This document shows, piece by piece, positions 1 to 60,656 of a stretch of 60,656 nt of DNA. The DNA is taken from positions 1 through 60,656 of the IMG/VR virus record IMGVR_UViG_3300049002_000003. The stretch is one strand, 5' to 3'. Under the pieces are notes generated by a model that worked only from the letters and a program-made list of their open reading frames with translations, ran no database searches and had not been told where the DNA came from. A program made the position numbers and the translations under genes. Each line of letters begins with the position of its first letter. Positions within the stretch are counted from its first letter, which is position 1. Origin of the DNA: a virus (lineage: Duplodnaviria > Caudoviricetes).

Positions 1-127
1 GCGGAGTGGTGTTCGTGAGGATCTGCTTGACGGCCTTCTCCAGCGAGTCGAGCCGCTGTAGCACTCCGGGGTTCTTGGGGTCCGGGTTGCTCAGGTAGGC
101 GTTCGTCCGCGTGTTCGACATGGCGCC
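1..127. repeat. Terminal direct repeat (copy 1), identical to 60530-60656; assembly circularisation overlap
   Basis: Exact 127-nt identity with the last 127 nt. The endolysin reading frame continues across the junction. Confidence 0.95.
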
Positions 128-892
128 GTGCGGGCCGTCTTCCTTGAACGGCGTTCCAGGGCCGGCGTGAACCTGACCGCGCCGGATGTTGAAGTTGACA
201 TCCTTGCATTCGTTGACCGCAGTCAGCAGTTCCGCGAATGCCTTCTTGGCCTCAGCGTCCATGACGAGTTCATCTCCTGTCGCTGCATTCCGGTTGATGG
301 TCTTCGGGTTGACGAGGTACAGGGCTACACGCGCCCGCATCCAGATCGTGCTCAGTCGGCCGTCTGGAGCCGGCTTCGGGTCGTTCTTGCGGCCCTTTGG
401 CCGCGCCCAATCGAGATGCCCCATGTACCCGCCGGCACTGACAGCACCGACCCAATGCCCGTGTTTCTTGGCCGTCAGAATGTTCGCTGCGACCAGTCGC
501 GGGTAGCAGTCGAACTGCTCCTTGGTCCAGTCCACGCCGGCGCCGCGCGACTCAGCCTCGATGCCGACTAGTCGCGCTCCCCCATATGCCGGAGGTGACA
601 CGATGCCCCATCCCTCGCCCACACCAGCGTGGTAGGAATGACCCGCAGCACAGATGAAGATCCGACCTGAGCGGCCGAGACCGTTCTGCGCCAGCGGCCC
701 AGGCAGGTCCGAGCGACCGTTGATGATCGTGTTGAGGGTTGGGTAGTCGCCGTCCGCCTGCGAACCGGTGTGGTGCCCGAGTATGCCACGGACTTCCGTC
801 ATCTGGCCATGTCCGCGCGTCGACCAGCCCGGCACCACGACAACCGGGTAGCCCGTCATGCCGGCTGCTTCAGGTAGCCAGTTGAGCCACAT
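1..892 (-). CDS. Endolysin, N-acetylmuramoyl-L-alanine amidase (Amidase_2 type); 5' part, continues across the circular junction to the stop at 60507 (304 aa total)
   Basis: Not in the ORF track; translated by hand from ATG 892: MWLNWLPEAAGMTGYPVVVVPGWSTRGHG...GILGHHTGS...LPGPLAQ.GLGRSG....AAGHSYHAGVG...VGIEAE...WTKEQ...MGHLDWA..GRKNDP. These are typical actinophage amidase zinc-ligand motifs. It lies directly upstream of the holin-like gene. Confidence 0.88.
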   Translation of the reverse strand, partial: MWLNWLPEAAGMTGYPVVVVPGWSTRGHGQMTEVRGILGHHTGSQADGDYPTLNTIINGRSDLPGPLAQNGLGRSGRIFICAAGHSYHAGVGEGWGIVSPPAYGGARLVGIEAESRGAGVDWTKEQFDCYPRLVAANILTAKKHGHWVGAVSAGGYMGHLDWARPKGRKNDPKPAPDGRLSTIWMRARVALYLVNPKTINRNAATGDELVMDAEAKKAFAELLTAVNECKDVNFNIRRGQVHAGPGTPFKEDGPHGAMSNTRTNAYLSNPDPKNPGVLQRLDSLEKAVKQILTNTTP

Positions 893-1089
893 TACGGCAC
901 CACCGGCGCCGAGCCACCATCTTCGGCCGGAACGTACTTGACAGTCATCTGATCCAGTTCCTGGTCGCTGGTGTGATTCCCTTCGCTCCAGTCGTCGCCC
1001 GGCTGCTGCTGGTGCGAGCCGTGCGCAGGATGCGGCGCGCCACGAATGGCGGTCTGCTCCTCTTCGGCCGTGATTGGTTGGGGTTCCAT
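892..1089 (-). CDS. Small hypothetical protein upstream of the endolysin
   Basis: 65-aa ORF with a GAGGAGG RBS. Its TAA stop overlaps the endolysin ATG. Confidence 0.6.
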   Translation of the reverse strand: MEPQPITAEEEQTAIRGAPHPAHGSHQQQPGDDWSEGNHTSDQELDQMTVKYVPAEDGGSAPVVP

Positions 1090-1113
1090 TTGCCCTCCTC
1101 TGTTGTATGGGAG

Positions 1114-1791
1114 CTACATGACTTCCTGTGCAGATATCGACACGTAGTCATTCGCGTCGAATCGCATGGCTCCGGTACCGGAAGTCCGCTTGACCCGAAA
1201 CTGAACTGTATAGCTACCGGGCGCGAGCGCTGGTGCGACTTTGTTCTCAACCGAGAATGGTTTGCGGTCTCCGGTGACGTTACCGAACCATTGACCAATC
1301 TCGGTATCGACTCCATTGACAAGCGCCGCAAATGACATTGCATTGTTCGCGGCAGTGATGATAGTTCCGGTGCCAGATACTCGCACGAGAATCGAGGTAA
1401 CGGGCGACAGCTTGTTGAGTGTGCAGACTATTCCAGTAAAGCTGGTGTAGCTGGCTGATGAGAAGTCAGTAGTGCCGGCCAAGTCAGTGTAGGTAAGCGG
1501 CACGGTCGGGAAGGCGCTAGCTCCAGCAATCGAGCCTATGATTACTGGCGAGCCGGCGGCAACAAGCAAATAGACCTTGTCCCCCACAGCAGGCGAGTAT
1601 GATGACAGCCATGGCACGCCCGGCACCGGGTCGGGCGGATTCGGGTCATCGTCCGCGATAGCCCAAGTAATCGTTGCTACTCCGGCCGCGAAGGCGCTGA
1701 TTGTCGCTACCTTCAAAACCGGCGCATTCAAGACGTTGCCGAACTCGCGCTTGAACAGCGCTAGCATCGCGCGGACTTCGTCTGCTGCCAT
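1114..1791 (-). CDS. Minor tail protein
   Basis: Last gene of the tail block. N-terminal 'WLSSYSPAVGDKVYLL' OB-like motif is common in actinophage tail-tip proteins; C-terminus is beta-rich. Confidence 0.7.
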   Translation of the reverse strand: MAADEVRAMLALFKREFGNVLNAPVLKVATISAFAAGVATITWAIADDDPNPPDPVPGVPWLSSYSPAVGDKVYLLVAAGSPVIIGSIAGASAFPTVPLTYTDLAGTTDFSSASYTSFTGIVCTLNKLSPVTSILVRVSGTGTIITAANNAMSFAALVNGVDTEIGQWFGNVTGDRKPFSVENKVAPALAPGSYTVQFRVKRTSGTGAMRFDANDYVSISAQEVM

Positions 1792-1792
1792 C

Positions 1793-2953
1793 TTAGATCA
1801 CCTGGGTTCTACAAGCTAGCTCTTGATTGGTATCGGCTGCGCGGGTTGAGATGTCGAACTCATCCGCAATGACAATGCGGTCAATGTGGTCGCGCGGGCT
1901 GACTACCCGAACTACGTCCATCGACTCGTGCGCCGGATTGCCAAACACAGGCACAACGATAGTGTCTGCTACGCCTAGCTCGCGCTGGAGGATAGTGCTA
2001 GCCGCCAAAGCACATTGCGCGTTCGACTTGAGGAATGGCGAAGAGTAGAACCGCACTATGCGCGGAACTGCTCCAACATACGTCAAAGAGGCAGGGTTGC
2101 TATCCTCCGCATATCCCGAGAATGGGCCGGCTACTCCATCGACTTCGTTGGTAGCAAGCACAGCATTCTCGGCCTGTGTCCCGTCAATGTCATGGTCGAT
2201 GTCCCCCATGGTGCTGTTTGTGCCGGCCTGATAGGTCCAAACGACTGTGTTGGGGTCGGCAATCGGCTCTGGCATAGCCTTGATCTGTCCCATGGGGTCT
2301 TGGTACAGCACCATGCCGCAAGCAGTCGCCAACTCCTGTGCGGCGGTAGAAATGTCACTCTGCGCGTCATATACCGCGAGCGCTGTCAAAAAGTCGGTAT
2401 CGGGTAGCGCGATGTCTTGCCGAGCCGATGGCAGAATGGACCGCAGTAGATTCTCTAGCTGGTCCATGACATTGAGGCCAGTTGCGATCTGATAAGTACG
2501 CGGGAACCGACCTCGCAAGTCCCAGAGCCTGTCATAGCACTCCAGCTCAATCTGCGGGTAGCGAATCCGGGCGCGGCCGATCGGCCCAGTGAATATGGGT
2601 ACGTACTCCACATGTGTGCCGGCCGCTACTTCCAGAGGAGTCGCGTCGAAGAACTGGACTCCACGGTACAGCCGGATCTCATTCCGCAGAACCGCGAACG
2701 CATCCTTTGCATCCGACGGTGTCAACAGTCCATCGATGTCCAAAATGGTCGCGCTAGCGGTCCGACGGACGAAGGAGCGCCGCACCTGTACTGTGGCCGA
2801 AACCGTGCCAGCGCGCGCTCCGGTGTTAGGGTCCACGGTCTCGATGCCATGGATGGTAAAGGCCACCTCGCCATCAATGAGGACTTCGGCTTTCGACACC
2901 ACGGTATGCGACTTGACTATGGTGTCGAAGAAGCGCTGCGATGCCTGCCACAT
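1793..2953 (-). CDS. Minor tail protein (tail-tip/hub, DUF5047-like)
   Basis: Second gene after the tape measure; 'NEIRLYRGV...VEYVPIFTG' and 'FYSSPFLKSNAQC' motifs. Confidence 0.75.
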   Translation of the reverse strand: MWQASQRFFDTIVKSHTVVSKAEVLIDGEVAFTIHGIETVDPNTGARAGTVSATVQVRRSFVRRTASATILDIDGLLTPSDAKDAFAVLRNEIRLYRGVQFFDATPLEVAAGTHVEYVPIFTGPIGRARIRYPQIELECYDRLWDLRGRFPRTYQIATGLNVMDQLENLLRSILPSARQDIALPDTDFLTALAVYDAQSDISTAAQELATACGMVLYQDPMGQIKAMPEPIADPNTVVWTYQAGTNSTMGDIDHDIDGTQAENAVLATNEVDGVAGPFSGYAEDSNPASLTYVGAVPRIVRFYSSPFLKSNAQCALAASTILQRELGVADTIVVPVFGNPAHESMDVVRVVSPRDHIDRIVIADEFDISTRAADTNQELACRTQVI

Positions 2954-5589
2954 TACGGCCTCTTCGTCTCAAGGTAGTCGAGCGTTGTGCGGCCCAGGTA
3001 CGACCGGATGCGGTCGGTCTTCCGGCCGATTGGCCGAATGTACTTCTGCCCGCCGTCCGCGAACTGGATCAACAGCGGACGCGCCGCAGGCGACAGTTGC
3101 CGCATCCGGTAAATCTTGAGGGCATCGTCATACCCGACCACGAGCGAGCCGTCTTGCCCGCCGATCCAGTCACTCATCGTCAACGGGTCGCCATCTCGTC
3201 CGGTCGCATGGAACACCAGGAAGTCCTCATCCTGCGACTCGGCCTCTTCCGGCTCGCGCATCAGGACTAGAGCATTCTCGGCTTGGAATGGGTCCTTGAG
3301 GACCGACTGCGACGGCGGAGTCATGTAGACCTGCGCGAACCGAGACTGGGCAGACGCGATTGGTAGCCCGCCAGCAGTCGTCGCGAGGAATTGCGCGGAG
3401 TACATAATGGTCCGGCCTGGCGCGGCCTCGTGGTCGTATACGTTGAAGTTGTCTGAGCCATCCTGCGGCAAAGCCTGCGCCGCACCGCGAATGTCGTACC
3501 AGTCTGACTCGAAGGTCTGCCCTGGCCATGGCGTGTCGTCCGCAGAGGTAATCCGAAACCGCACCATAGTGAGCCTGTAGGACAGGCTAGGCAGGCCTGC
3601 GGTGTCTTCGAGGACAGCGCGAGCGAACACCGTTCCAGCAGGCGCCGTGCCAGCGACAGAGACTTTCTGCTCGGTTGCGGTGAGGTTCGCGGTAGTCGAG
3701 AGGAAGGTTGAGCCGACTTGCGTATTGAACTCGTCCACGTAGATGATGCCAAGTCGAGCAGTCGCATTCGGGATACACCACAGCCAAGCCGAGAGCGTGT
3801 AGTTGATGCCTGCGACGGCAGGGAACATTCTGGGTGAGCCTTCGGTGGTGGCAACTCCATCCGCGTACCCGATATCGAGGTACGAGAACGGCCCAACTCG
3901 GACGTCCCAGATGATCATGCCGGTCGTGGTGTTGTCCGGAGCCTCTGGCGGAGGCCGGTCCAGAACGGTGTGCGTAACGGAGTCGTTCGCCTGCCGTGCG
4001 GTGAAACTGTCCGTGTTGTGCGTCAGGTAGCCAGCCGAGTACAGCTGCGGGTGCGCGAAGTTGCCAACCGGACCGCGACTGACGTAGGCGCCCGACGTCG
4101 TCTTGCCGCGTACCTTGACCGAGCCATTCTGTAGGTAGCCGCCTTGCGTGAAGGTAGCAGTCGGGCCGAAGATCAAGCCGGCTTCATCTACCTGGTGAAT
4201 CTCACCGGCACCAGCGGACACGACTTGCGCGATGACGTCGGCGCTGTCCGCTGTCGCAGGAACAGTCTGGTTGAGGAATACCGCCGTCACATAGCCGGTA
4301 GTTGCGTCAGTCTGGTTCGGGCCGAATGCATCGGCGCCGACTTGCGCTCCTGACTTGTCCAGGAACCGGAGCCCGCAGTTGACTGTTCGCGGCGTAGCGA
4401 CGGCTCGGAATGACAGCGTCGCTGAAATGATCGTGCCGGGCTTGACGTGCCGGCTTGTGATCGTCCCGCCCGAATACGCCTTCATTGTCCCCGCAGCAGT
4501 CGCTGTCATGCGCATGGCATTCAAGCCGGACTTCGGGTTGGTCGAGTTGATAGTGAGCGGCTGGCAGTTCAGGCCGGCCTGCCAGAAGCCGACGCTGGAC
4601 TCAAACTCAGCTGTATCCGTCTCGTGCATATTGATACCGGCGAGCGAGATGTTCAGCATGTTGCGGTAATGCGGAATTCCCAGCTGCTGCGTGACCGCGA
4701 GTGTCGGGGCAGGAGGTGGCGTCAATGTGATCGTGAACACCGACGACTTGGACGAGGCAACAGTCCAGTCGGACCACCAGAGCGAGCCCTCAGGCCCAGG
4801 CCAATCTTGCGCGGCCGAGACGTATGCGATATACGACGTCCCATTGGTAAGGTCTGAAGTCAGCGTATGAGTGTTGCCGCTTCCGATCAGCACGCCGGAG
4901 TCATAGGACGGCACAGTTACGCCAGGGTTGAAGCCGGCCAGCAGAGTAGCCGCTTGCGTATAGACCATGACCTGCCAGCGGGTTTGGTCGTCATCATCGG
5001 GATCGGTGAAGTTGTGCGTCACGGTCGGCCGAGTCGTTCCGGTCGCGCCCGTGACAGCAACGGTGTCAACTACTGGCCGAGTGTTGACGTCTACGTCAAC
5101 GTATAGCTCGCTGATCTTGATGAACTGTCCGCCTTGTGACCGGCGGAAGTGCATAGCTACCTGAATGCGGTTCAGGGCAGCCTGTGTCAGAGCAATCCCG
5201 CCAGGCCCAGAGTAGTTCCAACCGCCCACCTTGACGAGAAAGCTGCCTGGCGTGTAGACGCTCGACGTCGTGAAGGCGAAGACAGGGCCGAGCTTCAATG
5301 TGGAGTTGTCGCGGAAGTAGTTCTGCGCTGTCTCGGCGTGCCCGATGTCAACACCATCGTGCGATCCGCGTACCTGCATACGGATGCCTTTGATGCGGGT
5401 CGTCGCAGTCAGCGCCGGAGTGTTGTCGGCAAACCCCAATTCCAAGAACCCATTGTCGACGCTGCCCTGGGCAAATGTGGTGTCGACAGCAGGCGCGTCA
5501 TCCAAGACCGAGAATGCGGGAGCCGCGCCGCTGATGTTGACGTTCTTCTTGGTGTCTGTCGATGTCGGCCGAATCTGGGTGACACTCAT
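2953..5589 (-). CDS. Large minor tail protein with Ig-like and carbohydrate-binding-like domains
   Basis: 878 aa, immediately after the tape measure. Thr/Gly/Ala-rich beta composition; two CBM-like segments ending in 'TVPATA..A.V' and 'TAPAGTVFARAV'. Confidence 0.75.
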   Translation of the reverse strand: MSVTQIRPTSTDTKKNVNISGAAPAFSVLDDAPAVDTTFAQGSVDNGFLELGFADNTPALTATTRIKGIRMQVRGSHDGVDIGHAETAQNYFRDNSTLKLGPVFAFTTSSVYTPGSFLVKVGGWNYSGPGGIALTQAALNRIQVAMHFRRSQGGQFIKISELYVDVDVNTRPVVDTVAVTGATGTTRPTVTHNFTDPDDDDQTRWQVMVYTQAATLLAGFNPGVTVPSYDSGVLIGSGNTHTLTSDLTNGTSYIAYVSAAQDWPGPEGSLWWSDWTVASSKSSVFTITLTPPPAPTLAVTQQLGIPHYRNMLNISLAGINMHETDTAEFESSVGFWQAGLNCQPLTINSTNPKSGLNAMRMTATAAGTMKAYSGGTITSRHVKPGTIISATLSFRAVATPRTVNCGLRFLDKSGAQVGADAFGPNQTDATTGYVTAVFLNQTVPATADSADVIAQVVSAGAGEIHQVDEAGLIFGPTATFTQGGYLQNGSVKVRGKTTSGAYVSRGPVGNFAHPQLYSAGYLTHNTDSFTARQANDSVTHTVLDRPPPEAPDNTTTGMIIWDVRVGPFSYLDIGYADGVATTEGSPRMFPAVAGINYTLSAWLWCIPNATARLGIIYVDEFNTQVGSTFLSTTANLTATEQKVSVAGTAPAGTVFARAVLEDTAGLPSLSYRLTMVRFRITSADDTPWPGQTFESDWYDIRGAAQALPQDGSDNFNVYDHEAAPGRTIMYSAQFLATTAGGLPIASAQSRFAQVYMTPPSQSVLKDPFQAENALVLMREPEEAESQDEDFLVFHATGRDGDPLTMSDWIGGQDGSLVVGYDDALKIYRMRQLSPAARPLLIQFADGGQKYIRPIGRKTDRIRSYLGRTTLDYLETKRP

Positions 5590-8303
5590 GCCCGCGCTCC
5601 GGTCTGCAAGGTAGTTGCGATCTTCTTCGTGACGATCCGGGCTATCCCGTCGGCGCCGATAATGAACCGAGCGTTCGTCAAGCCTTCCGTGACGGCATCA
5701 GCGAGCGCAGCCGCGAGCGCGTCTTGAGCGAGCGCCGGAGACGTCCCGTTGCTGCCGCCTAGGCTGGCCGTACGCGATGCCGAAGCCGCTACGGCGGCCG
5801 GTACGCCCAGAACCGTCTCCGGCACGACTAGCGAGACGTCTCGCATGGTCTTCCGCAGGTTGTCCCGCTGCGACACGACACCATCTATGATCATGCGGAC
5901 GATCTGCTTACCGGCGTGGCCCTTGTTCAGGACGCGCAATGGACCTTCCTCAACAGGCGAGCCAGGGATGGCCTTGCCGATGATGCCGGTGACTCGGCTG
6001 ATAGCTCCCCGCACCTTGTCGATCATCGAGGTGATACCACGGATGAGAGCCGCAATCATCTCAACACCGGCATGGAAGAACTTGTCTGCCAAGCCGAGTA
6101 TGGGGGACAGGATGTCTGCTGCGCCGCGAGCCACAGCTGCGACGGCGCGGCCGAATCCGGTAGCTACCGCTGCAACGAAGCGCCCCATGAAGCCGGCTAC
6201 CATGCCGACGATTCGCACCAAACTCTGTACGCCGCTGATGACTAGGCTGACTCCGCGTCTGACCGCAGCGCCGAGGAATGAGTTCCAGAACGCATTCCAA
6301 ACCGCGCGGATCGCAGCAACTGCGCCGCTCACGACGGCTCGGATGACCGCCATACCGGCCGAGACGACAGCGCGCACTACCGCGATAGCGGCTCGGACGA
6401 TCGCCGTTATGACAGCCCAAACGACACTGAATATGGCTCGAATGGCGAACATGCCGGCTCGGATGATCGAGACGATCACGAGTATCCAGACCGTAACGAT
6501 CAGCTTGATAATGGCGAACTCAAGCTTGAACAGCGCGACTATGAGGCCGAAGACAGCGCTGATGATCGGCCAAATGGACTGGAATACATGGAAGACGAAG
6601 ACGATTGCCGCGATGCCGGCCTTGATGATCGCGGTCCAGATTGCGATGTAGACCTTGATGATGGTCGAGATAACTGTGAAGACTGTGCGGACGATCGGCG
6701 CGAGGAAGGCGAACGCCGCATTCCAGGCTCCAATCAAGGACTTGCTGAACGACTTGGCGGCAGCGACGATGGCGATGAATGCCGCCACGAGGCCGCGCCA
6801 GACCGCGAAGACGATCGGCAGCACGTTGTCCTTGAGCCACTTAAAGACTTCCTGCACGATGTTGCGGAAGGTCTGGGACCGCTTGTAGGCGAGAAACAGC
6901 GCCACCCCGAGTAGTACGAGCGCAGCAACCACGAGGAACACGGGGTTGGTGAGTAGCGCCGCATTAAGGAACTTGACGGCGACGCCGATTGCTTTGAGGA
7001 CGGCAGCAACTCCACGCAGTGCCGCGATCGTCCGCATGGCCTCAGCGAACAGCGTTATGAAGCGGACGATCCGGATCACGGCAAACATGAAGATCAGGAC
7101 CGCAGAGGTGACTTGGAGAATCGTCAAGATCAGGTGCTGCGTCTGCGGGGAGAGGTTCGCGAAGGCGTTGGCCCATTCGGTCAAACGCTTCGTCATAGCC
7201 GTAATGCGCGGGATTAGCTGTGTGCCGATAATGATCGCAACTGTCTCAATCGAGCCGCGCATCTGCTCGATTTGGCCTTTGAGGTTGTTCATACGGGTCG
7301 CAGCGACGTCGGCCGCCTTGACCTTCGTCATGGCCTTCGTCATCGTGTTGAATCCGGCCGCTCCAGCCTTTGCCAGCACGGCACTAGCTCGGATGGCGTC
7401 CGAGCCGAACAAAATATCAAGCGTCGCGAGCTTTTGCTGCTGTGACATTCCCTTCAGGGCATTAGACAGGACCTGGGAGATATCCGCGAGCGACTTGGCC
7501 TTGCCCCTGGCATCGAAGAAGTTGTTGGCACCCTTCTTCGTAATGATGCCAAGTTCCTTCATCAAGTTGATCTGCTTCTTCGTCGTCGGGTTGAGATTCA
7601 GAAGCATGGTCTTGAGGGAGGTGCCGGCATCTGAGCCCTTGATGCCGGCATTACCCATGAGGGCAATCCCAGTCGCTAGGTCTGCGAAGGACAGGCCAGC
7701 GAGGTTCGCCGCAGCGCCCGACTGCTGGAGCGACTGCGCGAACTGTTCGACGTCGATGGCCGACGCATTTGCGGCGCCAGCAATCAAGTCCGCAACCTTT
7801 GGCATGTCGCGCGCCTTGAGGTTGAAGACGTTCATAGCATTGGCGGCAATCTCGGCCGCTCGCGGTAGGTCGATCTCACCGGCCGCAGCGAGCGCGACCG
7901 TTGCGTCAGCTGCGCCGTTGAGAACGTCAGGCAGGGAAATGCCGGCCTTGACCAATTCCTCGATGGCCTGCGCCGCTTCCGACGCGCTGAACTTGGTGTC
8001 CTTACCGAGTTGGAGTGCCTTCTTCGACACCAAGTTCATCTGCGAGCCGGTAGCGCCGGAAACGGCCTGGATCGCGGACAGCCGAGCCTGGAAGTTGGCG
8101 GCTGAGTTGACGGCGAGTGCGAAGCCGGCCGCAATCAGACCGCCAGCGATCCCAGCGGACTTGCCTACCTTGTCTACCGAGCCTGAAGACTTCCTGGACT
8201 TGCTTTCGACCTGGTCAATGTCCTTCTTTGCAGCAGCTGCTCCGGCCGGGTTGTATTTGAGGGCAATTTCACCCTCTGCCCGTCCAAGGCTGAAGTCGGA
8301 CAC
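5586..8303 (-). CDS. Tape measure protein (TP901-type core)
   Basis: 905 aa, Ala-rich and helical; 'TKFSASEAAQAIEELVKAG' and 'GIKGSDAGTSLKTML' motifs; periodic W/F repeats in the C-terminal half. Confidence 0.95.
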   Translation of the reverse strand: MSDFSLGRAEGEIALKYNPAGAAAAKKDIDQVESKSRKSSGSVDKVGKSAGIAGGLIAAGFALAVNSAANFQARLSAIQAVSGATGSQMNLVSKKALQLGKDTKFSASEAAQAIEELVKAGISLPDVLNGAADATVALAAAGEIDLPRAAEIAANAMNVFNLKARDMPKVADLIAGAANASAIDVEQFAQSLQQSGAAANLAGLSFADLATGIALMGNAGIKGSDAGTSLKTMLLNLNPTTKKQINLMKELGIITKKGANNFFDARGKAKSLADISQVLSNALKGMSQQQKLATLDILFGSDAIRASAVLAKAGAAGFNTMTKAMTKVKAADVAATRMNNLKGQIEQMRGSIETVAIIIGTQLIPRITAMTKRLTEWANAFANLSPQTQHLILTILQVTSAVLIFMFAVIRIVRFITLFAEAMRTIAALRGVAAVLKAIGVAVKFLNAALLTNPVFLVVAALVLLGVALFLAYKRSQTFRNIVQEVFKWLKDNVLPIVFAVWRGLVAAFIAIVAAAKSFSKSLIGAWNAAFAFLAPIVRTVFTVISTIIKVYIAIWTAIIKAGIAAIVFVFHVFQSIWPIISAVFGLIVALFKLEFAIIKLIVTVWILVIVSIIRAGMFAIRAIFSVVWAVITAIVRAAIAVVRAVVSAGMAVIRAVVSGAVAAIRAVWNAFWNSFLGAAVRRGVSLVISGVQSLVRIVGMVAGFMGRFVAAVATGFGRAVAAVARGAADILSPILGLADKFFHAGVEMIAALIRGITSMIDKVRGAISRVTGIIGKAIPGSPVEEGPLRVLNKGHAGKQIVRMIIDGVVSQRDNLRKTMRDVSLVVPETVLGVPAAVAASASRTASLGGSNGTSPALAQDALAAALADAVTEGLTNARFIIGADGIARIVTKKIATTLQTGARA

Positions 8304-8319
8304 TTTCCCTCCAGGTCTA

Positions 8320-8590
8320 CTACCCGACCGGATTCCTGAACCGCATAGGTAGGCCGAGCCAACGGCGCATTACGCGGTCACGCTTCCGGGCTATCTCTTT
8401 GGCATTCTTGCCTTCAATGCTGTCTAGCTCGGCCTCTAGTGCGGCGCCGAATATCGCCACGGCCTGGTCGAAGCAGAATGCCCGGTATGGGCCATATGCT
8501 TCCTCCACTCCATAGAGAGCACTCGGCCTAACCCGCGCTGTCTGCGACAGCTGATATGCCGTCCACAAGTTCGCCGTATTCCTGACGAAA
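8320..8590 (-). CDS. Tail assembly chaperone, C-terminal (GT-like) part; probably reached by frameshift or from a TTG start at 8568
   Basis: Overlaps the end of the upstream chaperone in the +1 frame and sits just before the tape measure. The 5' boundary is uncertain. Confidence 0.6.
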
Positions 8591-9187
8591 TCGGTCCAGG
8601 TCTGGCGAACCTCCGGCCGCGTAGTTGAAGATGAACTGCTTGTCCATGGCGTCGATCTCGGCGCAGTACAGGAACTCGGGATTGCGGTCGTCGAACGGGA
8701 TCGCATCCGCTGCCGTGAACCTGTGGTAGTGATCGGCATTCTTCTTCTGGTGAACTTCGGCGCCCGGAGTCTCGTTGCACAGCGAGTCGCTGTCAGCGAC
8801 CGGCACGCAGCAGGTCGGGTTGAGCCAGACTGTCGGCTCGACTACCGCCGCAGCGACGGCCGCATCCATCATGTCCATCATCTGGACAATGGTCGTCGGG
8901 TCGCTGCCCATCTCAGCCATCTTCTCCGGCGGCAAGCCCTGCTTCTCGCGGATGGCGGATGCGACGACAGCCGAGAGCGAGTCAGGCATCGCACCGGACG
9001 TCAGGAACATCTCCGGGCCAGGACGGCGTAGCAACGCGACGTTTCCGGACGGGAGCGTGATGGGCACGCCTCGCATACCTTGGATCCACTGCCGCGCTGT
9101 CGTCCGCTGTAGTTCGGCCGTCGCCAACTGTGCGGCGCTAACTGTTCTGGACTGGGCCTTCTTCGGTGTTGCCACTCTGGCCTCCAT
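8528..9187 (-). CDS. Tail assembly chaperone (G-like)
   Basis: Lies between the major tail gene and the tape measure; 'ITLPSGNVALLRRPG' motif. Confidence 0.7.
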   Translation of the reverse strand: MEARVATPKKAQSRTVSAAQLATAELQRTTARQWIQGMRGVPITLPSGNVALLRRPGPEMFLTSGAMPDSLSAVVASAIREKQGLPPEKMAEMGSDPTTIVQMMDMMDAAVAAAVVEPTVWLNPTCCVPVADSDSLCNETPGAEVHQKKNADHYHRFTAADAIPFDDRNPEFLYCAEIDAMDKQFIFNYAAGGSPDLDRFRQEYGELVDGISAVADSAG

Positions 9188-9208
9188 GGACTCCGGTGAC
9201 GGACAGGT

Positions 9209-9562
9209 CTAGAACGGACCGTGCACTTCGACTGTCGTACCGGCTGCGAAGCCGGTATTGGTGAGGGTGACGAGACCGGTGATCGGGTCGCGATGCCGAG
9301 CCGCGTCAATCACGGTAGCCCGCAAACCGGTCGTGATTGGGGTAGTGACGACCACGTCGGCCCAACTTGCCGACGCGGTAGCGCCAGGCGGCAATTGGGA
9401 GTTCGGGTCATCGATGGTTGTGACGAGCGGAGTAGCGGTGGTGTTGGACGTCCGGATGAGGTACCGACCGACCTGCTGAACCGCGATGGTGTCGGATGCG
9501 GTGAGCGCCTGCGGAACAGGAGTCTGCCCGTAGCCTGGCGCGAGAACTGGGATGGCGGTCAT
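9209..9562 (-). CDS. Hypothetical virion protein
   Basis: Thr-rich beta protein with ATGA coupling to the major tail gene. Confidence 0.6.
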   Translation of the reverse strand: MTAIPVLAPGYGQTPVPQALTASDTIAVQQVGRYLIRTSNTTATPLVTTIDDPNSQLPPGATASASWADVVVTTPITTGLRATVIDAARHRDPITGLVTLTNTGFAAGTTVEVHGPF

Positions 9563-10104
9563 GAGATCGCCGTCGCAGTCTCGTTCAGGATGAAGTCGTA
9601 CAGCGCATCCGTCTTGCCGGCTTCGAGTGAGCCGAGCGCAGTGCCCTTCGCGCCCGTGAGCCAGAATGCGCCATCCGACAGCTCACCAGACACACCGTCC
9701 GAAGCGCGCGGCCGGTAGAGCTTCGCGTGGAAGTCACCGCCGTTGTCCGAGATGGACTGGCCTTCGGCCTTGAAGTACGGCCGAGCGTCGGTGACCTTCT
9801 TGGTGTAGGTCGTGATCTGGTTGGGGGTAGTCCCGGTGGTAAGGCTCCCGCCACCATTCAGGACCGAGTAGGCCGCGATGGAGATACCACCGGCTTCCAA
9901 CTCCCAGTTGATCGCCGGACCCTTGCCGCGAACCGCGACGACACGGTCATCGCCGCGCAGTTCCTCGAAGTCCTCAGCTTCCTCGAATGTGAACGTCCGG
10001 CTGTTCGGCAGGTCGACCAGCGACCCTGGTGTGGTGTAGGGCGGCGGCAGCGACTTGAGCCCAACATCACGCATGCCGTACGGCAGCGCGAGATCCCACG
10101 CCAT
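9559..10104 (-). CDS. Major tail (tube) protein
   Basis: 'LPYGMRDV...FEELRGDDRVVAVRGKG...RPYFKAEGQSISDNGGDFH' motifs; strong GAAGGAGG RBS; synteny. Confidence 0.88.
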   Translation of the reverse strand: MAWDLALPYGMRDVGLKSLPPPYTTPGSLVDLPNSRTFTFEEAEDFEELRGDDRVVAVRGKGPAINWELEAGGISIAAYSVLNGGGSLTTGTTPNQITTYTKKVTDARPYFKAEGQSISDNGGDFHAKLYRPRASDGVSGELSDGAFWLTGAKGTALGSLEAGKTDALYDFILNETATAIS

Positions 10105-10306
10105 TGGTTCCCTCCTTCAGTCCTGGGGTGTCTCGAAGGAACCTGGTAGCCACCAGACTCCCGGTCGTACAGTCGAACTCATGCAGGACTACTACGCCTG
10201 GACGCTTCCCGCATAGCTCGCTTCGGCACGCCACCTCGATGGTTGGACGTCCGTCTACTTCAGACAGTCGTCCGTGCATCCTGTGTGCGCACCGAAGATC
10301 GGTCAC
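10067..10306 (-). CDS. Small zinc-ribbon protein (Mu Com-like)
   Basis: 'LRCAHRMHG...IEVACRSELC' Cys/His pattern; GTGA overlap with the upstream gene. Confidence 0.55.
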   Translation of the reverse strand: MTDLRCAHRMHGRLSEVDGRPTIEVACRSELCGKRPGVVVLHEFDCTTGSLVATRFLRDTPGLKEGTNGVGSRAAVRHA

Positions 10307-10680
10307 TTCCGGATGACTCGGTTGCGCTGAGCCGGAGTGTCGCCGTCCTGCGCTTCGACTACGTCACCGGGGTGAGTCGGGTCGGTCGCCTCAGCAACCG
10401 TCTCGCCAGTGTCAGCAGTGAGGGTGAAGTGTCCCTCGCGCCGCAGCATCTCCTCAAGCGCCGGATCGACGTCCATGATCATGGTGTACCCATTGAATGG
10501 GCCCCAAATCAGGTCACGCTTCGGGTTGAGATGCCCTACCATCGCATCCTGTCGGATCATCCATTCCTGGCTACCCGGCAGTTCGACGTCTAGTGGCTCA
10601 ACGCCCTTGATGCGCAGATCATCTTCCGTCAGCGCCCGGTACATTGAGAGCCCAACGTACTTGACCGCCATCTTCGCCAT
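10303..10680 (-). CDS. Hypothetical protein (tail module)
   Basis: 125-aa ORF with an AGGAGAGGAGG RBS, in operon context. Confidence 0.65.
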   Translation of the reverse strand: MAKMAVKYVGLSMYRALTEDDLRIKGVEPLDVELPGSQEWMIRQDAMVGHLNPKRDLIWGPFNGYTMIMDVDPALEEMLRREGHFTLTADTGETVAEATDPTHPGDVVEAQDGDTPAQRNRVIRK

Positions 10681-10709
10681 TGCCCCTCCTCTCCTTGGTC
10701 ATCCAAATC

Positions 10710-11153
10710 CTACCGGCGTGCCGTGATTCGGTAGGAGCCGTAGCGAGTTGCCGTCTTGAAGCCGTCATCGAACTGGTCGCCGGAGTCGCCTTCCCAACGG
10801 CATTCAATAAGTGTCCCTTCAGGACGGACGACCGGAAGATCACGCGGCAAGACAGCGCGTAGCCGATCGAGCCCAGCGCCGATGACGTTCTCGAAGGAGC
10901 CCTGCTCGTCATGGATCCAAATCCAATATGGCAGCCTGGCAACCTTCGAGCCGGCTCCCGCCAGAGCCTCAGTCGACGGCAGAGCGCGGATGACGATGAA
11001 CGGCGGCACCATATCCGTCGCCTCAGGCAGGTTGACCGAGCCGGCCGAGAACACCTTGGCCGAGCCGCCTATCAACGTCATGAGCGCAGCATCTCCAGTA
11101 ATCGTCTCGTACAGCCACTTACGCAACGCTGCCTCCTCCAAGCGTGTTGTCAA
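10710..11153 (-). CDS. Tail terminator-like protein
   Basis: Synteny; 'PPFIVIR...IWIHDE' and 'RWEGDSGDQFDD' motifs. Start uncertain. Confidence 0.65.
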   Translation of the reverse strand: MTTRLEEAALRKWLYETITGDAALMTLIGGSAKVFSAGSVNLPEATDMVPPFIVIRALPSTEALAGAGSKVARLPYWIWIHDEQGSFENVIGAGLDRLRAVLPRDLPVVRPEGTLIECRWEGDSGDQFDDGFKTATRYGSYRITARR

Positions 11154-11496
11154 CGAAGATGAGGCGAGCCGCCAGCTTCATGTACTGCGGCGCCAAGACT
11201 TCAATACTCGGGATAATGACCGCATACGCGCCACTGAACCGAACCTCCAAGAAGATGCCATAGAAGACGCCGTGCGCGAGGATCACCACAGCTTCCTCGC
11301 CGCCATTTCGTATCTCCGGCCTAGCCGTCAGGCTGTTCCTGGCGTTGCTAGTTCGGTCGGTCCATGGCGCAGTCTCCTTGATGTGCTTCTCGGCTCGCGG
11401 CGCGAACGCATGCGCAGACACGGCCATCCGCTTCATGACATACGGGTCGAGTCGCTTGAGGTTGAGCGGTAGCTCGCCAGACCAAGTGATCCCCAT
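11119..11496 (-). CDS. HK97 gp10-like tail completion protein
   Basis: 'APWTDRTSNARNSL' and 'HGVFYGIFLEVR' motifs. Confidence 0.8.
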   Translation of the reverse strand: MGITWSGELPLNLKRLDPYVMKRMAVSAHAFAPRAEKHIKETAPWTDRTSNARNSLTARPEIRNGGEEAVVILAHGVFYGIFLEVRFSGAYAVIIPSIEVLAPQYMKLAARLIFVDNTLGGGSVA

Positions 11497-11498
11497 AA

Positions 11499-11864
11499 CT
11501 ACCGCCCATACCCAACGTCTGCGCGGGTAGCGTCCACACGGGCGGGATAGACGAACAGCACCTCATACCGGACGCCACCATACGAGAACGTGTCGCCGTT
11601 CACGACGTCTAGGTCTGGCATAGCCACGAGCGAGAACACGGGCTGTACCTCGCGCCCATCGGCGGATTGCCTAATGGGCAATTGCGTGTTTGCGGCCACA
11701 AGCCGGATGCGCTGTACCGCGAGCACAACCGCTGTCCCGCGCACCTTGCCGCCGGACCCATCGGACACCAGCGGCCGGCGCGAGAACGCGACGTCCAATG
11801 GCTCGGCATCCATGAACGTCTTGGTGTTGAGGGTCCGGATGTAAACCTCAGCGTCACTCGGCAT
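11499..11864 (-). CDS. Head-to-tail stopper
   Basis: Synteny; 'SDGSGG' N-terminal and 'DVVNGDTFSYGGVRYEV' C-terminal motifs. Confidence 0.7.
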   Translation of the reverse strand: MPSDAEVYIRTLNTKTFMDAEPLDVAFSRRPLVSDGSGGKVRGTAVVLAVQRIRLVAANTQLPIRQSADGREVQPVFSLVAMPDLDVVNGDTFSYGGVRYEVLFVYPARVDATRADVGYGR

Positions 11865-12175
11865 TACGCACGCTCGATTGCGCGTGTGACGGTGAAGCCG
11901 CCTGCGTTAGCGTTGGCGTCGGTCGACTGCTTGTCGAACTCCTTCGCCATCTTGAGCGCGTTGTCTGACAGCGAGCTCATCTTGCGGCTCGCTCCGGCCT
12001 CTGTGGTGTCGACTAGCTGCGCGTAGCGCGCTGCCTTCATGCGCCAGACCGAAGCCGCAGCCGAGAACAGATCGGGCGCTCCAGCGATGACGTCAGACAG
12101 GAATGCATCACCGTAGATGACATCGGTCTGCTCATCGATGTAGTGCCGCAGAGTAACGACGTCGCTGAGCGTCAT
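11864..12175 (-). CDS. Head-to-tail adaptor
   Basis: Start moved to ATG 12175 (ATGA overlap with the upstream stop). Helical 'AAASVWRMKAARYA.LVD.TE.G.SR' motif. Confidence 0.7.
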   Translation of the reverse strand: MTLSDVVTLRHYIDEQTDVIYGDAFLSDVIAGAPDLFSAAASVWRMKAARYAQLVDTTEAGASRKMSSLSDNALKMAKEFDKQSTDANANAGGFTVTRAIERA

Positions 12176-12465
12176 ACCACCCTCACAGTCCCGTACTTGC
12201 GCGGCAGGATCTCTGGCGAGTCGGTCACTCTGGCCCAGATCTGGTAGTGCCCCAAGGCAACCGACGTCGTGTCCCAGACCGCAGACGTCCGAGCTACGTT
12301 GGTTCCTAGCGTCGGCCACGTTGCGGCGAGCCAAACCGCAGGCTGCGAGTCGACGTCAGCGCTGACGCCGATCTCAACCACGCCAGACGTCAAGTCGTCT
12401 GGCGAGTCAATGATCACGGCAAGGAACTCCTTCGTGCCCTTTGGGATCTCAAAGGGAGTCGCCAT
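12172..12465 (-). CDS. Small beta-sandwich virion protein (BppU-N-like)
   Basis: 'GHYQIWARVTDSPE' motif; synteny after the fibre-like genes. Confidence 0.55.
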   Translation of the reverse strand: MATPFEIPKGTKEFLAVIIDSPDDLTSGVVEIGVSADVDSQPAVWLAATWPTLGTNVARTSAVWDTTSVALGHYQIWARVTDSPEILPRKYGTVRVV

Positions 12466-14032
12466 CTATCCCTCCACCTTTGATTGGCTGTCGGATGCTG
12501 CCGGTAAGCCTATCCACGGGAAGGCTGCCGCTGACCTGCTCCGGTAGTCCACCACTGTGAATCGTGATGTCGCGGAAGACCGATGAGCCGAATGGTTCAT
12601 CGAGCGCATGCGCTAGCTCAACCGTTGGCGCGCTCGCTCGCTTCGAGCCAACTCCAGAGCGACCATCTGCCCCGACCAGCACCCGAGTCGCCGCAGAGGC
12701 AAATCTGAGGCCGGCTGCGGCGTCGCGAGCGTTTGGAGCGGACAGCACAGACCGCAATACCAGCTTCGATCCCAAAGGCCGCTCGCTCACGCCCAATAGC
12801 TCGACTGTAGCTCTAGCAGAAGTCTTGGATATCGCTGTGCTTTCGGTCGCTCGTACGCCTGAGGCGGTAGCTCCACCACGGACGTTCGCTGCGGTCGGCT
12901 GATCGGCCGCGCCGACAGCGCTTGACGTCGCTCCAGTAGCGGACTTGAAGCCGGCAGGCCTGTCCGCGCTCGAAGCCGGCTCGACCTGCGCCTTGCTGTA
13001 CGACTTTGTCCCAATTCCGGTCCGTCCGTCCGCAGCGGCCGGCTCTACGTTCGCTTGGCTCGCTGTCCGGAACGACGTAGGCAGGTCGGCTATGCGTCCT
13101 GTAGTGGACGTAGCGGCTGCCGAACCCTTCGCTCCGGTAGGACGCTCGGATCCAACCGGCGCATCCTGTGTGGTCTTGCTAGCGGCCTTCGCGCCACCTA
13201 GCGCGTCCGAAGCTAGGCCGTCAGTCTCGGTTCCGTGGGTATGATCCTCGACTGCCGCCGCTGTATAGCCGTAGCTCTGAAACGGCGGGAACCGCAGAGT
13301 TGGGTTCGGTCCGGCGCCAGGCCAGAACGTCGGACTGCCCCAATTCGGAGACGAACCTTGTGTCAGAGGAGACGAAGTCGCAGCAATTGACGTCCCACTA
13401 ATAGCAGACTGGTTGGCCCCATTACCAGTTCGGTCCGGAACTGGCGTTGCTACGCTTGCCTGGTCTAGCACCCACATTGCGGTCGGGGTAAGAGCGTCCC
13501 AATTCGCCAAAGAAAGCGGCAGAGTGTCCATTTGAGCATTACTCAAAGCAGTTGGGAAGAACGCAACCACGTCGATGTCGCCAATGAAGAAGTCACCGAC
13601 CACGTTCCCAATCGTGACCGAGCCGCCGGTGATCCCAATCGAGTCAGCCTGCGACGTAGCCGCGACTCGGGTCCAGACTCCGGTGTTGAACACGTAGTAA
13701 TGCAGGTTCACAGTGTTGGTGCCAGTCGCCTTCGAGGCCGCAATCAGGACCCAACCGTCCGCAGCAAGAACTTTCGGCGTATCAGTCGCAGAATCTTGCG
13801 ACGACGCGAAGTCGTACCAAAGCGCATTGTTGGTTGCGTGCGCGGTAGGGGAGATATCCAAAAATGACTCTGGAACGGTCCCGCCGGTCTGGACGCGACA
13901 GACGGGACCATTCCAGTTGGTGTTGTTGCCGCGCTTGACAACCGCCACCATCGTGCCGAACAGCCAGTTGGCAATGGGGGATGACGCCGTCATCGTGATG
14001 ACGTCGGACGTCCCATTGAACGAGCGTGCCAC
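12449..14032 (-). CDS. LamG/ConA-like domain fibre protein
   Basis: GTG start at 14032; 'ARSFNGTSDVI...FFIGDIDVVAFFPTALSNAQM' LamG-type signature; Ala/Ser/Thr-rich repetitive C-terminus. Confidence 0.7.
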   Translation of the reverse strand: MARSFNGTSDVITMTASSPIANWLFGTMVAVVKRGNNTNWNGPVCRVQTGGTVPESFLDISPTAHATNNALWYDFASSQDSATDTPKVLAADGWVLIAASKATGTNTVNLHYYVFNTGVWTRVAATSQADSIGITGGSVTIGNVVGDFFIGDIDVVAFFPTALSNAQMDTLPLSLANWDALTPTAMWVLDQASVATPVPDRTGNGANQSAISGTSIAATSSPLTQGSSPNWGSPTFWPGAGPNPTLRFPPFQSYGYTAAAVEDHTHGTETDGLASDALGGAKAASKTTQDAPVGSERPTGAKGSAAATSTTGRIADLPTSFRTASQANVEPAAADGRTGIGTKSYSKAQVEPASSADRPAGFKSATGATSSAVGAADQPTAANVRGGATASGVRATESTAISKTSARATVELLGVSERPLGSKLVLRSVLSAPNARDAAAGLRFASAATRVLVGADGRSGVGSKRASAPTVELAHALDEPFGSSVFRDITIHSGGLPEQVSGSLPVDRLTGSIRQPIKGGGIDGDSL

Positions 14033-14045
14033 GACCGGCCTACCG

Positions 14046-14633
14046 CTAGTTCTTCGCTGACAGTTCGTACTGCCGAACGCGGACCTGGTTGCCGGCATTC
14101 GAGATGGAGAACGCCGCGAACACGTCGATGGTGTTCGACACAGTGGTGTCGAAGCCGGTACCTTGAGCCGGCGTGGTGTTTGGTAGCAGAAGCGTGTTCA
14201 GAGTCAGCGCGGCCGAGTCGGCAGCCGCCGTCATGGCGACGGCCTGCGAGACGATCTTGCCCTGCCCCATGAGCTTGCCGAGCGTGCCGGCGCCATTCGC
14301 TTGACAGGTGACGTCGATCTCCAACCAGAACGGCAGAGCAGTGTGCGCTGTCGTCGGCATGTTGATCGCGCCGGACGTCCACGCGATCACCGCGCCGACC
14401 ATCAGCTGGAACGTGACTGTGCCAGGAGTCGTCACGATGTTCGACAGGTCTCCCAGGAGCTTCGCGAACAGATGCTTGCCGGGTACGAAGAACCCAGGCG
14501 GCACGGTGATCTTGGCCTTGCTTGCCGCATCGGTGGTAGCGCCGAAGATGGACTTCGCTGTCGTGAAGGTGTTGAGCGCCGGACCATCGACGTCCAGCGA
14601 CATCAACTGTTCGTGCCAGGTCTGGATTCCCAT
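14046..14633 (-). CDS. Hypothetical virion protein
   Basis: 195-aa beta-rich ORF with a GAGGGG RBS, in the structural operon. Confidence 0.65.
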   Translation of the reverse strand: MGIQTWHEQLMSLDVDGPALNTFTTAKSIFGATTDAASKAKITVPPGFFVPGKHLFAKLLGDLSNIVTTPGTVTFQLMVGAVIAWTSGAINMPTTAHTALPFWLEIDVTCQANGAGTLGKLMGQGKIVSQAVAMTAAADSAALTLNTLLLPNTTPAQGTGFDTTVSNTIDVFAAFSISNAGNQVRVRQYELSAKN

Positions 14634-14642
14634 GTCGTCCCC

Positions 14643-16049
14643 TCAGAACGCGACCGGTGAGCCATTCACCGTGTTGTCAGACTGCGACGTCGGCGTGCGA
14701 GCGTTGTACGCAAGCCCTGGGCTGTTGCCGAGTGGCGTGGGCGAGTCGAAGACGTTGCCCTCCACAACCCACGGCCCTTGCGTCAGGTTGGTGTTCGTGC
14801 TCGACAGCACGCCGATGTTGTATCGCACCAAGCGGTTGTTCCGGATGGTGTGGTTCTTCGTCGTCGCGCAAGCGTCACACTGGCCGATGTTGTCGTTGTA
14901 GAGGCCGATGTCATTGTTCACGACGGTGCCGCCCGACCGGACGCCATCGATGTAGTTCGCTTCGTACACGGTGTTGGAGCCGTGCCCGTTCTCGTTGATC
15001 ACGTCGGTGTGGTCGCCGGAGTTGGAACAGATCCCGCGCAGATCGTTGTGCCGGACGACTGTTCCTGCCTCGCCTAGCTCCAACTCGGATGCCACCAGCA
15101 CGTTGGCGCCGGAGACGCGCGAGTCTTCGAGCACGAACGGCACGTAGCTCAGGAGACCCTTGTCAGAGCAGTGGTTGTCGGTCCGGATGCCGTCTGCGGA
15201 GAGTAAGCCGGCGGGCTGGAGGTTGCTCGACTTGATCGTCAGGTGCGGCCCGTCGTTCTCGACCTGGATGAACCTGCTGTTGTCCGGTGTCGGCGCGCCG
15301 ACGTCACCCTGTACCCAGTCGCTCGTGAGCTCCACCCAGACGTCCGTCAGGGCCGAGCTTCCGCACCCGCAGCCGAACCGGAAGCCGCCGGTCACTAGCT
15401 TGCGGTCGAGTAGGAACGGATCAGCTTGCGTCCCAGTGCCGGTCCACGGCGCGCCGAAGTCGCCTGGCTCGGCCAGCCGGCCGCCCGGAATCGTGCCTGT
15501 CGTGGTTGTCTGTAGCCCAACCGATCCCGGAGCCGGCCAGATCAAGCCGCTCGGCGGCTCGGTAGTGGTCGGAGCCGGCGTGGTCGTGACGGGAGCGGTA
15601 GTCGTCGGGGGTGCGGCCGTTGTTGTGGGAGGGGTGGAGCTAGGCGGCACCGTGGGCTCAGGAGCGGACGCCAGGTAGCTGAAGGTCACGCTCCGCGACG
15701 CGAAGATGGTTCCGGCTGAGGTGAACACCCGGATGCGGAAGGTGGTAGCCGTGAACGTGTCAGCGTCGATCGCTCCAACCACGACTGTGCCCGTGATCGG
15801 CGCCTTCGCTGTCGCCAAGACCGACGTCGGCACGCGGCCGAGCCCATGCGGCACACCGAGGCAGTAACCGCTGCTGTTTGTCGTACAGGTCTTCGCGCCG
15901 AAGTCCGAAGTAGACACTGGTGCGGCTGCGGCGGATGGAGCGACACGGACGGGAGGGTTCCGCGAGACTAGCACTCCAGTCGTGGCGAGTCCAACGCTGG
16001 CCAGAACTGCGGCAGCAGCGGCGATCAGCTTGCGTCTCGCGTCGAGCAT
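14643..16049 (-). CDS. Signal-peptide/TM protein with Pro/Thr linker and probable parallel beta-helix (pectin-lyase-like) domain
   Basis: N-terminal 'MLDARRKLIAAAAAVLASVGL'; PTTT linker; C-terminal Asn-ladder repeats and a 'GDHTDVI' motif. Confidence 0.6.
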   Translation of the reverse strand: MLDARRKLIAAAAAVLASVGLATTGVLVSRNPPVRVAPSAAAAPVSTSDFGAKTCTTNSSGYCLGVPHGLGRVPTSVLATAKAPITGTVVVGAIDADTFTATTFRIRVFTSAGTIFASRSVTFSYLASAPEPTVPPSSTPPTTTAAPPTTTAPVTTTPAPTTTEPPSGLIWPAPGSVGLQTTTTGTIPGGRLAEPGDFGAPWTGTGTQADPFLLDRKLVTGGFRFGCGCGSSALTDVWVELTSDWVQGDVGAPTPDNSRFIQVENDGPHLTIKSSNLQPAGLLSADGIRTDNHCSDKGLLSYVPFVLEDSRVSGANVLVASELELGEAGTVVRHNDLRGICSNSGDHTDVINENGHGSNTVYEANYIDGVRSGGTVVNNDIGLYNDNIGQCDACATTKNHTIRNNRLVRYNIGVLSSTNTNLTQGPWVVEGNVFDSPTPLGNSPGLAYNARTPTSQSDNTVNGSPVAF

Positions 16050-16060
16050 GTCTGTCCTTT

Positions 16061-16699
16061 CTAGACGGACGTCACCGACAGCGTGTCAGATGACATGTTG
16101 TACGTGCCCTGTCCGGTGTAGACCTCAGGCACGATGGTCTGAAACTCGCCATCGCCGGCAGCTGTGATGTCGATTGCCGAGCCGCCGAGCGTTGCGCTGA
16201 CCTCGAAGACGTCTGTGGTGAGACCAGTAGCGATGACGAAGTAGATGGTACCGACTGTCAGTCCAGTGGGGAGACCTGCGCCGGATGACGCCCAGAACAC
16301 CACCTGGTTGCCGACGGACAGGCCGTGCGCCGCAGAGTCGATGGTGTTGGCCGTAATATCAGCCGGGTCCACGACCGAGAACTGCCGGCGCGCGCCGCCA
16401 CCGGCCGGCCCCATGCCGAGGAAGTTGCCAACCGTCACGGCGTCCCAACGGCCGACCCAAGCGACAGTGGTGGATGGAGGGATGTCGAAGGTCTGCCCCG
16501 CGCTGCTGGCCTTCGTACGCGGCGAGCCGGACGCGGCAGCGTACGCCGCAGCCTTCCGTGCATACGCTGGCGAGCCGCCCGTGAGTTCGTTCGCTCCGGT
16601 CGCGCTGTACGCGGTGTGCAGCGACCAGAACTTGATACCGTTCGTCTGCGACTCGTCCAGCGCGTCCAGCATCAGGCCGATGGCGAAGTCAGTGAGCAT
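16061..16699 (-). CDS. Virion fibre/decoration-type protein
   Basis: 'SLHTAY..TGANE..GG..AYARK' and 'AHGL..G..V....LPTGL..GT.YFV' motifs, common in phage virion proteins. Confidence 0.65.
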   Translation of the reverse strand: MLTDFAIGLMLDALDESQTNGIKFWSLHTAYSATGANELTGGSPAYARKAAAYAAASGSPRTKASSAGQTFDIPPSTTVAWVGRWDAVTVGNFLGMGPAGGGARRQFSVVDPADITANTIDSAAHGLSVGNQVVFWASSGAGLPTGLTVGTIYFVIATGLTTDVFEVSATLGGSAIDITAAGDGEFQTIVPEVYTGQGTYNMSSDTLSVTSV

Positions 16700-16725
16700 T
16701 GGTCAAGGCTCCTGTCCTAAGTAGA

Positions 16726-16765
16726 CAGAAGCGGAGCATCCGGGTCGGGGGACGCTCCGCTTCTG
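16726..16765 (-). terminator. Stem-loop, probable intrinsic terminator after the capsid genes
   Basis: CAGAAGCGGAGC (16726-37) and GCTCCGCTTCTG (16754-65) form a perfect inverted repeat in an intergenic gap. Confidence 0.7.
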
Positions 16766-16777
16766 CCGCTATCGGGT

Positions 16778-17263
16778 CTAGCTGGCGTCGTTGTCCCGCA
16801 GTCGCTGTGCCATCTCGGCCTTCGTGCCGGCCTTGGAGAGCTCACGGTGCCCCAGCTGCGCCTTCAGCTGCGCCGACGACCAGTCCTCGTAGGGGTAGTC
16901 GTCCGACTCCACCACGTCCGACGTCGCGTAGTCGTCTTCTCCGCTGGTGGCCTGTGCGGCGTTCCGGCGCCGCTCCAGCTCAGCCTCCAGAGCTTCGTCC
17001 GACGCCATCGCGACAGCGGCCGCCATGGAGGGAGCGCCGACGTTCGCCGCAAGCCCTGCCGGCGAGAGCCCTGGCGCATCGAGCACGCCGGCCGGCACGC
17101 CGCTCTGCAGGCTCGGCTCGTTGCCCGTCATGTACGGCGGCAGGCTCGGCTCCACGCCGTGGACTTCGTCCAGCCGCCGCACGCGGTTCTCCTGGCCGTT
17201 GTTGTTGAGGAACTCGCGGTCTGCGTCGGACAGCGGCACCGTCTCGTCAATGACCCTGCTCAT
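16778..17263 (-). CDS. Acidic protein with C-terminal SAP-like DNA-binding motif
   Basis: ATG 17263 with a GAGGAG RBS; 'YEDWSSAQLKAQLGHRELSKAGTKAEMAQRL' matches the SAP consensus. Confidence 0.75.
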   Translation of the reverse strand: MSRVIDETVPLSDADREFLNNNGQENRVRRLDEVHGVEPSLPPYMTGNEPSLQSGVPAGVLDAPGLSPAGLAANVGAPSMAAAVAMASDEALEAELERRRNAAQATSGEDDYATSDVVESDDYPYEDWSSAQLKAQLGHRELSKAGTKAEMAQRLRDNDAS

Positions 17264-17342
17264 GTCTGTCTCCTCAGGACTGTCCTCTTCGGACCAAGCC
17301 GGAGCCGGCGGGCACCCAACCTTGGCCGGCTCCGGCTTGGGG

Positions 17343-18695
17343 CTACTGGTAGATGGTCGGGATGGTGTACGAGCCGGACGCGGTGACCTGCATGACCGCG
17401 CCAGCGGAGCGCTGCCGGGTGCCGGTGCCGAAGCCACGCTGGTAGAACGAGTCGATGAGCGGGTAGTCGGGAGTCTGGCCCTTGACGAGCCGGAGGCCGC
17501 GCAGCGCGGGGTTGGCGTGCTCGCGGATACCGATCGGGTTGTTCAGGTTGTCCGGTCCACCTGTGGCGAAGCCGAACATGTAGCCGGTCGGGATGTAGTC
17601 ATCCTGGATGATCATCCAGTCGCCGTAGGACCCCAGGACCGTGAAGCCCTGGAACGTGGCCGGCAGGCGCTGCCCGACGATGGTCTGCGTCGTGGAGAGC
17701 GTGAAGTCCGGCTGTCCCAGGCTGGGGATGAAGTCGAAGTTGGCGGTGACGGCGTTGTTGTTCACCACGCCGAACCGGAACGCCCTGATGGTGTTCGCGG
17801 CGGCCGGGTTGACCATCAGGATCAGCTGGTAGCCGTTGGCGACGCTGTACCCGTGCTCGTTCAGCAGGGTCTGCATCGTCTCCAGGTCACCTGAGTCCAG
17901 CGTGGCCGCACCCGACGTGACGTAGTGGTTGTGGGTGGTCAGGAAGGTGTTGTTCTTGTACGGCGGTGGCGCGACCGTGCCGACCGTGACGCCGTTCCAG
18001 AACTTGTAGACGTTGTAGGCGTTCTGGTTGATGGTCGCGGTCAGGTTGGTCGAGTTGAAGACCGTCTTCATGACCTTGGTGAAGACGTTGCGGTTGTCAG
18101 CTTCGAGCGCCTGCGCCGCGAGCGCCTGGACTTGCTGGACTGTCGCGTCCGCGAGGAACTGCCACGTGAACCGCGCCGCCAGGTCGTACCAGTCGAAGTC
18201 GTAGCCCATCTGCCAGTAGGCCAGCTTCGTCCGCATGCCAACCGGCTCGCCGTACTCCGTCGCGCGCTCGAAGTCGGTCTGCCCTCCGGACTGCAGAACT
18301 GTCTCGATGTTCTGCGTCACGCGGAACGTCAGGAAGTTGATGAACCGGTCGCGCGGCTCGTTCGCCAGAACGATCGTGCGCTGGAACTCAGCCCACAGGT
18401 CGTTCAGCGGCGTGCCATCCGCGAGCGTCGTCAGGATGTCAGCCGCAGCGTTGTAGCCACCGCTGGCCGCCGCGCCACCGCCGATGCCAGCCCTGATGCC
18501 GAGCCCATCGAAGTCGATGAGCCGCATGCCCTTCTTCGGCCGGATGCTCGAAGCGAAGGCCGGCAGGATCATGTCGACGGCACGCCGGCCGTCACGCCGA
18601 TAGGTCGGCGCGACCGGTCGCATGGCCTTGTGGTCGCGGAGTTCTGCGAGAGCCGCGATGTCCGAAGTAGACGGAGCGATGAGTGTGCTGGTCAT
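17343..18695 (-). CDS. Major capsid protein
   Basis: Follows the scaffold and decoration genes; strong codon bias; 'FERATEYGEP' and 'YPLIDSFYQRGFGTG' motifs. Confidence 0.88.
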   Translation of the reverse strand: MTSTLIAPSTSDIAALAELRDHKAMRPVAPTYRRDGRRAVDMILPAFASSIRPKKGMRLIDFDGLGIRAGIGGGAAASGGYNAAADILTTLADGTPLNDLWAEFQRTIVLANEPRDRFINFLTFRVTQNIETVLQSGGQTDFERATEYGEPVGMRTKLAYWQMGYDFDWYDLAARFTWQFLADATVQQVQALAAQALEADNRNVFTKVMKTVFNSTNLTATINQNAYNVYKFWNGVTVGTVAPPPYKNNTFLTTHNHYVTSGAATLDSGDLETMQTLLNEHGYSVANGYQLILMVNPAAANTIRAFRFGVVNNNAVTANFDFIPSLGQPDFTLSTTQTIVGQRLPATFQGFTVLGSYGDWMIIQDDYIPTGYMFGFATGGPDNLNNPIGIREHANPALRGLRLVKGQTPDYPLIDSFYQRGFGTGTRQRSAGAVMQVTASGSYTIPTIYQ

Positions 18696-18707
18696 GTCTC
18701 GCTCCTC

Positions 18708-19082
18708 TCAGGTGGTCCGCGACAGACGGACGACCAGACGGTTGAGTTCGACCATGTGGCCGATGAACTGGTTCGAGCCGGCCGTTGCCGTCAGCAGACC
18801 GGTGGCAACGTCGATGTAGATGGCCTGTCCCGCCGTGAAGGTCGGCACCTCCACGATCTCACCACTAGTCATGGCGTCGATGGGGTCATTGGCCGCGAAG
18901 ACGCGGTCAGGGCAGATGAGCCCGCGATAGGTGCCGAGCGCGCTCGCACCCTGGACGGCCTTCCCAGAGGAGTTCACGGAGATCCCCTGGATGAGACCCA
19001 CGTTCCCCAGGATGACTGCCGCAGCGAGCTGCACCCGGAACCCACCCGTTACCGGGCCATACTTGTCGAACCTGCTCATCAC
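18708..19082 (-). CDS. Capsid decoration/cement protein
   Basis: Lies between scaffold and capsid; 'SRFDKYGPVTGGFR' and 'IGHMVELNRLVVR' motifs. Confidence 0.7.
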   Translation of the reverse strand: MMSRFDKYGPVTGGFRVQLAAAVILGNVGLIQGISVNSSGKAVQGASALGTYRGLICPDRVFAANDPIDAMTSGEIVEVPTFTAGQAIYIDVATGLLTATAGSNQFIGHMVELNRLVVRLSRTT

Positions 19083-19099
19083 TGTCCCTTCAGGACTGT

Positions 19100-19759
19100 T
19101 TACGGAATGCGGTACCGGCGCCGAAGCTCGTCATCCTTGGACTTCTGGTCGGCTCCTGTCCGCCGGTCACCAGCCCCAACAGCGGCGCCGCTCGCTGGCG
19201 GAGTCGCGCCGTTCGTGCCGGTCTCCTTCACCAGGTACTTCCGCTTCTCCGCAGTGTCCTTGAGGAAGGCACGGACCTGCTTGATGTCGGGCGTACCGTC
19301 GTCGGCCACGGTGATGGTCTGGTCCTTCACCGCCTTGTGCAGCCGAGCCACGATGTCCTCTGGGTCGTGCCACTTGTCGGCGCCCCATTCAGCGTCGGCC
19401 AGCATGGTCCGCTCCAGGCGAAGCATCGCCAGCTGCTCTCGCGTCTGCGCCAATTCGGTTTCCAGAGCCTTGGCCCGCTCAGTGGCCCGGTCCAGTTCCG
19501 TCTTGTCCTTGTCCGCGATTGCCGCTAGCCGTTGCTCGGCTTCCTCGCGCCGCTTGTCGGCCGCAGACAGCTGGTTCTTGACGCGGTCGAAGTCGGCTTG
19601 GCTGAGGGTCGGCTCGGAAGGGGTGCCGGCGCTCTGTCCGGTGTCCGTACCGCCGTCAGTATTCCCAGTATTGCTGGCCGGATCGGTGCCGCCCTGTGCA
19701 CCAGTACCCGTTACCGCATCCGTGGCGCTCTGTCCGCCGGTTGCGCTCTCGCCTGCCAT
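19100..19759 (-). CDS. Capsid scaffolding protein
   Basis: Low-complexity G/T/D N-terminus, coiled coil, 'ELRRRYRI' C-terminus; synteny. Confidence 0.85.
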   Translation of the reverse strand: MAGESATGGQSATDAVTGTGAQGGTDPASNTGNTDGGTDTGQSAGTPSEPTLSQADFDRVKNQLSAADKRREEAEQRLAAIADKDKTELDRATERAKALETELAQTREQLAMLRLERTMLADAEWGADKWHDPEDIVARLHKAVKDQTITVADDGTPDIKQVRAFLKDTAEKRKYLVKETGTNGATPPASGAAVGAGDRRTGADQKSKDDELRRRYRIP

Positions 19760-19805
19760 TGTACTCCTCCAACTCGGTCGGGTGCCGTTGGCGGAGTGTA
19801 TCTGG

Positions 19806-20693
19806 TTATGCCGCTATGCCATTAGCACGCAGGAATCCATCAAAGTCCCCACGGTTCATCTTGCGGACGATCTCGTCATCCGAGAGCGACTGCGGGACGA
19901 CATAGCAGAGGCATTGCGGATGCGGCTTTGGCGGTACGTTGAGGGTCGAGAAGACGCCACGGCCCAACCGCTCATGATCTTCATCGGCATACTCGTTGCA
20001 AATGTCTGCCTTTGGGTGTGAGCCGGACAGATTCCATTGCATTCCAGGCACGAATGGCGAGTCGCTCCAGTACGCAACGCTCGCAGAGTGGTACGAGTTG
20101 TTGAGCTCGGTCCGGCCGAGCCGCATAGCTGCATACGACACTCCCCCACGGACGTTGGGGAGGATGAAGCGCCGGACCTCAGCCGCCATCTCGCGCGCAG
20201 ACAGGCCACGGGCTATCCCGGAGTTGATGAGCCGGTCGATCGTCCCGTCCATCAGCTGTGTGTTCCGGTAGACGCTCTGCGCCAAGACAATCTGGTTTCT
20301 ACCCCCAAGCCTGGCAATCGCACGGTCTAGCGCCAACCTAGCCCCAGCACGAGTGCTGTCTATGAGGGCTGACGCGACGTCAGGCGGTAGACCTCGCAAG
20401 AGGCTCTTCAGATCGAAGTCGGCGCCTTCAATCGCCCGGAGCGCAGCACGCCTTTGCCCATCTGTCGTCGCGTGCCCGATGTCATTCCAAAGCGACCGAC
20501 TAATGGCGGCTGCGTGTTGCCGGAAGAAGGCACGGCGCAGGGAGTCGCTGAAGCTACGCGGCGCATCCCGCAGCACGGCGTCTGCCATAGCTCTCGCCGC
20601 GTCATTGAGAAGTCGCCGCAACTCCGCGTCCGTAACCCGCTGGACGCGCAGGTACCGCAACAGAGTCTCGCGCTTGTCCTCTGGTACCGGCAT
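19806..20693 (-). CDS. MuF/SPP1 gp7-like head morphogenesis protein
   Basis: 'AMRLGRTELNNSYH', 'WNLSGSH...DIC' and 'PPKPHPQCLC' motifs. Confidence 0.85.
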   Translation of the reverse strand: MPVPEDKRETLLRYLRVQRVTDAELRRLLNDAARAMADAVLRDAPRSFSDSLRRAFFRQHAAAISRSLWNDIGHATTDGQRRAALRAIEGADFDLKSLLRGLPPDVASALIDSTRAGARLALDRAIARLGGRNQIVLAQSVYRNTQLMDGTIDRLINSGIARGLSAREMAAEVRRFILPNVRGGVSYAAMRLGRTELNNSYHSASVAYWSDSPFVPGMQWNLSGSHPKADICNEYADEDHERLGRGVFSTLNVPPKPHPQCLCYVVPQSLSDDEIVRKMNRGDFDGFLRANGIAA

Positions 20694-20695
20694 GG

Positions 20696-21082
20696 CTAGC
20701 TCGGCGTTGGTGTCGGAGTCAGAGTTGCCTTTTGGATTGGAGGCAGCGGCCCATTCACTCCTGTGCAGCGGTTGTTGTATGCCTGCCTGTTCGCATTCAC
20801 GATCTTCAGCAGAATGGGGTTGGGCGATGGCGGCAACGGGATTGTCGCCAACGCCTCGAAGGAGCCGCAGTCCTTGTCGATGATTCTGTGGAGCCTAGTC
20901 GTCTCCTGCGACTGGTACAGCAGACCAATTCCGCCCACGAGTACGACGATGACTATCGTGGCTATGAACCACCATGTGCGACGCCGCAACCGCAGGTCCA
21001 CGCGCTCGCCTACCTCCACCAACTCATCGATCGAGTTACCGATTGGAGTCTTCCGGATTGGGCTCACCTTGATCTCCCCCAT
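20696..21082 (-). CDS. Membrane protein (one TM helix, Cys pair, Pro-rich tail)
   Basis: Hydrophobic 'WWFIATIVIVVLVGGIGLLY' segment. Start uncertain. Confidence 0.6.
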   Translation of the reverse strand: MGEIKVSPIRKTPIGNSIDELVEVGERVDLRLRRRTWWFIATIVIVVLVGGIGLLYQSQETTRLHRIIDKDCGSFEALATIPLPPSPNPILLKIVNANRQAYNNRCTGVNGPLPPIQKATLTPTPTPS

Positions 21083-21203
21083 CCTTTCGTTCTATCTGAT
21101 CCGCGCGCTCCGCAACCTCAGCCGACAGTTCCATCAGCTGCTGCGCCCAGCGCCGCATATCTACTCTGGTGTTCTCCACTTCACGCCGAGATAGCCGAGC
21201 CAT
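21036..21203 (-). CDS. Small hypothetical protein (55 aa)
   Basis: Below the ORF-track cutoff. Hand translation MARLSRREVENTRVDMRRWAQQLMELSAEVAERADQIERKDGG... fills the gap between the two membrane genes. Confidence 0.5.
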   Translation of the reverse strand: MARLSRREVENTRVDMRRWAQQLMELSAEVAERADQIERKDGGDQGEPNPEDSNR

Positions 21204-21208
21204 GCTGC

Positions 21209-21481
21209 TCACCTGCGATCATCCAGGATTGTGACTACTCGATTCATCACCCGATTGGACTCAACCATCGCTGGAATGACGCTCTCGCGCAACTCTCGGT
21301 TCAACGCCTCAGAGTCTTCCTGCGCCTTGTCGCGCTGCGCTTTGAGGTCAGCAACAGTCGTCTTGGCGAATGCGATAAGCACCGCGCAAATGACGCCTAC
21401 TGCGCCGAGGTTGATCAGCGGGCCATAGTCGCCTAACCCACCGTCGGCTGCGGCGGCTAACCGCGCCATTGACTCCAACAT
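21209..21481 (-). CDS. Membrane protein (TM helix plus coiled coil, holin-like)
   Basis: 'LINLGAVGVICAVLIAF' followed by a coiled coil; ATG 21481 with a GGGGA RBS. Confidence 0.6.
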   Translation of the reverse strand: MLESMARLAAAADGGLGDYGPLINLGAVGVICAVLIAFAKTTVADLKAQRDKAQEDSEALNRELRESVIPAMVESNRVMNRVVTILDDRR

Positions 21482-21512
21482 TGGTTCCCCCAATCCAGTT
21501 TTGGTTGTTATA

Positions 21513-21770
21513 TCAGTCTGCGAGCTTAGTGCCGGCCGGCGCTTCGGTACCCGGCATGTTGAGCCGGTCGCCAGGCTCGATGGTGAGCGTGAGCTCCTTC
21601 GGCTCTCCCATGTCGCGCCAGTCGTCGGCCGACATCTGGAAGGACGTCTTGCCGTCGGTCTGGTTGAAGTACGCGGTGTCACCGATTGCTCGATGCAGCC
21701 GAACGATCCTCTTGCTACGCGCCAGTCGAGGCATTTGCGGTCGCTCCATTCGTTGCCGGGGTTGTGCCAT
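21513..21770 (-). CDS. Hypothetical protein
   Basis: Overlaps the portal end; 'DDWRDMGEPKELTLTIEPGD' motif. Start uncertain. Confidence 0.55.
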   Translation of the reverse strand: MAQPRQRMERPQMPRLARSKRIVRLHRAIGDTAYFNQTDGKTSFQMSADDWRDMGEPKELTLTIEPGDRLNMPGTEAPAGTKLAD

Positions 21771-23280
21771 TCAGAGTTGCGTCAGCGCGCGCCGCGAATG
21801 GGTCTGCGGCGGTCGGGTCGGAAGCGGCAGGAGTAGCCGACGCGGCAGCAATCTCCTCTGGTGTCATATCGAACCCGAGTTCATGGATCTGGCGGACGGC
21901 CCAAGGCAGCAGCCCAGGAATCACGCCCACTACCGACAAGATGTCCTTGAGCGCGCCGCTGATGTTTGGCGGTAGCTTCGAGCCGAGCGTTGGTACCACG
22001 AGTGCTGTCGGCAGGTTGATCTGCTCATATGCGGACAACCAACCGCGCGCCAAGTCGAAGAACATCTGGGTATGCACATCCGTGACAATGCGGTCCTTCT
22101 TCGCAGCGCTGGCGAGAATGGGACCGAGTTGCATGATCAGGGAGATGCCCGACTCCGCCACGGCGACGTCAACCTTGCCGGCCGCCGCATCGGTCGCGCC
22201 GCTCGCTTCCTTGATCGAGTTGATCAGGAATGCCAGGTGATCTTGGTATGGGTCTAGGTCCTTCACGCCGGTGACCCGGTTGAATGACGAGCCGGTCTTG
22301 AGCTCAATCACGCGACCAGGGCCGAGCTTCCACGACGTCGGCTTCCCTGTGGTCTCATCCCGGGGTGGGCCGCTGTCGGTCGCATACACGCCCAAACCTT
22401 CGAGCGCCAGCGCTAGGTCTTCATCGGACACGCTCTGATTGATGGCCGCTATCACGGTCTCGAAGCCGCGTAGCTCGCTGGAGCCGTACGGGTCGCCTGG
22501 TGTCTCGAAGTTGGGCAAGTGGTAGACCGGCAGCGCTGTGATCTGCGCCGGTAGCGCGGTAGCTGACAGCACCTTAAGTGGCTTCTTCTTTGGGTCACCC
22601 CAGTCGTCCAGCTTCCATATCCCCAGCTGGGAGAAGATGGCCTGGTTGGCGCCGTCTGGGTCATTGAGGGGGTCTGGGCCTTTGCTGTAGCGCTGGACCT
22701 TCAGCCGGACGTCGTTGCCATCTGTGATCTGCTCGATGATGTCGACGCCAATCACACGGTCCACGTCATCCGGATGCGTGATCTTGAAGAATGACCCAGG
22801 ATCAAGCGGCAGAATGGAGATCCGGGAGCCGGCCGGCTTCAGCGGGTTGGCCAAGATATGCCAGCACCAGTCGCCTCGAATGAGACCGAACAGCTTGTTG
22901 GCGTCGAACTTGCTGAGGAAGCGCTCACGCGAGAACAGCTGAGTGAAGGCAGCTTTCGCCAGAGCCAACTCCGTATCGGGCGCCGATAGCGGGTCCACCA
23001 TCCAGTCAAACCCGGTCGCAACATAGCGGTCCATGGTGTTGATCAGGGTCCGCGCTGTCGGAATATAGATCGGCCGCGCACCAGAGCCGCGCTGGATGAT
23101 CTTGAAGGTGTCCGGCACGTTCCAGTAGATCTGCTCATACACCTGGTACGCATCAAGCCTCTGCTGATCGAGGCCGGTCAAGTAGCTCCGCGCGCCACCC
23201 TGCGAGAACTTGGTGCCCAAGAAGTCTCTGAGCGTCGAGTACGGCGTCAGGATAGGGAGCAGCTGGGTCGGTGCCGTCAC
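21715..23280 (-). CDS. Portal protein
   Basis: Follows the terminase; GTG 23280 with a GGGAG RBS; 'LPVYHLPN...GDPYGSSEL' motif. Confidence 0.9.
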   Translation of the reverse strand: MTAPTQLLPILTPYSTLRDFLGTKFSQGGARSYLTGLDQQRLDAYQVYEQIYWNVPDTFKIIQRGSGARPIYIPTARTLINTMDRYVATGFDWMVDPLSAPDTELALAKAAFTQLFSRERFLSKFDANKLFGLIRGDWCWHILANPLKPAGSRISILPLDPGSFFKITHPDDVDRVIGVDIIEQITDGNDVRLKVQRYSKGPDPLNDPDGANQAIFSQLGIWKLDDWGDPKKKPLKVLSATALPAQITALPVYHLPNFETPGDPYGSSELRGFETVIAAINQSVSDEDLALALEGLGVYATDSGPPRDETTGKPTSWKLGPGRVIELKTGSSFNRVTGVKDLDPYQDHLAFLINSIKEASGATDAAAGKVDVAVAESGISLIMQLGPILASAAKKDRIVTDVHTQMFFDLARGWLSAYEQINLPTALVVPTLGSKLPPNISGALKDILSVVGVIPGLLPWAVRQIHELGFDMTPEEIAAASATPAASDPTAADPFAARADATLNGTTPATNGATANASTGA

Positions 23281-23327
23281 GGCAACTCCCTTTCGCTTCG
23301 GTATTTGGGGGTTGGCCCGCAATCCTA

Positions 23328-24794
23328 CTAGGCGGCCATGTCCGCTTCGCTGACGCGCGAGCCGCTGTCGTCTGCCGGCTCACCGAAGTAGCCGATGAAG
23401 AACCGGCCAAGCGCCTCAGGGCAGTGGTCGTCCTTCTTCATGGGCGCCTCAGGAACCTCTTTGCCAGACTCTGCGGCCTCTTGCGCGCTCTTGGGGTAGC
23501 GGTAGTCATTCATCTCACGAATGGTGTTCAGACACTTCCGCGCTACCAGTAGGCGCGGCAACTTCTCCGGGTGCCCATCCTCCAGCCAGGCGTTCCTGGG
23601 CTTTAGTGCGGCCCGAATCAGGCGGAGCCGTGGCCGGAGCTCACCCCCGGTACCGCCCGACGCATTGATCTTCAGGTAGTTCTCCAGCGCCTTCGTGTCA
23701 CCAGGAGAGGCAGGGTCTGGGTAGAACGTCCGGACCGACTGCGGCGCCAGCTGTCGCTCCTGTAGCTCCATGGCGACTTCGTCAATGGTCAGTCCGCTCT
23801 CGTACATCTCATCGATCACATATACGTTGCCGTGGAAGTCGACTTGTATCAGCAGCCAAACAAATGGGTTGGTGAAGCCATAGTCGCACGCCGCGAACAG
23901 CGGCCATTCCGGGTTGTACCGCAGATCCCTTACGTGCATCTCCTCATCGAAGTCCTTGAACACGCGACCAGCGAACTCGGTGAACTTGGCAGCGATCTCC
24001 TGGTTGAACGTCTCGGTCGACAGGTCCAGCAATTGCGAGACGATCTCAGGGTCCACCCCTGAGTCGGCCACTATCTGCGGGGAGAGAGCGCCGGAGCGGA
24101 TGGCATCAGACACCATCTTGATGCCCTTGAGGGTCGCGCCTTTCGGATAGATGATGTTGTTCCGCCACGACGGCATACGCCATGACTCCCACTCATCGTC
24201 TACTTCGGACTGTCCACGCAGCCACAACTCATAGAACCAGTTCTTGCCCTCTGGAGTTGAGCTGAATAGGCTCCAACCCCGGTAGTCCGCCAGCATCGGC
24301 CGGATGTACTTGGTCCAGGTGACCTGCTTCTGCTTCGCGGCCTCCGCCATGATGACGCCGTTGAGCCCTTCGCCCACGAGCCGCTCAGGGTGCTTCGCGG
24401 ACTTCGCCATAACGATGAACTTGCCGCCGTACATCGACAATGCCATGTCGCCGTCGTGCGGGTTGTTGTACGTCCCAGGCCTGTCAAACGGCGCGTCTTG
24501 GGCCCTGAGAGCGTCGTACAGCACCCTGAACTCTTTCTCTGAGTCCGTGTACTCAGGACCCACGATCCAGAACTCTCGGCGCTTCCCAGTCTCGATGAGG
24601 CGCGGCTCCATCAACTTGGTAGCAGCGCTCTCCCGCAACAGGACATGGCCGCCTACTACCGACTTGCCGAGCCGGCGCCCAGCAGCCACGACCTTGTTGC
24701 GTGTCCGACTGCGATAGATGGGCCGCTGCCCGGCGTGCGGGACGTGGCCCGCCTTCCTGAACAGCAACTCTTGGTTGAGAGCGAGCCGACTCAT
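23328..24794 (-). CDS. terL: Terminase large subunit
   Basis: Walker A 'AAGRRLGKS', Walker B-like 'VIMAEAA', 'SSTPEG', nuclease 'DYGFTNP' and 'KKDDHCPEAL'. Confidence 0.95.
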   Translation of the reverse strand: MSRLALNQELLFRKAGHVPHAGQRPIYRSRTRNKVVAAGRRLGKSVVGGHVLLRESAATKLMEPRLIETGKRREFWIVGPEYTDSEKEFRVLYDALRAQDAPFDRPGTYNNPHDGDMALSMYGGKFIVMAKSAKHPERLVGEGLNGVIMAEAAKQKQVTWTKYIRPMLADYRGWSLFSSTPEGKNWFYELWLRGQSEVDDEWESWRMPSWRNNIIYPKGATLKGIKMVSDAIRSGALSPQIVADSGVDPEIVSQLLDLSTETFNQEIAAKFTEFAGRVFKDFDEEMHVRDLRYNPEWPLFAACDYGFTNPFVWLLIQVDFHGNVYVIDEMYESGLTIDEVAMELQERQLAPQSVRTFYPDPASPGDTKALENYLKINASGGTGGELRPRLRLIRAALKPRNAWLEDGHPEKLPRLLVARKCLNTIREMNDYRYPKSAQEAAESGKEVPEAPMKKDDHCPEALGRFFIGYFGEPADDSGSRVSEADMAA

Positions 24795-25435
24795 GCCGGC
24801 TCGGCTTGCTCGCCGGACTGCTCGTCATCCATCTGGAACGTGACCTCTTCGACCGTCTCATCCCACTTGTTCGCCACGATTGCCCGGATGACCTCAGGCA
24901 CCTTCCCGTACACGCGCTCGATGAGAATGTTGGCAGCGCGGAGCCGGACAGCCTCATCGGTGTACTGCGAGAAGGCGAGCTTCGCTACCACTTTGATGGC
25001 GAGCTTCCCGAACTTGGCGAACTCGCCTTCACCACGCCGCAATAGCTCGCTCTGGAACAGCGCCTGGAACTTGCGATTGAGCTCCGGCGGCCGGCCTGAG
25101 AAGTCGCCATCTCGCGTCCGGCATTGCCGCCGAGCTAGCTCCTCATCGTCCAGATCTTGCATGGTTAGCTCGCCATCCAGAAGCATCTGCCACCGGCTCC
25201 GCGAGTTGTCAATCCCAAGTGCGGCCTCTTCTGCCTCGCGCTTCTTCCGCGCTGCGATCCGGGCGCGCCTTTCCTCCAAAGCCCTTTTCCTACCGGCCTC
25301 GAATGCTGCTGCATGTTCGGGCGAGCTAGAGCCACCAGCTCGCCTATTCGGCCGCGTCTTCGTCTTCGCAGGAGGCACTATGCTAATGACTGAAGCTTCA
25401 GCAGCCGGTCTTTGGGGACGCTTGCGATCGGCCAT
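24791..25435 (-). CDS. Putative terminase small subunit
   Basis: ATGA-coupled to terL; helical 'VRLRAANILIERVYGK' motif. Confidence 0.6.
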   Translation of the reverse strand: MADRKRPQRPAAEASVISIVPPAKTKTRPNRRAGGSSSPEHAAAFEAGRKRALEERRARIAARKKREAEEAALGIDNSRSRWQMLLDGELTMQDLDDEELARRQCRTRDGDFSGRPPELNRKFQALFQSELLRRGEGEFAKFGKLAIKVVAKLAFSQYTDEAVRLRAANILIERVYGKVPEVIRAIVANKWDETVEEVTFQMDDEQSGEQAEPA

Positions 25436-25611
25436 GTCTCCATTCCAATCCGAAAGATGTCAAGTTGGAAGGAGTCTATCTGCCGATGGGCTAGATAGCA
25501 CTCAGGCCAGTAGCCGGGTCAATTGCATCAGGGTCGTCCGGCGAGGTACGCACAGCCATGCCTATGCGCTCGCTCTCGGTCGGCTCATGGTCGCTGTCCT
25601 GAATGAGACCA

Positions 25612-25636
25612 GGCCCACCACCATACTCGGTGGGCC
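25612..25636 (-). terminator. Hairpin downstream (minus strand) of the long pentamer array
   Basis: GGCCCACC / GGTGGGCC 8-bp stem with a 9-nt loop. A second stem, ACCGCAT/ATGCGGT, spans 25639-25675. Confidence 0.45.
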
Positions 25637-25675
25637 CGACCGCATTGTCTTCTCCGAATGGTCCGCTCATGCGGT

Positions 25676-26099
25676 AAGCCTAACCGCACACCGCAGCAGA
25701 CCCATGCCTTACCAGAGCCGTACCGAACCGAGCCGTAGCACCGCTTACCAACCCAAACCTCAAACTGCCGTACCGGGCCTACCCTCACCACACCTTGCCT
25801 CGCTCGGCCCAGCACCGGTCGTCCACACCACACTGTTCCACGCCGAGCAGAACCTAGCCGATCCCAGAAGAGCCATTCCACGCCAGCCCCAGGCTTAGCA
25901 TTCCGACCCGACCATTCCACACCTTTGCACACCATACCGAGCCAGACCGGTCCAAACTCCGCCTTGGCACCCCATACCATTACCAGACCTGACCATGCCC
26001 ATCCTGTCCGGGCCGGTCAACGCCAGTCCGTGCACGGGCTTAGCCACCCAGACCTTACCAGACCAATCCCGGGCACGCCATACCGCGCCTTCGCTAGCC
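25676..26099 (-). repeat. Long 5-nt-period array (GGY-NN on the minus strand), about 85 units; candidate guide-type ncRNA
   Basis: Plus strand reads NN-RCC in register, e.g. ttacc agacc tgacc atgcc catcc tgtcc gggcc. Intergenic, with a few 1-nt register shifts. Confidence 0.85.
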
Positions 26100-26288
26100 C
26101 TGCATATCCGTACGAGAAGACCCTACGGGTCACGTCTGTTTGCCGCCCGTAATGCAATCCCAGTTCGTCCCTCGCGTACGCGCGCATCACGGGCGCGACC
26201 GGGCGACGCGCGCTGGCGTAGCGCGCGTGAGGCGCGCGTACAGCCGCGCGGGTCGCGTGAGGCGCGTACGTCGGCGCTGGGTGAGGAG

Positions 26289-26397
26289 TCGCGCGCTCCC
26301 GCGAGAGCAATGGAGTTTCCTACGCGCGTAGGAAGTTTGGCTTCTCTCGCGGACGTACGCGAGACCTGCTGCGCGGCGAGGGGCGTGCGCCCGCGCG
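26289..26397. repeat. Palindromic element copy 1 (related to 45724-45830)
   Basis: TCGCGCGCTCCCGCGA-N13-TCCTACGCGCGTAGGAAG...CGTAC.CGAGACC...GCGCGGCGAG, containing the perfect palindrome TCCTACGCGCGTAGGA. Confidence 0.8.
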
Positions 26398-26496
26398 TTA
26401 GGCCAATTCTCTGCAGCAATATTTCACACATTAGCAAACACGCATTCATGCATTGTTGCCGGCGGGGGCAGGGCCGGCCGACTACGGCCGAGCTAG

Positions 26497-26976
26497 CTAT
26501 GACGCACGCGCATCCAACTGTAGCCAAACTCTCCGACTGCTAATGTGCTGTGGACCCTTGATGACCTTCTCGCGGTGCGTCGTCTCGTCAATGCGAATTA
26601 TCTTGCATTCCAGACGCGGCTTAGCACCAGCCGGCAACGGGATGACCGGCGTCAGCGAGCGCGCCTTAACATGCAGGCTTATGCCTTTTGGCTGATGCCC
26701 ACCAGACAGCGACAGCGCGCCGACTGGATTTGGGCTGGCGGCTTTCTTATGCACTCCGGAGCCCTGCCATGACTCCATCTCAACTCCGCCATAGAAGTCC
26801 TCGAAGTTGCAGTCATAGCGGTAGCTGTACCGCTCTTGGTTCCCGCTGCCACGCCCAGAGCCGAGCCCATCGAACGCACCCCCGGCGGCTGCGGCCGCCA
26901 TAGTGATGAGTATCAAAGCGACCACGACCAGCTGGGTAAACGACATGCCCTGCTGCGCCGGCGCCTGCTTTGCCAC
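26497..26976 (-). CDS. Membrane-anchored hypothetical protein
   Basis: GTG start with a GAGGAG RBS; N-terminal TM helix. Confidence 0.65.
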   Translation of the reverse strand: MAKQAPAQQGMSFTQLVVVALILITMAAAAAGGAFDGLGSGRGSGNQERYSYRYDCNFEDFYGGVEMESWQGSGVHKKAASPNPVGALSLSGGHQPKGISLHVKARSLTPVIPLPAGAKPRLECKIIRIDETTHREKVIKGPQHISSRRVWLQLDARAS

Positions 26977-27051
26977 GGTAGCTCCTCAATTCGGCGCGAC
27001 CCGGTGCCGCGCACAGTTCAACCCTACTGGTTTGCAGCCACTGGAGGGAAC

Positions 27052-27101
27052 CTCCCTCGCCGCGCCGAGACATGCCCCGCCTAGCCCAGCCTCGCCTCGC
27101 A
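27052..27101 (-). repeat. Short GGY-NN pentamer tract (10 units)
   Basis: Plus strand: ctccc tcgcc gcgcc gagac atgcc ccgcc tagcc cagcc tcgcc tcgca; intergenic. Confidence 0.65.
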
Positions 27102-27186
27102 CACGCGCTATGCGGCCTAGTTCCACCGTAGCGGCTGCCGAACCCACTTACCCCGATCCGACTACCCTAGAGGCGCCAGATCTGCC

Positions 27187-27753
27187 CTACGTCGCGTACA
27201 GGGCCGGCCACAGTTGGGCCCGAAGATCTGGGTTCGCCTTCGCCTTCCGCAGCAGAGTGATGGCGTGCCGGGTCGCGTCCCGCGCATGCGGCTGGTCGTT
27301 CGCCAGGTACAACCCCCAGTCCTTCAGCCGGTCGTTCGTCGCCGTCGCCATGGCCTCTGCGGGCTGCTGGAGATAGAACGGGCGGGCAACAGCCCCATGC
27401 GACTCCCCCGGCTCGCGCTTCCCATTCTTCAGGTATCCATAGCCCTTCCGGCAGACGTAGCCGAGCAGGAACTGAAGGTCATGAGGGATGAGAAGCGTGT
27501 CGTCCTGGAGGAACTTGCGCAACACGAACCGCTCCGCCAGTAGCGGAGTCTCGGCCCATGCCTCAAGTAGCGCCAGGATCTCGTCCACCTGCTTGTCGGG
27601 ATCGCCCACGATCTCGCCTTGCGACCAATGCATGATTGATTCGAGGATGAGCACCTTCTTCTCCACCAGAGCCTCTGGCGCGACGCACATCACACTCCAC
27701 CCTGTCGTCCCGCCAGGGTCGAGAGCCAGGAGCGGCGCCCATAACTCCGTCAC
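27187..27753 (-). CDS. RuvC-like Holliday junction resolvase
   Basis: 'LLALDPGGTTGWS', 'AERF' and 'PHARDATRHA' catalytic-type motifs. Confidence 0.85.
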   Translation of the reverse strand: MTELWAPLLALDPGGTTGWSVMCVAPEALVEKKVLILESIMHWSQGEIVGDPDKQVDEILALLEAWAETPLLAERFVLRKFLQDDTLLIPHDLQFLLGYVCRKGYGYLKNGKREPGESHGAVARPFYLQQPAEAMATATNDRLKDWGLYLANDQPHARDATRHAITLLRKAKANPDLRAQLWPALYAT

Positions 27754-28049
27754 GTTTCCTCCGCCCGGACGGCTCGGATCTCGCAGACCACGGCTTGGGT
27801 CGCTGCCTCGCTGATCCGGACCGCATTCATCGTGCCGTCGCTGTCCGGCTCGGCAGACATGATCGTGACGCCGAGCTCAGAGCTAGCGCCGAACGAAGCG
27901 AGCGCGTCACACGCATACCGGTCTGGGTCGATAATGGCACCGGTCTCCATCCAGATGCCAGGAATGACATCGCCAGTCCAGGTCCTGATTACGAACCGGT
28001 ATTGGTAGTGGGCCGGGGTTCGGGCGAGCGAGGCTCCTGGCTTGCGCAT
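27750..28049 (-). CDS. Hypothetical protein
   Basis: Its stop overlaps the RuvC-like start (GTGA). Start uncertain. Confidence 0.5.
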   Translation of the reverse strand: MRKPGASLARTPAHYQYRFVIRTWTGDVIPGIWMETGAIIDPDRYACDALASFGASSELGVTIMSAEPDSDGTMNAVRISEAATQAVVCEIRAVRAEET

Positions 28050-28327
28050 ACATGCACCCATCCGTAGAGTTGGCGAATCAGGCCGCCGCTACAGATGGAG
28101 CAGCGCCAGTTCTCGGGCGTGGTCGGGTTGAGTGGGAAGCTGCTAGCTATCCGCTCGACAGCGACGGCGATGCGCTCTAACGCCGAACCGGCCGACACCA
28201 GGGCCGCATCTGCCTCCTCTGTCAACAGCAGAGTTGAGTCGCCGGTGTGGTCGATCTCGACTGGGTGGAGTTGGATGCCTTCCTCGCGGAGCCGCCTGAT
28301 CTCCCATGCGACGTCGGGCGCTGTCAT
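27989..28327 (-). CDS. Hypothetical protein with C-terminal CxxC...HxC motif
   Basis: ATG 28327 overlaps the upstream TGA. Confidence 0.55.
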   Translation of the reverse strand: MTAPDVAWEIRRLREEGIQLHPVEIDHTGDSTLLLTEEADAALVSAGSALERIAVAVERIASSFPLNPTTPENWRCSICSGGLIRQLYGWVHVCASQEPRSPEPRPTTNTGS

Positions 28328-28614
28328 AGCTCCGGCTCCTGCCCCGACAGCCATTCGCGCGCAGCGGCCTCCGCGTCGGCGCCACTCAGAGCCGCGAAGG
28401 TCTTCCGCGCGCACCAGCCGAGCGTGTTCTGAACCGACCTGACGTAGGCAGTGGCGTAGTGGCAGACCGAGCCCAGACCCCATGGGTAGGCAGAGGCGAC
28501 TCCCTCTGTCGGGCCGACCCAAGTCGGATTGGAGAGATAGCGGTTCGCTGGCTTCTCCTTCGGGCCATCCACCCAGCCGTTCGACTCGCCAATCTCAACG
28601 TGCGGCCGGGACAT
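28324..28614 (-). CDS. Hypothetical protein
   Basis: Tightly packed in the operon. Confidence 0.55.
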   Translation of the reverse strand: MSRPHVEIGESNGWVDGPKEKPANRYLSNPTWVGPTEGVASAYPWGLGSVCHYATAYVRSVQNTLGWCARKTFAALSGADAEAAAREWLSGQEPEL

Positions 28615-28903
28615 TGTGCCTCCGCTCCAGGATCAGCATGCATTTGCCTGTCGGGTGGCCGAGTGCGGTCGTGTCGCGGAAGAGGTTCCGCAGATACCAG
28701 CCGCACGACCCCCAGAACTTGAGCGCGGTCTGGATCGTAGGCGGGTAGTCGCTGATCTCGATAACCACGTAGTCGAATGCGACGTCTTGGTCAGAAAAGT
28801 CCGCATCTTTGTTGTGCGGCTTGATGTTGTACTCCAGACGGCGGACTTCCGCGTCTTCGATGGCTTGCTGCTGTCGGTCCCAATTGCTAAGCCGGCGGAA
28901 CAT
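28595..28903 (-). CDS. Hypothetical protein
   Basis: Tightly packed in the operon; AAGGA RBS. Confidence 0.55.
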   Translation of the reverse strand: MFRRLSNWDRQQQAIEDAEVRRLEYNIKPHNKDADFSDQDVAFDYVVIEISDYPPTIQTALKFWGSCGWYLRNLFRDTTALGHPTGKCMLILERRHNVPAAR

Positions 28904-29069
28904 TGCCCTGGTCCTTCCCCTGCCTGTTGCCTGTCAGGAGATCCATGCCGGTCGAGACGAACGCCTCGCCGATCATCTTCTCAGCGAGAGCCTGGATGAT
29001 TGCGAAGACGTCCGTCTCGTCAAGAGCCGACGTCCGGATGGTCTCGATGATCTCGTCTCGCGTCGCCAT
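28887..29069 (-). CDS. Hypothetical protein
   Basis: ATG 29069 directly after the ThyX-like stop (MATRDEIIETIR...). Confidence 0.55.
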   Translation of the reverse strand: MATRDEIIETIRTSALDETDVFAIIQALAEKMIGEAFVSTGMDLLTGNRQGKDQGNVPPA

Positions 29070-29070
29070 G

Positions 29071-30264
29071 CTAGCCGCCGATCCGGAACTTGGGGTCTGG
29101 CAGGAAGGTCCGGTTGGACTGGCGCGCCCAAGCGAAGTCGCACTGCCCCTCAACGCTCTCCCACCCCTGGAATGTGCAAGAGTGTGCGGTCGCCTTGGCC
29201 AGCGCACCATCCGCGCGAATCTCTGGGACGTCCAGTGCGCCGTGCGTCTTCTCGCAGCTGATGCGGATGTGCGGTGCGAGGAACGGGTGCGCCTCGACTA
29301 GTAGCCGCCGCATCTCACGCATGACGTGGACGATCTCCCAGCTGAACATCGAACAGCCACGGTATGCGTAGACGTCGCGGAACTCCTTGACGTTGTACTC
29401 GCACAGGATGTAGTTCGTGGTGGCTTCCGGCAGCGCATAGCGCGCGTCCTGGTAGCTGATGTCTTCCTCGCAGGCAATCGAGTACGCCTCTCGCGCCGCA
29501 TCGATCGCATGGACGAAGGCGACGCGCGCCCGGTCGTTGAGCCAGATGGACTCCGGCATCCGGACTTCTGGCTCATCGCCATAGAACCCAGCGCGCTGCG
29601 ACTGCTGGTGGAACGCTGCGCGGCGCGACCGGACCAGCTGATGGGTACAGGTACGCGAGACACCCGACACAGCGAAGACGACCACCTGTGACTCCAGCGC
29701 AGTCTGAAGCCCACCCTTCAACATCTCTTCCCAGTCCGCGTCGCCGGACACCTGGCCTTCGGCGCGCCAGTTCCGGCTGGTGTCGCGAGAGAACCTGTGC
29801 GCCGAGTGCTGCGGCACACAGACAAACCGCTTCCCCAGCCAGGAGCCGGAGTTGAGCTCCCGTTCCGTGTCGTACGGCTCGTGGGCGTAGAACGCCTGTA
29901 GCGCTTGCGGGCACTGCTCCCAGTCGCCCGGTAGCGCGACGTCGAGATCCAGCCCGATCGTTGCCCTCGTGGCCATCGCGAGGGTGCGCTTGAAGGACAC
30001 CTCATCGAGACCCTGGACTAGGCGTACCCCGATCCCGTCGGCGCCGATCTGCGTCAGGCTGTTCGCCAGCGGCGAGACGTGAACCCCATCGTTCATGGAG
30101 TGCCGGTTGAAGGCGACGTCGCGGAGTAGCGCTGTCTCGCGCCGGTCAATGTCCGACTCGCCTTTCTCCGGGTTGCGAGACCAACGCCGCGAGTATGGGA
30201 AGTGCTCCCTGATCGGCTCGACAGCCGCGCGCTCGCGCAGCGCTTCAAGCCAGGCCCAAGTCAT
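29071..30264 (-). CDS. thyX: ThyX-like flavin-dependent thymidylate synthase (divergent, with N-terminal extension)
   Basis: 'GVSRTCTHQLVRSRRAAFHQQSQR' and 'YQDARYALP' motifs; the canonical RHR is RSR here. Confidence 0.8.
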   Translation of the reverse strand: MTWAWLEALRERAAVEPIREHFPYSRRWSRNPEKGESDIDRRETALLRDVAFNRHSMNDGVHVSPLANSLTQIGADGIGVRLVQGLDEVSFKRTLAMATRATIGLDLDVALPGDWEQCPQALQAFYAHEPYDTERELNSGSWLGKRFVCVPQHSAHRFSRDTSRNWRAEGQVSGDADWEEMLKGGLQTALESQVVVFAVSGVSRTCTHQLVRSRRAAFHQQSQRAGFYGDEPEVRMPESIWLNDRARVAFVHAIDAAREAYSIACEEDISYQDARYALPEATTNYILCEYNVKEFRDVYAYRGCSMFSWEIVHVMREMRRLLVEAHPFLAPHIRISCEKTHGALDVPEIRADGALAKATAHSCTFQGWESVEGQCDFAWARQSNRTFLPDPKFRIGG

Positions 30265-30446
30265 GCGGACTTCTGCGGGAGACGAGCCGCGCGGGCAGGG
30301 ATAGCAACGCGCTCGACCGAAGCCAGCACCATCGCGACTCCGGCCGGCAGAGCCGGCGCCGTGATCCGGCCGGCATTCGGAACCACCTTCAGGTCCTTCA
30401 CCACCGTCTCGTAGATGGGAGTCTCGGGATCTATGTAGTTGCTCAC
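30261..30446 (-). CDS. Hypothetical protein
   Basis: GTG start with a GGAG RBS; stop overlaps the thyX start. Confidence 0.55.
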   Translation of the reverse strand: MSNYIDPETPIYETVVKDLKVVPNAGRITAPALPAGVAMVLASVERVAIPARAARLPQKSA

Positions 30447-30472
30447 TGCGACTCCAGTCCTAACGAAGGGAT

Positions 30473-30531
30473 GCGTACCGGGCCGGCATCTCCTCTGGGG
30501 GTGGAGGAGTGGGGGAGCCGACCCGGTACGC
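30473..30531 (-). terminator. Long intergenic stem-loop
   Basis: GCGTACCGGG / CCCGGTACGC outer stem extended by CGGC/GCCG; the loop is purine-rich on the plus strand. Confidence 0.55.
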
Positions 30532-30562
30532 GGTCTAGGTTGCCCGACGCGGAAGGTTGGCG

Positions 30563-31348
30563 CTACTCGTCATCCTCATCGTCATCGTCCAACTCCTTCA
30601 TGGGGACTTCGCCGGTGATCGGCTTGAGTGAGCCGACCTTCAGTGACGCCTCCATGACGGTCCAGTGGCTGTTCCGGATCGCCGTCCTGATCCAAGTCAC
30701 AATGGTTGACTCGGGCGTGGAATGCCGGTCCACGTACAGCGACTTGATGCCGAAGCTGAGCATGACGGCGCAGTGTTCCTCGCCGGACTTGACCTCTTGG
30801 TGCAGCACGCTGCCGTCGGGCATCTCGACCAGGTATCTGGTGGTGGTCTCCATCCTCCCGTACTTCGACAGCGTCATGACCGGGTCTTCCGCATCCACGG
30901 TGGTGTTCTGCGACAGCCAGCGCTCCACACGGTCTCTCAGCCGATCGAAGGCAGTTGGCCACTGCTCCTCGGACTGCGCGACGATCAGGATGGCCTCGCC
31001 TTCGGCTGCGTAGTACCGCGTGACCGGCGGGATTCCCAGCTGCTTGAGAGCGCCGTTCAGACCTTCGTCGCACCAGCCTTCGGAGCGCTGTCCGGCGAGC
31101 GCGACGCGCCGCACACGGTCCTTGTAGCGCTGCTGGTCGAAGTCCGCGAACAGCAGACCGCTGTCGCGCAACTCCACCAGCGCCTTCATGTACCAGTTGC
31201 CGTCCATGCCGATACAGCCGAGCCGTTCTGCGGACCTCTGCAGCCAGTCCAACTCCAACTCCTGGAGCTTCGACTTGGGCATCACGAGCGCCCCATCCGG
31301 CTCAGCATCAGCCGCCGAAGTCGTGGGCGTGAGCGTCACCTGCGCCAT
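30563..31348 (-). CDS. Hypothetical protein
   Basis: 261 aa, AAGGAGAGG RBS, acidic tail; contains a 'WCDEGLNGALKQLGI' motif. Confidence 0.7.
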   Translation of the reverse strand: MAQVTLTPTTSAADAEPDGALVMPKSKLQELELDWLQRSAERLGCIGMDGNWYMKALVELRDSGLLFADFDQQRYKDRVRRVALAGQRSEGWCDEGLNGALKQLGIPPVTRYYAAEGEAILIVAQSEEQWPTAFDRLRDRVERWLSQNTTVDAEDPVMTLSKYGRMETTTRYLVEMPDGSVLHQEVKSGEEHCAVMLSFGIKSLYVDRHSTPESTIVTWIRTAIRNSHWTVMEASLKVGSLKPITGEVPMKELDDDDEDDE

Positions 31349-31406
31349 ACCAAACCTCTCCTTCGCTCGCCGTGGCCTACTCTGCCTCGCCTCGACTCGC
31401 CTGCCC
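31342..31406 (-). repeat. Short GGY-NN pentamer tract (13 units) filling the intergenic gap
   Basis: Plus strand: gcgcc atacc aaacc tctcc ttcgc tcgcc gtggc ctact ctgcc tcgcc tcgac tcgcc tgccc (9 of 13 end in CC). Confidence 0.6.
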
Positions 31407-31840
31407 TAGGCCTGCGGGTTGTCGCGGACGGGCCGCGCGCTGTGCGTCGGGTTGCCGCGCTCCGGCTCCGCGTCCGGCTCGCTCGCGGCCAGAACGACGT
31501 CCGACAGCGGCTCGGCCTTCGCGTGCTCCGGCTCGTAGTCCGCCGCACGGTCCACGGGGTTGAATGCCGCGTCGGGCTGCCCCGGCGCGAAGTCCGGCCG
31601 CGCCAACTGGACTACGGCCGTGCCGTCGCGGAGCGCCCGGATGGTCTCGGCCTCCAGGTCCGACAGCGTGCCGCCGACCAGGCCGGCTCCGGCGGTGACG
31701 GAGACCACGATCTTGCCGTCCACGGACCGCACGGAGTCCACCGGGATCTCCTGGCGGGACGGCTGGAACTGGACGACGATCGGGCTGGAGCCGTTCTCGT
31801 ACTGGACGTTGGCGATGGCGTCGTTCAGGGTTGCGGTCAT
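31406..31840 (-). CDS. Hypothetical protein
   Basis: ATG 31840 with a GAGAGGA RBS. Confidence 0.65.
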   Translation of the reverse strand: MTATLNDAIANVQYENGSSPIVVQFQPSRQEIPVDSVRSVDGKIVVSVTAGAGLVGGTLSDLEAETIRALRDGTAVVQLARPDFAPGQPDAAFNPVDRAADYEPEHAKAEPLSDVVLAASEPDAEPERGNPTHSARPVRDNPQA

Positions 31841-31921
31841 GACTGTCCTCTCAGGACGGTTGGGGTATTCCTTGCCTCGGCCGGCCAACGGCCAACCGCT
31901 ACTTGCCAGAACAGACCCGAG

Positions 31922-32194
31922 TCAGTTGCCAGCGCAAACCGGGTCGCGGACGACCACGGTCGGCGCGCTGTCCGTCTTGTCGTGCGTCGAGACGTAGATG
32001 CCGTTGCCCTTGTAGCAAGCGATGGCGACGTTCGGGAAGTGGTCCGGCATCGGCACCACAGGCACGTCCGACTTCGGGACCTGCGCTGCCGGCGCGTCGC
32101 CGGTACCGCGACTGTCCGAGCCGCACGCCGTGAGCGAAGCGCCGAGCGCCAGGCCTGCGGCCGCGATGGCGAGTTTCTGGATGGTGTTCATCAC
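31922..32194 (-). CDS. Lipoprotein
   Basis: Signal peptide with lipobox 'LTAC'; coupled to the stop of the RAMP-like gene. Confidence 0.7.
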   Translation of the reverse strand: MMNTIQKLAIAAAGLALGASLTACGSDSRGTGDAPAAQVPKSDVPVVPMPDHFPNVAIACYKGNGIYVSTHDKTDSAPTVVVRDPVCAGN

Positions 32195-32835
32195 GCCTCA
32201 AATCTGGTCTGAGCGAAGTTGGTCACGAGGAACCGGCCATACGTCGGCCGGAAGTCTGCGATGCCGACGACTCGGCCGCCGTTCTCCAGGACCTGCTGGA
32301 AGACGGTTGGGGAGACGTACTCCGGCAGGTTGATCATGAACTGGAAGGATGCGGTCCACCCCTCGTTGAAGGCTGGCCGCGAGCGCGTGACGCCGTTCCG
32401 CTGCACCATGACGCGCCGCTGGTCCATGAAGTCCCAGTCGGTCACGCCGCCGTTCAGCGGCGCCAGGTCGGTGAGCGGCACGATGGCTGCCTTCATGAGC
32501 TGAGCCATGGACGCTCGCGGCGAGCGCGGGTCGGGCCGGAACTTGGCCGAGTTGACCATGACCTGCCGGACGTACTCACCCGGCAAGCACAGCTGGTTAT
32601 TGCTGTTCCGCCAGACGTACGACTGGACGTCGTCAGTCTTCTTGGCGGCGCTGCCCTTCGCAGCAGCGGACTTCTCCGCCACCGACTCGACCGACCATCG
32701 GTGGAACAGCATCGGGCATACCCCGGTGAGGGTGAAGTCCACGATGACCGGCTCTGTCAGAGAGATGATGTCGTTGCCGTCGTCCGACGTCGGCTCCAGC
32801 ACGTCGGTCGCTTTGCCGTTCGCTTTCGCTGCCAC
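32191..32835 (-). CDS. Solo Cas7/RAMP-like RNA-binding protein (214 aa)
   Basis: GTG 32835 with a GAAGGAG RBS. RAMP-like layout: first strand 'FTLTGVCPMLFH', 'LCLPGEYVRQVM' (cf. IPGSSxKG of Csm3/Cas7 RAMPs), thumb-like 'DQRRVMVQRNGVTRSRPAF', C-terminal G-rich loop 'GGRVVGIADFRPTYGRF'. Confidence 0.7.
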   Translation of the reverse strand: MAAKANGKATDVLEPTSDDGNDIISLTEPVIVDFTLTGVCPMLFHRWSVESVAEKSAAAKGSAAKKTDDVQSYVWRNSNNQLCLPGEYVRQVMVNSAKFRPDPRSPRASMAQLMKAAIVPLTDLAPLNGGVTDWDFMDQRRVMVQRNGVTRSRPAFNEGWTASFQFMINLPEYVSPTVFQQVLENGGRVVGIADFRPTYGRFLVTNFAQTRFEA

Positions 32836-32850
32836 TGTGGCTCCTTCTGT

Positions 32851-32945
32851 TGCCCTGGCCGGACCACACCCGTTCTGGCCCCGCAGTACCTGTCCCAGAC
32901 TTGCCCCGCCTTGCCTGTCCTTACCGGACCTAGGCAATCCAGACC
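32851..32945 (-). repeat. GGY-NN pentamer array (19 units) directly upstream of the RAMP-like gene
   Basis: 15 of 19 in-register units end in CC on the plus strand and 11 are exact NN-RCC. The array ends 3 nt before the RBS. Confidence 0.85.
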
Positions 32946-32998
32946 ATCGGCTCGCCTAGCCGCTCACACGTACCCTCTCGCGCCGAGAGCTACTGGCG

Positions 32999-33304
32999 CT
33001 ACTGTGCGTCGAGAAGACGCAGCAAAGACTCGGCTGCTTCTCTGGAAGTAGAAGTAAGACGTCCTTCGGCCCAGTCATGGACAGCCGCAAGCTTCACTTC
33101 CAGACCTGCGATCCTGTCGTGCAGGAGCATGATCTGGTCTGCGGCTGTAGAAGCGTCGGGAGCGGAGACGCCCAGCATGCCGAGCAGATGGTTGATCGAG
33201 TCGCGTTGGTTCCTGATCTGTACCATGCGGCGCGCGTCCAACTCGGTCGCCATGCGCATGACGTCCTGCTTGTCGTGGTAGTTCTTCACACCATCGAGCG
33301 CCAT
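32999..33304 (-). CDS. Hypothetical coiled-coil protein between two pentamer arrays
   Basis: Start is ATG 33304 or GTG 33289. The ORF-track extension further upstream is translated array sequence. Confidence 0.55.
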   Translation of the reverse strand: MALDGVKNYHDKQDVMRMATELDARRMVQIRNQRDSINHLLGMLGVSAPDASTAADQIMLLHDRIAGLEVKLAAVHDWAEGRLTSTSREAAESLLRLLDAQ

Positions 33305-33519
33305 GCCGTCACTCGCCTCTCCTAGCCTTCGCTTGGCTTCCCATACCATTCCATGCCGGAAGCGCTCCAATCCCCGCAGCATCGAACCGTAGCCAGCACG
33401 ACCGCGTAGAACCGGTCCACACCATACCGAGCATTGCCCAGACCTACCGAGCCGTTCTCTGCCCCGCCACGCCGATCCGTTGGCGCAACCGGCCCAACCC
33501 AGCCTCTCCTGGCCGAGCC
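33288..33519 (-). repeat. GGY-NN pentamer array (about 45 units)
   Basis: Plus strand e.g. gaacc ggtcc acacc atacc gagca ttgcc cagac ctacc gagcc, and cggcc caacc cagcc tctcc tggcc gagcc. It begins at the stop of the upstream gene. Confidence 0.85.
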
Positions 33520-33740
33520 TAGGAGTGGAAGACCTCGTTGAAGGTCACCAAGCGGATCTCCTGGCCGACGACGAATGGCGGCGCAGAGCCGTCCGCGAAC
33601 GTCAGAGTCATGCTGGCGTCGGCCAGCACTTCACCTTCAGCCTCCGCGACTTCCTCCGGCCGCACGAGCGTCGCCGTGAACGAGTTGGGCTGTACGTCCG
33701 TGACCTGAACGTGCATATCCCAACGGTGTGACTGTGGCAT
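33519..33740 (-). CDS. Small hypothetical protein (73 aa)
   Basis: ATG 33740 with a GAAGGAG RBS; first gene of the RAMP/array locus. Confidence 0.65.
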   Translation of the reverse strand: MPQSHRWDMHVQVTDVQPNSFTATLVRPEEVAEAEGEVLADASMTLTFADGSAPPFVVGQEIRLVTFNEVFHS

Positions 33741-33746
33741 CCCTGT

Positions 33747-33790
33747 CTCCTTCGGTCGGGTTGAACCTAATACTGCGGTCTGGGCTGGGG
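33747..33790 (-). promoter_or_regulatory. Putative promoter/leader of the RAMP-array locus
   Basis: Minus strand TAGGTT (-10-like) followed by CCCGACCGAAGGAG, the same leader found downstream of the early promoter repeat at 55734-55747. Confidence 0.4.
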
Positions 33791-36700
33791 CTACGTCGGG
33801 TCGATCACCCAGACGTCTTCCACATAGACCGATGCGCCGAAGCGCGTCGCATCGTACTTCCCGCGCACCAACAAGACATCGCGGTCCATGTTGAGATCCC
33901 ATAGCGCCTTCTCGAATGCAGGGAAGATGAAGCGGTTCCAACGGAGATAGATGATGGTGTCTGTCTCGTCTAGCGCGTGGATCACCATCCGCTTGACAAG
34001 GTCAGGCCGCTTCATGCGAGCGCGGATGACCTCATAGTCCTCACCGGTCTGGCCACGCTGGTCCTCAACCACGTCTCGCGAGTCGCGAAGCGTCGGAACG
34101 CAGGCGTACACCACTTTGGTGTCGCGTCCAAGAGCTTCGATCTGGGCCCCATTATGGGTCGGCTTAGGCAGCATTATGGCGCGCGAGTCGATGGCCTTCC
34201 GAACAGCCTGGAGCTTCCGGTCTACCGCATGGATGGAGAACGGGTCATCGGTACCGGCCTTCGCTAGAACAGCCGTCAGTTTAGCCGGCCCAATTCCCTT
34301 CACCCGCAGAAGGCTCGACCAGTCCTCGAATGGTCCATTCTCTGCCCGGTCGCGGACGATGTTCCCCGCATGCCAGAGCCCTAGTCCGGGCAGCTGGCTG
34401 AAGCCGGCGCCGATCCGGCCGTTCCGAATGCCCCAGGTCTCCTGTGAGCGCTTCAGGCTCGGCGCTGCTATCCGGACACCATGCTTGATAGCGTCGCGCA
34501 ACAGGAAATACTCATCGTCCGGGTACTTCAACAGGCAAGCGGTGAAGAACTCAATCGGGTGGTAGACCTTGAGCCACATCGTCCAGTACGCCAGCATAGC
34601 ATACGAGACGGAGTGTGCGACGTTGAAGGCATAGGTGCCGGCTGTCGCCATGCGGGCCCAGATCTCCTTGGCCTCCGCTTCCTTCATTCCATGCAAGCGC
34701 TTCGCACCTTCGAGGAACAGTCCTTGCCGCATGTTGAACGCCGCGTTGCCGTGCTTGAGCGAGATGATCTTGCGGATCTCTTGGGCGTGGGTCCAGTCGA
34801 AGCCGCCGATGAGCCGGACAATCGCAAGGATCTGCTCTTGGTAGATAATCTGGCCCTTGGTCCAGCCGATGATGTCCACCAGAGCGCGGTGGATCTTCTC
34901 CGGCTTGATCTTCCTGTGCTTGGTCCAGATGTACCGCTCGGTCGAGCCGGAGTGAAGCGGTCCAGGGCGGGACAGCGCATTGATGTCGGCTAGCTCCATA
35001 AATGTGTCCGGCTTCACACCACCACAGACGATCCGAGTTGCCCCACCGCCGAACTGGAAGATGCCCGTCAAGTCGCCATCTGCGAACGCTGCGATGATCT
35101 TCGGGTCATCCAGCGGGACGTCGTACATATCCTCAAGTGTCTTGCCGATCATCTTGAGGGCATGCTCTATCATGCCGAGGGTCGACAGCCCAAGGAAGTC
35201 GACCTTCATCAAGTTCAGGTACTCGGCGTCATACTTGTTGACGGACAGGACTTGTCGCTTGCGCTTCGCCTTGCCCGATCCGGTCTCGCGCTCATACGTC
35301 GCGCAGACGTCCGTCAGCGAACTGTCCGCGACGACTAGGCCGCAGGCATGGACCGACATGCCCTTGGTGTTGCCTTCGAGCCGGAGCGCCTTCCAGAGGA
35401 CTGGATAGGCATCCATGACCTCCTTGGCCTGCGGGAACATCGCAACCGTGTCTTCGAGCGTAGCTCCAGCCCGCGCGTCGCCAGAGCTACGCTCAATCAT
35501 CAGGTCCTTGATGACCTTGACGTGGTAGTCAGGCACTGCGTTGACGCGAGCTACGTCAACCAGAGAGTTCTTGCCCTTGTAGAGCGTGTACGTGCCGATA
35601 GCGCCGACCCGGTCGGCGCCATAGACTTGAATCGCATGCTGAGTTAGTTCGTCGCGCCGATGGTCAGCGAAGTCCAAGTCAACGTCGGGCACGTCCATGC
35701 GGTCGAGCGCGATGAACCGCTCGAAGTACATCATGGGGAATTGGAGCGGATCAACCTCAGTAATGCGAAGTAGGTAGCAGGTAAGAGATGCCGCTGCGGA
35801 GCCACGAGCCGGACCAACGGGGATGGGGTGTCCGTTGCCGTCATCCTTGGCCCAACGAACCAGTTCGGACAGCATCAAGAAGTAGTCTATGAAGCCCTTC
35901 TCGGAAATGATGGACATCTCGTAGCGGAGCCGCTCAAGATACTTCGCGCGCTGCTTCTTCAATCGGTTGTTGAAGCGCGCCCGGTAGTCCCAACCCTGCT
36001 TCAGCCAATCCCAGATCAACTTCTTGCTCGACGTGTACCCGTCTGGTAGCGGGAACCGGAGTCGCTCAGCCTTTGGCAACTTGACGTTACAGCGCGCAGC
36101 AATCTCTTGAGTTGAGTAGAGCGCTTGCTGCGCAGCCAGCTTGCTAAGACCTGTGCCCATAAGCCGTTGCATGACTAGCTTGTCTGACGTCGGGTGCGTC
36201 AGGCGAATGTCGTACTCCCAGCCTTCGGCCTGCTTCGAGACCGTGCCGGCGCCACGGCCGGCCGCGTGGAGAATCAGTTGCATCTCATTGTCGTCCGGGT
36301 GCGGGTAGTGCACGTCAGCTGTCGCTACTAGCGGTATGCCATAGCGCTGTCCCTCTTGCGCATACCACTGGTTGATAGCATGAGACCGTTTGAGCTCAGG
36401 AAACATCTGCGTCTCAAGGTAGAACCGGTCTCCAAGCAAGTCCTTGAACCGCTCGATAGTTCGGCGCGCTGCGCGCTCGCTTGGAGCGTCGTTCCCTTTG
36501 CCGCCGAGTAGGTCACACGCTAGCTTCGAGTCGGCGCAACCGGACAGCACTATGAGACCTTCGTTGTGCTCGGCCAGCATGTCGCCGGAGACAGTCGGCC
36601 AGCGGTAGAACCCTTCGGCCCAACTCCGCGTAACGATCTGCATCAAGTTGTGGTAGCCGGTCTGGTCGGCCGCCAACAGCGTCAGGTGCCACTTCCGGGT

Positions 36701-36937
36701 ATTGCCGGTCTCGCGCATGTCAGCCGGACCAGTGTATGCCTCCAAGCCGAAGATTGGCTTGACGTTGTGCTTGAGGCAGAACTTCTCGTGTGGCGCGTGT
36801 GACGAGACGTTCCCATGTTCAGTCACGGCTTGCGCCTTCATGCCTAGCTCGGCTGACCGCAGTACGTGTTGCTCCTCGGTCCCATAGCCGTCGCCATAGG
36901 ACTTCGTAGTGTGGTGGTGAAGCGAGACGTACTTCAC
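33791..36937 (-). CDS. dnaE: DNA polymerase III alpha subunit-like
   Basis: PHP domain 'SLHHHT..SYGDG', 'TEHGN', 'GPARGSAAASL', catalytic 'PDVDLDF', 'KVDFLGL', 'YAFNVAHS'. Confidence 0.95.
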   Translation of the reverse strand: MKYVSLHHHTTKSYGDGYGTEEQHVLRSAELGMKAQAVTEHGNVSSHAPHEKFCLKHNVKPIFGLEAYTGPADMRETGNTRKWHLTLLAADQTGYHNLMQIVTRSWAEGFYRWPTVSGDMLAEHNEGLIVLSGCADSKLACDLLGGKGNDAPSERAARRTIERFKDLLGDRFYLETQMFPELKRSHAINQWYAQEGQRYGIPLVATADVHYPHPDDNEMQLILHAAGRGAGTVSKQAEGWEYDIRLTHPTSDKLVMQRLMGTGLSKLAAQQALYSTQEIAARCNVKLPKAERLRFPLPDGYTSSKKLIWDWLKQGWDYRARFNNRLKKQRAKYLERLRYEMSIISEKGFIDYFLMLSELVRWAKDDGNGHPIPVGPARGSAAASLTCYLLRITEVDPLQFPMMYFERFIALDRMDVPDVDLDFADHRRDELTQHAIQVYGADRVGAIGTYTLYKGKNSLVDVARVNAVPDYHVKVIKDLMIERSSGDARAGATLEDTVAMFPQAKEVMDAYPVLWKALRLEGNTKGMSVHACGLVVADSSLTDVCATYERETGSGKAKRKRQVLSVNKYDAEYLNLMKVDFLGLSTLGMIEHALKMIGKTLEDMYDVPLDDPKIIAAFADGDLTGIFQFGGGATRIVCGGVKPDTFMELADINALSRPGPLHSGSTERYIWTKHRKIKPEKIHRALVDIIGWTKGQIIYQEQILAIVRLIGGFDWTHAQEIRKIISLKHGNAAFNMRQGLFLEGAKRLHGMKEAEAKEIWARMATAGTYAFNVAHSVSYAMLAYWTMWLKVYHPIEFFTACLLKYPDDEYFLLRDAIKHGVRIAAPSLKRSQETWGIRNGRIGAGFSQLPGLGLWHAGNIVRDRAENGPFEDWSSLLRVKGIGPAKLTAVLAKAGTDDPFSIHAVDRKLQAVRKAIDSRAIMLPKPTHNGAQIEALGRDTKVVYACVPTLRDSRDVVEDQRGQTGEDYEVIRARMKRPDLVKRMVIHALDETDTIIYLRWNRFIFPAFEKALWDLNMDRDVLLVRGKYDATRFGASVYVEDVWVIDPT

Positions 36938-37119
36938 GCGGTTGGCTTCGGTCGCTCAGGCTGCCGGTCGCCTATCAACTTGAGCCATTCCTCTCGGTGC
37001 TCCTCGTACACGTGCCATACGGCGTCTTGCCGCGCTAGCTCTCCGTCCGGTCGGCTGTCGCCTTCCCAAGAGCATATCTGGCAGACGCCCTTCTGGTCGA
37101 CGTACTCAGTCACAGGCAT
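36934..37119 (-). CDS. Small CxxC...H zinc-finger-like protein
   Basis: 'CQICSW...HVYEEH' motif; its stop overlaps the dnaE start. Confidence 0.55.
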   Translation of the reverse strand: MPVTEYVDQKGVCQICSWEGDSRPDGELARQDAVWHVYEEHREEWLKLIGDRQPERPKPTA

Positions 37120-37331
37120 TCTCCCGCGTGGACCATGAAGCATCGCGCGCAGACCTTTGATGGCTTGCGGCCAACTTCAGCTAGCAGCGCCGAGTCGGCA
37201 TGGTCGTGGAGCGCTACCAACACCCTGTCCTCACTCGGGTCATCGCCCGGTTGGTACTCGACTTGGTCGCCTGGCTGGAATCTGCGGCCGCACTCGCCAC
37301 AGGTGCCGGGGTATTTCGCCGCAAAGCTCAT
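37110..37331 (-). CDS. Small zinc-binding protein
   Basis: 'FAAKYPGTCGECG...PGDQV' and 'CARCFMVHAGEC' motifs. Confidence 0.65.
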   Translation of the reverse strand: MSFAAKYPGTCGECGRRFQPGDQVEYQPGDDPSEDRVLVALHDHADSALLAEVGRKPSKVCARCFMVHAGECL

Positions 37332-37732
37332 CGCCAAAGTACCTCTAGCTCAAGGCTAGCGAGGAACGATTGGCAATCAGCGCATGGCTCCTTCGAGACA
37401 TACAGCGTTGACTCTACGAAGACCTCACGCGGGTACCGGGTACCCAGCGCCATGGACACCGTGGCGACTTCGGCGTGCACGGCGACGCAGAATCCCTCTC
37501 CCGTGTATGGAGCGGTGCGCGGTAGCTCGGCGTGCGTCTTCCGGCCGCGCGGACAGATCAAGGCGCAGTGATCTGCCGGACCGCTGTTCCAGCCGGTCGC
37601 AATCGTCCGGCCGCGCCATACCAGAACTGCGCCGACACCACTCCTCTGGCAAAAGCTCCGCCCGGCTACGCGCGCAGCTGTCGCGAGGTAGCTGGCGTCA
37701 ACAGCATTCAGGACGCCATGTACTTGAGGCAT
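37328..37732 (-). CDS. dCMP deaminase
   Basis: 'VGAVLV...IATGWN', 'HAE' and 'EPCADC' zinc-deaminase motifs. Start approximate. Confidence 0.88.
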   Translation of the reverse strand: MPQVHGVLNAVDASYLATAARVAGRSFCQRSGVGAVLVWRGRTIATGWNSGPADHCALICPRGRKTHAELPRTAPYTGEGFCVAVHAEVATVSMALGTRYPREVFVESTLYVSKEPCADCQSFLASLELEVLWR

Positions 37733-38301
37733 AGGAAGTCCTTTGCATAGTCGGCTCGCGTCTGTAGGCCGCGCAAGACGGCGGCCGGATGATATAGCGG
37801 GACAACCGGCGGTAGCCGACTTGGGACAGGCTTGCCGGTTCGGATGTCGCGCCGCATGATCATGAAAGGCCGACCGTGGATAGCCGAGACGCTCTGGCCA
37901 TCCCAACCGAGCCCTATGAGAGCGCAGCGGCCGAGTGTCGCGACGACATCTGGGCGGAGGATGCTGATCTCGCGCCGGACGTACAACCGCGCAGCAGATA
38001 GCTCGACTGCGCTCGGCGTGCGGTTGTTCGGCGGCCGGTACTTTATGGCATTGGTGATCCAGCAGTCTCCGCGCGGCAGGCCGATCCCGCGCAGCATAGC
38101 GTCCAGTAGCTGTCCCGAGTCGCCTACAAACGGTTCGCCGCGCCATTCCTCTTGCGCGCCAGGAGCCTCACCGAGGAACAGCACGCGCGGGAACCAACGC
38201 GCTCCGGCTCCCGGCACGAGCTTCGTTCGCTCCCTAAGCCTGCTGAAGGCTGGATCGGCCGCGTAGTCCGTGTGAAGCCGTTCCAGTGGGTCTACGGCCA
38301 T
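37708..38301 (-). CDS. Uracil-DNA glycosylase, family 4-like
   Basis: 'GEAPGAQE...GEPFVG.SG.LL', 'TNAIKYRPPNNRTP' and 'YHPAAVLR' motifs. Confidence 0.92.
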   Translation of the reverse strand: MAVDPLERLHTDYAADPAFSRLRERTKLVPGAGARWFPRVLFLGEAPGAQEEWRGEPFVGDSGQLLDAMLRGIGLPRGDCWITNAIKYRPPNNRTPSAVELSAARLYVRREISILRPDVVATLGRCALIGLGWDGQSVSAIHGRPFMIMRRDIRTGKPVPSRLPPVVPLYHPAAVLRGLQTRADYAKDFLCLKYMAS

Positions 38302-38302
38302 C

Positions 38303-39076
38303 CTAGGCACCATGCCCGCGCACCAGGCGCGGCTTCCGCCGGACGTACGACTGGACCTCATGGACATCGCGGGGTGCCGCGTCGTCATTGTTGGCGATCC
38401 GAGCGAGCGCGCGCTGGACCTCGACTGGCAGATCGTCCCATCCGTCCGTCGCCTTCCCGTTGGACTCTCCGCTCTCGTGCTTGTGCCCGAGGAATGTCCC
38501 AACTCTGCCCATGACATCTGCTCCATACCGATTGTTGAGGTACGCGCGCAGAGTACTTGCGTCAGCGCCAACCGGCGGGAAGGCAGAATTGCGATTTGAG
38601 CCCTGCTCGACGTCGTACAGCGCCAGCATGAGGAAGAGATGCCCGATCAAGTCCATGATGACCTGTCGGGTCGATTCGGCCCCATCAGCTTCCGGCTCGC
38701 CATTCCAGACCACGGACTTGATAGCGCCGACCTTCCTGTTGACATCAGGAAACGTGCCCTTGGCGCCGAGATGCTGAACGTCGCGGTACTTGGCATTCTT
38801 CTTGAGGAACAGCGCGAGCCATTCCGGCAACAGGTCATCCGCGATGTAGTGCGCCTCTACCGTCAGAATCGGCGGCAAGTCATGGTACGTGAGCGCCGTT
38901 CCGTTGGCTTCTGCGGCCTGCTGGCCGTACCACTCGGGCCGGAGTATCCGCAGCACGCGCTCGATTGCGCCGTCTTCGACGCTCGCGTAGTGCGAGCCGA
39001 CCGACAGCGCGTCAGCTAACGCTTGCTGCAGCATTCGCAGGGCTGCCGCGTCCTGCTCGTCCATTTGCACGGTCAT
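38303..39076 (-). CDS. DUF1599/Nmad1-like all-alpha nucleotide-modification-associated protein
   Basis: 'LFLKKNAKY...LG.KG.F.DV.RK...ES.RQVIMDLIGHLFL' pattern; ATGA overlap with the upstream gene. Confidence 0.6.
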   Translation of the reverse strand: MTVQMDEQDAAALRMLQQALADALSVGSHYASVEDGAIERVLRILRPEWYGQQAAEANGTALTYHDLPPILTVEAHYIADDLLPEWLALFLKKNAKYRDVQHLGAKGTFPDVNRKVGAIKSVVWNGEPEADGAESTRQVIMDLIGHLFLMLALYDVEQGSNRNSAFPPVGADASTLRAYLNNRYGADVMGRVGTFLGHKHESGESNGKATDGWDDLPVEVQRALARIANNDDAAPRDVHEVQSYVRRKPRLVRGHGA

Positions 39077-39678
39077 CTCTCGCACCTCTCCGCCTTCCAC
39101 TTGTCGAACAGCGTGCCGGCTTGCTCCATGCTCCAGACTCGTACTGCGCCGTCATAGTGCTGGTTGTATGGCTGATCCCGAATGGCGACGTATGGGCCAA
39201 ACAGCGGCATAGCTCGGTCGCACAACTCCGGCAGATCATCCAACACCATCACTACGTCAACAGGGTCTACCAGCTTGCTCAGCTGGCGATACTTGTCGTG
39301 CCCGAACAGCACGCCATCATACTGAATGCCGTTCCGCCGCAGCCAATGCCGAGTGTCTGGGTCGATGTTGTCGAGCCGGAGGTATGGCCTAGTCGTACAG
39401 ATCCAGACCTGTGCCCCTCCTCTCCTGATCTTGCGCGACAACTCGGCTGCGCCTTCGTATACCGGCATGGAGCGCTTCAAGCCGCCCTGTCGATACGCCA
39501 GCTTGCATTGCCGATACGTCGTGTTGGACATGCCGAGATGCTTCCAGAATGGCTGTCCTGGGTTGATGTCGGCAGGGTTGGGTAGCTCGCGGCCAGTCCA
39601 CTCCTGTGCGAACCGCGTGAAGTGACCGTGGTAGTCGCCCAGCGTCCCATCAATGTCGAGCGCGACAACCGGCTTCAC
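39073..39678 (-). CDS. HAD-family 5'(3')-nucleotidase
   Basis: 'ALDIDGTLGD', 'CTTRP', 'LDDLPE' and 'DQPYN' motifs. Confidence 0.85.
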   Translation of the reverse strand: MKPVVALDIDGTLGDYHGHFTRFAQEWTGRELPNPADINPGQPFWKHLGMSNTTYRQCKLAYRQGGLKRSMPVYEGAAELSRKIRRGGAQVWICTTRPYLRLDNIDPDTRHWLRRNGIQYDGVLFGHDKYRQLSKLVDPVDVVMVLDDLPELCDRAMPLFGPYVAIRDQPYNQHYDGAVRVWSMEQAGTLFDKWKAERCER

Positions 39679-39866
39679 TTTGCGCAGTTCTTCTCGGCTT
39701 GGTCAAACTTCTCCATCACCATGTCGAGCGACGTGCCATCGAAGACAGCCCAGCCGCCGTCGCTCTCTGGCGCGAAGATTGCTTGGTTGAACTCCTTGCG
39801 ACGTCGGTCTTTTGTCGGGCCGTCCTCAGTCAGTAGCCGCAGAAACTCATCGCGCAGGCTTGTCAT
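39675..39866 (-). CDS. Hypothetical protein
   Basis: Coupled start and stop in the operon. Confidence 0.6.
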   Translation of the reverse strand: MTSLRDEFLRLLTEDGPTKDRRRKEFNQAIFAPESDGGWAVFDGTSLDMVMEKFDQAEKNCAK

Positions 39867-40261
39867 CTGTCCTCCAGCAGGTAACAGAGATCCAGGAACA
39901 GCCCGGACAACTCCTGGCGTCTCTGCTTCGGAATGCGCTCGACGTACCGGATGGCTGCTTCTTCATCGCCATTCTCTAGCTCTACCGCTGCCTGCATCGC
40001 GTCGCCTATTGCTGCCGCAGGTGCAACAGACAGCATGGTAGCGAGCGCGCGCTGAAGAATCTCGGCCTTCTCTTCGTCGGCGCAGTAGCCGACGACATGC
40101 GTTCGACTGCCCTCCATGAGAGCGATTGCGGGCGACTTCCGCATGGGGTAGCGGCCGACCCACAGCCCGTGCTCTGGCATATCGGACCGCTCGAATAGCA
40201 GGGAGCGGAATGGCCGGTTGTTCGTCCCAATGCCTGTCTTCTGCGGCTCAGGCTTCGTCAT
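39863..40261 (-). CDS. Hypothetical protein
   Basis: Coupled stop in the operon. Confidence 0.6.
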   Translation of the reverse strand: MTKPEPQKTGIGTNNRPFRSLLFERSDMPEHGLWVGRYPMRKSPAIALMEGSRTHVVGYCADEEKAEILQRALATMLSVAPAAAIGDAMQAAVELENGDEEAAIRYVERIPKQRRQELSGLFLDLCYLLEDR

Positions 40262-40382
40262 GCTCTCGCTCGCAATCGCATTTGATGTGCGACGGCTTGT
40301 TGCGCTCCACGAACTTGACCGAGACCTCCCATATGGCGACGATGATGAGTAGCAGCAGGATGAACTCCTGAGTGCCGCTCAT
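40248..40382 (-). CDS. Small membrane protein (44 aa)
   Basis: Hand translation MSGTQEFILLLLIIVAIWEVSVKFVERNK... fills the gap. Confidence 0.5.
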   Translation of the reverse strand: MSGTQEFILLLLIIVAIWEVSVKFVERNKPSHIKCDCEREHDEA

Positions 40383-40384
40383 GA

Positions 40385-40600
40385 CTAGACCGAGCCGGCC
40401 GCGAGCGTCATCGGCTCATAGCCGCAGCGGACGCGGAGCACGTACGGCGAGACGCCAAGCCCTTCAGGCAGGCTGTCTGCGCGGTGCCGGCCCTTGGGTG
40501 CGGCGTCCGTTTTGGCGACAGCACGGGTCCAGTACTGCGCCGCTTCGCCGACGAACAGGAAGCCGAACACGCCGATTGCCAGCCACATGACGTAGATCAT
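40385..40600 (-). CDS. Small membrane protein
   Basis: N-terminal TM helix; ATGA overlap. Confidence 0.55.
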   Translation of the reverse strand: MIYVMWLAIGVFGFLFVGEAAQYWTRAVAKTDAAPKGRHRADSLPEGLGVSPYVLRVRCGYEPMTLAAGSV

Positions 40601-41460
40601 GCCATCTCCTTGAGTCGGTCGTACACCTTGTTGAACGCCGAATGCACTAGCTGCATCTTATCCCAGGCTCCATACCTGCCGATACGTATCCAGCGCTCAG
40701 AGATATGGCAGTCGCAGTTCGTCCGTACCGGCTTCATGACTTGCGCGGCCGCAATTGGTACCTGTCCGATCGTGCCGGGCCATTCGACAGTTGAGTGCCC
40801 GAATACGTTGGAGAGCCGGTACCAGGACGGTTCGCTCTCGCCATTACACATGACAGTCGCGTCCGGGCACTGCCTGTACGGAATCCGGATGCCGAGTTCG
40901 GGCGCGTCCCCAGCGGCCCAAATCGAGCGCGCCTGGAACCAATGCACCATATACTGGTCCGCGCCGCCCATCCGTTCCATGCAAAGCTCGTTGGCGGGGA
41001 TGGTCGAGATGACGAAGTCGAAGCCGGCTTTGAGGCCGGCAGCGCTGAGTTGAGTAATGTGCCCAACCTTGATCAGGTCTTCGTACATGCCCCAGAGGTT
41101 CCGGTACGTCTGCCGGATGTCCCATGCGTCATGCTCGGCCTCCAAGTCCTCAGGAGACACCGTGCCGTCATAGCTCCCGCTGTAGACCTTCGACCGGTAC
41201 TCAACGCTGGTGCCCTGTAGCCGGTAGGCCACATGGATCGATGAGTTCGGAGAGACTTCTGGGATGGGAGCGTGGAGGTACTGCGCGCCATACAGCTTGG
41301 ACGGCCAGCCACTCGATATGACTGTGATGCTCTCGCGCTTGTAGCCCGCCAATACAGCGGCATGAACAGCAGCGAGCCCTGCTGGGCCGGAGCCCAGGAC
41401 CGCTATTTGCATAGGTCCGGGCGCACGGACTACTTCGACTACCACTCCACTACTCCTCAT
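40597..41460 (-). CDS. FAD-dependent oxidoreductase (UDP-galactopyranose mutase/PPO-like fold)
   Basis: 'IAVLGSGPAGL', 'GAQYLH', 'ISTIP' and 'IGRYGAW' motifs. The start may be 41412. Confidence 0.75.
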   Translation of the reverse strand: MRSSGVVVEVVRAPGPMQIAVLGSGPAGLAAVHAAVLAGYKRESITVISSGWPSKLYGAQYLHAPIPEVSPNSSIHVAYRLQGTSVEYRSKVYSGSYDGTVSPEDLEAEHDAWDIRQTYRNLWGMYEDLIKVGHITQLSAAGLKAGFDFVISTIPANELCMERMGGADQYMVHWFQARSIWAAGDAPELGIRIPYRQCPDATVMCNGESEPSWYRLSNVFGHSTVEWPGTIGQVPIAAAQVMKPVRTNCDCHISERWIRIGRYGAWDKMQLVHSAFNKVYDRLKEMA

Positions 41461-41635
41461 GGGTATGGTCGTGCTGTCCAGGAACGGCTATCGCATGACA
41501 GCGCTCATGGAATGCACGGAGCGCGCCATACATACCGGCAGCGGCTACGTGCTCGTGATGTCGGAATGGCTTACTGGCGCCCAAGTCGCCTAGGTGACGA
41601 GCGTTGAGATGCCGGTTGAAGGTCTCGTCAGACAT
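41450..41635 (-). CDS. Small His-rich hypothetical protein
   Basis: ATG 41635 with a GGGAGAG RBS; 'HLNARH...FHERCH...HDHTH' motif. Confidence 0.55.
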   Translation of the reverse strand: MSDETFNRHLNARHLGDLGASKPFRHHEHVAAAGMYGALRAFHERCHAIAVPGQHDHTHEE

Positions 41636-41826
41636 CTCTCCCGCCAAGACAACTGCCACGGGTACAGCGTCCCGACCAGAGTCCAGTGGTTCTCGGTCGG
41701 CCGGCTTTCGTCCCACTCCCACACGCTCCCGCAGTTGGCGCATTTGGCTGTGACCTCTGTGTTTGACGGGAACGTGTAGACCCGATTGTCGCACTCCGGA
41801 CAGTCAATGTTCAGCGGCCATGTCAT
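41590..41826 (-). CDS. Zinc-ribbon protein
   Basis: CPEC...CANC; ATGA overlap. Confidence 0.55.
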   Translation of the reverse strand: MTWPLNIDCPECDNRVYTFPSNTEVTAKCANCGSVWEWDESRPTENHWTLVGTLYPWQLSWRERCLTRPSTGISTLVT

Positions 41827-42092
41827 TGCTCCCGCCCTTCATCGAACCATGGGCTGGTCGCGCCATACATGATCTCGACAGCGCCGAGCCGGATAGCCTG
41901 CTGTCGTTTGCCCTCCGTGACGTCGTAATGCCAGAGGCCGCGCGGCTTGTCTTGGAACCACTTGCGCTGGAGTTGGAGCCGCGCCGCGAATGCATGTAGC
42001 TCGGCCTTGGTGTCAGCAGTCAGGTGCGACCACTTCGCCGTGTATCGGCCGACTGTCGCTGCCATCTGCATATCGTCGACATAGACGGTCAT
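41823..42092 (-). CDS. DUF4031-family protein
   Basis: 'MTVYVDD...WSHLTADT..ELHAFAARL...WFQ...HYD' motif. Confidence 0.85.
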   Translation of the reverse strand: MTVYVDDMQMAATVGRYTAKWSHLTADTKAELHAFAARLQLQRKWFQDKPRGLWHYDVTEGKRQQAIRLGAVEIMYGATSPWFDEGREQ

Positions 42093-42280
42093 AGCACAGA
42101 GCCGCCGTCTAGTCGAACCGAGTTGACTTCTATCAACGACTTGTCTTCAAACTCGACTCGCACGCAGCCTTCCTCTTCTTCCGGGTAGAGCCACATGTAG
42201 CACTGACCCAGGTCAAGCCGAGCGAACCGAGGAACGTCACCGCTCTCAACTGTTGCGTGTTCGTACACGACTCGTGTCAC
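42089..42280 (-). CDS. Hypothetical protein
   Basis: Coupled start and stop. Confidence 0.55.
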   Translation of the reverse strand: MTRVVYEHATVESGDVPRFARLDLGQCYMWLYPEEEEGCVRVEFEDKSLIEVNSVRLDGGSVL

Positions 42281-42495
42281 AGCGCATGATCCCCTCTCTT
42301 GACGATCTCGTCAGCGAACTTGACTCCGGCCTCGATGAATGGCACGAACGGCTGTGCGTATGGCTCCTGCCAATACGGCTCTAGCTCGCCCACTGCCTGG
42401 AGAAGTTTGACAGCCGATTGCGTCAGGGGATCGGCGCCGCCACGCAACAGCAAAATGGCTTCCTTGATCTTGGTGTGCCGGATGAATGTCGTCAT
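42277..42495 (-). CDS. Hypothetical protein
   Basis: Coupled start and stop. Confidence 0.55.
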   Translation of the reverse strand: MTTFIRHTKIKEAILLLRGGADPLTQSAVKLLQAVGELEPYWQEPYAQPFVPFIEAGVKFADEIVKRGDHAL

Positions 42496-45368
42496 AGTCC
42501 TTGATCCTCCAGTTCCTTGAGTAGCTCGATTAGAGCCGGCTCGGCCACGATGTAACCCCGGTCGCCTGTCAACCGGCGAATCATCCTCCAGTCAATCAGC
42601 TGATGTACCAAAGTCCTGGGGTCGAGATCCTCACCTAGGCTGCCGAACTCCTCGAAGTCCCGTAGCCGGAACTTGTCTGTCCCCACCACGCGTAGCGCAT
42701 CTAGGACCCCACGACGGGACGCTAGCCAGCGCTTGACGCGCCGCTTGTTGGCCTGGGATTCTGCGCGGTGTGAGAGCGTGCGGCGGGAGTGCCTGGCATA
42801 GCCCATAACCTCCGTGCCATATACCGCATCTAGGAAGGCGACAGCAGATGAGACGTGCTCGGGCTGTACCAGGAGAAGGTTACCGGCGGTATTCGTTGAG
42901 AAGGTCCGAGCCGCGAACGCAACCGCCAGTCGGGCCAGCTTGAGCCGGATGTTCTCGACCTGAACTAGCGGTGGCGTCGAGACGTACCGCGCGCCGACGT
43001 CTTCTGCCGCGCGGATAATGCGGGATTCCGCGTCCCTAACCCAGCGCACTTGGTCTGGCCGACGACTCCAAGCCCACAGCACAAGCTGGGTGCATAGCTC
43101 GCTGCTGTACTTCGGCGTACCCAACTTCGCGCCGGAGTTGATGAGAGAGCTAGGCACATCCGAATTGGAGAGCGCTAGCGCGAAGTCGAACCGCGCAACG
43201 TCCTCAGGATTCTTGACGAGCCGCTGGATGGCGTCCATGCCATTCGTCTCGGCCATGCGCTTGCCGTCCGGGTCATTCGACAGCCAAAACAGCCGAGTGC
43301 GAGCGCTAGTCTGCTCCTGGACGATCTTCGTCAACTGCGCTATTCCAGAGGAACGAATAGAACTCATTTGCTCGATGATATCTTTGTCTTTGATACCACT
43401 CAGTTCGTCCAGCACTACTAGCCGACGGTCGTGCAATGGAATAGTGCCCCAGGTGATCATCCAGCCCCGTCCCTGCGGCATCTGCGTGGCTCCGCCGACA
43501 AGCCCTGCAAAAGTGGCCCCTTCGCACGACTTGATCAAGCCAGAGTTGTAATGCCGGGCTAGGGCTTCCGCTGCCTCGCTCTTCCCAGTCCGGGTATCTC
43601 CAATTGCTATCGCTTCCAGCCATCCCTTGACTACCCGCTTCCCGCCGAAGTCGTAGTACTGGACTGAATGCCATACCAAGTCGTATGCGACGTGTAGCAG
43701 GTCTCGGCCCTTGATGCCGGTGACGTTGTCCGCCATGTCGCGGGCTATCTCAATTGACTTAGCAAGTGACGTCTGGCCGCGCGCCCGTTGGAATACCGAG
43801 AGTGAGTCGCGGAGCTTCGGCGTCATCTTGAACTTGTCAATGTCGACGTCTACCGGCTCGACATGCCAACCGTGGAAGATGCCACGGCTGTCGCGTGGGT
43901 CGGCTAGCTGTCGGCCGACCAGCCGGACGGTTGAGTTGACTGGCGTGGAGTAAGTGCCGACCGAGAACACCTTGCGGTTCATCGGCTGCTGCGCCTCTTC
44001 GGTCCGATGCCCGACCGACTGAACCACGACTAGCTCTTCAAGCGACCATTCACCAATAATGTCGAAGGTGATGTGATCGTCACAGAGCGCTCCGGCTAGG
44101 TCGACCAGCACCCGTTTCTTGTACTGGTCGTTGGCGCCGACAAACCGGAGTAGCTGTGAGTCGTCTTGGGCGGGAGTCAACTCGCGCTTGCCCTCGTATC
44201 GGAACATCGGGCATACCTTGCAGCGCTCACCCTTCTTCCGGTCGCATTCGGCTATCGCGAGCTTCGGCGCGAGATAGGGAGGCGATTGCTTGCCTGCGAT
44301 AGCCACGACTAGCTCTAGCGGCTCGCCATTGCTGTCTGGGTTCTGCGACTCGACTAGCGAGACCGGTTTGCCCTTGGTCGGGACGTCATGCGTCTGCTCC
44401 TTGACAGAGAACGGCTCGGCTTCCTCGCAAAGCTCGCGTAGATGCCCCGACGTCTTCTTGAGCGAGACGTACCAATCTGTCAAGTCGCCGGACTTGATGC
44501 CAGTCTTGAGGTGAACGATGTAGACAGCTGCGGCGAAATCCTCCAGGATGCGCGCGGTCCGAATGGCGCCGGTCGTGCCGGCCGCATCGTCATCTGGGAT
44601 GATGTAGACGTTCTTGCCGGCGAACTCGGCCGCCCATTCGCCTTGGAAGCCGCCAACTCCAGCGGTATGCGTGACGGTCGGAATCCCGTTCTGCGAGTTG
44701 ATTATGCAGTCCGGCTCGCCTTCACAAAGAATGATGTCTTCTGCTGTGTCGAGCGCTGCCGCGTTGAACAGCGTCGTCTCATACTTGTCGTCGCCACCAT
44801 CGTCCGGCGTCCAGAAGATCATCTTCGGCACGGGACGCTTTGCGGTCGGCCGGTAGAGCTTCACTGCCAAGAGCGTGGATCCATCGCGACCAAACACTGG
44901 AATGGTGTAGCGCTTCGCGGTTGAGGAGAGGCCGATCTGGAACCGCTTGATGGTCTCCAGCGTCCAGCCTCTCCGATCCCGCAGAACTCGCATGGAGTTA
45001 GGCGACGCCAATAGAGTCGCATGCCAATTGGCGAGATTCTGCGGAGTAGGAAGCCGGGCGGCAGGGGCAACTCGCTTGCGCGACTTCATGTCGATCACGG
45101 CCGCGCCTGCCTCTTCTTGGCCAGGGCCATTCTTGATCAAGTGCCGAATGAGAGCCGGTATCTTGCCGCCGCGCTCACACTTGAAGCAATTCCAAACGCC
45201 CGACCGAAAGTTGAATGACGCGCTCGGACTGTTCGATGAGCCTGGGTTCTCGCAATGCGGGCAGTATGCGCGCCATTCGCCGGACCTGCTTGGGCTACCG
45301 GTGAGGAATGGGCCGATGAGCCGTCGCTCGTCTTCGTCCAGGTATGCCTGGCCGTTACGAGTTGCCAC
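42492..45368 (-). CDS. Primase-helicase: zinc finger + TOPRIM + MCM-like AAA+ helicase
   Basis: 'CPHC...CFKC', TOPRIM 'CEGEPD' and 'PDDDAAG', Walker A 'GDTRTGKSE', Walker B 'VVLDE', 'RFD' arginine finger; GTG 45368 with a GGAG RBS. Confidence 0.85.
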   Translation of the reverse strand: MATRNGQAYLDEDERRLIGPFLTGSPSRSGEWRAYCPHCENPGSSNSPSASFNFRSGVWNCFKCERGGKIPALIRHLIKNGPGQEEAGAAVIDMKSRKRVAPAARLPTPQNLANWHATLLASPNSMRVLRDRRGWTLETIKRFQIGLSSTAKRYTIPVFGRDGSTLLAVKLYRPTAKRPVPKMIFWTPDDGGDDKYETTLFNAAALDTAEDIILCEGEPDCIINSQNGIPTVTHTAGVGGFQGEWAAEFAGKNVYIIPDDDAAGTTGAIRTARILEDFAAAVYIVHLKTGIKSGDLTDWYVSLKKTSGHLRELCEEAEPFSVKEQTHDVPTKGKPVSLVESQNPDSNGEPLELVVAIAGKQSPPYLAPKLAIAECDRKKGERCKVCPMFRYEGKRELTPAQDDSQLLRFVGANDQYKKRVLVDLAGALCDDHITFDIIGEWSLEELVVVQSVGHRTEEAQQPMNRKVFSVGTYSTPVNSTVRLVGRQLADPRDSRGIFHGWHVEPVDVDIDKFKMTPKLRDSLSVFQRARGQTSLAKSIEIARDMADNVTGIKGRDLLHVAYDLVWHSVQYYDFGGKRVVKGWLEAIAIGDTRTGKSEAAEALARHYNSGLIKSCEGATFAGLVGGATQMPQGRGWMITWGTIPLHDRRLVVLDELSGIKDKDIIEQMSSIRSSGIAQLTKIVQEQTSARTRLFWLSNDPDGKRMAETNGMDAIQRLVKNPEDVARFDFALALSNSDVPSSLINSGAKLGTPKYSSELCTQLVLWAWSRRPDQVRWVRDAESRIIRAAEDVGARYVSTPPLVQVENIRLKLARLAVAFAARTFSTNTAGNLLLVQPEHVSSAVAFLDAVYGTEVMGYARHSRRTLSHRAESQANKRRVKRWLASRRGVLDALRVVGTDKFRLRDFEEFGSLGEDLDPRTLVHQLIDWRMIRRLTGDRGYIVAEPALIELLKELEDQGL

Positions 45369-45636
45369 GGACCCACTCCACGAGCACATTCTGGAAGCTC
45401 ATAGCTCGGCCTTTCCCATATCTGAATCCGGTGCAAGGCTCCGCATCTTCGCGCAGGCACTTGACCGAGCCAGTAGTGAAGTTGAATAGCGCACTTGCTG
45501 TTCCAGTTGCCTCCTTGTCATGCAGGGGACAGCGGCCAATCCACCATCCTGCATCGTCATAGCCGCAGTCCTCTATCACGTACTTCCACCAAAGCTCCGC
45601 TTGCTGCTCTGACGGATAGGGCCATTCAGTCTGCAT
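45355..45636 (-). CDS. Stand-alone primase-type zinc-finger protein
   Basis: 'GWWIGRCPLHD...ASALFNF..G..KC' resembles the N-terminus of the adjacent primase-helicase. Confidence 0.65.
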   Translation of the reverse strand: MQTEWPYPSEQQAELWWKYVIEDCGYDDAGWWIGRCPLHDKEATGTASALFNFTTGSVKCLREDAEPCTGFRYGKGRAMSFQNVLVEWVRGNS

Positions 45637-45723
45637 TAGTGGCTCCCTCGACCGAGGAAGGACGACTTTACCGAGCTATTCAACTTGCAATTCCTCGCGC
45701 GTACGGGCGAAGCTCCCAAACTC

Positions 45724-45830
45724 TCGCGCGCTCCCGCGAATGAATTGATGTCTCCTACGCGCGTAGGAAGCCTGGGGGTCGCGCCCGTACACGAGACCAT
45801 GACGCGGCGCGGCGAGCGCGCCCGTACGCG
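45724..45830. repeat. Palindromic element copy 2 (related to 26289-26397)
   Basis: The same two boxes with identical 13-nt spacing, in the non-coding gap upstream of the primase genes. Confidence 0.8.
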
Positions 45831-45917
45831 AGAGCCTTGCAACATTCTCGCCTTCCGGTCGTCCGAGACCTAGCCGGTAGCAGTGTCGCTATGCGGCCTA
45901 GATTGGCCGTAGAGACA

Positions 45918-45962
45918 CTGCGGCGCCCGGATCGGTACGGATCGACCTTCCGGGCGCCGCAG
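45918..45962 (-). terminator. Stem-loop after the SSB-like gene
   Basis: CTGCGGCGCCCGGA / TCCGGGCGCCGCAG perfect 14-bp stem. Confidence 0.7.
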
Positions 45963-45986
45963 CGCTACAGGGACGCTCTCAGCGTG

Positions 45987-46913
45987 TCAGCGCCGAGCCG
46001 GCCGAGCCGCCTTCTTCGCAGGCGCCTTGCGAGCGCGCGTCGGGGGTGGCGTCGGCTCGTCTTCCTCGTCATCGTCGTCTTCGTCTTCGTCTTCGTCTTC
46101 GTCTTCGTCGTCCGGCTCCTCATCGTCCTCAGGCCGGTAGTAGGCATCGAGAGCGGCCACCAGGTCCGCCTTCTTCATGCCCTTCGCGTAGACGTCAACC
46201 TCAGGGTCCTTCGCCAGATCCCGGAGTTCCTTGACCTCCATCTCGTTGAGTTCTTCCAGGGACGGCGCACCTTCGTCGCCTTCGTCTTCGTCGTCCGACT
46301 CGTCATCGTCCTCATCGTCCGAGTCGTCTTCGTCGTCGGCCGCGAATGGGTCCTCAGGGTCTTCCACGGCGGCCGAGTCGTCTTCGTCTTCGTCATACTC
46401 CTCTTCGTCATCCGACAGCGTGGCCGGATCGATGCCGGGGAATGCCGGCGCGAAGTCGTCCGCGACCAGTTCCCACTCGCCGTCCGGATCATCGTTCTGC
46501 CGGCGCCGCTTGGCCATGATCGTCATGAGCGGCTCGTTGGCGATCTTGACGCCAGCGAGGGACACGACGTTGGTCGGCTTGTCGGTCGACTCGGTCACGG
46601 CGCCCATCTTGAGGAACTTCTCCCACGGGATGCCGAGACCCTTCTCCACGAAGTTGCGGACGAACCGCGCTCCGGCCTCCGTCAGGTTCCGGTTGAACCA
46701 GAAGGCGTATCCGTTGAACTTCTTCTTCGCGTTGCGCGTCTCGCGGATCTCCACGAGCGCATTCCACATGTCGTCGCCGGACTTGTTGACCTTCAGGCCC
46801 ATCCGCTTCAGGGCCACGACGTACATGCCCTTGGGCGGGCATGCACCATCATAGAAGGAGCCGCCTTCCAGTTCCTCCGTGTCACCGGAAAGTGCCCACT
46901 TCACTTTTGGCAT
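45987..46913 (-). CDS. ssDNA-binding protein (DUF669-like OB fold) with acidic linker and Rho-N/HeH-like module
   Basis: 'YDG..PPKG.Y.V...NKSGDDM' motif; directly follows the AAA ATPase; long D/E tracts. Confidence 0.65.
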   Translation of the reverse strand: MPKVKWALSGDTEELEGGSFYDGACPPKGMYVVALKRMGLKVNKSGDDMWNALVEIRETRNAKKKFNGYAFWFNRNLTEAGARFVRNFVEKGLGIPWEKFLKMGAVTESTDKPTNVVSLAGVKIANEPLMTIMAKRRRQNDDPDGEWELVADDFAPAFPGIDPATLSDDEEEYDEDEDDSAAVEDPEDPFAADDEDDSDDEDDDESDDEDEGDEGAPSLEELNEMEVKELRDLAKDPEVDVYAKGMKKADLVAALDAYYRPEDDEEPDDEDEDEDEDEDDDDEEDEPTPPPTRARKAPAKKAARPARR

Positions 46914-47839
46914 TACTTTGCTCCCTCTGTCGGCTTACGCGCCGGACGGCGCGCTGTCCTTGCTGGTGCCTTTGCGGGCACAGCCTTGCGTACAGGCCTG
47001 GCCTCCGTGGGGTCCAACTCCACGTTGTCATCGAACTCCTCAACGCGCTTCTGCGCGCGCTGTCGTACCGCGTCAGGCGCCTTTGCGATCAGCGCCGTCA
47101 GCTGGCCTATGGTCACCTTGTCGATCGTCCCATCGCGCACTGTGACTTCCGGCGGAAGGACGCCGAACCTATCGCGAGCGATGTAAGGCGGCCGCTTGTC
47201 AAAGAGCATCTTCCGAACTGATCTGACCCCCTTCGGACCCTTCGCCCGCAGAACACGCATGTACCCGATAACATGCATTTGGGCTACGAGCCATGCTGCC
47301 ATTTCGTAGCCCTGTTTCCCGCCAGGTAGCAGCGGCCAGACCTGAGGGTTGCCCTCCGCGTCTTCGCGCTCGAAGGACTGCGCGGTCCAGATCATGTTGA
47401 CGGGTAGCTCGTTGAAGTCCATGACGAACCGCTTGAGCTGGTTCTGCCACATTTGGTGGTCCTGAATTTCAGGGATGTAGGTATTGCGGCGCTTGCCTGG
47501 GTTGCGCTTGTACTCCATTTCCAAGATATGCCGCATGAGTCGGGTCTGCGCCATTGTGACAGTGTCGACCACGACCCAATCGAAGGCACTGGGATTCTTC
47601 CAGATGAATTTGAATGCCTCCTCGAAGTCCGGCCACTTGTGGATGGGCCAGACTTTCGTGCCCTTCGGCGCCGACTGTCGGGCCGAGATAGTGCCCTGGT
47701 TGTCGACACCCAGGATGAGTGTTCGCGGCTGCGTACAGCACCACGGCGTCTTACCGGAGCCGGTATCGCCGTGCACCAGCCAGTTCTGTGACTCGGTGAA
47801 GTCCTCAATATCGAGGATGGCGCGCGGGTACGTGACCAC
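46913..47839 (-). CDS. AAA_24/Sak4-like P-loop ATPase
   Basis: 'LVHGDTGSGKT', 'VVVDTVT' and 'YIARDR' motifs; lies between the exonuclease and SSB genes. Confidence 0.8.
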   Translation of the reverse strand: MVTYPRAILDIEDFTESQNWLVHGDTGSGKTPWCCTQPRTLILGVDNQGTISARQSAPKGTKVWPIHKWPDFEEAFKFIWKNPSAFDWVVVDTVTMAQTRLMRHILEMEYKRNPGKRRNTYIPEIQDHQMWQNQLKRFVMDFNELPVNMIWTAQSFEREDAEGNPQVWPLLPGGKQGYEMAAWLVAQMHVIGYMRVLRAKGPKGVRSVRKMLFDKRPPYIARDRFGVLPPEVTVRDGTIDKVTIGQLTALIAKAPDAVRQRAQKRVEEFDDNVELDPTEARPVRKAVPAKAPARTARRPARKPTEGAK

Positions 47840-48063
47840 TAGTGCTGCACCAACTCGGTGACGAGAACGTGATGGACCTGACTTGCCGGGAAGACCCAAT
47901 GCCGGTTGGCGCCGTTATAGCCGTCCTTGACCTGCGAGTAGATACCAATCCAGTCGCCTTCGAGCACATGCCCGATGACGGTCGAATGCGTCGGCTCGAA
48001 TGTGAAGTCTGGCTCATCCTTCATGCGCGGGTTGAGCCAGACCTCGATCATGCTTACTGACAT
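47839..48063 (-). CDS. Hypothetical protein
   Basis: AAGGAG RBS; coupled stop. Confidence 0.6.
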   Translation of the reverse strand: MSVSMIEVWLNPRMKDEPDFTFEPTHSTVIGHVLEGDWIGIYSQVKDGYNGANRHWVFPASQVHHVLVTELVQH

Positions 48064-48065
48064 TG

Positions 48066-48323
48066 CTACTCCTTCGGAGCCGGCGCGTCTGGGACCTTGC
48101 CGCCACGGTAGTGCGTGTCCGCGTAGCGCTCCATCTCATCGGCGTGATCGAGTGCCTGGTCAACGGTGGCCTTCTCACCGCCGCATCGACGCAGCTCATC
48201 GGCCCACGCACGGACTGCGGACGGCGCTGTTGCGTCCTTTGCGCGAAGTAGGAAGACCGGCTCATCGTCCGGGATGTCCGGCATGGTAATGAAGCCGTAG
48301 TCGCTCCGGCCAGTGTTCGGCAT
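48066..48323 (-). CDS. Hypothetical protein (DEPVFLLRAKD family)
   Basis: 'PDDEPVFLLRAKD..AP.AV..WA' is a motif common in phage proteins. Confidence 0.7.
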   Translation of the reverse strand: MPNTGRSDYGFITMPDIPDDEPVFLLRAKDATAPSAVRAWADELRRCGGEKATVDQALDHADEMERYADTHYRGGKVPDAPAPKE

Positions 48324-48326
48324 GTG

Positions 48327-49337
48327 TCACTCCTCTGTGGATGGACGGTAGTTCGCGTGCGGGTCGACACGAATGAACTGTGCTTCACGGAACTCGCGCC
48401 ATTCGGCGCCTTGCTCATGCAACGTACACATGGTGTAGAACTCACAATCCCAGTAACAGTCCATGGTGTTGTTCTTGATAATCGGGAGGTTACCTGCGCG
48501 GAATTGCTCCATGATAATCATCTCATTAGCAATCCGACGCACCTGGTTCGCGCGCTCAGCGCGTGTCCGCTCCACGAAGTGTCGGGCGAACAGCGGTGCA
48601 GGCTGTTGCTTCGAGATGGAGCCATTCTTGTTGAGGTAGAGCCCTTCGGCGTTCCGCTCCCGGTCAGTGTCCGGCAACGCCTTCCGGAGGAAGTTGTACG
48701 TGATGCCGGCGATGCGTTCGCGCGGCCCAAGCACACCCTTGTCCTGAAGCACAGCAGTCGCGAACGCCCAGTATGCACCAGCCTGGTCATCATTGTTCAG
48801 GTGGTTGGTCCGGATCTGAGCCGCTGTCTTGTGCTCCATGAGCTTGATAAGGCCGTCAGACCGGTCTCGGTACACACCATCGAACGTTGAGGCGAACCGG
48901 CCGAGCGTGTCTCTGCGGGAGCGCGAGCGCGGGTCGGGAATCTCAATCTGGAACTGCTCTTCGGTATAGATGACGTCCCAGTTCCTGTCGCGCCCGTACT
49001 TCTCGCGGTACCCCGTCAACATGGCTTCGCCTAGCTCCAAAGCCGACGTCCACTTGGCCGCCATAAGCGAGTCGCCTTCGGCTTTGAGACGAATTGCCTG
49101 CGACAGCGAGTCGTCCGCGCAGTACTCGCGGAACTTGTCGATGAAGTCGCGTCGGCGCCGCTGCCCTGGCCCATACCGCCGAGCGAGCGCGATGTGAATC
49201 CCAATACCTAGCCAGAGCTTTAGGTCCATGTCGATTGGCTTGAGTCCGTCGACGTAGGCCCATTGCCAACGTTGCGGACAGCGCTTGAATGATCTGCGAC
49301 CCGTGGACGTCAGTAGAACTGTTGCATCCTCTGTCAT
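48327..49337 (-). CDS. Cas4/RecB-like PD-(D/E)xK exonuclease
   Basis: 'FKRCPQRW', 'GIGIH', 'FDGVY...LMEHKT', 'Q...Y' and C-terminal 'CYWDCEFYTMC'. Confidence 0.85.
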   Translation of the reverse strand: MTEDATVLLTSTGRRSFKRCPQRWQWAYVDGLKPIDMDLKLWLGIGIHIALARRYGPGQRRRRDFIDKFREYCADDSLSQAIRLKAEGDSLMAAKWTSALELGEAMLTGYREKYGRDRNWDVIYTEEQFQIEIPDPRSRSRRDTLGRFASTFDGVYRDRSDGLIKLMEHKTAAQIRTNHLNNDDQAGAYWAFATAVLQDKGVLGPRERIAGITYNFLRKALPDTDRERNAEGLYLNKNGSISKQQPAPLFARHFVERTRAERANQVRRIANEMIIMEQFRAGNLPIIKNNTMDCYWDCEFYTMCTLHEQGAEWREFREAQFIRVDPHANYRPSTEE

Positions 49338-49356
49338 GGCTCCCTCTCGGCGCTCT

Positions 49357-49455
49357 CGCTCAAAGGGCCAGACCTGTACCCACCGACGTGACGAAGGAAG
49401 GAGCCACCCAAACTTCGCGACTAGCAGCTGGTATACAGGTCTGGCCTTTTGAGCG
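49357..49455 (-). ncRNA. Long intergenic stem-loop (22-bp arms, 55-nt loop), candidate small RNA
   Basis: CGCTCAAAGGGCCAGACCTGTA / TACAGGTCTGGCCTTTTGAGCG (one mismatch). The loop carries the complement of a shared RBS motif. Confidence 0.45.
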
Positions 49456-49503
49456 GACGTGCGATCGTCTTCCCCCACCGACCGCACGCCCGCCGCTGTT
49501 GGG

Positions 49504-49896
49504 CTAGAAGGCCGCCTTGCCGCGCGTCGCCTTCGTGGCCGGTCGCGCCGCGCGCTTGGCCGGCGCCTTCGCCGGAGCCGGCTCGGCTTCGTCCGACTCG
49601 TCTTCGTCGTCCGCGTCGTCGGCTTCGGTCGCCTTGCTGGCCTTCGCCTTGCTGGCCTTGGTCGCCTTCGTCGCCTTGGCCTTCGTCGCCTTGGCCGGCG
49701 CCTTCTTCTCGGCGTTCGCGGCGATGCGCGCGGCGTTGGCCTCCTGGTTCATGTCGCTGGACTGGAAGTCGTGGTACCGCTGGACGGCGATCTGGAGGTG
49801 GTCGGCCGGGATCTCATACTCGTGCTCCTGCAGCAGCCACTCCGCGTACAACTCGTAGCGCGGGCTGGCCTCCAGAAGCGGCACTCGCTTGGGCAT
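49504..49896 (-). CDS. Small protein with Lys/Ala-rich histone-like tails
   Basis: AKAT and PAK repeats flanking an acidic patch; GAGGGAGAG RBS. Confidence 0.7.
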   Translation of the reverse strand: MPKRVPLLEASPRYELYAEWLLQEHEYEIPADHLQIAVQRYHDFQSSDMNQEANAARIAANAEKKAPAKATKAKATKATKASKAKASKATEADDADDEDESDEAEPAPAKAPAKRAARPATKATRGKAAF

Positions 49897-49946
49897 TTCT
49901 TTCTCTCCCTCTGTGTCAGTAGAGCGTCAGACCGCGACTCTACTGG

Positions 49947-50210
49947 CTAGCGCTCTATGGCGTCGGTTGCAGCCTCATCAGCAGCAGAGAGGAAGACGGA
50001 GCCGCCATGCGTCATGTCTGCTGTCGAGACATATGCGGGCGGGTTACCCCATTGGTCCCAGTCGGTGCGGCCGCTCGCGACACGCTGCGCCCAGTCCACA
50101 TCGGCCTGCTTGTCCTGTCGGCCGGCTCGATAGCCGATCCGGTAGCCGAGACTGAATCCGCCATACAGCAGCATAGCGACGATTGGCCAGACTACCGCCC
50201 AGATCCACAT
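49947..50210 (-). CDS. Membrane protein
   Basis: N-terminal TM helix followed by GYR repeats; AAGGAG RBS. Confidence 0.6.
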   Translation of the reverse strand: MWIWAVVWPIVAMLLYGGFSLGYRIGYRAGRQDKQADVDWAQRVASGRTDWDQWGNPPAYVSTADMTHGGSVFLSAADEAATDAIER

Positions 50211-50212
50211 AG

Positions 50213-52234
50213 CTACTCCTTGATAGTGACTCCCCAGGCCTTCCTGGCGTACGCGATACCGCGCCTGACGTCAAGTATCCGCTTTGCGTTGTAGTCCTTC
50301 TCTTCCACCATCTTCGCAATGCCCTCTTCGACCGTGTTGCGCGCCCGGACGTAGTACCACTTCACGTAGTGCTCGACGTTCGACGTTCGGTGGATACGCT
50401 TCTCGACCTGGTCTTGGTCGTCGGGAACGTACGTCTCATCCATCATGGCGCCGTAGTCGGCCGAGTCGAGCGTCAAGGACAGTCCGCCGGCATACGTGTT
50501 CAAGAGAAACACGCGCGGTCCACCAGGCTTCAAGAACCGAGCCGCGAACCTCGCTCGGTCCGTGTCGTCAACCGCACCAGTAATGACGAAGTGCGGGATC
50601 TTGGCGCGCTTCAATTGGGCGGAGTAGAAGTCGATGAACAGCGTGAACTGCGATGCGATGACGCATTTGGGGCCGGAGTCGTCTGCGTCGGATGAGATGC
50701 CCAGGCCGGGCAACCACTCGTCCATCAACCAATCGAGCTTCGCGCAGTCCTTGCCCGGCACGAAGCGGTCTTGCTTGTCGAACTTCATCTCACAGCCTGC
50801 GAACTCCTTGAGCCGAGTGATGACGGCAAGCGTGTTGTCTGCAGTCAGACGTCGGCCGCTGATATCCGCGACAGCTTGCGACTCCATTTCGTCATACTGC
50901 TTCCGCTGGCGCGGCCCAAGGTCTACCCACTTCTCATAGTAGGCAATAGGCGGTGGAGCCCAAGCCGGGTTGAGGCTGCGTAGCTCGCCGGACGTCCTGC
51001 GGATACAGATGCGGCTCAACTCGCGGTCTAGCTCGGCCATCATCTCCGGCCGGACCTGGTCTAGGTACTCCACACCGCTCTGCGTGTAGCGGTTCGGCTT
51101 CGAGGCGAGGTAGCGCTGCTGCCAAGTCCACGCCGACGTGTAGACCTTCGGCCGCAGCCAGGCGAGAATGGGGAACAGATTGCGCGGCCGGCCCTTCATA
51201 GGCGTACCGGTGAGAGCGATCCGCATGCCGTCGCCGTTGTCGAGCGGCTTGGTATTGAGGGTCTGGAAGCCGAGCCCCACCATGCTCGCCTTCCGCTTCT
51301 TGGAGTTGACTAGGTAGCGCTGGACCTCATCGCCAATTATGAAGTCCCATTCGGTCGTATGGAGTAGCGGGTACGCATGATCAAGCAGCAACTTGTGCGT
51401 CCGCTTGTCCGGGCATGCTTGCGCCGAGACCATCGTCTCGTGAATGCCGCGCGGCTGACCGTTCTCGGCTACTCCTCGGCACTTCCAAGTCCGAGTCGTC
51501 TGTAGCATTTCCGGGTTGACCAAAAGGAAGTCGAATGCGTTCTTGCTGTCGGCTGACTCTGCTACGAACTCCTCAATAGCCGCTACACGGTCGGCATTGC
51601 CGGCCTCGACTATGGCTCGGCCGCGCGAACCAGCCGACTCACGAACTGTCGCCAACATGACGGAGACGTCTAGCTCTGGAAGCCATTTCTCAATCTCAGG
51701 GATCCAAGTCGCCGTCAGCGCGGTTCGCGGCGCGATGATTAGGCCGCGCCCGAAGCAACCGGCCTCTACTAGCGCGCCGAACGACTCAATGCATTTACCG
51801 AGCCCTTGCTCATCGAAGTTGCCGTGCGGGCCGCAGTCGGCGCCGAACCGAGCCGCCACGGTCTGATAGCCGCGCCGTAGCATGGCCGCGTACAGAGTTG
51901 GCGCAACCTGTCGGACGTTCGGTAGGTCCACGGGAGTACGGCCGTCTACCGCCAACGTAGCCCGCAAGGAGCGCTCCCTAGCGAGCTCAGCGCGACCCCA
52001 AGCCGTCAACTCCGGCCCGATGTCGAGCCGATCCGCGAACACGCCTCGCATGCGTCGACAGACGCCAAGGTCCAGAGGGAACGTCCAGACCTTGGCGTCT
52101 GTGAAGCTGGCGCCTGGTATTGACTTGATGTTCGCGAGGTTCTCAGCGAATAGATCAGAGTTGGACGTGTAGTCGGTCCGCAGGTGAATCCGGTTGCGGT
52201 ACTTCTCGATGCGGACCCTGTCTCCCATGTCCAA
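50213..52234 (-). CDS. SNF2-family DNA helicase
   Basis: 'DEQGLGKC', 'IIGDEVQ', 'LTGTP', 'GLSLTL' and 'QVEKRIHR' motifs. Confidence 0.9.
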   Translation of the reverse strand: MDMGDRVRIEKYRNRIHLRTDYTSNSDLFAENLANIKSIPGASFTDAKVWTFPLDLGVCRRMRGVFADRLDIGPELTAWGRAELARERSLRATLAVDGRTPVDLPNVRQVAPTLYAAMLRRGYQTVAARFGADCGPHGNFDEQGLGKCIESFGALVEAGCFGRGLIIAPRTALTATWIPEIEKWLPELDVSVMLATVRESAGSRGRAIVEAGNADRVAAIEEFVAESADSKNAFDFLLVNPEMLQTTRTWKCRGVAENGQPRGIHETMVSAQACPDKRTHKLLLDHAYPLLHTTEWDFIIGDEVQRYLVNSKKRKASMVGLGFQTLNTKPLDNGDGMRIALTGTPMKGRPRNLFPILAWLRPKVYTSAWTWQQRYLASKPNRYTQSGVEYLDQVRPEMMAELDRELSRICIRRTSGELRSLNPAWAPPPIAYYEKWVDLGPRQRKQYDEMESQAVADISGRRLTADNTLAVITRLKEFAGCEMKFDKQDRFVPGKDCAKLDWLMDEWLPGLGISSDADDSGPKCVIASQFTLFIDFYSAQLKRAKIPHFVITGAVDDTDRARFAARFLKPGGPRVFLLNTYAGGLSLTLDSADYGAMMDETYVPDDQDQVEKRIHRTSNVEHYVKWYYVRARNTVEEGIAKMVEEKDYNAKRILDVRRGIAYARKAWGVTIKE

Positions 52235-52282
52235 CCTCCTGCGCGGCGAGCCGCGAACGTACCCGCCGAACAGCAGTTGCCG

Positions 52283-52702
52283 CTAGTCCATGCCGACCTT
52301 GCCGGACACGAGCACGATGTGGATGGTCTCGCCTTTCCTGTCATGCGGCCCGTTAATGGTCTTGTGCCCCAGCACTGTGCCCGGCGCGTCCTTGCCCTTA
52401 GCAGTCGGCGCCAGAACAGTGAAGTCGCAACGCATCACTCCGTCCTTGTGCAAACCGCCGAGCGGAGTCATCGTGAAGTCCATCTGCGTGATTGCGGCCG
52501 TGGTGAACGTGTAGGTGTTGTAACTCAGGCCACGGTTATCTGTCCGTCCAAGGAACTCAAACCTGTACCCGGGCGCCTTGCCTCCGTTCATGACACAGTC
52601 GATCCGAATCTTGACGGTTGAAGTGGTGACTGGAACTCCACATCCAACCAACAGCAATCCAAAGGCGAGCGCTCCGGTCAGAGAGGTGATTGCCTTACGC
52701 AT
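52283..52702 (-). CDS. Lipoprotein
   Basis: ATG 52702; signal peptide with lipobox 'LVGC'. Confidence 0.65.
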   Translation of the reverse strand: MRKAITSLTGALAFGLLLVGCGVPVTTSTVKIRIDCVMNGGKAPGYRFEFLGRTDNRGLSYNTYTFTTAAITQMDFTMTPLGGLHKDGVMRCDFTVLAPTAKGKDAPGTVLGHKTINGPHDRKGETIHIVLVSGKVGMD

Positions 52703-52723
52703 GACGTGGCTCCTTCGGTTAGT

Positions 52724-52748
52724 GCCGGGCGGCTCAATACCGCCCGGC
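52724..52748 (-). terminator. Intergenic hairpin
   Basis: GCCGGGCGG / CCGCCCGGC 9-bp stem with a 7-nt loop. Confidence 0.5.
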
Positions 52749-52755
52749 TGCACGT

Positions 52756-53220
52756 CTAGTCTGACGGCTGTTCGCGGTTGGCGCGAGCGCGCATCGCCTG
52801 ATATTCCTCGATGGTCATGCGGATGACTCGGGTCGGGCTGACCTTCACGGCGATGTGCGTCAGGAACGAAGCCGGCGCCTTCCGCTTGGCGGCCGAGCGA
52901 CCGAGAGCATGTCGAATGAACGTCCGGTTCTGTCGCTCGGTCCGGCGCACCATAGTCGCCAAGTCGGCCGGCGCGTGCCCCTTCGCCCAGACGCGTGGGT
53001 TGCCCTTCGCGGTCAGGTGGTCGGCCCAGGGCCGGTAGCAGCCCTTCGAGCCGCAGGCCAGCTGCGGTGTACCGGGCAGGCCGCGCCGCGCCTGGTCCTC
53101 AAGCCGAGCGCGGTTGCGACCCTGGCCGCTCTGGATGCCGGCAGCAGCGTCCTGGCCCTGTACTGGCCGTAGCGGCCTGGGAGCGCCACTGTCGGTGTTC
53201 GCGGTACGTCGGTTTCGCAT
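52756..53220 (-). CDS. Basic hypothetical protein
   Basis: GGAG RBS 7 nt upstream of the ATG; fills the gap. Confidence 0.55.
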   Translation of the reverse strand: MRNRRTANTDSGAPRPLRPVQGQDAAAGIQSGQGRNRARLEDQARRGLPGTPQLACGSKGCYRPWADHLTAKGNPRVWAKGHAPADLATMVRRTERQNRTFIRHALGRSAAKRKAPASFLTHIAVKVSPTRVIRMTIEEYQAMRARANREQPSD

Positions 53221-53253
53221 CTTGCGTCTCCGTCCATCGTAGGGCCATGCAGG

Positions 53254-54375
53254 CTAGAACACCAGGACGCGGAAGTCTGCCGGGTGTGCGGGGATGTCGG
53301 ACAGCGGCCGATGCGGCCAGTTCTGCGATATGACCCGGAGGCCGCTCGTGCCCGCGACGTGAAGCGGTAGGTACCACATGTGGTCTGCGGTGTCCGGGTA
53401 GTCCGCGACAGCGCGAGTCGTCCACGGACCCCATGGGTTCGGAGACGTCCACTCCGTCACTACGTGTCCCAATCCGCCGTCAGCTGTCGACGTCATCACG
53501 ACGCTACCGCCTGAAGTGTGGATGGAGACACTGGTCTCCGGACCGCTGATTGCACCGACGATCGGCCGCGCGTCCATGACGTCCGGCGACCAGTCTCCTG
53601 CGGTCCGGTAAGCCCAATTGGTAGCCGGGCTGACGGTCGGGCTGGTAACGGCGAGGTACGTGTCATAGCCGAAGGTCCACGGGTCGCCATCGTCACGGTA
53701 GCCATAGACGTACATCGCTGTGCCGTCCGCCGAGATGGATAGCGCGCTGTCCCAGAAGATGCCGGCTGCTGCCGGGATCGGCACCGCGCTCGCGAGCACA
53801 GGCAGACCGCGCGGCGGCACATTCCAGGTGAAGAGGATCACGCCCACGCCCTGGAAGCAGAAGGCGCCAACACAGCCCGGCACGCTTCGCACCTGCGGCG
53901 CCAGCATGAAGAGCTTTCCATTGGAATATGCGATCGGCCCGCCCCAGCAGTAACCTTCTCCCGCCGCAGTAGTCGGGTCGTCGCCACACTGCGAGTTCGG
54001 GATGAACTCGCTGGCCATCTGGACGCTCTTAGCACAGCCCTTGTCCTGGATGACGAGAGCGTTGTGGTGGAGTTGGTTGTCGGCCAGGAGGCTGTCTCCG
54101 AACGCCCAGGCGCGCCGACCATTGTCCATGATCGCGGTATGGCCGCCGTCGCCAGCCTGCCAACCCTGGACCCGACCGAGCATCGAATTGAACTGCGGCG
54201 CTGTCGTCGGCGCCGCAATCCTGCATGGCGTGATCGGCGCGACCGGTCGGGGCATGACTCGCGCTGTCGGCGCTACTGGCTGAATCCGAGCCGGTGCGGA
54301 CGTCGCCACGCCGCCAGTAACCATAGCGCCGATGGCGGCCGATCCTATGGCGGCCGCCACCATCCTCTTCTTCAT
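53254..54375 (-). CDS. Secreted DUF5005/DUF4185-like beta-propeller, possible glycoside hydrolase
   Basis: Signal peptide 'MKKRMVAAAIGSAAIGAMVTGG'; 'GDGG......NGRRAWAFGDS', 'YVYG' and 'SPNPWGPW' motifs. Confidence 0.6.
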   Translation of the reverse strand: MKKRMVAAAIGSAAIGAMVTGGVATSAPARIQPVAPTARVMPRPVAPITPCRIAAPTTAPQFNSMLGRVQGWQAGDGGHTAIMDNGRRAWAFGDSLLADNQLHHNALVIQDKGCAKSVQMASEFIPNSQCGDDPTTAAGEGYCWGGPIAYSNGKLFMLAPQVRSVPGCVGAFCFQGVGVILFTWNVPPRGLPVLASAVPIPAAAGIFWDSALSISADGTAMYVYGYRDDGDPWTFGYDTYLAVTSPTVSPATNWAYRTAGDWSPDVMDARPIVGAISGPETSVSIHTSGGSVVMTSTADGGLGHVVTEWTSPNPWGPWTTRAVADYPDTADHMWYLPLHVAGTSGLRVISQNWPHRPLSDIPAHPADFRVLVF

Positions 54376-54409
54376 GTCTGTTCTCTCTGTGAGTCGCACA
54401 CGGGGAATG

Positions 54410-55408
54410 CTAGTTGCTCGGGTCGATCCGCTTGGCCGCGTCGTTACCTCCCAGGTCCACCATCTGCGCGGCCGACGTTCCGGCGCGCTCGCCCAGCCGG
54501 CCGGACGTCGACTCCATGAGCTTCCGCTCACGCGCCATCTCGGCCAGCGCCGCGCGGAGGTTCTTCTTGGCCTGCTTCGGGTCGATAGGCGCGGCCGGAG
54601 CATGCGACGGACGCTGATCGGGGTGCCTCTGGTAGAAGGCTTCGTTGACCTTCTCGGCGCGGTTCGCCAATACAGGCAGCCCGCCAGAGTAGTCGCGCGC
54701 CGCAGCGTCGCGGGACTGGTAGAGCCGGTAGTTGAGCTCGGTCGGGAACGACTTCGCGAACGCAGCGCGGTAGCTCTTGACCGAGACGGAACGACCGGTG
54801 AGCTTCGGGTCTTCTCCGCGCTTCTCGCACTCGGCCTTGTAGAGCCGCGTGACCTTCGCGGTCGCGCTGCCGGTCGTACCCCACCCCATCATCTCTGCGA
54901 TCCGAATCCGCTCCGTGCCGGCCGACCGCAGACCGTAGACGTTCTCTTGGTCCGACAGACCGGCCTGGATCCCAGGCTCCATGCGGGACATGAAGAACGT
55001 CCGGGCTGCCGTGTAGAGGAGTTCGGCATATCGCAGATCCGACTCGTAGCCGCACATGTGCGCGGAGGCCATACGCTGTCCGCTGGTCGCGTCGTACCCG
55101 TACCGCATGACGGCCCGGACGCCGCAGTGCCAGAGAATCGAGGACAGCATGTCCAAGTAGGCGAACCGGTACGGCGAAGACGTCGGGTAGGCCGGCATCG
55201 TCCGGAAGACGGGAACGGTGAGCGGCATCGTCGCGCTCTCGTTCAACTCCGTCTCGCTGATCCGGAACTTCGCCATGAGAGACTCGGCCTTGGCGCGGAA
55301 TGTGGCGGCTTCCGTCTCGGACGTGTTCGGATGGTCGGCCTGCGCCAGAAGGTTCTGGATCGCCAGCATCATTCGGTCGAGCTTCGCGCTCGCGGTCTGC
55401 TCGGTCAT
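54410..55408 (-). CDS. DUF2786-domain protein
   Basis: N-terminal 'IQNLLAQA....SETEAATFRAKAESLMAKFRI' motif. Confidence 0.8.
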   Translation of the reverse strand: MTEQTASAKLDRMMLAIQNLLAQADHPNTSETEAATFRAKAESLMAKFRISETELNESATMPLTVPVFRTMPAYPTSSPYRFAYLDMLSSILWHCGVRAVMRYGYDATSGQRMASAHMCGYESDLRYAELLYTAARTFFMSRMEPGIQAGLSDQENVYGLRSAGTERIRIAEMMGWGTTGSATAKVTRLYKAECEKRGEDPKLTGRSVSVKSYRAAFAKSFPTELNYRLYQSRDAAARDYSGGLPVLANRAEKVNEAFYQRHPDQRPSHAPAAPIDPKQAKKNLRAALAEMARERKLMESTSGRLGERAGTSAAQMVDLGGNDAAKRIDPSN

Positions 55409-55438
55409 CTTCGTGGCTCCTTCGGTTCCGCTGTTCGA

Positions 55439-55726
55439 CTACAGGAAGAGGGACTTGAGCTCGCGCTGCGCATCGACCTTGTAGTGCTCATTGGCGACCA
55501 CGGAGCCGTAGAGAACGATGTCCCAGCCGCCGTCCGCGACGTTCTGCCGAACCTCCGCGATGCCCTTCGAGTCATCCCGGTTGAATCCGGACGTTCCGGC
55601 CTTCACCATAACGTAGGTGGTCCCGCCGGACTTCATCGGCCGCGCGTTCGGGTCGGTAAAGAATCCGGTCCAGACCACGTCGCCGTACTTCGTGGTCTTC
55701 GGGGTGAAGGTCTCGGTCACGGGCAT
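55439..55726 (-). CDS. Hypothetical early protein
   Basis: ATG 55726 with a GAAGGAG RBS, directly behind a promoter repeat. Confidence 0.7.
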   Translation of the reverse strand: MPVTETFTPKTTKYGDVVWTGFFTDPNARPMKSGGTTYVMVKAGTSGFNRDDSKGIAEVRQNVADGGWDIVLYGSVVANEHYKVDAQRELKSLFL

Positions 55727-55742
55727 CTCGCGGCTCCTTCGG

Positions 55743-55805
55743 TCGGGCGGTACCGCCTGAGCGTATCGCCAGATCGGCAACTTGCATACCGCCGAACGGC
55801 CTAAC
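55743..55805 (-). promoter_or_regulatory. Bipartite early promoter repeat, copy 3
   Basis: TTAGGCCGTTCGGCGG-N23-TACGCTCAGGCGGTACCGCCCGA on the minus strand. Confidence 0.75.
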
Positions 55806-56391
55806 GTTGCAGATCGAGGAAGATCGTCCGGTACGTGCAGAGGAAGTCCTCTAGGTCATCCGCTCGCATGCCGCGAAGCTCAGCCGGCCAGTCTGTACGC
55901 GGTATGCGCCCGACGTGGCGCTGTGTCCAACTCGGGACCAGCGCGAGCCAACCCGCGCGGACGCCAGCATGGAGGTACAGGGACTGCGGCTCAAGCCTGA
56001 GGTACGCGCCGCATCGCACGGCTACGTCATACGTCGTCACCGGGCCGATGCCCTTCGGCCGGATGCGCTCGAATTCGTCATACAGTGCGTCGAACGTCTT
56101 CGCCAGGTTACTTGACCCCCGCAGAATCTGTCGGCCGAATTCGATCCGCGCATTCAAGTCGACTTTGGACTGATGATTGTGGTGCTTACCATTTGCGTCC
56201 CGCGACAGTACTGCGCGCTCTACCGCAATCCACCAAACTGCGGCTTCGGCGCAGTAGGCGACGACAGCATCTCTGCGGGTGTCGAGTCCACCGCCGGGGG
56301 CAGTCCGTCGCTCCCAATCCCGCAGAATAGCGCCGAGCGAGGTAAGCGGCTCTGCCGGAGGCGACGTGTCGAACAGCTTCGCGATATCCAT
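55801..56391 (-). CDS. Helix-hairpin-helix protein, distantly DNA-glycosylase/base-modification-like
   Basis: 'KGIGPVTTYDVA' HhH-like motif, 'YLHAGVRAG' and C-terminal 'LEDFLCTY'. Confidence 0.5.
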   Translation of the reverse strand: MDIAKLFDTSPPAEPLTSLGAILRDWERRTAPGGGLDTRRDAVVAYCAEAAVWWIAVERAVLSRDANGKHHNHQSKVDLNARIEFGRQILRGSSNLAKTFDALYDEFERIRPKGIGPVTTYDVAVRCGAYLRLEPQSLYLHAGVRAGWLALVPSWTQRHVGRIPRTDWPAELRGMRADDLEDFLCTYRTIFLDLQR

Positions 56392-56411
56392 GACTCTCCT
56401 CAAATGGTGAA

Positions 56412-56452
56412 CGGACGGGCGGCCGGAGTAGTTCTCACGGCACGCCCGTCCG
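56412..56452 (-). terminator. Intergenic stem-loop
   Basis: CGGACGGGCG / CGCCCGTCCG 10-bp stem. Confidence 0.6.
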
Positions 56453-56463
56453 CCGAATGGGGA

Positions 56464-57594
56464 CTAGCTGACCTCGATGAGCTTGTCGAGCGCGACGCTA
56501 CGCGTGGTACCCGACGCCACGTCGGTGAACGTCACCACGCGCGTGTTCCGCTTCGGGTGCGGCGCGACGTCCACCAACGCGGCCTTGTGGACCTCGACCG
56601 ACTTCTTGGTCTTCGGGTCCATGACCTCGATGGTCCGAGTAGCCGCCACGACCGCATCCTCGACAGCGCGAGAGATCCCGTTCACCCAACGAACAGTCCG
56701 GCCGCGTACGCCATCGCGCACCTCGTCATCGGTCGCGGACTTCGGGTCAAAAGGGAAGCGCTGCTCACGCGGCTTGGCGGCTGCCTTCCGTGTGGGGGTC
56801 TGCGACGCAGCGGACGCAACACCCTTCCGGCCGGGAGCGGCCTTGACGGCGAGCCGGCCGCCTTCCATCTGGGACAGGACCTGCGAGACGTTCCGCAGCT
56901 TCACGGTCCGGCCGGCCGACGTGTACGACGGCATGTCGGTCAGGTCGAGCTTCCCGCTGTCGAAGTTGACCACGATCACTTCCGCATCCCGGGACAGGGC
57001 GACCGAGACCTTGCTGCCTTTCTCCGTAACGGCGGACTTCCAGCCGTTCGCCTTCGCGCCGTCCTGGAGTCGCGCCACCTTCGAATTCGCGGAGCCGTCC
57101 GCCTTCGCGGCCGGCGCCTTCGCGACCGACTTGGCCGGAGCGGCCTTGACGGCGCGCTTCGCATCCTGCGCTGCTTCCTGCTCGCGGATACCGGCATTCC
57201 TCGCACGCCCGCGCTTCTGCGTCTCGGCCGGAGTCTCCGGCGTGGCCTTCGCGGGCGTGGTACGAGTCGCGCGCTTCGCGGCCGGCTTCGCGTCGGCGCG
57301 GCGCACCGACTCGCGCTTCAGCGCAGCCTCGCGCTTCGAGCCAGGCGTGACCTTCGAGAGCGCGACGTCCAGCTCAAGGTCGGTCATCTGCCCGACCGGA
57401 ACCGAGGATGCCGGCGCGGCCTTCCGAGCCGGCGCCTTCGCGACAGTTGCATTTCCGGTCAGAATGGCGCTCGCGGCTTCCACGAAGTCGCCTTCGGTCT
57501 TGATGTCTGCGGGATTGACGGTCCGCTGCGCGGCCTTCGCCGTCCGGGCCGACGCTGCCGGGCGGCCGGCTCCGCGCTTCACGGTCACGGTCAT
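56464..57594 (-). CDS. Lys/Ala-rich putative DNA-binding protein
   Basis: 376 aa; PAK/AAK low-complexity tracts between small globular domains; GAGGAG RBS. Confidence 0.7.
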   Translation of the reverse strand: MTVTVKRGAGRPAASARTAKAAQRTVNPADIKTEGDFVEAASAILTGNATVAKAPARKAAPASSVPVGQMTDLELDVALSKVTPGSKREAALKRESVRRADAKPAAKRATRTTPAKATPETPAETQKRGRARNAGIREQEAAQDAKRAVKAAPAKSVAKAPAAKADGSANSKVARLQDGAKANGWKSAVTEKGSKVSVALSRDAEVIVVNFDSGKLDLTDMPSYTSAGRTVKLRNVSQVLSQMEGGRLAVKAAPGRKGVASAASQTPTRKAAAKPREQRFPFDPKSATDDEVRDGVRGRTVRWVNGISRAVEDAVVAATRTIEVMDPKTKKSVEVHKAALVDVAPHPKRNTRVVTFTDVASGTTRSVALDKLIEVS

Positions 57595-57642
57595 TTCGGG
57601 TCTCCTCTGTGTGTTCTGCGGGTGGCGAGTAGTCGGGGCCGG

Positions 57643-58065
57643 TTAGGAACTGAAGTAGGTCTCGGACAGCGCGTAGTCGGTCGAGAAGGCGCGGAAGTGC
57701 GTCCCGTTCGGCATCGAGTAGAAGACGGCCGTACCGTAGTGGTGTGCGGTGTTCGCGAAGTCGATCCGGAAGCTGGCGGCTTCCGCGACAACCGCGCGCA
57801 GATCGTCGGTCGAGACGTTACTGAGGCTCGGCTTCCAGGAACCGTCCTTCTCGACGTCCACCATGAACTTCGCGGCCGGGATGAGCTCCAGGTCCTGGAT
57901 GCCGAGCGCGGTCCGGACGCGCCGGACGAAGTAGGCGACTTCGGCCGACGTCGGCAGGACCGTGACGGCCTCCGCGACAGCCTTGGCCATCAGCAGCGGC
58001 TTGCCCTGGCGCTTCGCGGCGTACCAGCGGTCCAGGTAGGTCCGGCAGGCGGCGGTTTCGGTCAT
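57643..58065 (-). CDS. Hypothetical early protein
   Basis: GAAGGAG RBS, directly behind a promoter repeat. Confidence 0.7.
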   Translation of the reverse strand: MTETAACRTYLDRWYAAKRQGKPLLMAKAVAEAVTVLPTSAEVAYFVRRVRTALGIQDLELIPAAKFMVDVEKDGSWKPSLSNVSTDDLRAVVAEAASFRIDFANTAHHYGTAVFYSMPNGTHFRAFSTDYALSETYFSS

Positions 58066-58090
58066 CGGTGGCTCCTTCGGGTCGGGCGGC

Positions 58091-58155
58091 TCGGGCGGTA
58101 CGCCCTGAGCCTAGTTGCGGTTCGGCACTTGCAACTCCGCCGAACGGCCTAACTT
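58091..58155 (-). promoter_or_regulatory. Bipartite early promoter repeat, copy 2
   Basis: TTAGGCCGTTCGGCGG-N23-TAGGCTCAGGGCGTACCGCCCGA on the minus strand. Confidence 0.75.
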
Positions 58156-58568
58156 CAGTTCGACTGCTCTGCGGCTTCGTCGGGGTGCGCTGCGGCCCAT
58201 CGGTCGTACGCCTCTTCGCGGACGGCCTCCATGTCCGGCTGTACGGCGTTCTTGAGTATGGCGATGAAGTAGGCAGCGTTGCGCGCCTTCCCGACGTCGT
58301 CTTCTGCTTCGGCTCCGGCCTGTAGCCGTTCCATGATGTCGTCTAGCTCAGCCCAGTACCGGTCCAGGAGCTTCCCGCGCACGCCCGGTAGCAGAGCCTC
58401 GCCAATGGCGCGGCCTAGCTCCTGTAGTAGCTCGCGGCTCATGTAGTACGTTGCGCCCTGGCCAGCCTCAGCCTGTCCCTGCCCGCCCATATGGTCGAGT
58501 TGGACGATGAAGTCGACGGCAGCGCCGCGAGTCTTCCGATCAGCCGCAGTAGTCGGCGTGATCTTCAC
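58155..58568 (-). CDS. Hypothetical protein
   Basis: GTG 58568 overlapping the upstream TGA. Confidence 0.6.
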   Translation of the reverse strand: MKITPTTAADRKTRGAAVDFIVQLDHMGGQGQAEAGQGATYYMSRELLQELGRAIGEALLPGVRGKLLDRYWAELDDIMERLQAGAEAEDDVGKARNAAYFIAILKNAVQPDMEAVREEAYDRWAAAHPDEAAEQSN

Positions 58569-58798
58569 AGCCGACCAGCCTTGAGCTCCGTGCGGATCTT
58601 GGAGCGCTCCACATCCATGAGGAATGCCAAGCTGCTCTCGATGCCCCAGAGCTTCCCAATGGCCCGTTGGAAGTCGTCGCGTTCCTCCAGCAGAGCCTTC
58701 CCGTTCTCGATTGCGTGCCACTCGGCGCACATCTTGGTTATCGAGTCGAGCACGTTATCTGGCGTGAATCGCTCTGCCAGGAATTGATTGACAGACAC
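58565..58798 (-). CDS. Hypothetical protein
   Basis: GTG start with a GAGGAG RBS. Confidence 0.6.
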   Translation of the reverse strand: MSVNQFLAERFTPDNVLDSITKMCAEWHAIENGKALLEERDDFQRAIGKLWGIESSLAFLMDVERSKIRTELKAGRL

Positions 58799-58826
58799 TC
58801 GCTGCTCCTCTGTATTGGCGAGACGG

Positions 58827-58865
58827 ACGGGGCAGTAGCTCGCTCGCGCGATACTACTGCCCCGT
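58827..58865 (-). terminator. Intergenic stem-loop
   Basis: ACGGGGCAGTAG / CTACTGCCCCGT 12-bp stem. Confidence 0.6.
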
Positions 58866-58876
58866 TCGGGCTGCGA

Positions 58877-59701
58877 CTACTCGCTGATAATGCCCTCTGC
58901 GAGCATGGCTTCCGCTTCCTTCTGGCTCGCGTACCAGTAGCCGTGGTTATGGGCGCAGGTCTCGCCGTAGCCGGATGCGCGGCTCCGGAGCAGCGACAGC
59001 GGAGAGGAGCAGTAGCCGCAGATCTTGAACTTCCGGCCGAACAGCCGCGCGGCCTCTTCGGGCGCCTTGGCGAGAGCCGACAGGATGTCGCGCTGAGTCG
59101 AGCGGCCCAACTTGACCTCGTTGAAGCTGCCGGGCGCGCCGATCAGACCGTTGACGAAGACGTAGCCGGCCCAACGGCCCTTGGCAGGTCGATCGACCTT
59201 GTAGAATCGCACAATGCCGTCATCTCCGGCGAGCGCGTACTTGCCTTCGGGAACCTCCTGCGCCTTCGGCTCGCTCGCCGCAGCAGGCTTCGGCTTCCGC
59301 GTGCATGCGCCGGACTGGAGGAAGTCGATCAGCGCGCTGGCGTCGCGCTTCGAGACGAACTTGCGCGCGTCCGCGAGATCCGGGTTGCGAGAGATGTCAG
59401 CGGCTGTCGGGTTGCCCGCGATGTCGAACAGCCGTTCGCGTAGCTCCGGAATGGCGTCCATGACGCGCTCCGGCACGTCGCGTTCCGCGTACAGCACTCG
59501 CACGTAGTCTTCCTGATTGAACGTCGCCTGGTCGCCGGACAGCGTTCCGACGCGGTTGGACGGCATCTGTCGGTTGCCGCCCACGTAGCTCTGTGCCGGC
59601 CGGTAGGACTTGGTCTCTCCGCCGTAGCCGACTCCTGCGCAGCTGCGCGCTTCGGCCGTGGTGTTGTGATAACCCCTGCACTGTCCGTGGTAGACGCTCA
59701 T
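58877..59701 (-). CDS. DUF6011-domain protein
   Basis: ATG 59701; 'VPEGKYAL...RFYKV' and C-terminal 'CGYCSSPL....SRASGYGETCA'. Confidence 0.7.
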   Translation of the reverse strand: MSVYHGQCRGYHNTTAEARSCAGVGYGGETKSYRPAQSYVGGNRQMPSNRVGTLSGDQATFNQEDYVRVLYAERDVPERVMDAIPELRERLFDIAGNPTAADISRNPDLADARKFVSKRDASALIDFLQSGACTRKPKPAAASEPKAQEVPEGKYALAGDDGIVRFYKVDRPAKGRWAGYVFVNGLIGAPGSFNEVKLGRSTQRDILSALAKAPEEAARLFGRKFKICGYCSSPLSLLRSRASGYGETCAHNHGYWYASQKEAEAMLAEGIISE

Positions 59702-59717
59702 CTGTGGCTCCTTCGGG

Positions 59718-60026
59718 CTAGGCGTTGACGAGAACGCGACTCGGCGCCCAGGTCGAGTCGTCGCTGCGGGCGATATTGCACGGGCGGCAGGACGGCTGTA
59801 CGTTCTCGCGCCGGTAGCTCCCGCCTGGGACAATCCGATCGGCTTCAATGTCCTCGAAGGCCAGTTCGGTCTGGCAGTGGACGCAAGGCACGGTCTCGCC
59901 GTTCCCGCCGAAGCCGGACAGCGGCGAGAGGAACCAAGCCTTGCGAGCGCGCCGCGCCGCTGCGCTGCCGCGCTTGTCGCCACCGTTCCGGCTACCGCGA
60001 CTCGCGTAGCTGTTCGGGTGGCTCAT
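59718..60026 (-). CDS. HNH endonuclease
   Basis: 'CVHC...EADRIVPGGSY...NVQPSCRPCN'; Arg replaces the usual first His. Confidence 0.75.
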   Translation of the reverse strand: MSHPNSYASRGSRNGGDKRGSAAARRARKAWFLSPLSGFGGNGETVPCVHCQTELAFEDIEADRIVPGGSYRRENVQPSCRPCNIARSDDSTWAPSRVLVNA

Positions 60027-60050
60027 CGTGGCTCCTTCGGCGGCAGTTCG

Positions 60051-60115
60051 TCGGGCGGTACGCCCTGAGCGTAGGGCTGTATTTGCAGTTGAAGTACCGC
60101 CGAACGGCCTAACTT
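60051..60115 (-). promoter_or_regulatory. Bipartite early promoter repeat, copy 1
   Basis: TTAGGCCGTTCGGCGG-N23-TACGCTCAGGGCGTACCGCCCGA on the minus strand. Confidence 0.75.
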
Positions 60116-60129
60116 GCATTAGAGATGGC

Positions 60130-60165
60130 GGAGCCGGTACCTGCTCGCCAACAGGTACCGGCTCC
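60130..60165 (-). terminator. Probable terminator ending the late/lysis transcript
   Basis: GGAGCCGGTACCTG / CAGGTACCGGCTCC perfect 14-bp stem between the holin and the first early promoter. Confidence 0.75.
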
Positions 60166-60233
60166 TACGCCGCGCGCCTAGCTCTCGCCACAGAGGAAGA
60201 CGAAGCCGTCCGCGTACGCCGCGCGCCTAGAGG

Positions 60234-60497
60234 TTACGGGAGCGGCCGAGCCGTAGGCGATGCCTCCGTGGCCCTGTACTGGTGCCTCGCGCTGTAGCCG
60301 GCCGCGAAGGAAGCGAGTACTGGCAGCACGGGCGCCAGAAGCGCCGATGCCCAGTCGGGAAGATCCGCCACGAGGTTGCCGCCGGTCAGCCCTGCGACAG
60401 CGGCCACGAGAATGAGCCCCACGAGGTACTGCGCGATAGCTGCGACCTTCAGCTTGAGCTCGACCGGATAGTTGCCGGACGGGTTGGGATTCGTCAT
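60234..60497 (-). CDS. Holin (two TM helices)
   Basis: Directly after the endolysin stop; two hydrophobic segments and an 'AAGYSARH' C-terminal motif. Confidence 0.75.
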   Translation of the reverse strand: MTNPNPSGNYPVELKLKVAAIAQYLVGLILVAAVAGLTGGNLVADLPDWASALLAPVLPVLASFAAGYSARHQYRATEASPTARPLP

Positions 60498-60506
60498 GTC
60501 TGCCTC

Positions 60507-60656
60507 TCAGGGTTTGTTGGGTTGATCGGGCGGAGTGGTGTTCGTGAGGATCTGCTTGACGGCCTTCTCCAGCGAGTCGAGCCGCTGTAGCACTCCGGGG
60601 TTCTTGGGGTCCGGGTTGCTCAGGTAGGCGTTCGTCCGCGTGTTCGACATGGCGCC
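60507..60656 (-). CDS. Endolysin 3' end (continuation of 1-892)
   Basis: In-frame ...LDSLEKAVKQILTNTTPPDQPNKP-TGA. Confidence 0.85.
   Translation of the reverse strand, partial: GAMSNTRTNAYLSNPDPKNPGVLQRLDSLEKAVKQILTNTTPPDQPNKP
60530..60656. repeat. Terminal direct repeat (copy 2)
   Basis: Identical to 1-127. Confidence 0.95.

Follow-up and report, generated by a model that had tools for sequence, protein, structure and literature searches.

The G-rich, 5-nt-periodic stretch that we call A1 (25676..26109, minus strand) is very probably a repeat array of the vrRNA type belonging to the phage's own VIPR system. This reading is supported by the anatomy of the repeats, by the identity of a protein encoded elsewhere in the genome and by the linkage of such arrays to the vipr gene at the genome level. 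The window, meaning the entire 60,656-bp stretch of DNA analysed, spans one IMG/VR virus record from end to end; the record carries direct terminal repeats and is rated 100% complete. All its credible genes lie on the minus strand, and its matches to isolated phages are confined to the terminase gene, which is ~65% identical in DNA to that of phages of Gordonia, Mycobacterium, Microbacterium and Micrococcus; the host is probably a soil actinobacterium. Among public sequencing runs, the A1 stretch was located in one soil metagenome, which may be its source, and in no RNA run. No variants of it were found in three soil metagenome runs, where the source contig alone covers it, and scans for Rfam families, tRNAs, promoters and terminators returned nothing relevant to the array.

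A1 is of a kind that is already known, VIPR being the subject of four bioRxiv preprints from 2026. VIPR (Viral Interference Programmable Repeat), first described in 2026, is a phage RNA-guided gene-silencing system in which a minimal RAMP protein, Vipr, composed of an RRM core, a glycine-rich loop and a thumb, is combined with guide RNAs encoded as GGY/NN (YNNGG) arrays of four or more tandem units on the vipr strand (10.64898/2026.04.26.720920). Between related loci of such systems GGY is conserved and NN hypervariable, and the processed transcripts co-purify with Vipr. According to the same preprint, the NN dinucleotides read double-stranded DNA without a PAM, skipping one base per unit, which is mostly the wobble base of a codon, and as a result rival phages and satellites are silenced transcriptionally; natural targets show an NN match of at least 80% with the skipped base at the wobble position, and no self-target (10.64898/2026.04.26.720920). 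Seven types are distinguished, with architectures that include 'staggered' tail-less arrays, hammerhead-interspersed arrays and single vrRNAs; a type II vrRNA consists of 9-16 YNNGG repeats with an invariable structured 3' tail, and a vap accessory gene beside vipr is typical, not universal (10.64898/2026.04.26.720920). The systems studied experimentally are of type II, from Escherichia phage SUSP1 and a Pseudomonas fulva prophage (10.64898/2026.04.26.720920, 10.64898/2026.04.26.720927). One Vipr protomer is bound per repeat, with H17, D177, R138 and W178 of the SUSP1 protein contacting the GG and R179 helping to form the pyrimidine pocket (10.64898/2026.04.26.720927). Furthermore, solo vrRNAs on satellites and vipr-null phages redirect or attack the VIPR of rivals (10.64898/2026.10.15.759431), and language-model entropies recover VIPR arrays by their 5-nt period (10.64898/2026.10.21.760802).

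Anatomy and neighbourhood of the array

A phase-tracking parse resolved A1 into ~86 GG-Y/H-N-N pentamers; between 26109 and 25676 the parse counted 81 in-register pentamers and 29 out-of-register nucleotides. GG opens 59 of the 81 units, GGH 54 and GGY 42, and 78 retain at least one G. The position weights are G.75, G.82 and not-G.93, with positions 4 and 5 near random, and A occupies position 3 in 17-21% of units. The GG is lacking in 22 of the 81 units, and the integrity of this dinucleotide is the highest among the five arrays of the genome. The units are organised in three in-phase blocks, of 25 (26109-25985), 14 (25978-25909) and 37 units (25904-25720), all on the minus strand. A 6-nt unit at 25980..25985 shifts the register by +1 between the first two blocks and a 4-nt unit at 25905..25908 by -1 between the second and third, while a short terminal part with broken register extends past block 3 up to the start codon at 25670. 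The RNA of A1 is predicted to fold no better than shuffled sequence (z = -1.4), and the lack of a stable fold is as expected for a guide that would be coated by protein.

The periodicity of A1 clearly exceeds the background. Measured in 150-nt windows, the spectral power at period 5 rises to 9.5 over 25651-26150; across the genome its median is 0.67 and its 99th percentile 3.2, and over 500 shuffles of the region it averaged 1.43 and never rose above 4.23. The signal is also strand-specific: GG at 5-nt spacing over 12 units scored 10 on the minus strand, at most 7 on the plus strand and 6-7 in 20 genome shuffles. Tandem Repeats Finder reported nothing at A1, indicating that the variable positions do not repeat, and period-3 power was 0.89, whereas the TerL gene has a median of 2.41; thus A1 is neither a microsatellite nor codon-like. 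A sequence-only reading of this DNA had proposed about 85 units with a same-strand 5-nt period, divided into in-phase blocks by 1-nt register shifts, and had regarded them as unlike both a simple microsatellite and codon structure. Our analysis agrees on all of these points, with parsed blocks close to those proposed. Concerning the extent of the array, given as 25676-26099, the 25676 end was correct but the far end reaches to about 26109. As a separate observation, one 15-mer of three identical consecutive units is common to A1 (~25942) and array A5 (~33432), which could have arisen by chance or through a small duplication from one array to the other.

On its downstream side A1 runs into the leader of an operon formed by a conserved small gene of 59 aa (25491..25670), the terminase small subunit TerS (24791..25435, phrog_10899) and the large subunit TerL (23328..24794), all on the minus strand, in agreement with the position just upstream of the terminase operon noted before. 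The ATG of the small gene abuts A1, and homologues of this gene lie upstream of TerS in many relatives. Two hairpins, at 25639-25675 and 25612-25636, had been suggested to define the 3' end of the array transcript. The hairpins do exist (-10.6 and -16.6 kcal/mol), but one of them spans the start codon at 25670 and the second encodes the most conserved motif of the 59-aa gene; since they lie inside a conserved coding gene, they do not provide a free-standing 3' end. Immediately 5' of A1 on the gene strand lies a CGCG-rich non-coding stretch (26123..26500, no strand assigned) with direct and inverted repeats: a 13-nt direct repeat occurs twice, 30 nt apart (26224, 26254), alongside several inverted repeats and a 44-nt palindrome (26284-26367). 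This stretch folds no better than shuffles (z = -1.5) and is a possible promoter/operator or packaging site.

In total, the genome carries five arrays, all on the gene (minus) strand, all intergenic and spread over 8 kb, each of which continues as far as the following gene's start codon or ribosome-binding site. A2 (27035..27119) is short and more degenerate, and lies between the genes 27187-27753 and 26497-26976. A3 (31335..31414) has 13 units and runs into the start of gene 30563-31348, A4 (from 32836 or 32839 to 32968) is located directly upstream of vipr and runs into its ribosome-binding site, and A5 (from 33286 or 33306 to 33557) fills the gap from the stop of the upstream gene (~33519) to the start of a 101-aa gene. 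The latter gene (32999-33304, minus strand) has A4 and A5 on either side and encodes a helical protein that matched no Pfam, PHROG or ESM Atlas family and had no homologue beside vipr in 80 relatives.

The Vipr protein and the linkage of arrays to its gene

The gene 32191..32835 (minus strand) encodes Vipr, a protein of 214 aa. Its GTG start codon, at 32835, is preceded by the ribosome-binding site GAAGGAG. When the ORFs flanking arrays were clustered, ORF 32191-32937 joined a family present in 30 of 70 distinct array loci. The protein is a Cas7-like RAMP and the sole RAMP or Vipr in the genome. A 30-sequence profile matched PDB entry 36pp, 'SUSP1 Vipr protein', with an E-value of 2e-39 over 186 of 211 positions, and the single sequence matched the same entry at 9.9e-7. 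The top Foldseek matches of its AlphaFold2 model (pLDDT 85.6) were Csm3/Cas7 chains (E 4.5e-7 to 1e-5, TM ~0.5). The SUSP1 residues that contact the GG and Y, H17, R138, D177, W178 and R179, align to H45, R153, D194, F195 and R196, which are invariant or nearly so in both family alignments, the replacement of W178 by F195 preserving an aromatic residue. Conserved as well is the G-loop motif G-x-x-x-G-x-x-D-F-R-P-x-x-G-R-F.

Of 1884 candidates from database searches, 1536 are relatives of Vipr at E <= 1e-3, and none of the 120 relatives among the matches listed had an informative name or contained a Pfam domain. We recognised no vap accessory gene, the neighbour genes in the window had no BLAST homologue near vipr in 80 relatives, and no neighbour gene of vipr is conserved in the clade. 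The gene that follows vipr (31899-32201, minus strand, 100 aa) has a signal-peptide-like start and a lipobox-like motif, and on these sequence features it may encode a superinfection-exclusion lipoprotein rather than a vap product.

The distribution of arrays across viral genomes allowed us to assess whether they travel with vipr or with the terminase genes. An exact IMG/VR scan for eight GG(H) spaced 5 nt apart gave at least 131 stretches, and the 80 loci examined contained arrays of 60-966 nt with 35-72% GC. An ORF matching the Vipr profile was present within 2 kb at 53 of these 80 loci versus 0 of 160 terminase-relative loci (1.13 Mb); the latter set comprised 80 IMG/VR and 80 metagenome loci with TerL identities of 44-66%, whose flanks were scanned. 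Starting from the protein, a scan of IMG/VR with the close-clade Vipr alignment recovered 354 relatives, and among the best 80 of these, which were analysed, 78 had arrays beside vipr, amounting to 27,194 nt on the vipr strand versus 334 nt on the other strand. None of the 160 TerL-relative loci had a same-strand array. Furthermore, in a search with a positive control, Vipr was absent from five out of five complete related phages with TerL 48-59% identical, and the 10-unit GGH pattern had no match in the four complete relatives scanned versus 33 in this genome, all on the minus strand.

Within the terminase lineage, arrays thus occur only where vipr occurs. The absence of Vipr from five complete phages of the same lineage indicates that VIPR is an accessory module acquired by this phage, and the co-occurrence of arrays and vipr together with the absence of arrays from TerL relatives indicates that A1 belongs with vipr and not with the terminase. 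An array orthologous to A1 was not found: a search for TerS in metagenome contigs gave 426 pattern matches and no relative, and the best TerL in metagenomes (~65% identity) had no array. A1 lies 6.1 kb downstream of vipr, matching the 6 kb distance to a RAMP-like gene pointed out in the sequence-only reading. Only 3 of the best 80 of the 354 relatives have an array more than 3 kb from vipr, and in these three vipr is the only neighbour gene that resembles any gene of the window. The term 'orphan' previously applied to A1 is not appropriate, as the genome carries its own vipr; A1 is therefore a distal array and not a solo vrRNA in the published sense.

Pooling the arrays of the clade (4353 units in 123 arrays) gave the consensus G.90, G.80, Y.87, N, N. 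The tail-less layout of A1 is common in this clade, which has 42 arrays at least 200 nt long with in-phase blocks ranging from 1 to 105 units. The commonest register break is a 6-nt unit, which accounts for 52 of 105 shifts. Such breaks fit the legend describing staggered arrays (fig. S18), in which 1-nt offsets are said to mark the ends and starts of vrRNAs (10.64898/2026.04.26.720920), and the guide lengths that they would delimit here are non-uniform. The preprint does not count the staggered type among those confirmed by RNA sequencing (10.64898/2026.04.26.720920). The proposal that phase shifts mark guide boundaries in A1 finds little agreement with the parse, blocks of 25, 14 and 37 units being mostly outside the range of 9-16-repeat guides.

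No non-repeat k-mer was shared by the sequences after the clade arrays, i.e. no common 3' tail was found, with the exception of a subclade in which short arrays are followed by a conserved CT-rich tail. In the ten loci of this subclade, compared over the first 130 nt after vipr, the vipr DNA is 91-99% identical and the adjacent array exists in three unrelated versions, each with the same CT-rich tail. Three array versions behind a near-identical vipr are a clear case of cassette-like guide turnover in this subclade. At another locus (L254, 8973-9397), both of two sub-arrays are closed by one and the same GC hairpin; a T-rich run resembling an intrinsic terminator comes after its first copy, and the sequence shown stops inside the second. 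This arrangement suggests that the two sub-arrays could be separate array transcripts.

Known systems, targets and alternative explanations

With the VIPR systems of SUSP1 and P. fulva, the phage analysed here shares GGY/NN pentamers on the vipr strand, a phage-borne Vipr with conserved GG-contact residues, arrays in the intergenic regions flanking vipr (A4 and A5) and the lack of CRISPR repeats and cas genes. It differs from them in having no invariable 3' tail or pseudoknot, in its continuous runs of 25, 14 and 37 units as opposed to RNAs of ~100 nt with 9-16 repeats, and in its five arrays over 8 kb, with A1 in the packaging-operon leader at a distance of 6.1 kb from vipr. In addition, no vap was recognised here, position 3 tolerates A, and the host is probably a soil actinobacterium. 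Because tail-less 'staggered' arrays are named in the preprint, the missing tail and the block lengths set A1 apart from type II but not from VIPR as a whole. Like the staggered arrays, as far as their legend describes them, A1 and the clade arrays are tail-less with 1-nt offsets, here as recurrent 6-nt (+1) units; unlike them, judged by the same legend, the block lengths here are non-uniform, from 1 to 105 units in the clade. The resemblance to solo or orphan vrRNAs lies in the location of an array away from any vipr gene, whereas those elements lack vipr and carry one or two tailed vrRNAs, and here a vipr lies 6 kb away and the array has ~86 units.

A more distant comparison can be made to the Cas7/Csm3 crRNA filaments of type I and type III CRISPR systems. 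These share the RAMP fold (Foldseek E ~1e-6), one protomer per fixed guide step and a thumb that periodically interrupts pairing. Here, however, the step is 5 nt and not 6, the GGY part is recognised by sequence, and there is no repeat-spacer array, cas1/cas2 or effector nuclease. Indeed, we detected no CRISPR-Cas hallmarks in the genome: there were no direct repeats of 25-40 nt, Rfam gave nothing and the only RAMP was Vipr itself.

Neither local nor seeded searches identified a target above chance for the arrays. When the 1-nt skip rule was applied to 2 Mb of related phage DNA, five matches at 20/24 were obtained versus 0-2 in eight controls, but all five represent one group of related loci and are hence non-independent. 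In the same way, the 1-nt skip gave a slight excess over skips of 0, 2 and 3 nt and over controls that were reversed, swapped or shuffled; one locus group accounts for the whole of this excess. The best target match, 20/24 (83%) in the wobble phase, is located within TerS of the L047 group and falls in the control range; we regard it as a lead, not a finding. Exact scans with an 8-unit seed in IMG/VR and a 9-unit seed in 185,579 genomes gave 44 and 21 matches, the 14-unit block, searched as two 9-unit halves, gave 3 and 0, and none of the seeded-scan matches extended beyond the seed. The seed matches fall in unrelated genes (phrog_38559, replication-initiator-like, exonuclease VIII-like), with TerS hit only in the three loci identified before. 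A peptide common to the seed matches was considered as a conserved TerS motif and discarded, since the seed fixes codon positions 1-2 and the shared peptide is therefore forced. The best match of the array to its own genome was 18/24 at 12 units under the 1-nt skip rule, i.e. below 80%.

The variable dinucleotides have a composition of their own. Their GC content is 41% in A1 and 41-46% across A1-A5, in a genome of 62% GC. In the arrays of this phage they do not follow the usage of codon positions 1-2 (r = -0.06 in A1, where 0.70 would be expected for dinucleotides drawn from coding sequence); the pooled clade does follow it, its correlation being 0.72 in sense phase as compared with -0.04 to 0.50 when read in any other phase. 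The AT-rich NN may reflect AT-richer target DNA, avoidance of G at the variable positions or drifting arrays.

Such observations are relevant to a first alternative, namely that A1 is a VIPR-type array that does not serve the phage's own targeting, being either a decaying remnant or a decoy of the solo type that misdirects the Vipr of rivals. Solo vrRNAs that redirect or attack rivals' VIPR have been published (10.64898/2026.10.15.759431), and the AT-rich NN without codon-like usage, the lack of a target in our searches, the 22 units without GG and the distance from vipr all speak for this possibility. On the other hand, vipr is intact with all GG-contact residues present, A1 has the best preserved GG of the five arrays (59/81), and its strand and 6-nt-shift architecture are those of the vipr-adjacent arrays of the clade. 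We consider a remnant or decoy rather unlikely.

It is also conceivable that A1 acts in cis on the late or packaging operon without any guide function, as a leader RNA comparable to the TRAP-binding leader, as a single-stranded DNA site or as a site associated with pac/cos. TRAP binds (G/U)AG repeats 2-3 nt apart in the trp leader as a closed 11-mer ring and acts on attenuation in cis. Common to both cases is an mRNA leader with a purine motif repeated every 5-6 nt and read by a protein multimer, one subunit per repeat; the fold of TRAP is unrelated to that of Vipr and a guide function is absent. The abutment of A1 on the first gene of the small-ORF/TerS/TerL operon, the extension of all five arrays into the next ribosome-binding site or start codon and the hairpin across the start codon at 25670 would fit a cis element. 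Yet none of the 160 TerL-relative loci has such an array, which led us to reject a pac/cos or late-leader element, four complete relatives have no array at all, and identical arrays flank vipr in unrelated phages, leaving a cis element of whatever kind very improbable. As for a protein-coding origin, either through ORF 25585-25980 (131 aa) or through a frame-shifting repeat protein rich in Gly, Trp and Val, a frame of 131 codons does lie open across A1. The period of 5 and not 3, with the period-3 power far below that of TerL (0.89 versus 2.41), register shifts that disrupt any frame, the lack of Pfam and PHROG matches and BLAST matches solely to pseudo-ORFs encoded by similar arrays make this scarcely credible, and we regard the ORF, which shows neither a family match nor a period-3 signal, as a by-product of a stop-poor repeat.

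Proposed mode of action and meaning

By analogy to the SUSP1 and P. fulva systems, A1 as an array of the phage's own VIPR system would be transcribed from the gene (minus) strand. Vipr protomers made from 32191-32835 would then bind the RNA, one per pentamer, holding the GG(Y) and exposing the NN. In a rival mobile element, the dinucleotides would read the double-stranded DNA and skip a base in every unit, which would result in codon periodicity, and the bound filament would block transcription of the target. A1 is a distal member of the five arrays, and its site is the small-ORF/TerS/TerL operon leader. The genome's Vipr would presumably load it, and the tail-less run of 25, 14 and 37 units may be cut into guides, if it is cut at all. 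The core of the sequence-only reading, a multi-guide array acting together with a RAMP-like protein, is thus backed by family membership and co-occurrence, while its details regarding hairpins and guide boundaries are not.

The position of A1 in a late-operon leader would also allow a more specific scenario, in which A1 is made along with the late transcript, and long or staggered filaments coated by Vipr provide late-timed guides against essential late genes of rival phages, or the array also serves as a brake in cis on the phage's own late operon. Taken jointly with the notion that the long tail-less arrays of the clade are not simply strings of 9-16-repeat guides, this scenario is an outside chance. 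The best single target lead for it is the TerS gene of a rival. If true, a late-timed or cis-braking array would represent an undescribed way of timing or processing VIPR guides.

The two VIPR systems examined by experiment so far are of type II, come from proteobacteria and have tailed guides of ~100 nt. The phage described here and ~350 Vipr relatives in IMG/VR have a different layout, with long tail-less arrays that fill whole intergenic gaps, and a single phage can carry up to five arrays with ~200 units in total, including one in the terminase-operon leader. On a practical matter, a stray G-rich gap with a 5-nt period, even far from a RAMP gene, becomes assignable during annotation by means of a Vipr encoded elsewhere in the genome. 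The features of A1 that are worth following are its distal placement in a late-operon leader and its long tail-less runs.

What the first reader, a model, noticed from the sequence alone, without database searches (positions are those of the whole stretch)
32191..33790. Solo Cas7/RAMP-like gene flanked by GGY-NN pentamer arrays: candidate phage RNA-guided system without CRISPR
Seen in sequence: a 214-aa gene with a RAMP-like motif layout (LTGVCPMLFH; LPGEYVR; C-terminal GIADFRPTYGRF G-loop). Two co-oriented non-coding arrays with a 5-nt period lie upstream, at 32851-32945 (abutting the RBS) and 33288-33519. On the sense strand each unit is a near-constant GG(C/T) plus two variable bases, e.g. 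GGTCC GGTAA GGACA GGCAA GGCGG GGCAA. No cas1/2/3/5/6/8/10 gene or repeat-spacer array was recognised. Established: Cas7-family RAMPs polymerise along RNA with a fixed nucleotide step per subunit. Inference: one subunit binds each pentamer through GGY, and the NN dinucleotides jointly form a discontinuous guide. The NN string of the proximal array is CT TT TA CC AA CA AA GG AA TG CA AC GG CA CG GT CC CA CA. Targets could be competing phages, host genes or this phage's own promoters, probably by binding rather than cutting since no nuclease is adjacent. I recall a recent report of viral solo-RAMP systems with GGY/NN RNAs (named VIPR); that is recollection and not verified here.
Basis: partly seen in the sequence, partly recalled or inferred. 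Interest (0 to 1): 0.96.

Follow-up and report, generated by a model that had tools for sequence, protein, structure and literature searches.

The report
Phage VIPR system: Vipr plus guide arrays

Summary
Observation confirmed; interpretation supported; the class is already in print.

- **Protein.** The 214-aa gene (32191-32835, minus strand) is a Vipr-family RAMP. A profile of it and 35 homologues hits PDB 36pp 'SUSP1 Vipr protein' (E 2.6e-11); the single sequence also hits it (E 9.9e-7). The AlphaFold model (pLDDT 87) matches Csm3/Cmr4/Cas7 (Z up to 11.8). The published GGY-contact residues are conserved.
- **Arrays.** Both arrays are real: lag-5 G autocorrelation 0.46 and 0.36, reached by 0 of 1000 dinucleotide shuffles. 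About ten further same-strand blocks lie at 31342-31406, 27052-27096 and 25715-26109.
- **Relatives.** Sense-strand arrays flank the gene in 77 of 80 viral and 70 of 75 genomic homologue loci, against 3 and 2 on the antisense strand.
- **Prior work.** VIPR is described in four 2026 preprints. This scan's notes already hold 538 findings with these words.
- **Open points.** I found no target, either in the phage itself, in relatives, in IMG/VR or metagenome seed scans, or in 401 genomes. I also found no conserved accessory gene, no shared 3' tail and no RNA data. The VIPR type cannot be assigned because supplements are closed.

Verdict: new member of a known kind, modest interest.

The parts
32191..32835 (-). 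vipr gene: 214-aa Vipr-family RAMP (RRM core, thumb hairpin about residues 136-156, G-loop GIADFRPTYGRF)
   Evidence: ORF and translation. Profile hit to PDB 36pp_D 'SUSP1 Vipr protein', E 2.6e-11. Single-sequence hit, E 9.9e-7. AF2 model pLDDT 87.1. Csm3/Cmr4/Cas7 fold matches.
32837..32847 (-). ribosome-binding leader GAAGGAGCCAC, 1 nt before the GTG start; the same 11-mer precedes five other genes of this phage
   Evidence: 7 matches in the window against 0.03 expected; 6 lie on the minus strand 1-4 nt before a start codon.
32851..32945 (-). array D: 19 pentamer units (15 GG), candidate vrRNA in the vipr leader; NN = CT TT TA CC AA CA AA GG AA TG CA AC GG CA CG GT CC CA CA
33288..33357 (-). 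array C: 14 units; its 3' part contains the RBS and start (33301) of a 100-aa ORFan
   Evidence: ORFan status.
33399..33478 (-). array B: 16 units (12 GG)
33490..33519 (-). array A: 6 of 6 GG units. It starts on the stop codon of the 73-aa ORF and is separated from B by 11 nt (register shift).
31342..31406 (-). array E: 13 units (9 GG). It fills the gap between two genes and includes the RBS and ATG of the next gene. Weakest candidate.
27052..27096 (-). array F: 9 units (8 GG), about 75 nt upstream of a 159-aa membrane-anchored ORF
25715..26109 (-). far array cluster, blocks G-L (13, 10, 15, 14, 13 and 4-5 units), 6-6.5 kb downstream of vipr in the about 1-kb gap before the terminase genes. 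Junctions between blocks: 15 nt, 1 nt, 14 nt, 10 nt, 10 nt.
   Evidence: Lag-5 autocorrelation 0.43, z 8.7, 0 of 1000 shuffles.
31922..32194 (-). 90-aa lipoprotein-like gene (signal peptide and LTAC lipobox read by eye). Its start overlaps the vipr stop. It is a neighbour, not a conserved partner.
   Evidence: Weak phrog_542 hit, E 0.004. Absent from 81 relatives' loci.

Best explanation
The locus is a VIPR (Viral Interference Programmable Repeat) system in a complete 60.7-kb soil phage genome. It has one vipr gene and about a dozen co-oriented GGY/NN pentamer tracts that encode guide RNAs (vrRNAs).

Mechanism, shown for SUSP1 in the papers and inferred here from homology:
- Vipr protomers polymerise along the vrRNA, one per pentamer.
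- Each GGY is flipped out and held by two neighbouring protomers. The equivalents here are H45 and D194 for G1, R153 and F195 for G2, and E87, Y88 and R196 for Y3.
- The NN pairs are presented to double-stranded DNA that reads NN-x-NN-x (one skipped base).
- This forms an R-loop triplex that blocks transcription.

The most likely targets are competing mobile elements, as in the published cases. No target was identified, so that step is inferred.

The tracts sit in intergenic gaps of one long co-directional gene cluster. They are probably cut out of read-through transcripts (inferred; no RNA data).
For: Protein homology.
- Profile of 36 sequences hits PDB 36pp_D 'SUSP1 Vipr protein': E 2.6e-11, query 36-207 against chain 6-190 of 202.
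- The single sequence hits it at E 9.9e-7.

Residue mapping. Taken from those alignments, the conservation list and the paper's residue roles:
- H17 = H45 (invariant in 36 sequences)
- E71 = E87 (at least 90%)
- K82 = K98 (at least 90%)
- K88 = R104 (invariant)
- R138 = R153 (at least 90%)
- D177 = D194 (at least 90%)
- W178 = F195
- R179 = R196 (invariant)

Fold.
- AF2 pLDDT 87.1, pTM 0.79.
- Foldseek top hits are Csm3 and type VII Cas7 (E 5.6e-7; 132 chains at E<=0.001).
- VIA-align: 6s6b_I Z 11.8 (rmsd 3.4, 160 aligned) and Csm3 6ae2_B Z 11.6 (rmsd 2.9, 152 aligned).

Arrays..

Family-wide association.
- 77 of 80 IMG/VR loci have a sense-strand chain of at least 7 GG units; 3 of 80 have an antisense one. 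That is 241 chains against 5, with 239 of the 241 within 1 kb of the gene.
- 70 of 75 bacterial or archaeal genome loci have a sense chain; 2 of 75 have an antisense one. That is 176 chains against 6.
- Position 3 is a pyrimidine in 90% and 88% of GG units there.

Array junctions. The window has the junction kinds that dominate in relatives: 10-nt in-phase gaps (36 cases in all, this window's own included) and 1-nt register shifts (17 in all, this window's own included). The 1-nt shifts fit the 'staggered arrays' of the paper's Fig. S18 legend.

Genome. A viral record with direct terminal repeats, 100% complete.

No self-target at or above control level, as the paper reports for its systems.
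Against: - No target found. Seven seeds from six guides gave 0, 0, 12, 8, 45, 9 and 28 exact matches in IMG/VR, and 117 in the metagenome scan for one of them. The rest of each guide matched at 22-28% on average, which is chance.
- Guide D with up to 3 mismatches: 0 of 5 and 0 of 401 genomes.
- Guide K: 1 match against 2 control matches in 121 genomes.
- The arrays are more degenerate than in relatives. GG occupies 104 of 128 units, and Y at position 3 is 76% against 88-90%.
- No conserved accessory (vap) gene. None of eight neighbouring proteins occurs in 81 relatives' loci. The ORF between the arrays has no homologue in 5.8 billion proteins.
- No shared 3' tail or stable structure. Fold z-scores run from -1.2 to +0.4, and there is no shared flank repeat.
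- No evidence of transcription could be obtained.
Confidence: 0.9

Rival explanations
1. A decaying or idle VIPR locus. The protein is intact, but the arrays have drifted, so few or none of the tracts still guide anything.
For: Lower GGY conformity than in relatives: 76% against 88-90% pyrimidine, and 24 of 128 in-phase units lack GG. No target for any of six guides tested.
Against: - Vipr keeps every mapped contact residue.
- Positions 4 and 5 are near-uniform in a 62% G+C genome, while G1 and G2 are kept over 395 nt of non-coding DNA.
- The paper itself notes frequent internal degeneracy of vrRNAs.
- Missing targets are expected when the competitor is unsampled. The searches needed exact seeds or at most 3 mismatches.
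Confidence: 0.07
2. The tracts act mainly in cis. Vipr filaments assembling on pentamer tracts inside the polycistronic mRNA, next to ribosome-binding sites, would tune translation or processing of vipr and neighbouring genes rather than guide DNA binding.
For: Array D ends 3 nt before the RBS leader, 15 nt before the vipr start codon. Arrays C and E contain the RBS and start codon of the next gene. In relatives the upstream array also ends just before the gene (example L001).
Against: - The far cluster G-L and most relatives' downstream arrays precede no start codon.
- The hypervariable NN positions are unexplained by a purely cis role.
- The characterised homologue works in trans on DNA.
- Not tested here.
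Confidence: 0.02
3. Chance or coding periodicity. The pentamer signal would be a by-product of G-rich composition or of an unrecognised reading frame, for example the 248-aa ORF from TTG 32937.
For: Open frames do run across some arrays.
Against: - A period of 5 is incompatible with coding.
- 0 of 1000 dinucleotide shuffles reach the signal.
- There is a strict strand bias, and the arrays co-occur with the gene in 147 of 155 relatives' loci.
- Homologues' N-termini align with the GTG start at 32835, not with the longer ORF.
Confidence: 0.01

Closest known systems
Type II VIPR of Escherichia phage SUSP1 (Vipr + vrRNAs + vap1). Sources: bioRxiv 10.64898/2026.04.26.720920, 10.64898/2026.04.26.720927 and 10.64898/2026.10.15.759431; PDB 36pp.
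   Same: - Homologous protein with conserved GGY-contact and DNA-clamp residues.
- Co-oriented GGY/NN pentamer tracts, one of them directly upstream of vipr.
- Phage-encoded, with no cas genes or CRISPR array.
- No self-targeting.
   Different: - Distant in sequence: tblastn of the phage collection does not reach SUSP1, and only 1 of 50,697 records hits.
- No vap1-like partner found.
- No recognisable conserved tail or pseudoknot.
- Tracts lie at five sites spread over 8 kb rather than one upstream plus a downstream trio.
- Junctions are register shifts or 10-15-nt gaps.
- Targets unknown.
VIPR systems with 'staggered' vrRNA arrays (Fig. S18 legend of 10.64898/2026.04.26.720920; figure itself not viewable)
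   Same: Successive in-phase blocks are joined by 1-nt register shifts. In this window that is H|I at about 25979. There are 17 such junctions in all, this window's own among them.
   Different: Which VIPR type (I-VII) shows this, and whether this clade belongs to it, is in supplementary data that I could not open. The processing sites are unverified.
Cas7-family RAMPs of class 1 CRISPR-Cas (Csm3, Cmr4, type VII Cas7)
   Same: Same fold: RRM core, thumb and G-loop. Z 11.8 and 11.6; Foldseek E 5.6e-7. Same principle of one subunit per fixed RNA step.
   Different: - 8-17% sequence identity.
- No match to Pfam RAMPs PF03787.
- No cas1, no repeat-spacer array, no partner subunits.
- 5-nt rather than 6-nt step, and a gapped guide.
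Solo vrRNAs on vipr-less phages and satellites (10.64898/2026.10.15.759431; sections 8 and 17 read)
   Same: vrRNA-type tracts located away from any vipr gene, as with the cluster at 25715-26109.
   Different: Here the same genome does carry vipr. None of this window's guides matched vipr genes or arrays of 81 relatives above controls.

Membership tests
VIPR system | Protein homologous to a characterised Vipr | tested here: met
   Profile against PDB: 36pp_D 'SUSP1 Vipr protein', E 2.6e-11, nearly full length. Single sequence: E 9.9e-7.
VIPR system | Minimal RAMP fold: RRM core, thumb, glycine-rich loop | tested here: met
   AF2 pLDDT 87. Best structural matches are all Cas7-type RAMPs. The G-loop GIADFRPTYGRF aligns with SUSP1 GVGDWRPRFGRF. 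Taking the beta-hairpin at 136-156 as the thumb is inferred from R153 = R138.
VIPR system | Residues that bind G1, G2 and Y3 of the repeat are conserved | tested here: met
   H45, R153, D194, F195 (for W), R196 and E87 are mapped through the HMMER alignments onto the roles given in the cryo-EM paper. They are invariant or at least 90% conserved in 36 sequences, except F195, for which no conservation figure is available.
VIPR system | Tandem GGY/NN (YNNGG) pentamers, at least 4 units, on the gene's strand next to vipr | tested here: met
   Array D has 15 of 19 GG units and abuts the RBS. Arrays A-C lie 450-680 nt upstream.
VIPR system | GGY kept while NN is hypervariable | tested here: met
   Window: positions 4 and 5 are near-uniform and position 3 is 76% Y. 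Relatives: 88-90% Y with all four bases at positions 4 and 5. This is composition only. No orthologous vrRNA alignment was possible.
VIPR system | Individual vrRNAs of about 9-16 repeats | tested here: inconclusive
   In-phase blocks have 6-19 units. True RNA ends are unknown without RNA data.
VIPR system | Conserved structured 3' tail (pseudoknot in the SUSP1 clade) | tested here: inconclusive
   No repeat shared by the array flanks. Folds are no more stable than shuffles. No Rfam or hammerhead hit. The tail is described for type II; other types are in the unseen supplement.
VIPR system | Accessory vap gene beside vipr ('typically' two genes) | tested here: not met
   None of eight neighbouring proteins recurs in 81 relatives' loci. 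The ORF between the arrays is an ORFan. A RusA-type gene follows vipr in 42 of 156 relatives, but the window has none. The paper words this feature as typical, not obligatory.
VIPR system | Viral or proviral location without CRISPR array or cas genes | tested here: met
   Complete virus record with terminal repeats. Terminase 51% identical to Gordonia and Micrococcus phages. No Cas1, Pfam RAMP or CRISPR-like period.
VIPR system | vrRNAs expressed and bound by Vipr | not testable with these tools
   No sequencing run on record as RNA holds the locus.
VIPR system | Natural DNA target obeying the 1-nt-skip rule | tested here: inconclusive
   No match above shuffled or reversed controls in the phage itself, in 81 or 156 relatives' loci, in IMG/VR and metagenome seed scans, or in 401 and 121 genomes. 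The large scans required exact seeds or at most 3 mismatches.
CRISPR-Cas class 1 effector (Cas7/Csm3) | RAMP encoded with other cas genes and a repeat-spacer array | tested here: not met
   No Cas1, no PF03787 match, no CRISPR-like array. Only the fold is shared.

The most novel reading that the evidence does not exclude
Placing guide tracts inside mRNA leaders may be functional. Array D ends 3 nt before the vipr ribosome-binding leader (15 nt before the start codon), and arrays C and E contain the RBS and start codon of the next gene. Vipr filaments forming on the nascent polycistronic RNA could therefore feed back on translation of vipr and its neighbours. That would couple guide loading to gene expression. 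I did not find this layer in the main texts read: 'autoregulat', 'UTR' and 'translational' have 0 occurrences in the October 2026 preprint. The other papers were not searched for these terms.
Probability: 0.1. Interest if true: 0.5.

Novelty: new member of a known kind. Interest (0 to 1): 0.3.

Why it matters
It adds a complete, well-delimited example of VIPR in a high-G+C soil phage whose packaging genes resemble those of actinobacterial phages. It also documents a large Vipr clade that is almost entirely metagenomic: 1536 homologues, with only one hit among 50,697 GenBank phage records.

In that clade the guide tracts flank the gene in more than 90% of loci. Junction types recur, and guide tracts can lie far from vipr. 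About a quarter of relatives pair vipr with a RusA-type nuclease gene.

None of this changes the published picture. The value lies in annotation and in choosing systems to test: the one GenBank homologue is labelled 'helix-turn-helix transcriptional regulator'.

Tried and rejected
Target hunting (all negative):
- Self-scan of ten guides under skip 0, 1 and 2 equals shuffled-unit controls. Skip 3 only finds the array itself.
- The same ten guides against 81 relatives' loci (733 kb) equal controls.
- 2394 twelve-unit guide windows from 156 relatives' loci against this window: best 20 of 24, the same as shuffled controls.
- IMG/VR exact seeds (16-18 specified bases): guide D 5' part 0 hits, B 0, K 12, H 8, D 3' part 45, I 9, J 28. 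Non-seed units matched at chance.
80 of them are one repeated sequence. Extension averaged 22%.
- The genome search with guide D, up to 3 mismatches: 0 of 5 named loci's genomes and 0 of 401 genomes of one class.
- Guide K: 1 match against 2 control matches in 121 genomes.
- Reading the guides as NNx codons by eye gave no motif I could recognise.

Other negatives:
- Expression: no RNA holder listed. The only holder is a soil DNA run that may be the source.
- A second vipr: the 214-aa ORF 24791-25435 is unrelated. It is a small terminase subunit.
- Conserved partner.
- Shared multi-unit blocks between distant arrays: 2-unit blocks 5 observed against 4.6 expected. One 3-unit block is shared by B and I, and 37 of 500 shuffles do as well.
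- The motif GCTAAGCC at two junctions is not significant: 4 matches, and 4 of 100 shuffles reach that.
- Tandem Repeats Finder does not see the arrays, because only 3 of 5 positions are fixed.
- Host: not determined.
- VIPR type (I-VII): not assignable, because figures and supplementary tables are closed.
- In one search array E was entered out of phase. Its 12 units are excluded from the 104 of 128 count.
Full report
**What is there.** The window is a complete virus record of 60,656 bp with direct terminal repeats. It has 62% G+C, and a soil-metagenome DNA run holds it. Nearly all genes lie on the minus strand. Its large terminase is 51% identical to those of Gordonia and Micrococcus phages. 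The host was not determined.

The gene at 32191-32835 (minus strand) starts with GTG one base after the leader GAAGGAGCCAC. Upstream lie DnaE (33791-36937), a 73-aa ORF and a 100-aa ORF. Downstream lie a lipoprotein-like gene whose start overlaps the vipr stop, two ORFs of unknown function, a thymidylate-synthase-like gene and then the terminase genes.

**The arrays are real.**
- In the best register, 15 of 19 pentamers at 32851-32945 start with GG.
- The distal region consists of three blocks with register shifts: 33490-33519, 33399-33478 and 33288-33357.
- Lag-5 G autocorrelation is 0.46 and 0.36, reached by 0 of 1000 dinucleotide-preserving shuffles. The vipr coding region gives 0.03.
- A window-wide scan found every 60-nt stretch with at least 8 of 12 in-phase GG on the minus strand. 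The sites were 33288-33549, 32846-32960, 31342-31406, 27037-27111 and 25710-26114. The plus-strand maximum was 7.
- Chains of at least 6 GG units number 11 on the minus strand and 2 on the plus strand. Shuffles average 2.1 for both strands together.
- In 104 GG units of 128 in-phase units, position 3 is a pyrimidine in 79 (76%). Positions 4 and 5 are almost equiprobable.

The set includes a 395-nt cluster 6 kb downstream, just before the packaging genes.

**The protein is a Vipr.**
- Pfam gives nothing above threshold, and PHROGs gives only an unnamed family.
- The protein has 1536 homologues at E<=0.001 among 1884 candidates, and 1141 cluster representatives.
- A profile of 36 of them hits PDB 36pp_D, 'SUSP1 Vipr protein', at E 2.6e-11 over almost the full length. 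The single sequence hits it at E 9.9e-7.
- The AlphaFold2 model has pLDDT 87.1. Its best matches are Csm3, type VII Cas7 and Cmr4 (Foldseek E 5.6e-7; VIA-align Z 11.8 and 11.6).
- I mapped the residues that the cryo-EM preprint names (Results part 1 read) through the HMMER alignments:
  - H17, D177 (G1) = H45, D194
  - R138, W178 (G2) = R153, F195
  - E71, R179 (Y3 pocket) = E87, R196
  - K82, K88 (non-target-strand clamp) = K98, R104
- All but F195 are invariant or at least 90% conserved in the 36-sequence alignment.

**The arrays travel with the gene.**
- 77 of 80 IMG/VR loci encoding a relative carry at least one sense-strand chain of at least 7 GG units. Only 3 carry an antisense one. That is 241 chains against 5, and 239 of the 241 lie within 1 kb of the gene.
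- Among 75 loci from bacterial and archaeal genomes, 70 carry a sense-strand chain and 2 an antisense one. They include many Phycisphaerales, and also Mycobacterium, Nocardioides, Nitrospira, cyanobacteria, Thermomonas, Alicyclobacillus and a Bathyarchaeia MAG.
- The third position there is a pyrimidine in 88-90% of units.
- Junctions between successive blocks across the clade are mostly 10-nt in-phase gaps (36 non-redundant cases) or 1-nt register shifts (17). The window's own junctions are counted among these, and it shows both. The 1-nt shifts fit the 'staggered arrays' of the discovery paper's Fig. S18 legend.
- Guide tracts far from vipr are not unique to this phage. One of five relatives' whole records (G409) has tracts about 7, 50 and 74 kb from its vipr, one of them on the opposite strand (only part of the match list was shown).

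**Comparison with what is known.** VIPR was described in bioRxiv 10.64898/2026.04.26.720920 (Results and Methods sections 17 part 1, 26 and 27 read, plus passages). Three further preprints followed:
- 10.64898/2026.04.26.720927 (Results part 1 read).
- 10.64898/2026.10.15.759431 (abstract and sections 8 and 17 read).
- 10.64898/2026.10.21.760802 (passages read), which recovers 99 VIPR-like period-5 clusters.

This scan's own notes already contain 538 findings with these words in at least 406 genomes. The same reader noted this genome's other arrays separately.

The discovery paper's main text does not mention Actinobacteria or RusA. The taxonomic tables are in supplements that I could not open. 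I cannot say whether this clade, or which of types I-VII, is covered. Seven of the 120 best homologues listed come from NCBI, so the clade was probably within reach of the paper's PSI-BLAST.

**What does not fit, or stays open.**
1. No target. Self-matches, matches to relatives' loci, and relatives' guides against this phage all equal controls. Seed-and-extend scans of IMG/VR and the metagenome collection gave only chance extensions. Mismatch-tolerant scans of 401 and 121 genomes gave nothing above the reversed-pattern control.
2. No accessory gene. None of eight neighbours recurs in 81 relatives' loci. The ORF between arrays C and D is an ORFan. In 42 of 156 relatives a RusA-family endonuclease gene (PF05866) follows vipr within 1.5 kb on the same strand. 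The window has none.
3. No shared tail or significant RNA structure.
4. The arrays are less regular than in relatives.
5. No RNA data.

These points lower confidence that this copy is active. They do not lower confidence that it is a VIPR locus.

**Verdict.** The finding is a new member of a known kind. I put 0.9 on membership of VIPR and on a SUSP1-like mechanism. The remainder is split between a decaying locus and a mainly cis-acting role. Interest is modest because the class, its code and its structure are already published, and nothing here departs from them in kind.

Noticed in passing
window 32837-32847, 52706-52716, 55413-55423, 58068-58078, 59704-59714, 60028-60038 (minus strand); 49397-49407 (plus strand): The 11-mer GAAGGAGCCAC occurs 7 times (0.03 expected). 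Six copies sit 1-4 nt before start codons, vipr included. One copy lies on the other strand, so it is antisense to the leader in a minus-strand transcript. It looks like a shared strong translation-initiation module.
   Followed up: partly
loci L006, L007, L010, L012 and 38 others: In 42 of 156 relatives' loci a RusA-family endonuclease gene (PF05866) lies directly downstream of vipr on the same strand, usually after one short array. It may be an accessory nuclease of that subclade. The word RusA is absent from the main text of two VIPR preprints.
   Followed up: partly
L081 = GenBank OR003939.1 (Phage DSL-LC04) 22429-23046: This is the only GenBank phage record of 50,697 with a tblastn hit to this Vipr (54% identity). 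The gene is annotated there as 'helix-turn-helix transcriptional regulator'. Three sense-strand GGY/NN arrays (21, 11 and 10 units) lie just upstream, the middle one flanked by an 8-nt inverted repeat.
   Followed up: partly
G409 (record of L042), about 1340-1400 (-), 25453-25510 (+), 82563-82630 (-): A 108-kb relative has GGY/NN tracts tens of kilobases from its vipr (near 75 kb), one on the opposite strand. Dispersed guide loci therefore occur elsewhere in this clade.
   Followed up: no
window 58454-58488 (minus strand): A further short in-phase chain (6 of 7 GG units) in an intergenic gap far from vipr. It could be chance or another mini-tract.
   Followed up: no
window 26170-26370: A G+C-rich stretch dense in CGCG/CGTACG palindromes and inverted repeats (45-nt and 24-nt arms) lies between the far array cluster and the 159-aa ORF. 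It may be an origin or packaging-related region.
   Followed up: no
window 33399-33478 (B) and 25904-25978 (I): Arrays B and I share one three-unit block (CTC TAT TGT at positions 3-5 of the units). 37 of 500 unit shuffles give as much. Two-unit sharing among all arrays is at chance.
   Followed up: yes
window 31922-32194 (minus strand): A 90-aa lipoprotein-like gene starts on the vipr stop codon (GTGATG overlap), which suggests translational coupling. It is not found next to vipr in 81 relatives.
   Followed up: partly

Follow-up and report, generated by a model that had tools for sequence, protein, structure and literature searches.

A hairpin in the replication module of a phage genome with an apical motif complementary to a recurring ribosome-site cassette: a candidate anti-ribosome-site RNA

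Temporal control in phages is usually exerted by promoters, by sigma and anti-sigma factors, and by a few protein translational repressors or nucleases such as RegA and RegB of T4. Among RNA regulators, 6C/B11 of the Actinomycetota and RsaE/RoxS of the Firmicutes are sRNAs with pyrimidine-rich loops that bind the Shine-Dalgarno regions of many mRNAs. Hairpins of another kind lie between the cistrons of the T7 early mRNA, where they are processed by RNase III, an enzyme that acts on dsRNA of roughly two helical turns (at least 20 bp); we know of none of these T7 sites with a loop complementary to the phage's own ribosome sites. In P1 and P7, the c4 RNA is processed by RNase P, and the original work on this antisense RNA is said to be that of Citron & Schuster in 1990. 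A report on P1 (PMC8198154) has C4 RNA as needed for the full repression of ant in the c4-icd-ant operon, and it names a C4-antisense-RNA binding site. A search of the literature on phage anti-Shine-Dalgarno sRNAs showed, as far as titles and abstract openings go, nothing of the kind that we describe below.

The DNA analysed here, called the window throughout, is a complete IMG/VR virus record of 60,656 bp with direct terminal repeats and a G+C content of 62%, with its long ORFs almost all on the minus strand. Judged by the Cas4-family exonuclease, its closest isolated relatives are Streptomyces phages (Yara, Gibson, Rooney and others, 47-50% aa identity); since these infect Streptomyces, the host phylum is taken to be Actinomycetota and the host is probably an actinobacterium. 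The element belongs to the replication/recombination module, where it occupies part of the 166 non-coding nucleotides that separate two genes of the same strand. Downstream of the gap the Cas4 gene is followed on its 3' side by two small ORFs and a Sak4-like AAA_24 protein, and further on by a primase-helicase and a Pol III alpha-type polymerase. We placed the Cas4 start at the ATG at 49337 because residues R14, R19, C20 and W26 are invariant among the homologs; the database gene call for this protein (P0003) has only 300 aa, at 89% coverage. The features of the locus are as follows.

52228-50213, minus strand: SNF2-type helicase, followed in the module by an 87-aa ORF and then by gene A
49504..49896, minus strand: gene A, the upstream neighbour, 130 aa with a Lys/Ala-rich tail, no Pfam family, with a homolog in the relative G001
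49453..49493, minus strand: first hairpin after the gene A stop codon, abutting the long hairpin, 15-bp stem, -29.2 kcal/mol, z = -6.65
49357..49455, minus strand: long irregular hairpin, 22-bp outer stem and folded interior, z = -8.2
49395..49413, minus strand: block kept with G001, on the gene strand GTTTGGGTGGCTCCTTCCT, at the hairpin apex
49397..49407, minus strand: anti-ribosome-site 11-mer GUGGCUCCUUC, the exact complement of GAAGGAGCCAC
49335..49348, minus strand: Cas4 ribosome site and start codon GAGAGGGAGCCAUG, possible cis partner of the loop, -21.1 kcal/mol
48327..49337, minus strand: Cas4-family PD-(D/E)XK exonuclease gene, the downstream neighbour

The long hairpin is the top-ranked inverted repeat of the whole window among those with arms no more than 120 nt apart. 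Its arms, 49357-49378 and 49434-49455, are 22 nt each, 95% complementary and 55 nt apart. A reading made from the letters before this analysis, the sequence-only reading, had seen these arms around a 55-nt loop; the arms are real, while the loop is itself folded, so that the element is better described as one irregular 99-nt hairpin. On the gene strand this 99-nt RNA folds at -56.6 kcal/mol, and none of 200 shuffles folds as well. The second best inverted repeat of the genome, at 26176-26241, has 24-nt arms that are 88% complementary around an 18-nt spacer.

At its apex the hairpin mirrors a sequence that recurs in front of genes. Exact copies of GAAGGAGCCAC number seven, six on the minus strand (32837, 52706, 55413, 58068, 59704 and 60028) and one on the plus strand, which is the apex itself (49397-49407). 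When one mismatch is allowed, the window holds 14 matches against 1.47 expected, a number that 0 of 100 shuffles reach. As the sequence-only reading had it, all six exact minus-strand copies, and likewise the one-mismatch copy at 55730, stand directly before a start codon, 1-4 nt from an ATG or GTG; a further one-mismatch site, GAGGGAGCCAC at 45639, precedes a 93-aa ORF. The same reading saw in the apex the only copy in the opposite orientation, which is right at the exact level but does not extend to one-mismatch copies, found on the plus strand also at 20858 and 46854, nor to the 8-mer GGAGCCAC, which has a second opposite-strand copy at 35798. GGAG lies within 20 nt of the start in 52 of the 74 crudely called genes of the window. 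After this GGAG, CCAC forms the spacer in 6 of the 52 start regions, and no other 4-mer is found there more than twice. The unit that recurs is about 13 nt long, CCGAAGGAGCCAC, and was seen five to six times.

The element thus described shares several properties with the systems mentioned above and departs from each of them. With P1/P7 c4 (immI operon) it has in common a phage stem-loop, located on the same strand as its targets, which here are predicted ones, and an exposed anti-ribosome-site sequence. But it has no Rfam C4 match, it has many predicted targets that lie mostly upstream instead of one downstream, and it is not found in an immunity or antirepressor context. With 6C/B11 and RsaE/RoxS it shares a C/U-rich hairpin loop as a candidate seed against the G-rich ribosome sites of several messages. 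Here too there is no Rfam match; moreover, 6C consists of two hairpins with C-rich loops, whereas our element has a CU-rich apex of different sequence and a different architecture. Unlike 6C and RsaE, the element is phage-encoded, no independent transcription unit was found for it, and its loop reads past the Shine-Dalgarno sequence into the private CCAC spacer, so that one class of phage genes would be singled out. Finally, like the T7 RNase III sites, it is a long imperfect dsRNA hairpin in an intercistronic gap of a phage operon read from one strand.

Across the viral, metagenome and genome collections that were searched, one genome, G001, has the same layout, and the conservation described here rests on this one comparator. 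G001 is a complete 61.5-kb record with a Cas4 protein 53% identical to that of the window, a gene A homolog and a conserved upstream gene order. Its gap between gene A and Cas4 is about 200 nt long and contains three to four tandem hairpins with stems of 14-17 bp, and blastn detects no similarity between the two gaps. Their longest common substring is an exact 11-mer, GGGTGGCTCCT; a common substring of at least 11 nt has a probability of 0.0135 (2000 dinucleotide shuffles). The word that was kept is specifically complementary to the ribosome-site cassette. This 11-mer is the centre of a 19-nt block, GTT[T/G]GGGTGGCTCCT[T/C][C/T]CT, which has the same orientation in both gaps and starts 62 nt before Cas4 in G001 and 70 nt before it in the window. 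The loop motif is therefore the only block kept between two otherwise diverged gaps, and this supports the view that it is under selection. The block forms the tip of a local hairpin in the window and in G001 alike; the stems of this hairpin, in our reading, differ and yet pair (GUCGCGAAG/CUUCGUCAC in the window, GAUCGGCCGAG/CUCGGCCGGUC in G001), which with two sequences is suggestive. MAFFT, when applied to the apical hairpins, placed a 3-nt indel so that the columns of paired bases fell out of register. Of the long hairpin, G001 keeps only the apical part with the motif and not the 22-bp outer stem.

Two points count against this picture. In the G001 fold the motif lies largely inside a stem, and opening it costs 8.65 kcal/mol as against 4.85 kcal/mol in the window; furthermore, when the two phages are compared, the flanks of the loop show no clean covariation with those of the targets. 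A motif that was buried or not conserved had been named beforehand as what would speak against a regulatory loop. What we find is a motif partly exposed at the apex and conserved in G001, where it is nonetheless largely in a stem.

The distribution of the ribosome-site class follows that of its mirror motif. GGAGCCAC occurs 8 times on the gene strand versus 2 times on the other strand in the window, and 7 versus 3 times in G001. In five more distant relatives (Rooney and four IMG/VR genomes) it occurs 0-3 times per strand, no more than the reversed-pattern controls. Of the seven genomes compared, the two with the mirror motif are the only ones enriched for the class. The window and G001 are sisters, so that this co-occurrence of motif and cassette counts as a single evolutionary event.

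Further relatives were sought in several ways. Searches of the viral contigs with the Cas4 protein, a Cas4 alignment, the 62% homolog P0004 and a gene A alignment gave no layout match beyond G001; the metagenome contigs searched contained no second genome with the layout of the window, the genome contigs gave 2 distant matches, and gene A found no homolog among isolated phages. A 15-mer of the stem had 20 chance matches in the viral contigs, none with further similarity, and the degenerate conserved block retrieved G001 only. Cas4 homologs at 57-62% identity do exist. From 160 Cas4 loci (L025-L184) we obtained 118 distinct upstream regions, after dropping those with an identical last 200 nt or with no locatable start. 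Exact GTGGCTCC is present within 400 nt upstream of Cas4 in three of them, L025, L085 and L142. The L085 copy was set aside as lying inside an overlapping upstream ORF, and the L142 copy, in a 74-nt gap, was judged unconvincing.

Several observations bear on whether the element acts as RNA. The whole gap folds at -90.5 kcal/mol on the gene strand versus -76.7 kcal/mol on the antisense strand in the window, and at -111.4 versus -103.1 kcal/mol in G001, where the apical hairpin considered by itself gives -28.9 versus -20.9 kcal/mol. The advantage of the gene strand comes from G·U pairs, and its presence in both gaps points to an RNA-level element. Against this counts the sole mismatch of the 22-bp stem, a G·U pair if the antisense strand is folded and A·C if the gene strand is. 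The predicted exposure of the motif is partial: along GUGGCUCCUUC the unpaired probabilities are 0.25, 1.0, 1.0, 1.0, 0.98, 0.70, 0.01, 0.01, 0.59, 1.0 and 1.0, which means that UGGC is unpaired at 0.98-1.0 and the next U at 0.70, that CC is paired and that the terminal UC is open. Opening the 11-mer costs 4.85 kcal/mol, as compared with -20.1 kcal/mol for the duplex. The loop may also resemble the 3' end of 16S rRNA.

The first hairpin of the gap (49453-49493) may be an internal partner or a competitor of the anti-ribosome-site loop. Its own loop is purine-rich and Shine-Dalgarno-like (GUGGGGGAAGA), and within it GGGGGAAG could base-pair, at -11.8 kcal/mol, with the CU-rich apex of the long hairpin. 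It aligns with the Shine-Dalgarno-like arm GGGGGAGCCGCAC of the first hairpin of G001 (L025 2277-2327), and in G001 a predicted internal partner of the motif is the 3' arm of that first hairpin (-27.0 kcal/mol).

The sequence-only reading had proposed a trans-acting anti-Shine-Dalgarno sRNA of about 100 nt that shuts off early genes, a proposal that is only partly supported. Its motif is conserved and partly exposed, and it has discrete predicted targets; a separate gene for such an sRNA is the part that found no support, neither promoter nor terminator having been detected. Indeed, no sigma-70-type promoter flanks the element, a scan that phage-specific promoters would escape, and a consensus scan for intrinsic terminators on the gene strand of 48900-50300 gave none; the hairpin is followed by AGAGCGCC, with no U tract. 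Comparison of 48800-50200 with Rfam 15 at E <= 1 returned only a chance match to a miRNA precursor, the whole window had 0 matches at the gathering thresholds, and the G001 gap matched neither C4 nor 6C. On its antisense strand (L025 2292-2371) the G001 gap has an Rfam match to the tymovirus tRNA-like element, with 29.6 bits against a gathering threshold of 40 (E = 2e-4); this is probably an artefact of a G+C-rich hairpin, and ARAGORN finds no tRNA. At the element of the window no tRNA or tmRNA was found either, and a replication origin was set aside, the site having no GC-skew turn, no AT-rich stretch and no iterons. The same was done with a small ORF or an N-terminal extension of Cas4 running through the hairpin: by our reading the frames of the two phages share only GWLL, and in G001 the frame is not that of Cas4.

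For the prediction of targets, an unrestricted duplexfold of the whole loop does not discriminate: 70 of the 74 start regions reach -17 kcal/mol or lower, and shuffled loops average 66. Contiguous pairs and opening energies were therefore used instead, in a rough model that adds the opening energies of both partners to the best contiguous duplex and takes gene starts from a crude caller. In the whole gene-strand sequence, 9 sites could form an unbroken run of 9 or more Watson-Crick pairs with the 20-nt apex. Seven of these are directly before gene starts and one is just inside a coding region; the ninth, at 37394, precedes an ATG with a stop two codons on. The rough model separates 8-9 of 75 start regions of the window, at -7.9 to -14.1 kcal/mol net, from the next best, that of Cas4, at -4.7. 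In the 19.5 kb of G001 that were examined it likewise separates 5 of 23 start regions (-6.7 to -18.2 kcal/mol net) from the next at -2.2. The start region of gene A is absent from the 20 best predicted partners, all of which have a net value of -1.9 kcal/mol or lower. The predicted target sites in the window are the following.

60028..60038, minus strand: predicted target ribosome site of an HNH-like 102-aa gene, net -10.7 kcal/mol
59704..59714, minus strand: predicted target ribosome site of a 274-aa protein, net -12.3 kcal/mol
58068..58078, minus strand: predicted target ribosome site of a 140-aa gene, net -14.1 kcal/mol with 12 contiguous pairs
55730..55740, minus strand: predicted target ribosome site with one mismatch, GAAGGAGCCGC, of a 95-aa gene, net -7.9 kcal/mol
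55413..55423, minus strand: predicted target ribosome site of a DUF2786 protein of 332 aa, net -11.7 kcal/mol
52706..52716, minus strand: predicted target ribosome site of a 139-aa gene, net -9.9 kcal/mol
45639..45649, minus strand: predicted target ribosome site GAGGGAGCCAC of a 93-aa ORF before the primase-helicase gene, net -11.0 kcal/mol
32837..32847, minus strand: predicted target ribosome site of a 214-aa gene, phrog_4652, net -10.6 kcal/mol

Most of the best predicted targets, six of nine, are located upstream of the element, and the downstream candidates are Cas4, 45636 and 32835. The idea that early genes alone are targeted is not borne out, since the predicted set includes 45636, 32835 and, in G001, the helicase; nor could the gene at 32835 be called RAMP-like, as it belongs to no Pfam family and its phrog_4652 is without known function. 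Two ortholog pairs are among the top targets in both phages (59701/50774 and 55408/54028, window/G001). One is the 274-aa protein of the 59704 site, with a sub-threshold match to DUF6011 (24.7 bits against a cutoff of 26.6), and the other is the DUF2786 protein; their G001 orthologs carry the motif and reach -15.6 and -18.2 kcal/mol, respectively. In the examined stretch of G001 the cassette heads five genes, the helicase included, and orthologs do not always share it.

Our preferred reading, to which we give a probability of about 45%, is that of an operon-embedded anti-ribosome-site RNA which would pair with the GGAGCCAC class and would resemble P1 c4 in its logic, not in its family. The gene-strand transcript of the replication/recombination module would contain, between the gene A and Cas4 reading frames, a structured RNA that presents the conserved apical motif 5'-GGGUGGCUCCU-3', and this motif would base-pair with the phage-private cassette (CC)GAAGGAGCCAC. 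The cassette, a Shine-Dalgarno sequence followed by the fixed CCAC spacer, heads about eight genes, mostly at the promoter-proximal and presumably early end of the genome, and the pairing would occlude ribosome binding. The RNA may act within the long transcript, or else after excision, for which the 22-bp stem would be the RNase III substrate. The stem has indeed the length that RNase III takes (at least 20 bp of mostly uninterrupted dsRNA), with one mismatch. What the analysis shows is the structure and its preference for one strand, the exact complementarity, the motif kept in G001, its co-occurrence with the enriched ribosome-site class and the predicted pairing energies; the accumulation of the RNA, its pairing in vivo, its repressive effect, its processing and its timing are inferred.

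Such a hairpin could also be purely structural, an intercistronic element for processing, stability or termination, whose match to ribosome sites would have no regulatory role. It might then be an RNase III site at which the message of the recombination genes is cut from the one upstream, or a terminator of actinobacterial type that lacks a U tract. Two abutting and very stable hairpins that begin 10 nt past the stop codon of gene A are what one might see in that case, as are the three to four hairpins that G001 has in a row there, a 22-bp stem close to the RNase III length known from T7 early mRNA and the failure to find a promoter proper to the element. However, the stems have diverged between the two phages and the apical motif has remained identical, which is the opposite of what a purely structural role predicts. 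Moreover, no U-tract terminator was detected, and processing and antisense action are not mutually exclusive. We therefore regard a structural role by itself as unlikely, although it deserves serious consideration; if the element were a processing hairpin only, the finding would be an ordinary one. The position of the element, immediately upstream of the Cas4 gene, raises instead the case of a control in cis only, in which the loop would form a pseudoknot with the Cas4 ribosome site GAGGGAGCCAUG, 50 nt downstream, and throttle the synthesis of the nuclease. Indeed, 10-11 contiguous pairs, one of them G·U, can be drawn between the loop and the Cas4 Shine-Dalgarno sequence together with the A of its AUG. 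But the net value of the window Cas4 site after opening costs is only -4.7 kcal/mol, as against -8 to -14 kcal/mol for the other targets, and in G001, where Cas4 starts at a GTG behind the purine tract ACAGAGAGACAGAGAUACA and has no GGAGCC, the net pairing is +3.9 kcal/mol. As the G001 Cas4 lacks a complementary ribosome site, a device for Cas4 alone is not conserved; in addition, of seven Cas4 homolog loci that were studied closely, five lack any gap upstream of Cas4. This makes the cis reading improbable in our eyes.

An explanation at the level of DNA would treat GAAGGAGCCAC as an asymmetric site for a phage regulator, on the analogy of the stoperators of cluster-A mycobacteriophages, or the inverted repeat as an origin or cruciform. 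A dsDNA site can be read in either orientation, the 13-nt CCGAAGGAGCCAC exceeds the length that a Shine-Dalgarno sequence requires, and the element is inside the replication module. Nevertheless, the motif always keeps the spacing of a ribosome site to the start codon, the structure of the gap is stronger on the gene-strand RNA, and the marks of an origin (AT-rich stretch, iterons, GC-skew turn) are missing from the site, so that we give little credit to this explanation. There is least to be said for chance or a relic, such as the remnant of an inverted gene start or of a small ORF, without function. By our estimate from 4^11, an extra copy of the 11-mer in 2 x 60.6 kb has a chance of about 0.03, and a reading frame does run through the hairpin into Cas4. 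Yet the motif is at the same position in G001, where the rest of the gap has diverged, and in neither genome is the ribosome-site-like copy of the plus strand followed by a start codon; an accident of this kind is very hard to credit.

If the preferred reading of an operon-embedded anti-ribosome-site RNA is true, it would amount to a compact and sequence-programmable shutdown of a gene class and account for the conservation, in some of the ribosome sites, of bases outside the Shine-Dalgarno core; it would also offer a testable and portable regulator-target pair for the engineering of actinobacterial phages. A broader proposition, which we put forward as tentative, is that this phage lineage marks a class of genes with a private cassette and that a single hairpin in the replication operon reads exactly that cassette, loop and cassette co-evolving in an RNA-only switch. 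Were this so, the switch would be self-contained and would turn a whole gene class down as transcription proceeds.

Other features of the window are of interest for its regulation. A 65-nt repeat is present three times (55743-55807, 58091-58155 and 60051-60115, minus strand), each time just upstream of genes led by GAAGGAGCC[A/G]C. Read on the gene strand, the copies terminate in TA(G/C)GCTCAGG, after which comes a small hairpin that is GGGCGTACCGCCC in two of them and GGCGGTACCGCC in the third. These repeats look like putative early promoters with a 5' stabilising hairpin, and the repeat of these three upstream genes is not present at the hairpin element. The 308-aa protein encoded at 45987-46913 contains long runs of Asp and Glu and, at E = 1.2e-4, which does not pass the Pfam cutoff, a stretch weakly resembling Rho_N. 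Next to it, a 350-nt gap with nested inverted repeats (45637-45986) lies upstream of the 93-aa ORF 45636-45355 with its motif-type ribosome site, and this gap may be another regulatory region.
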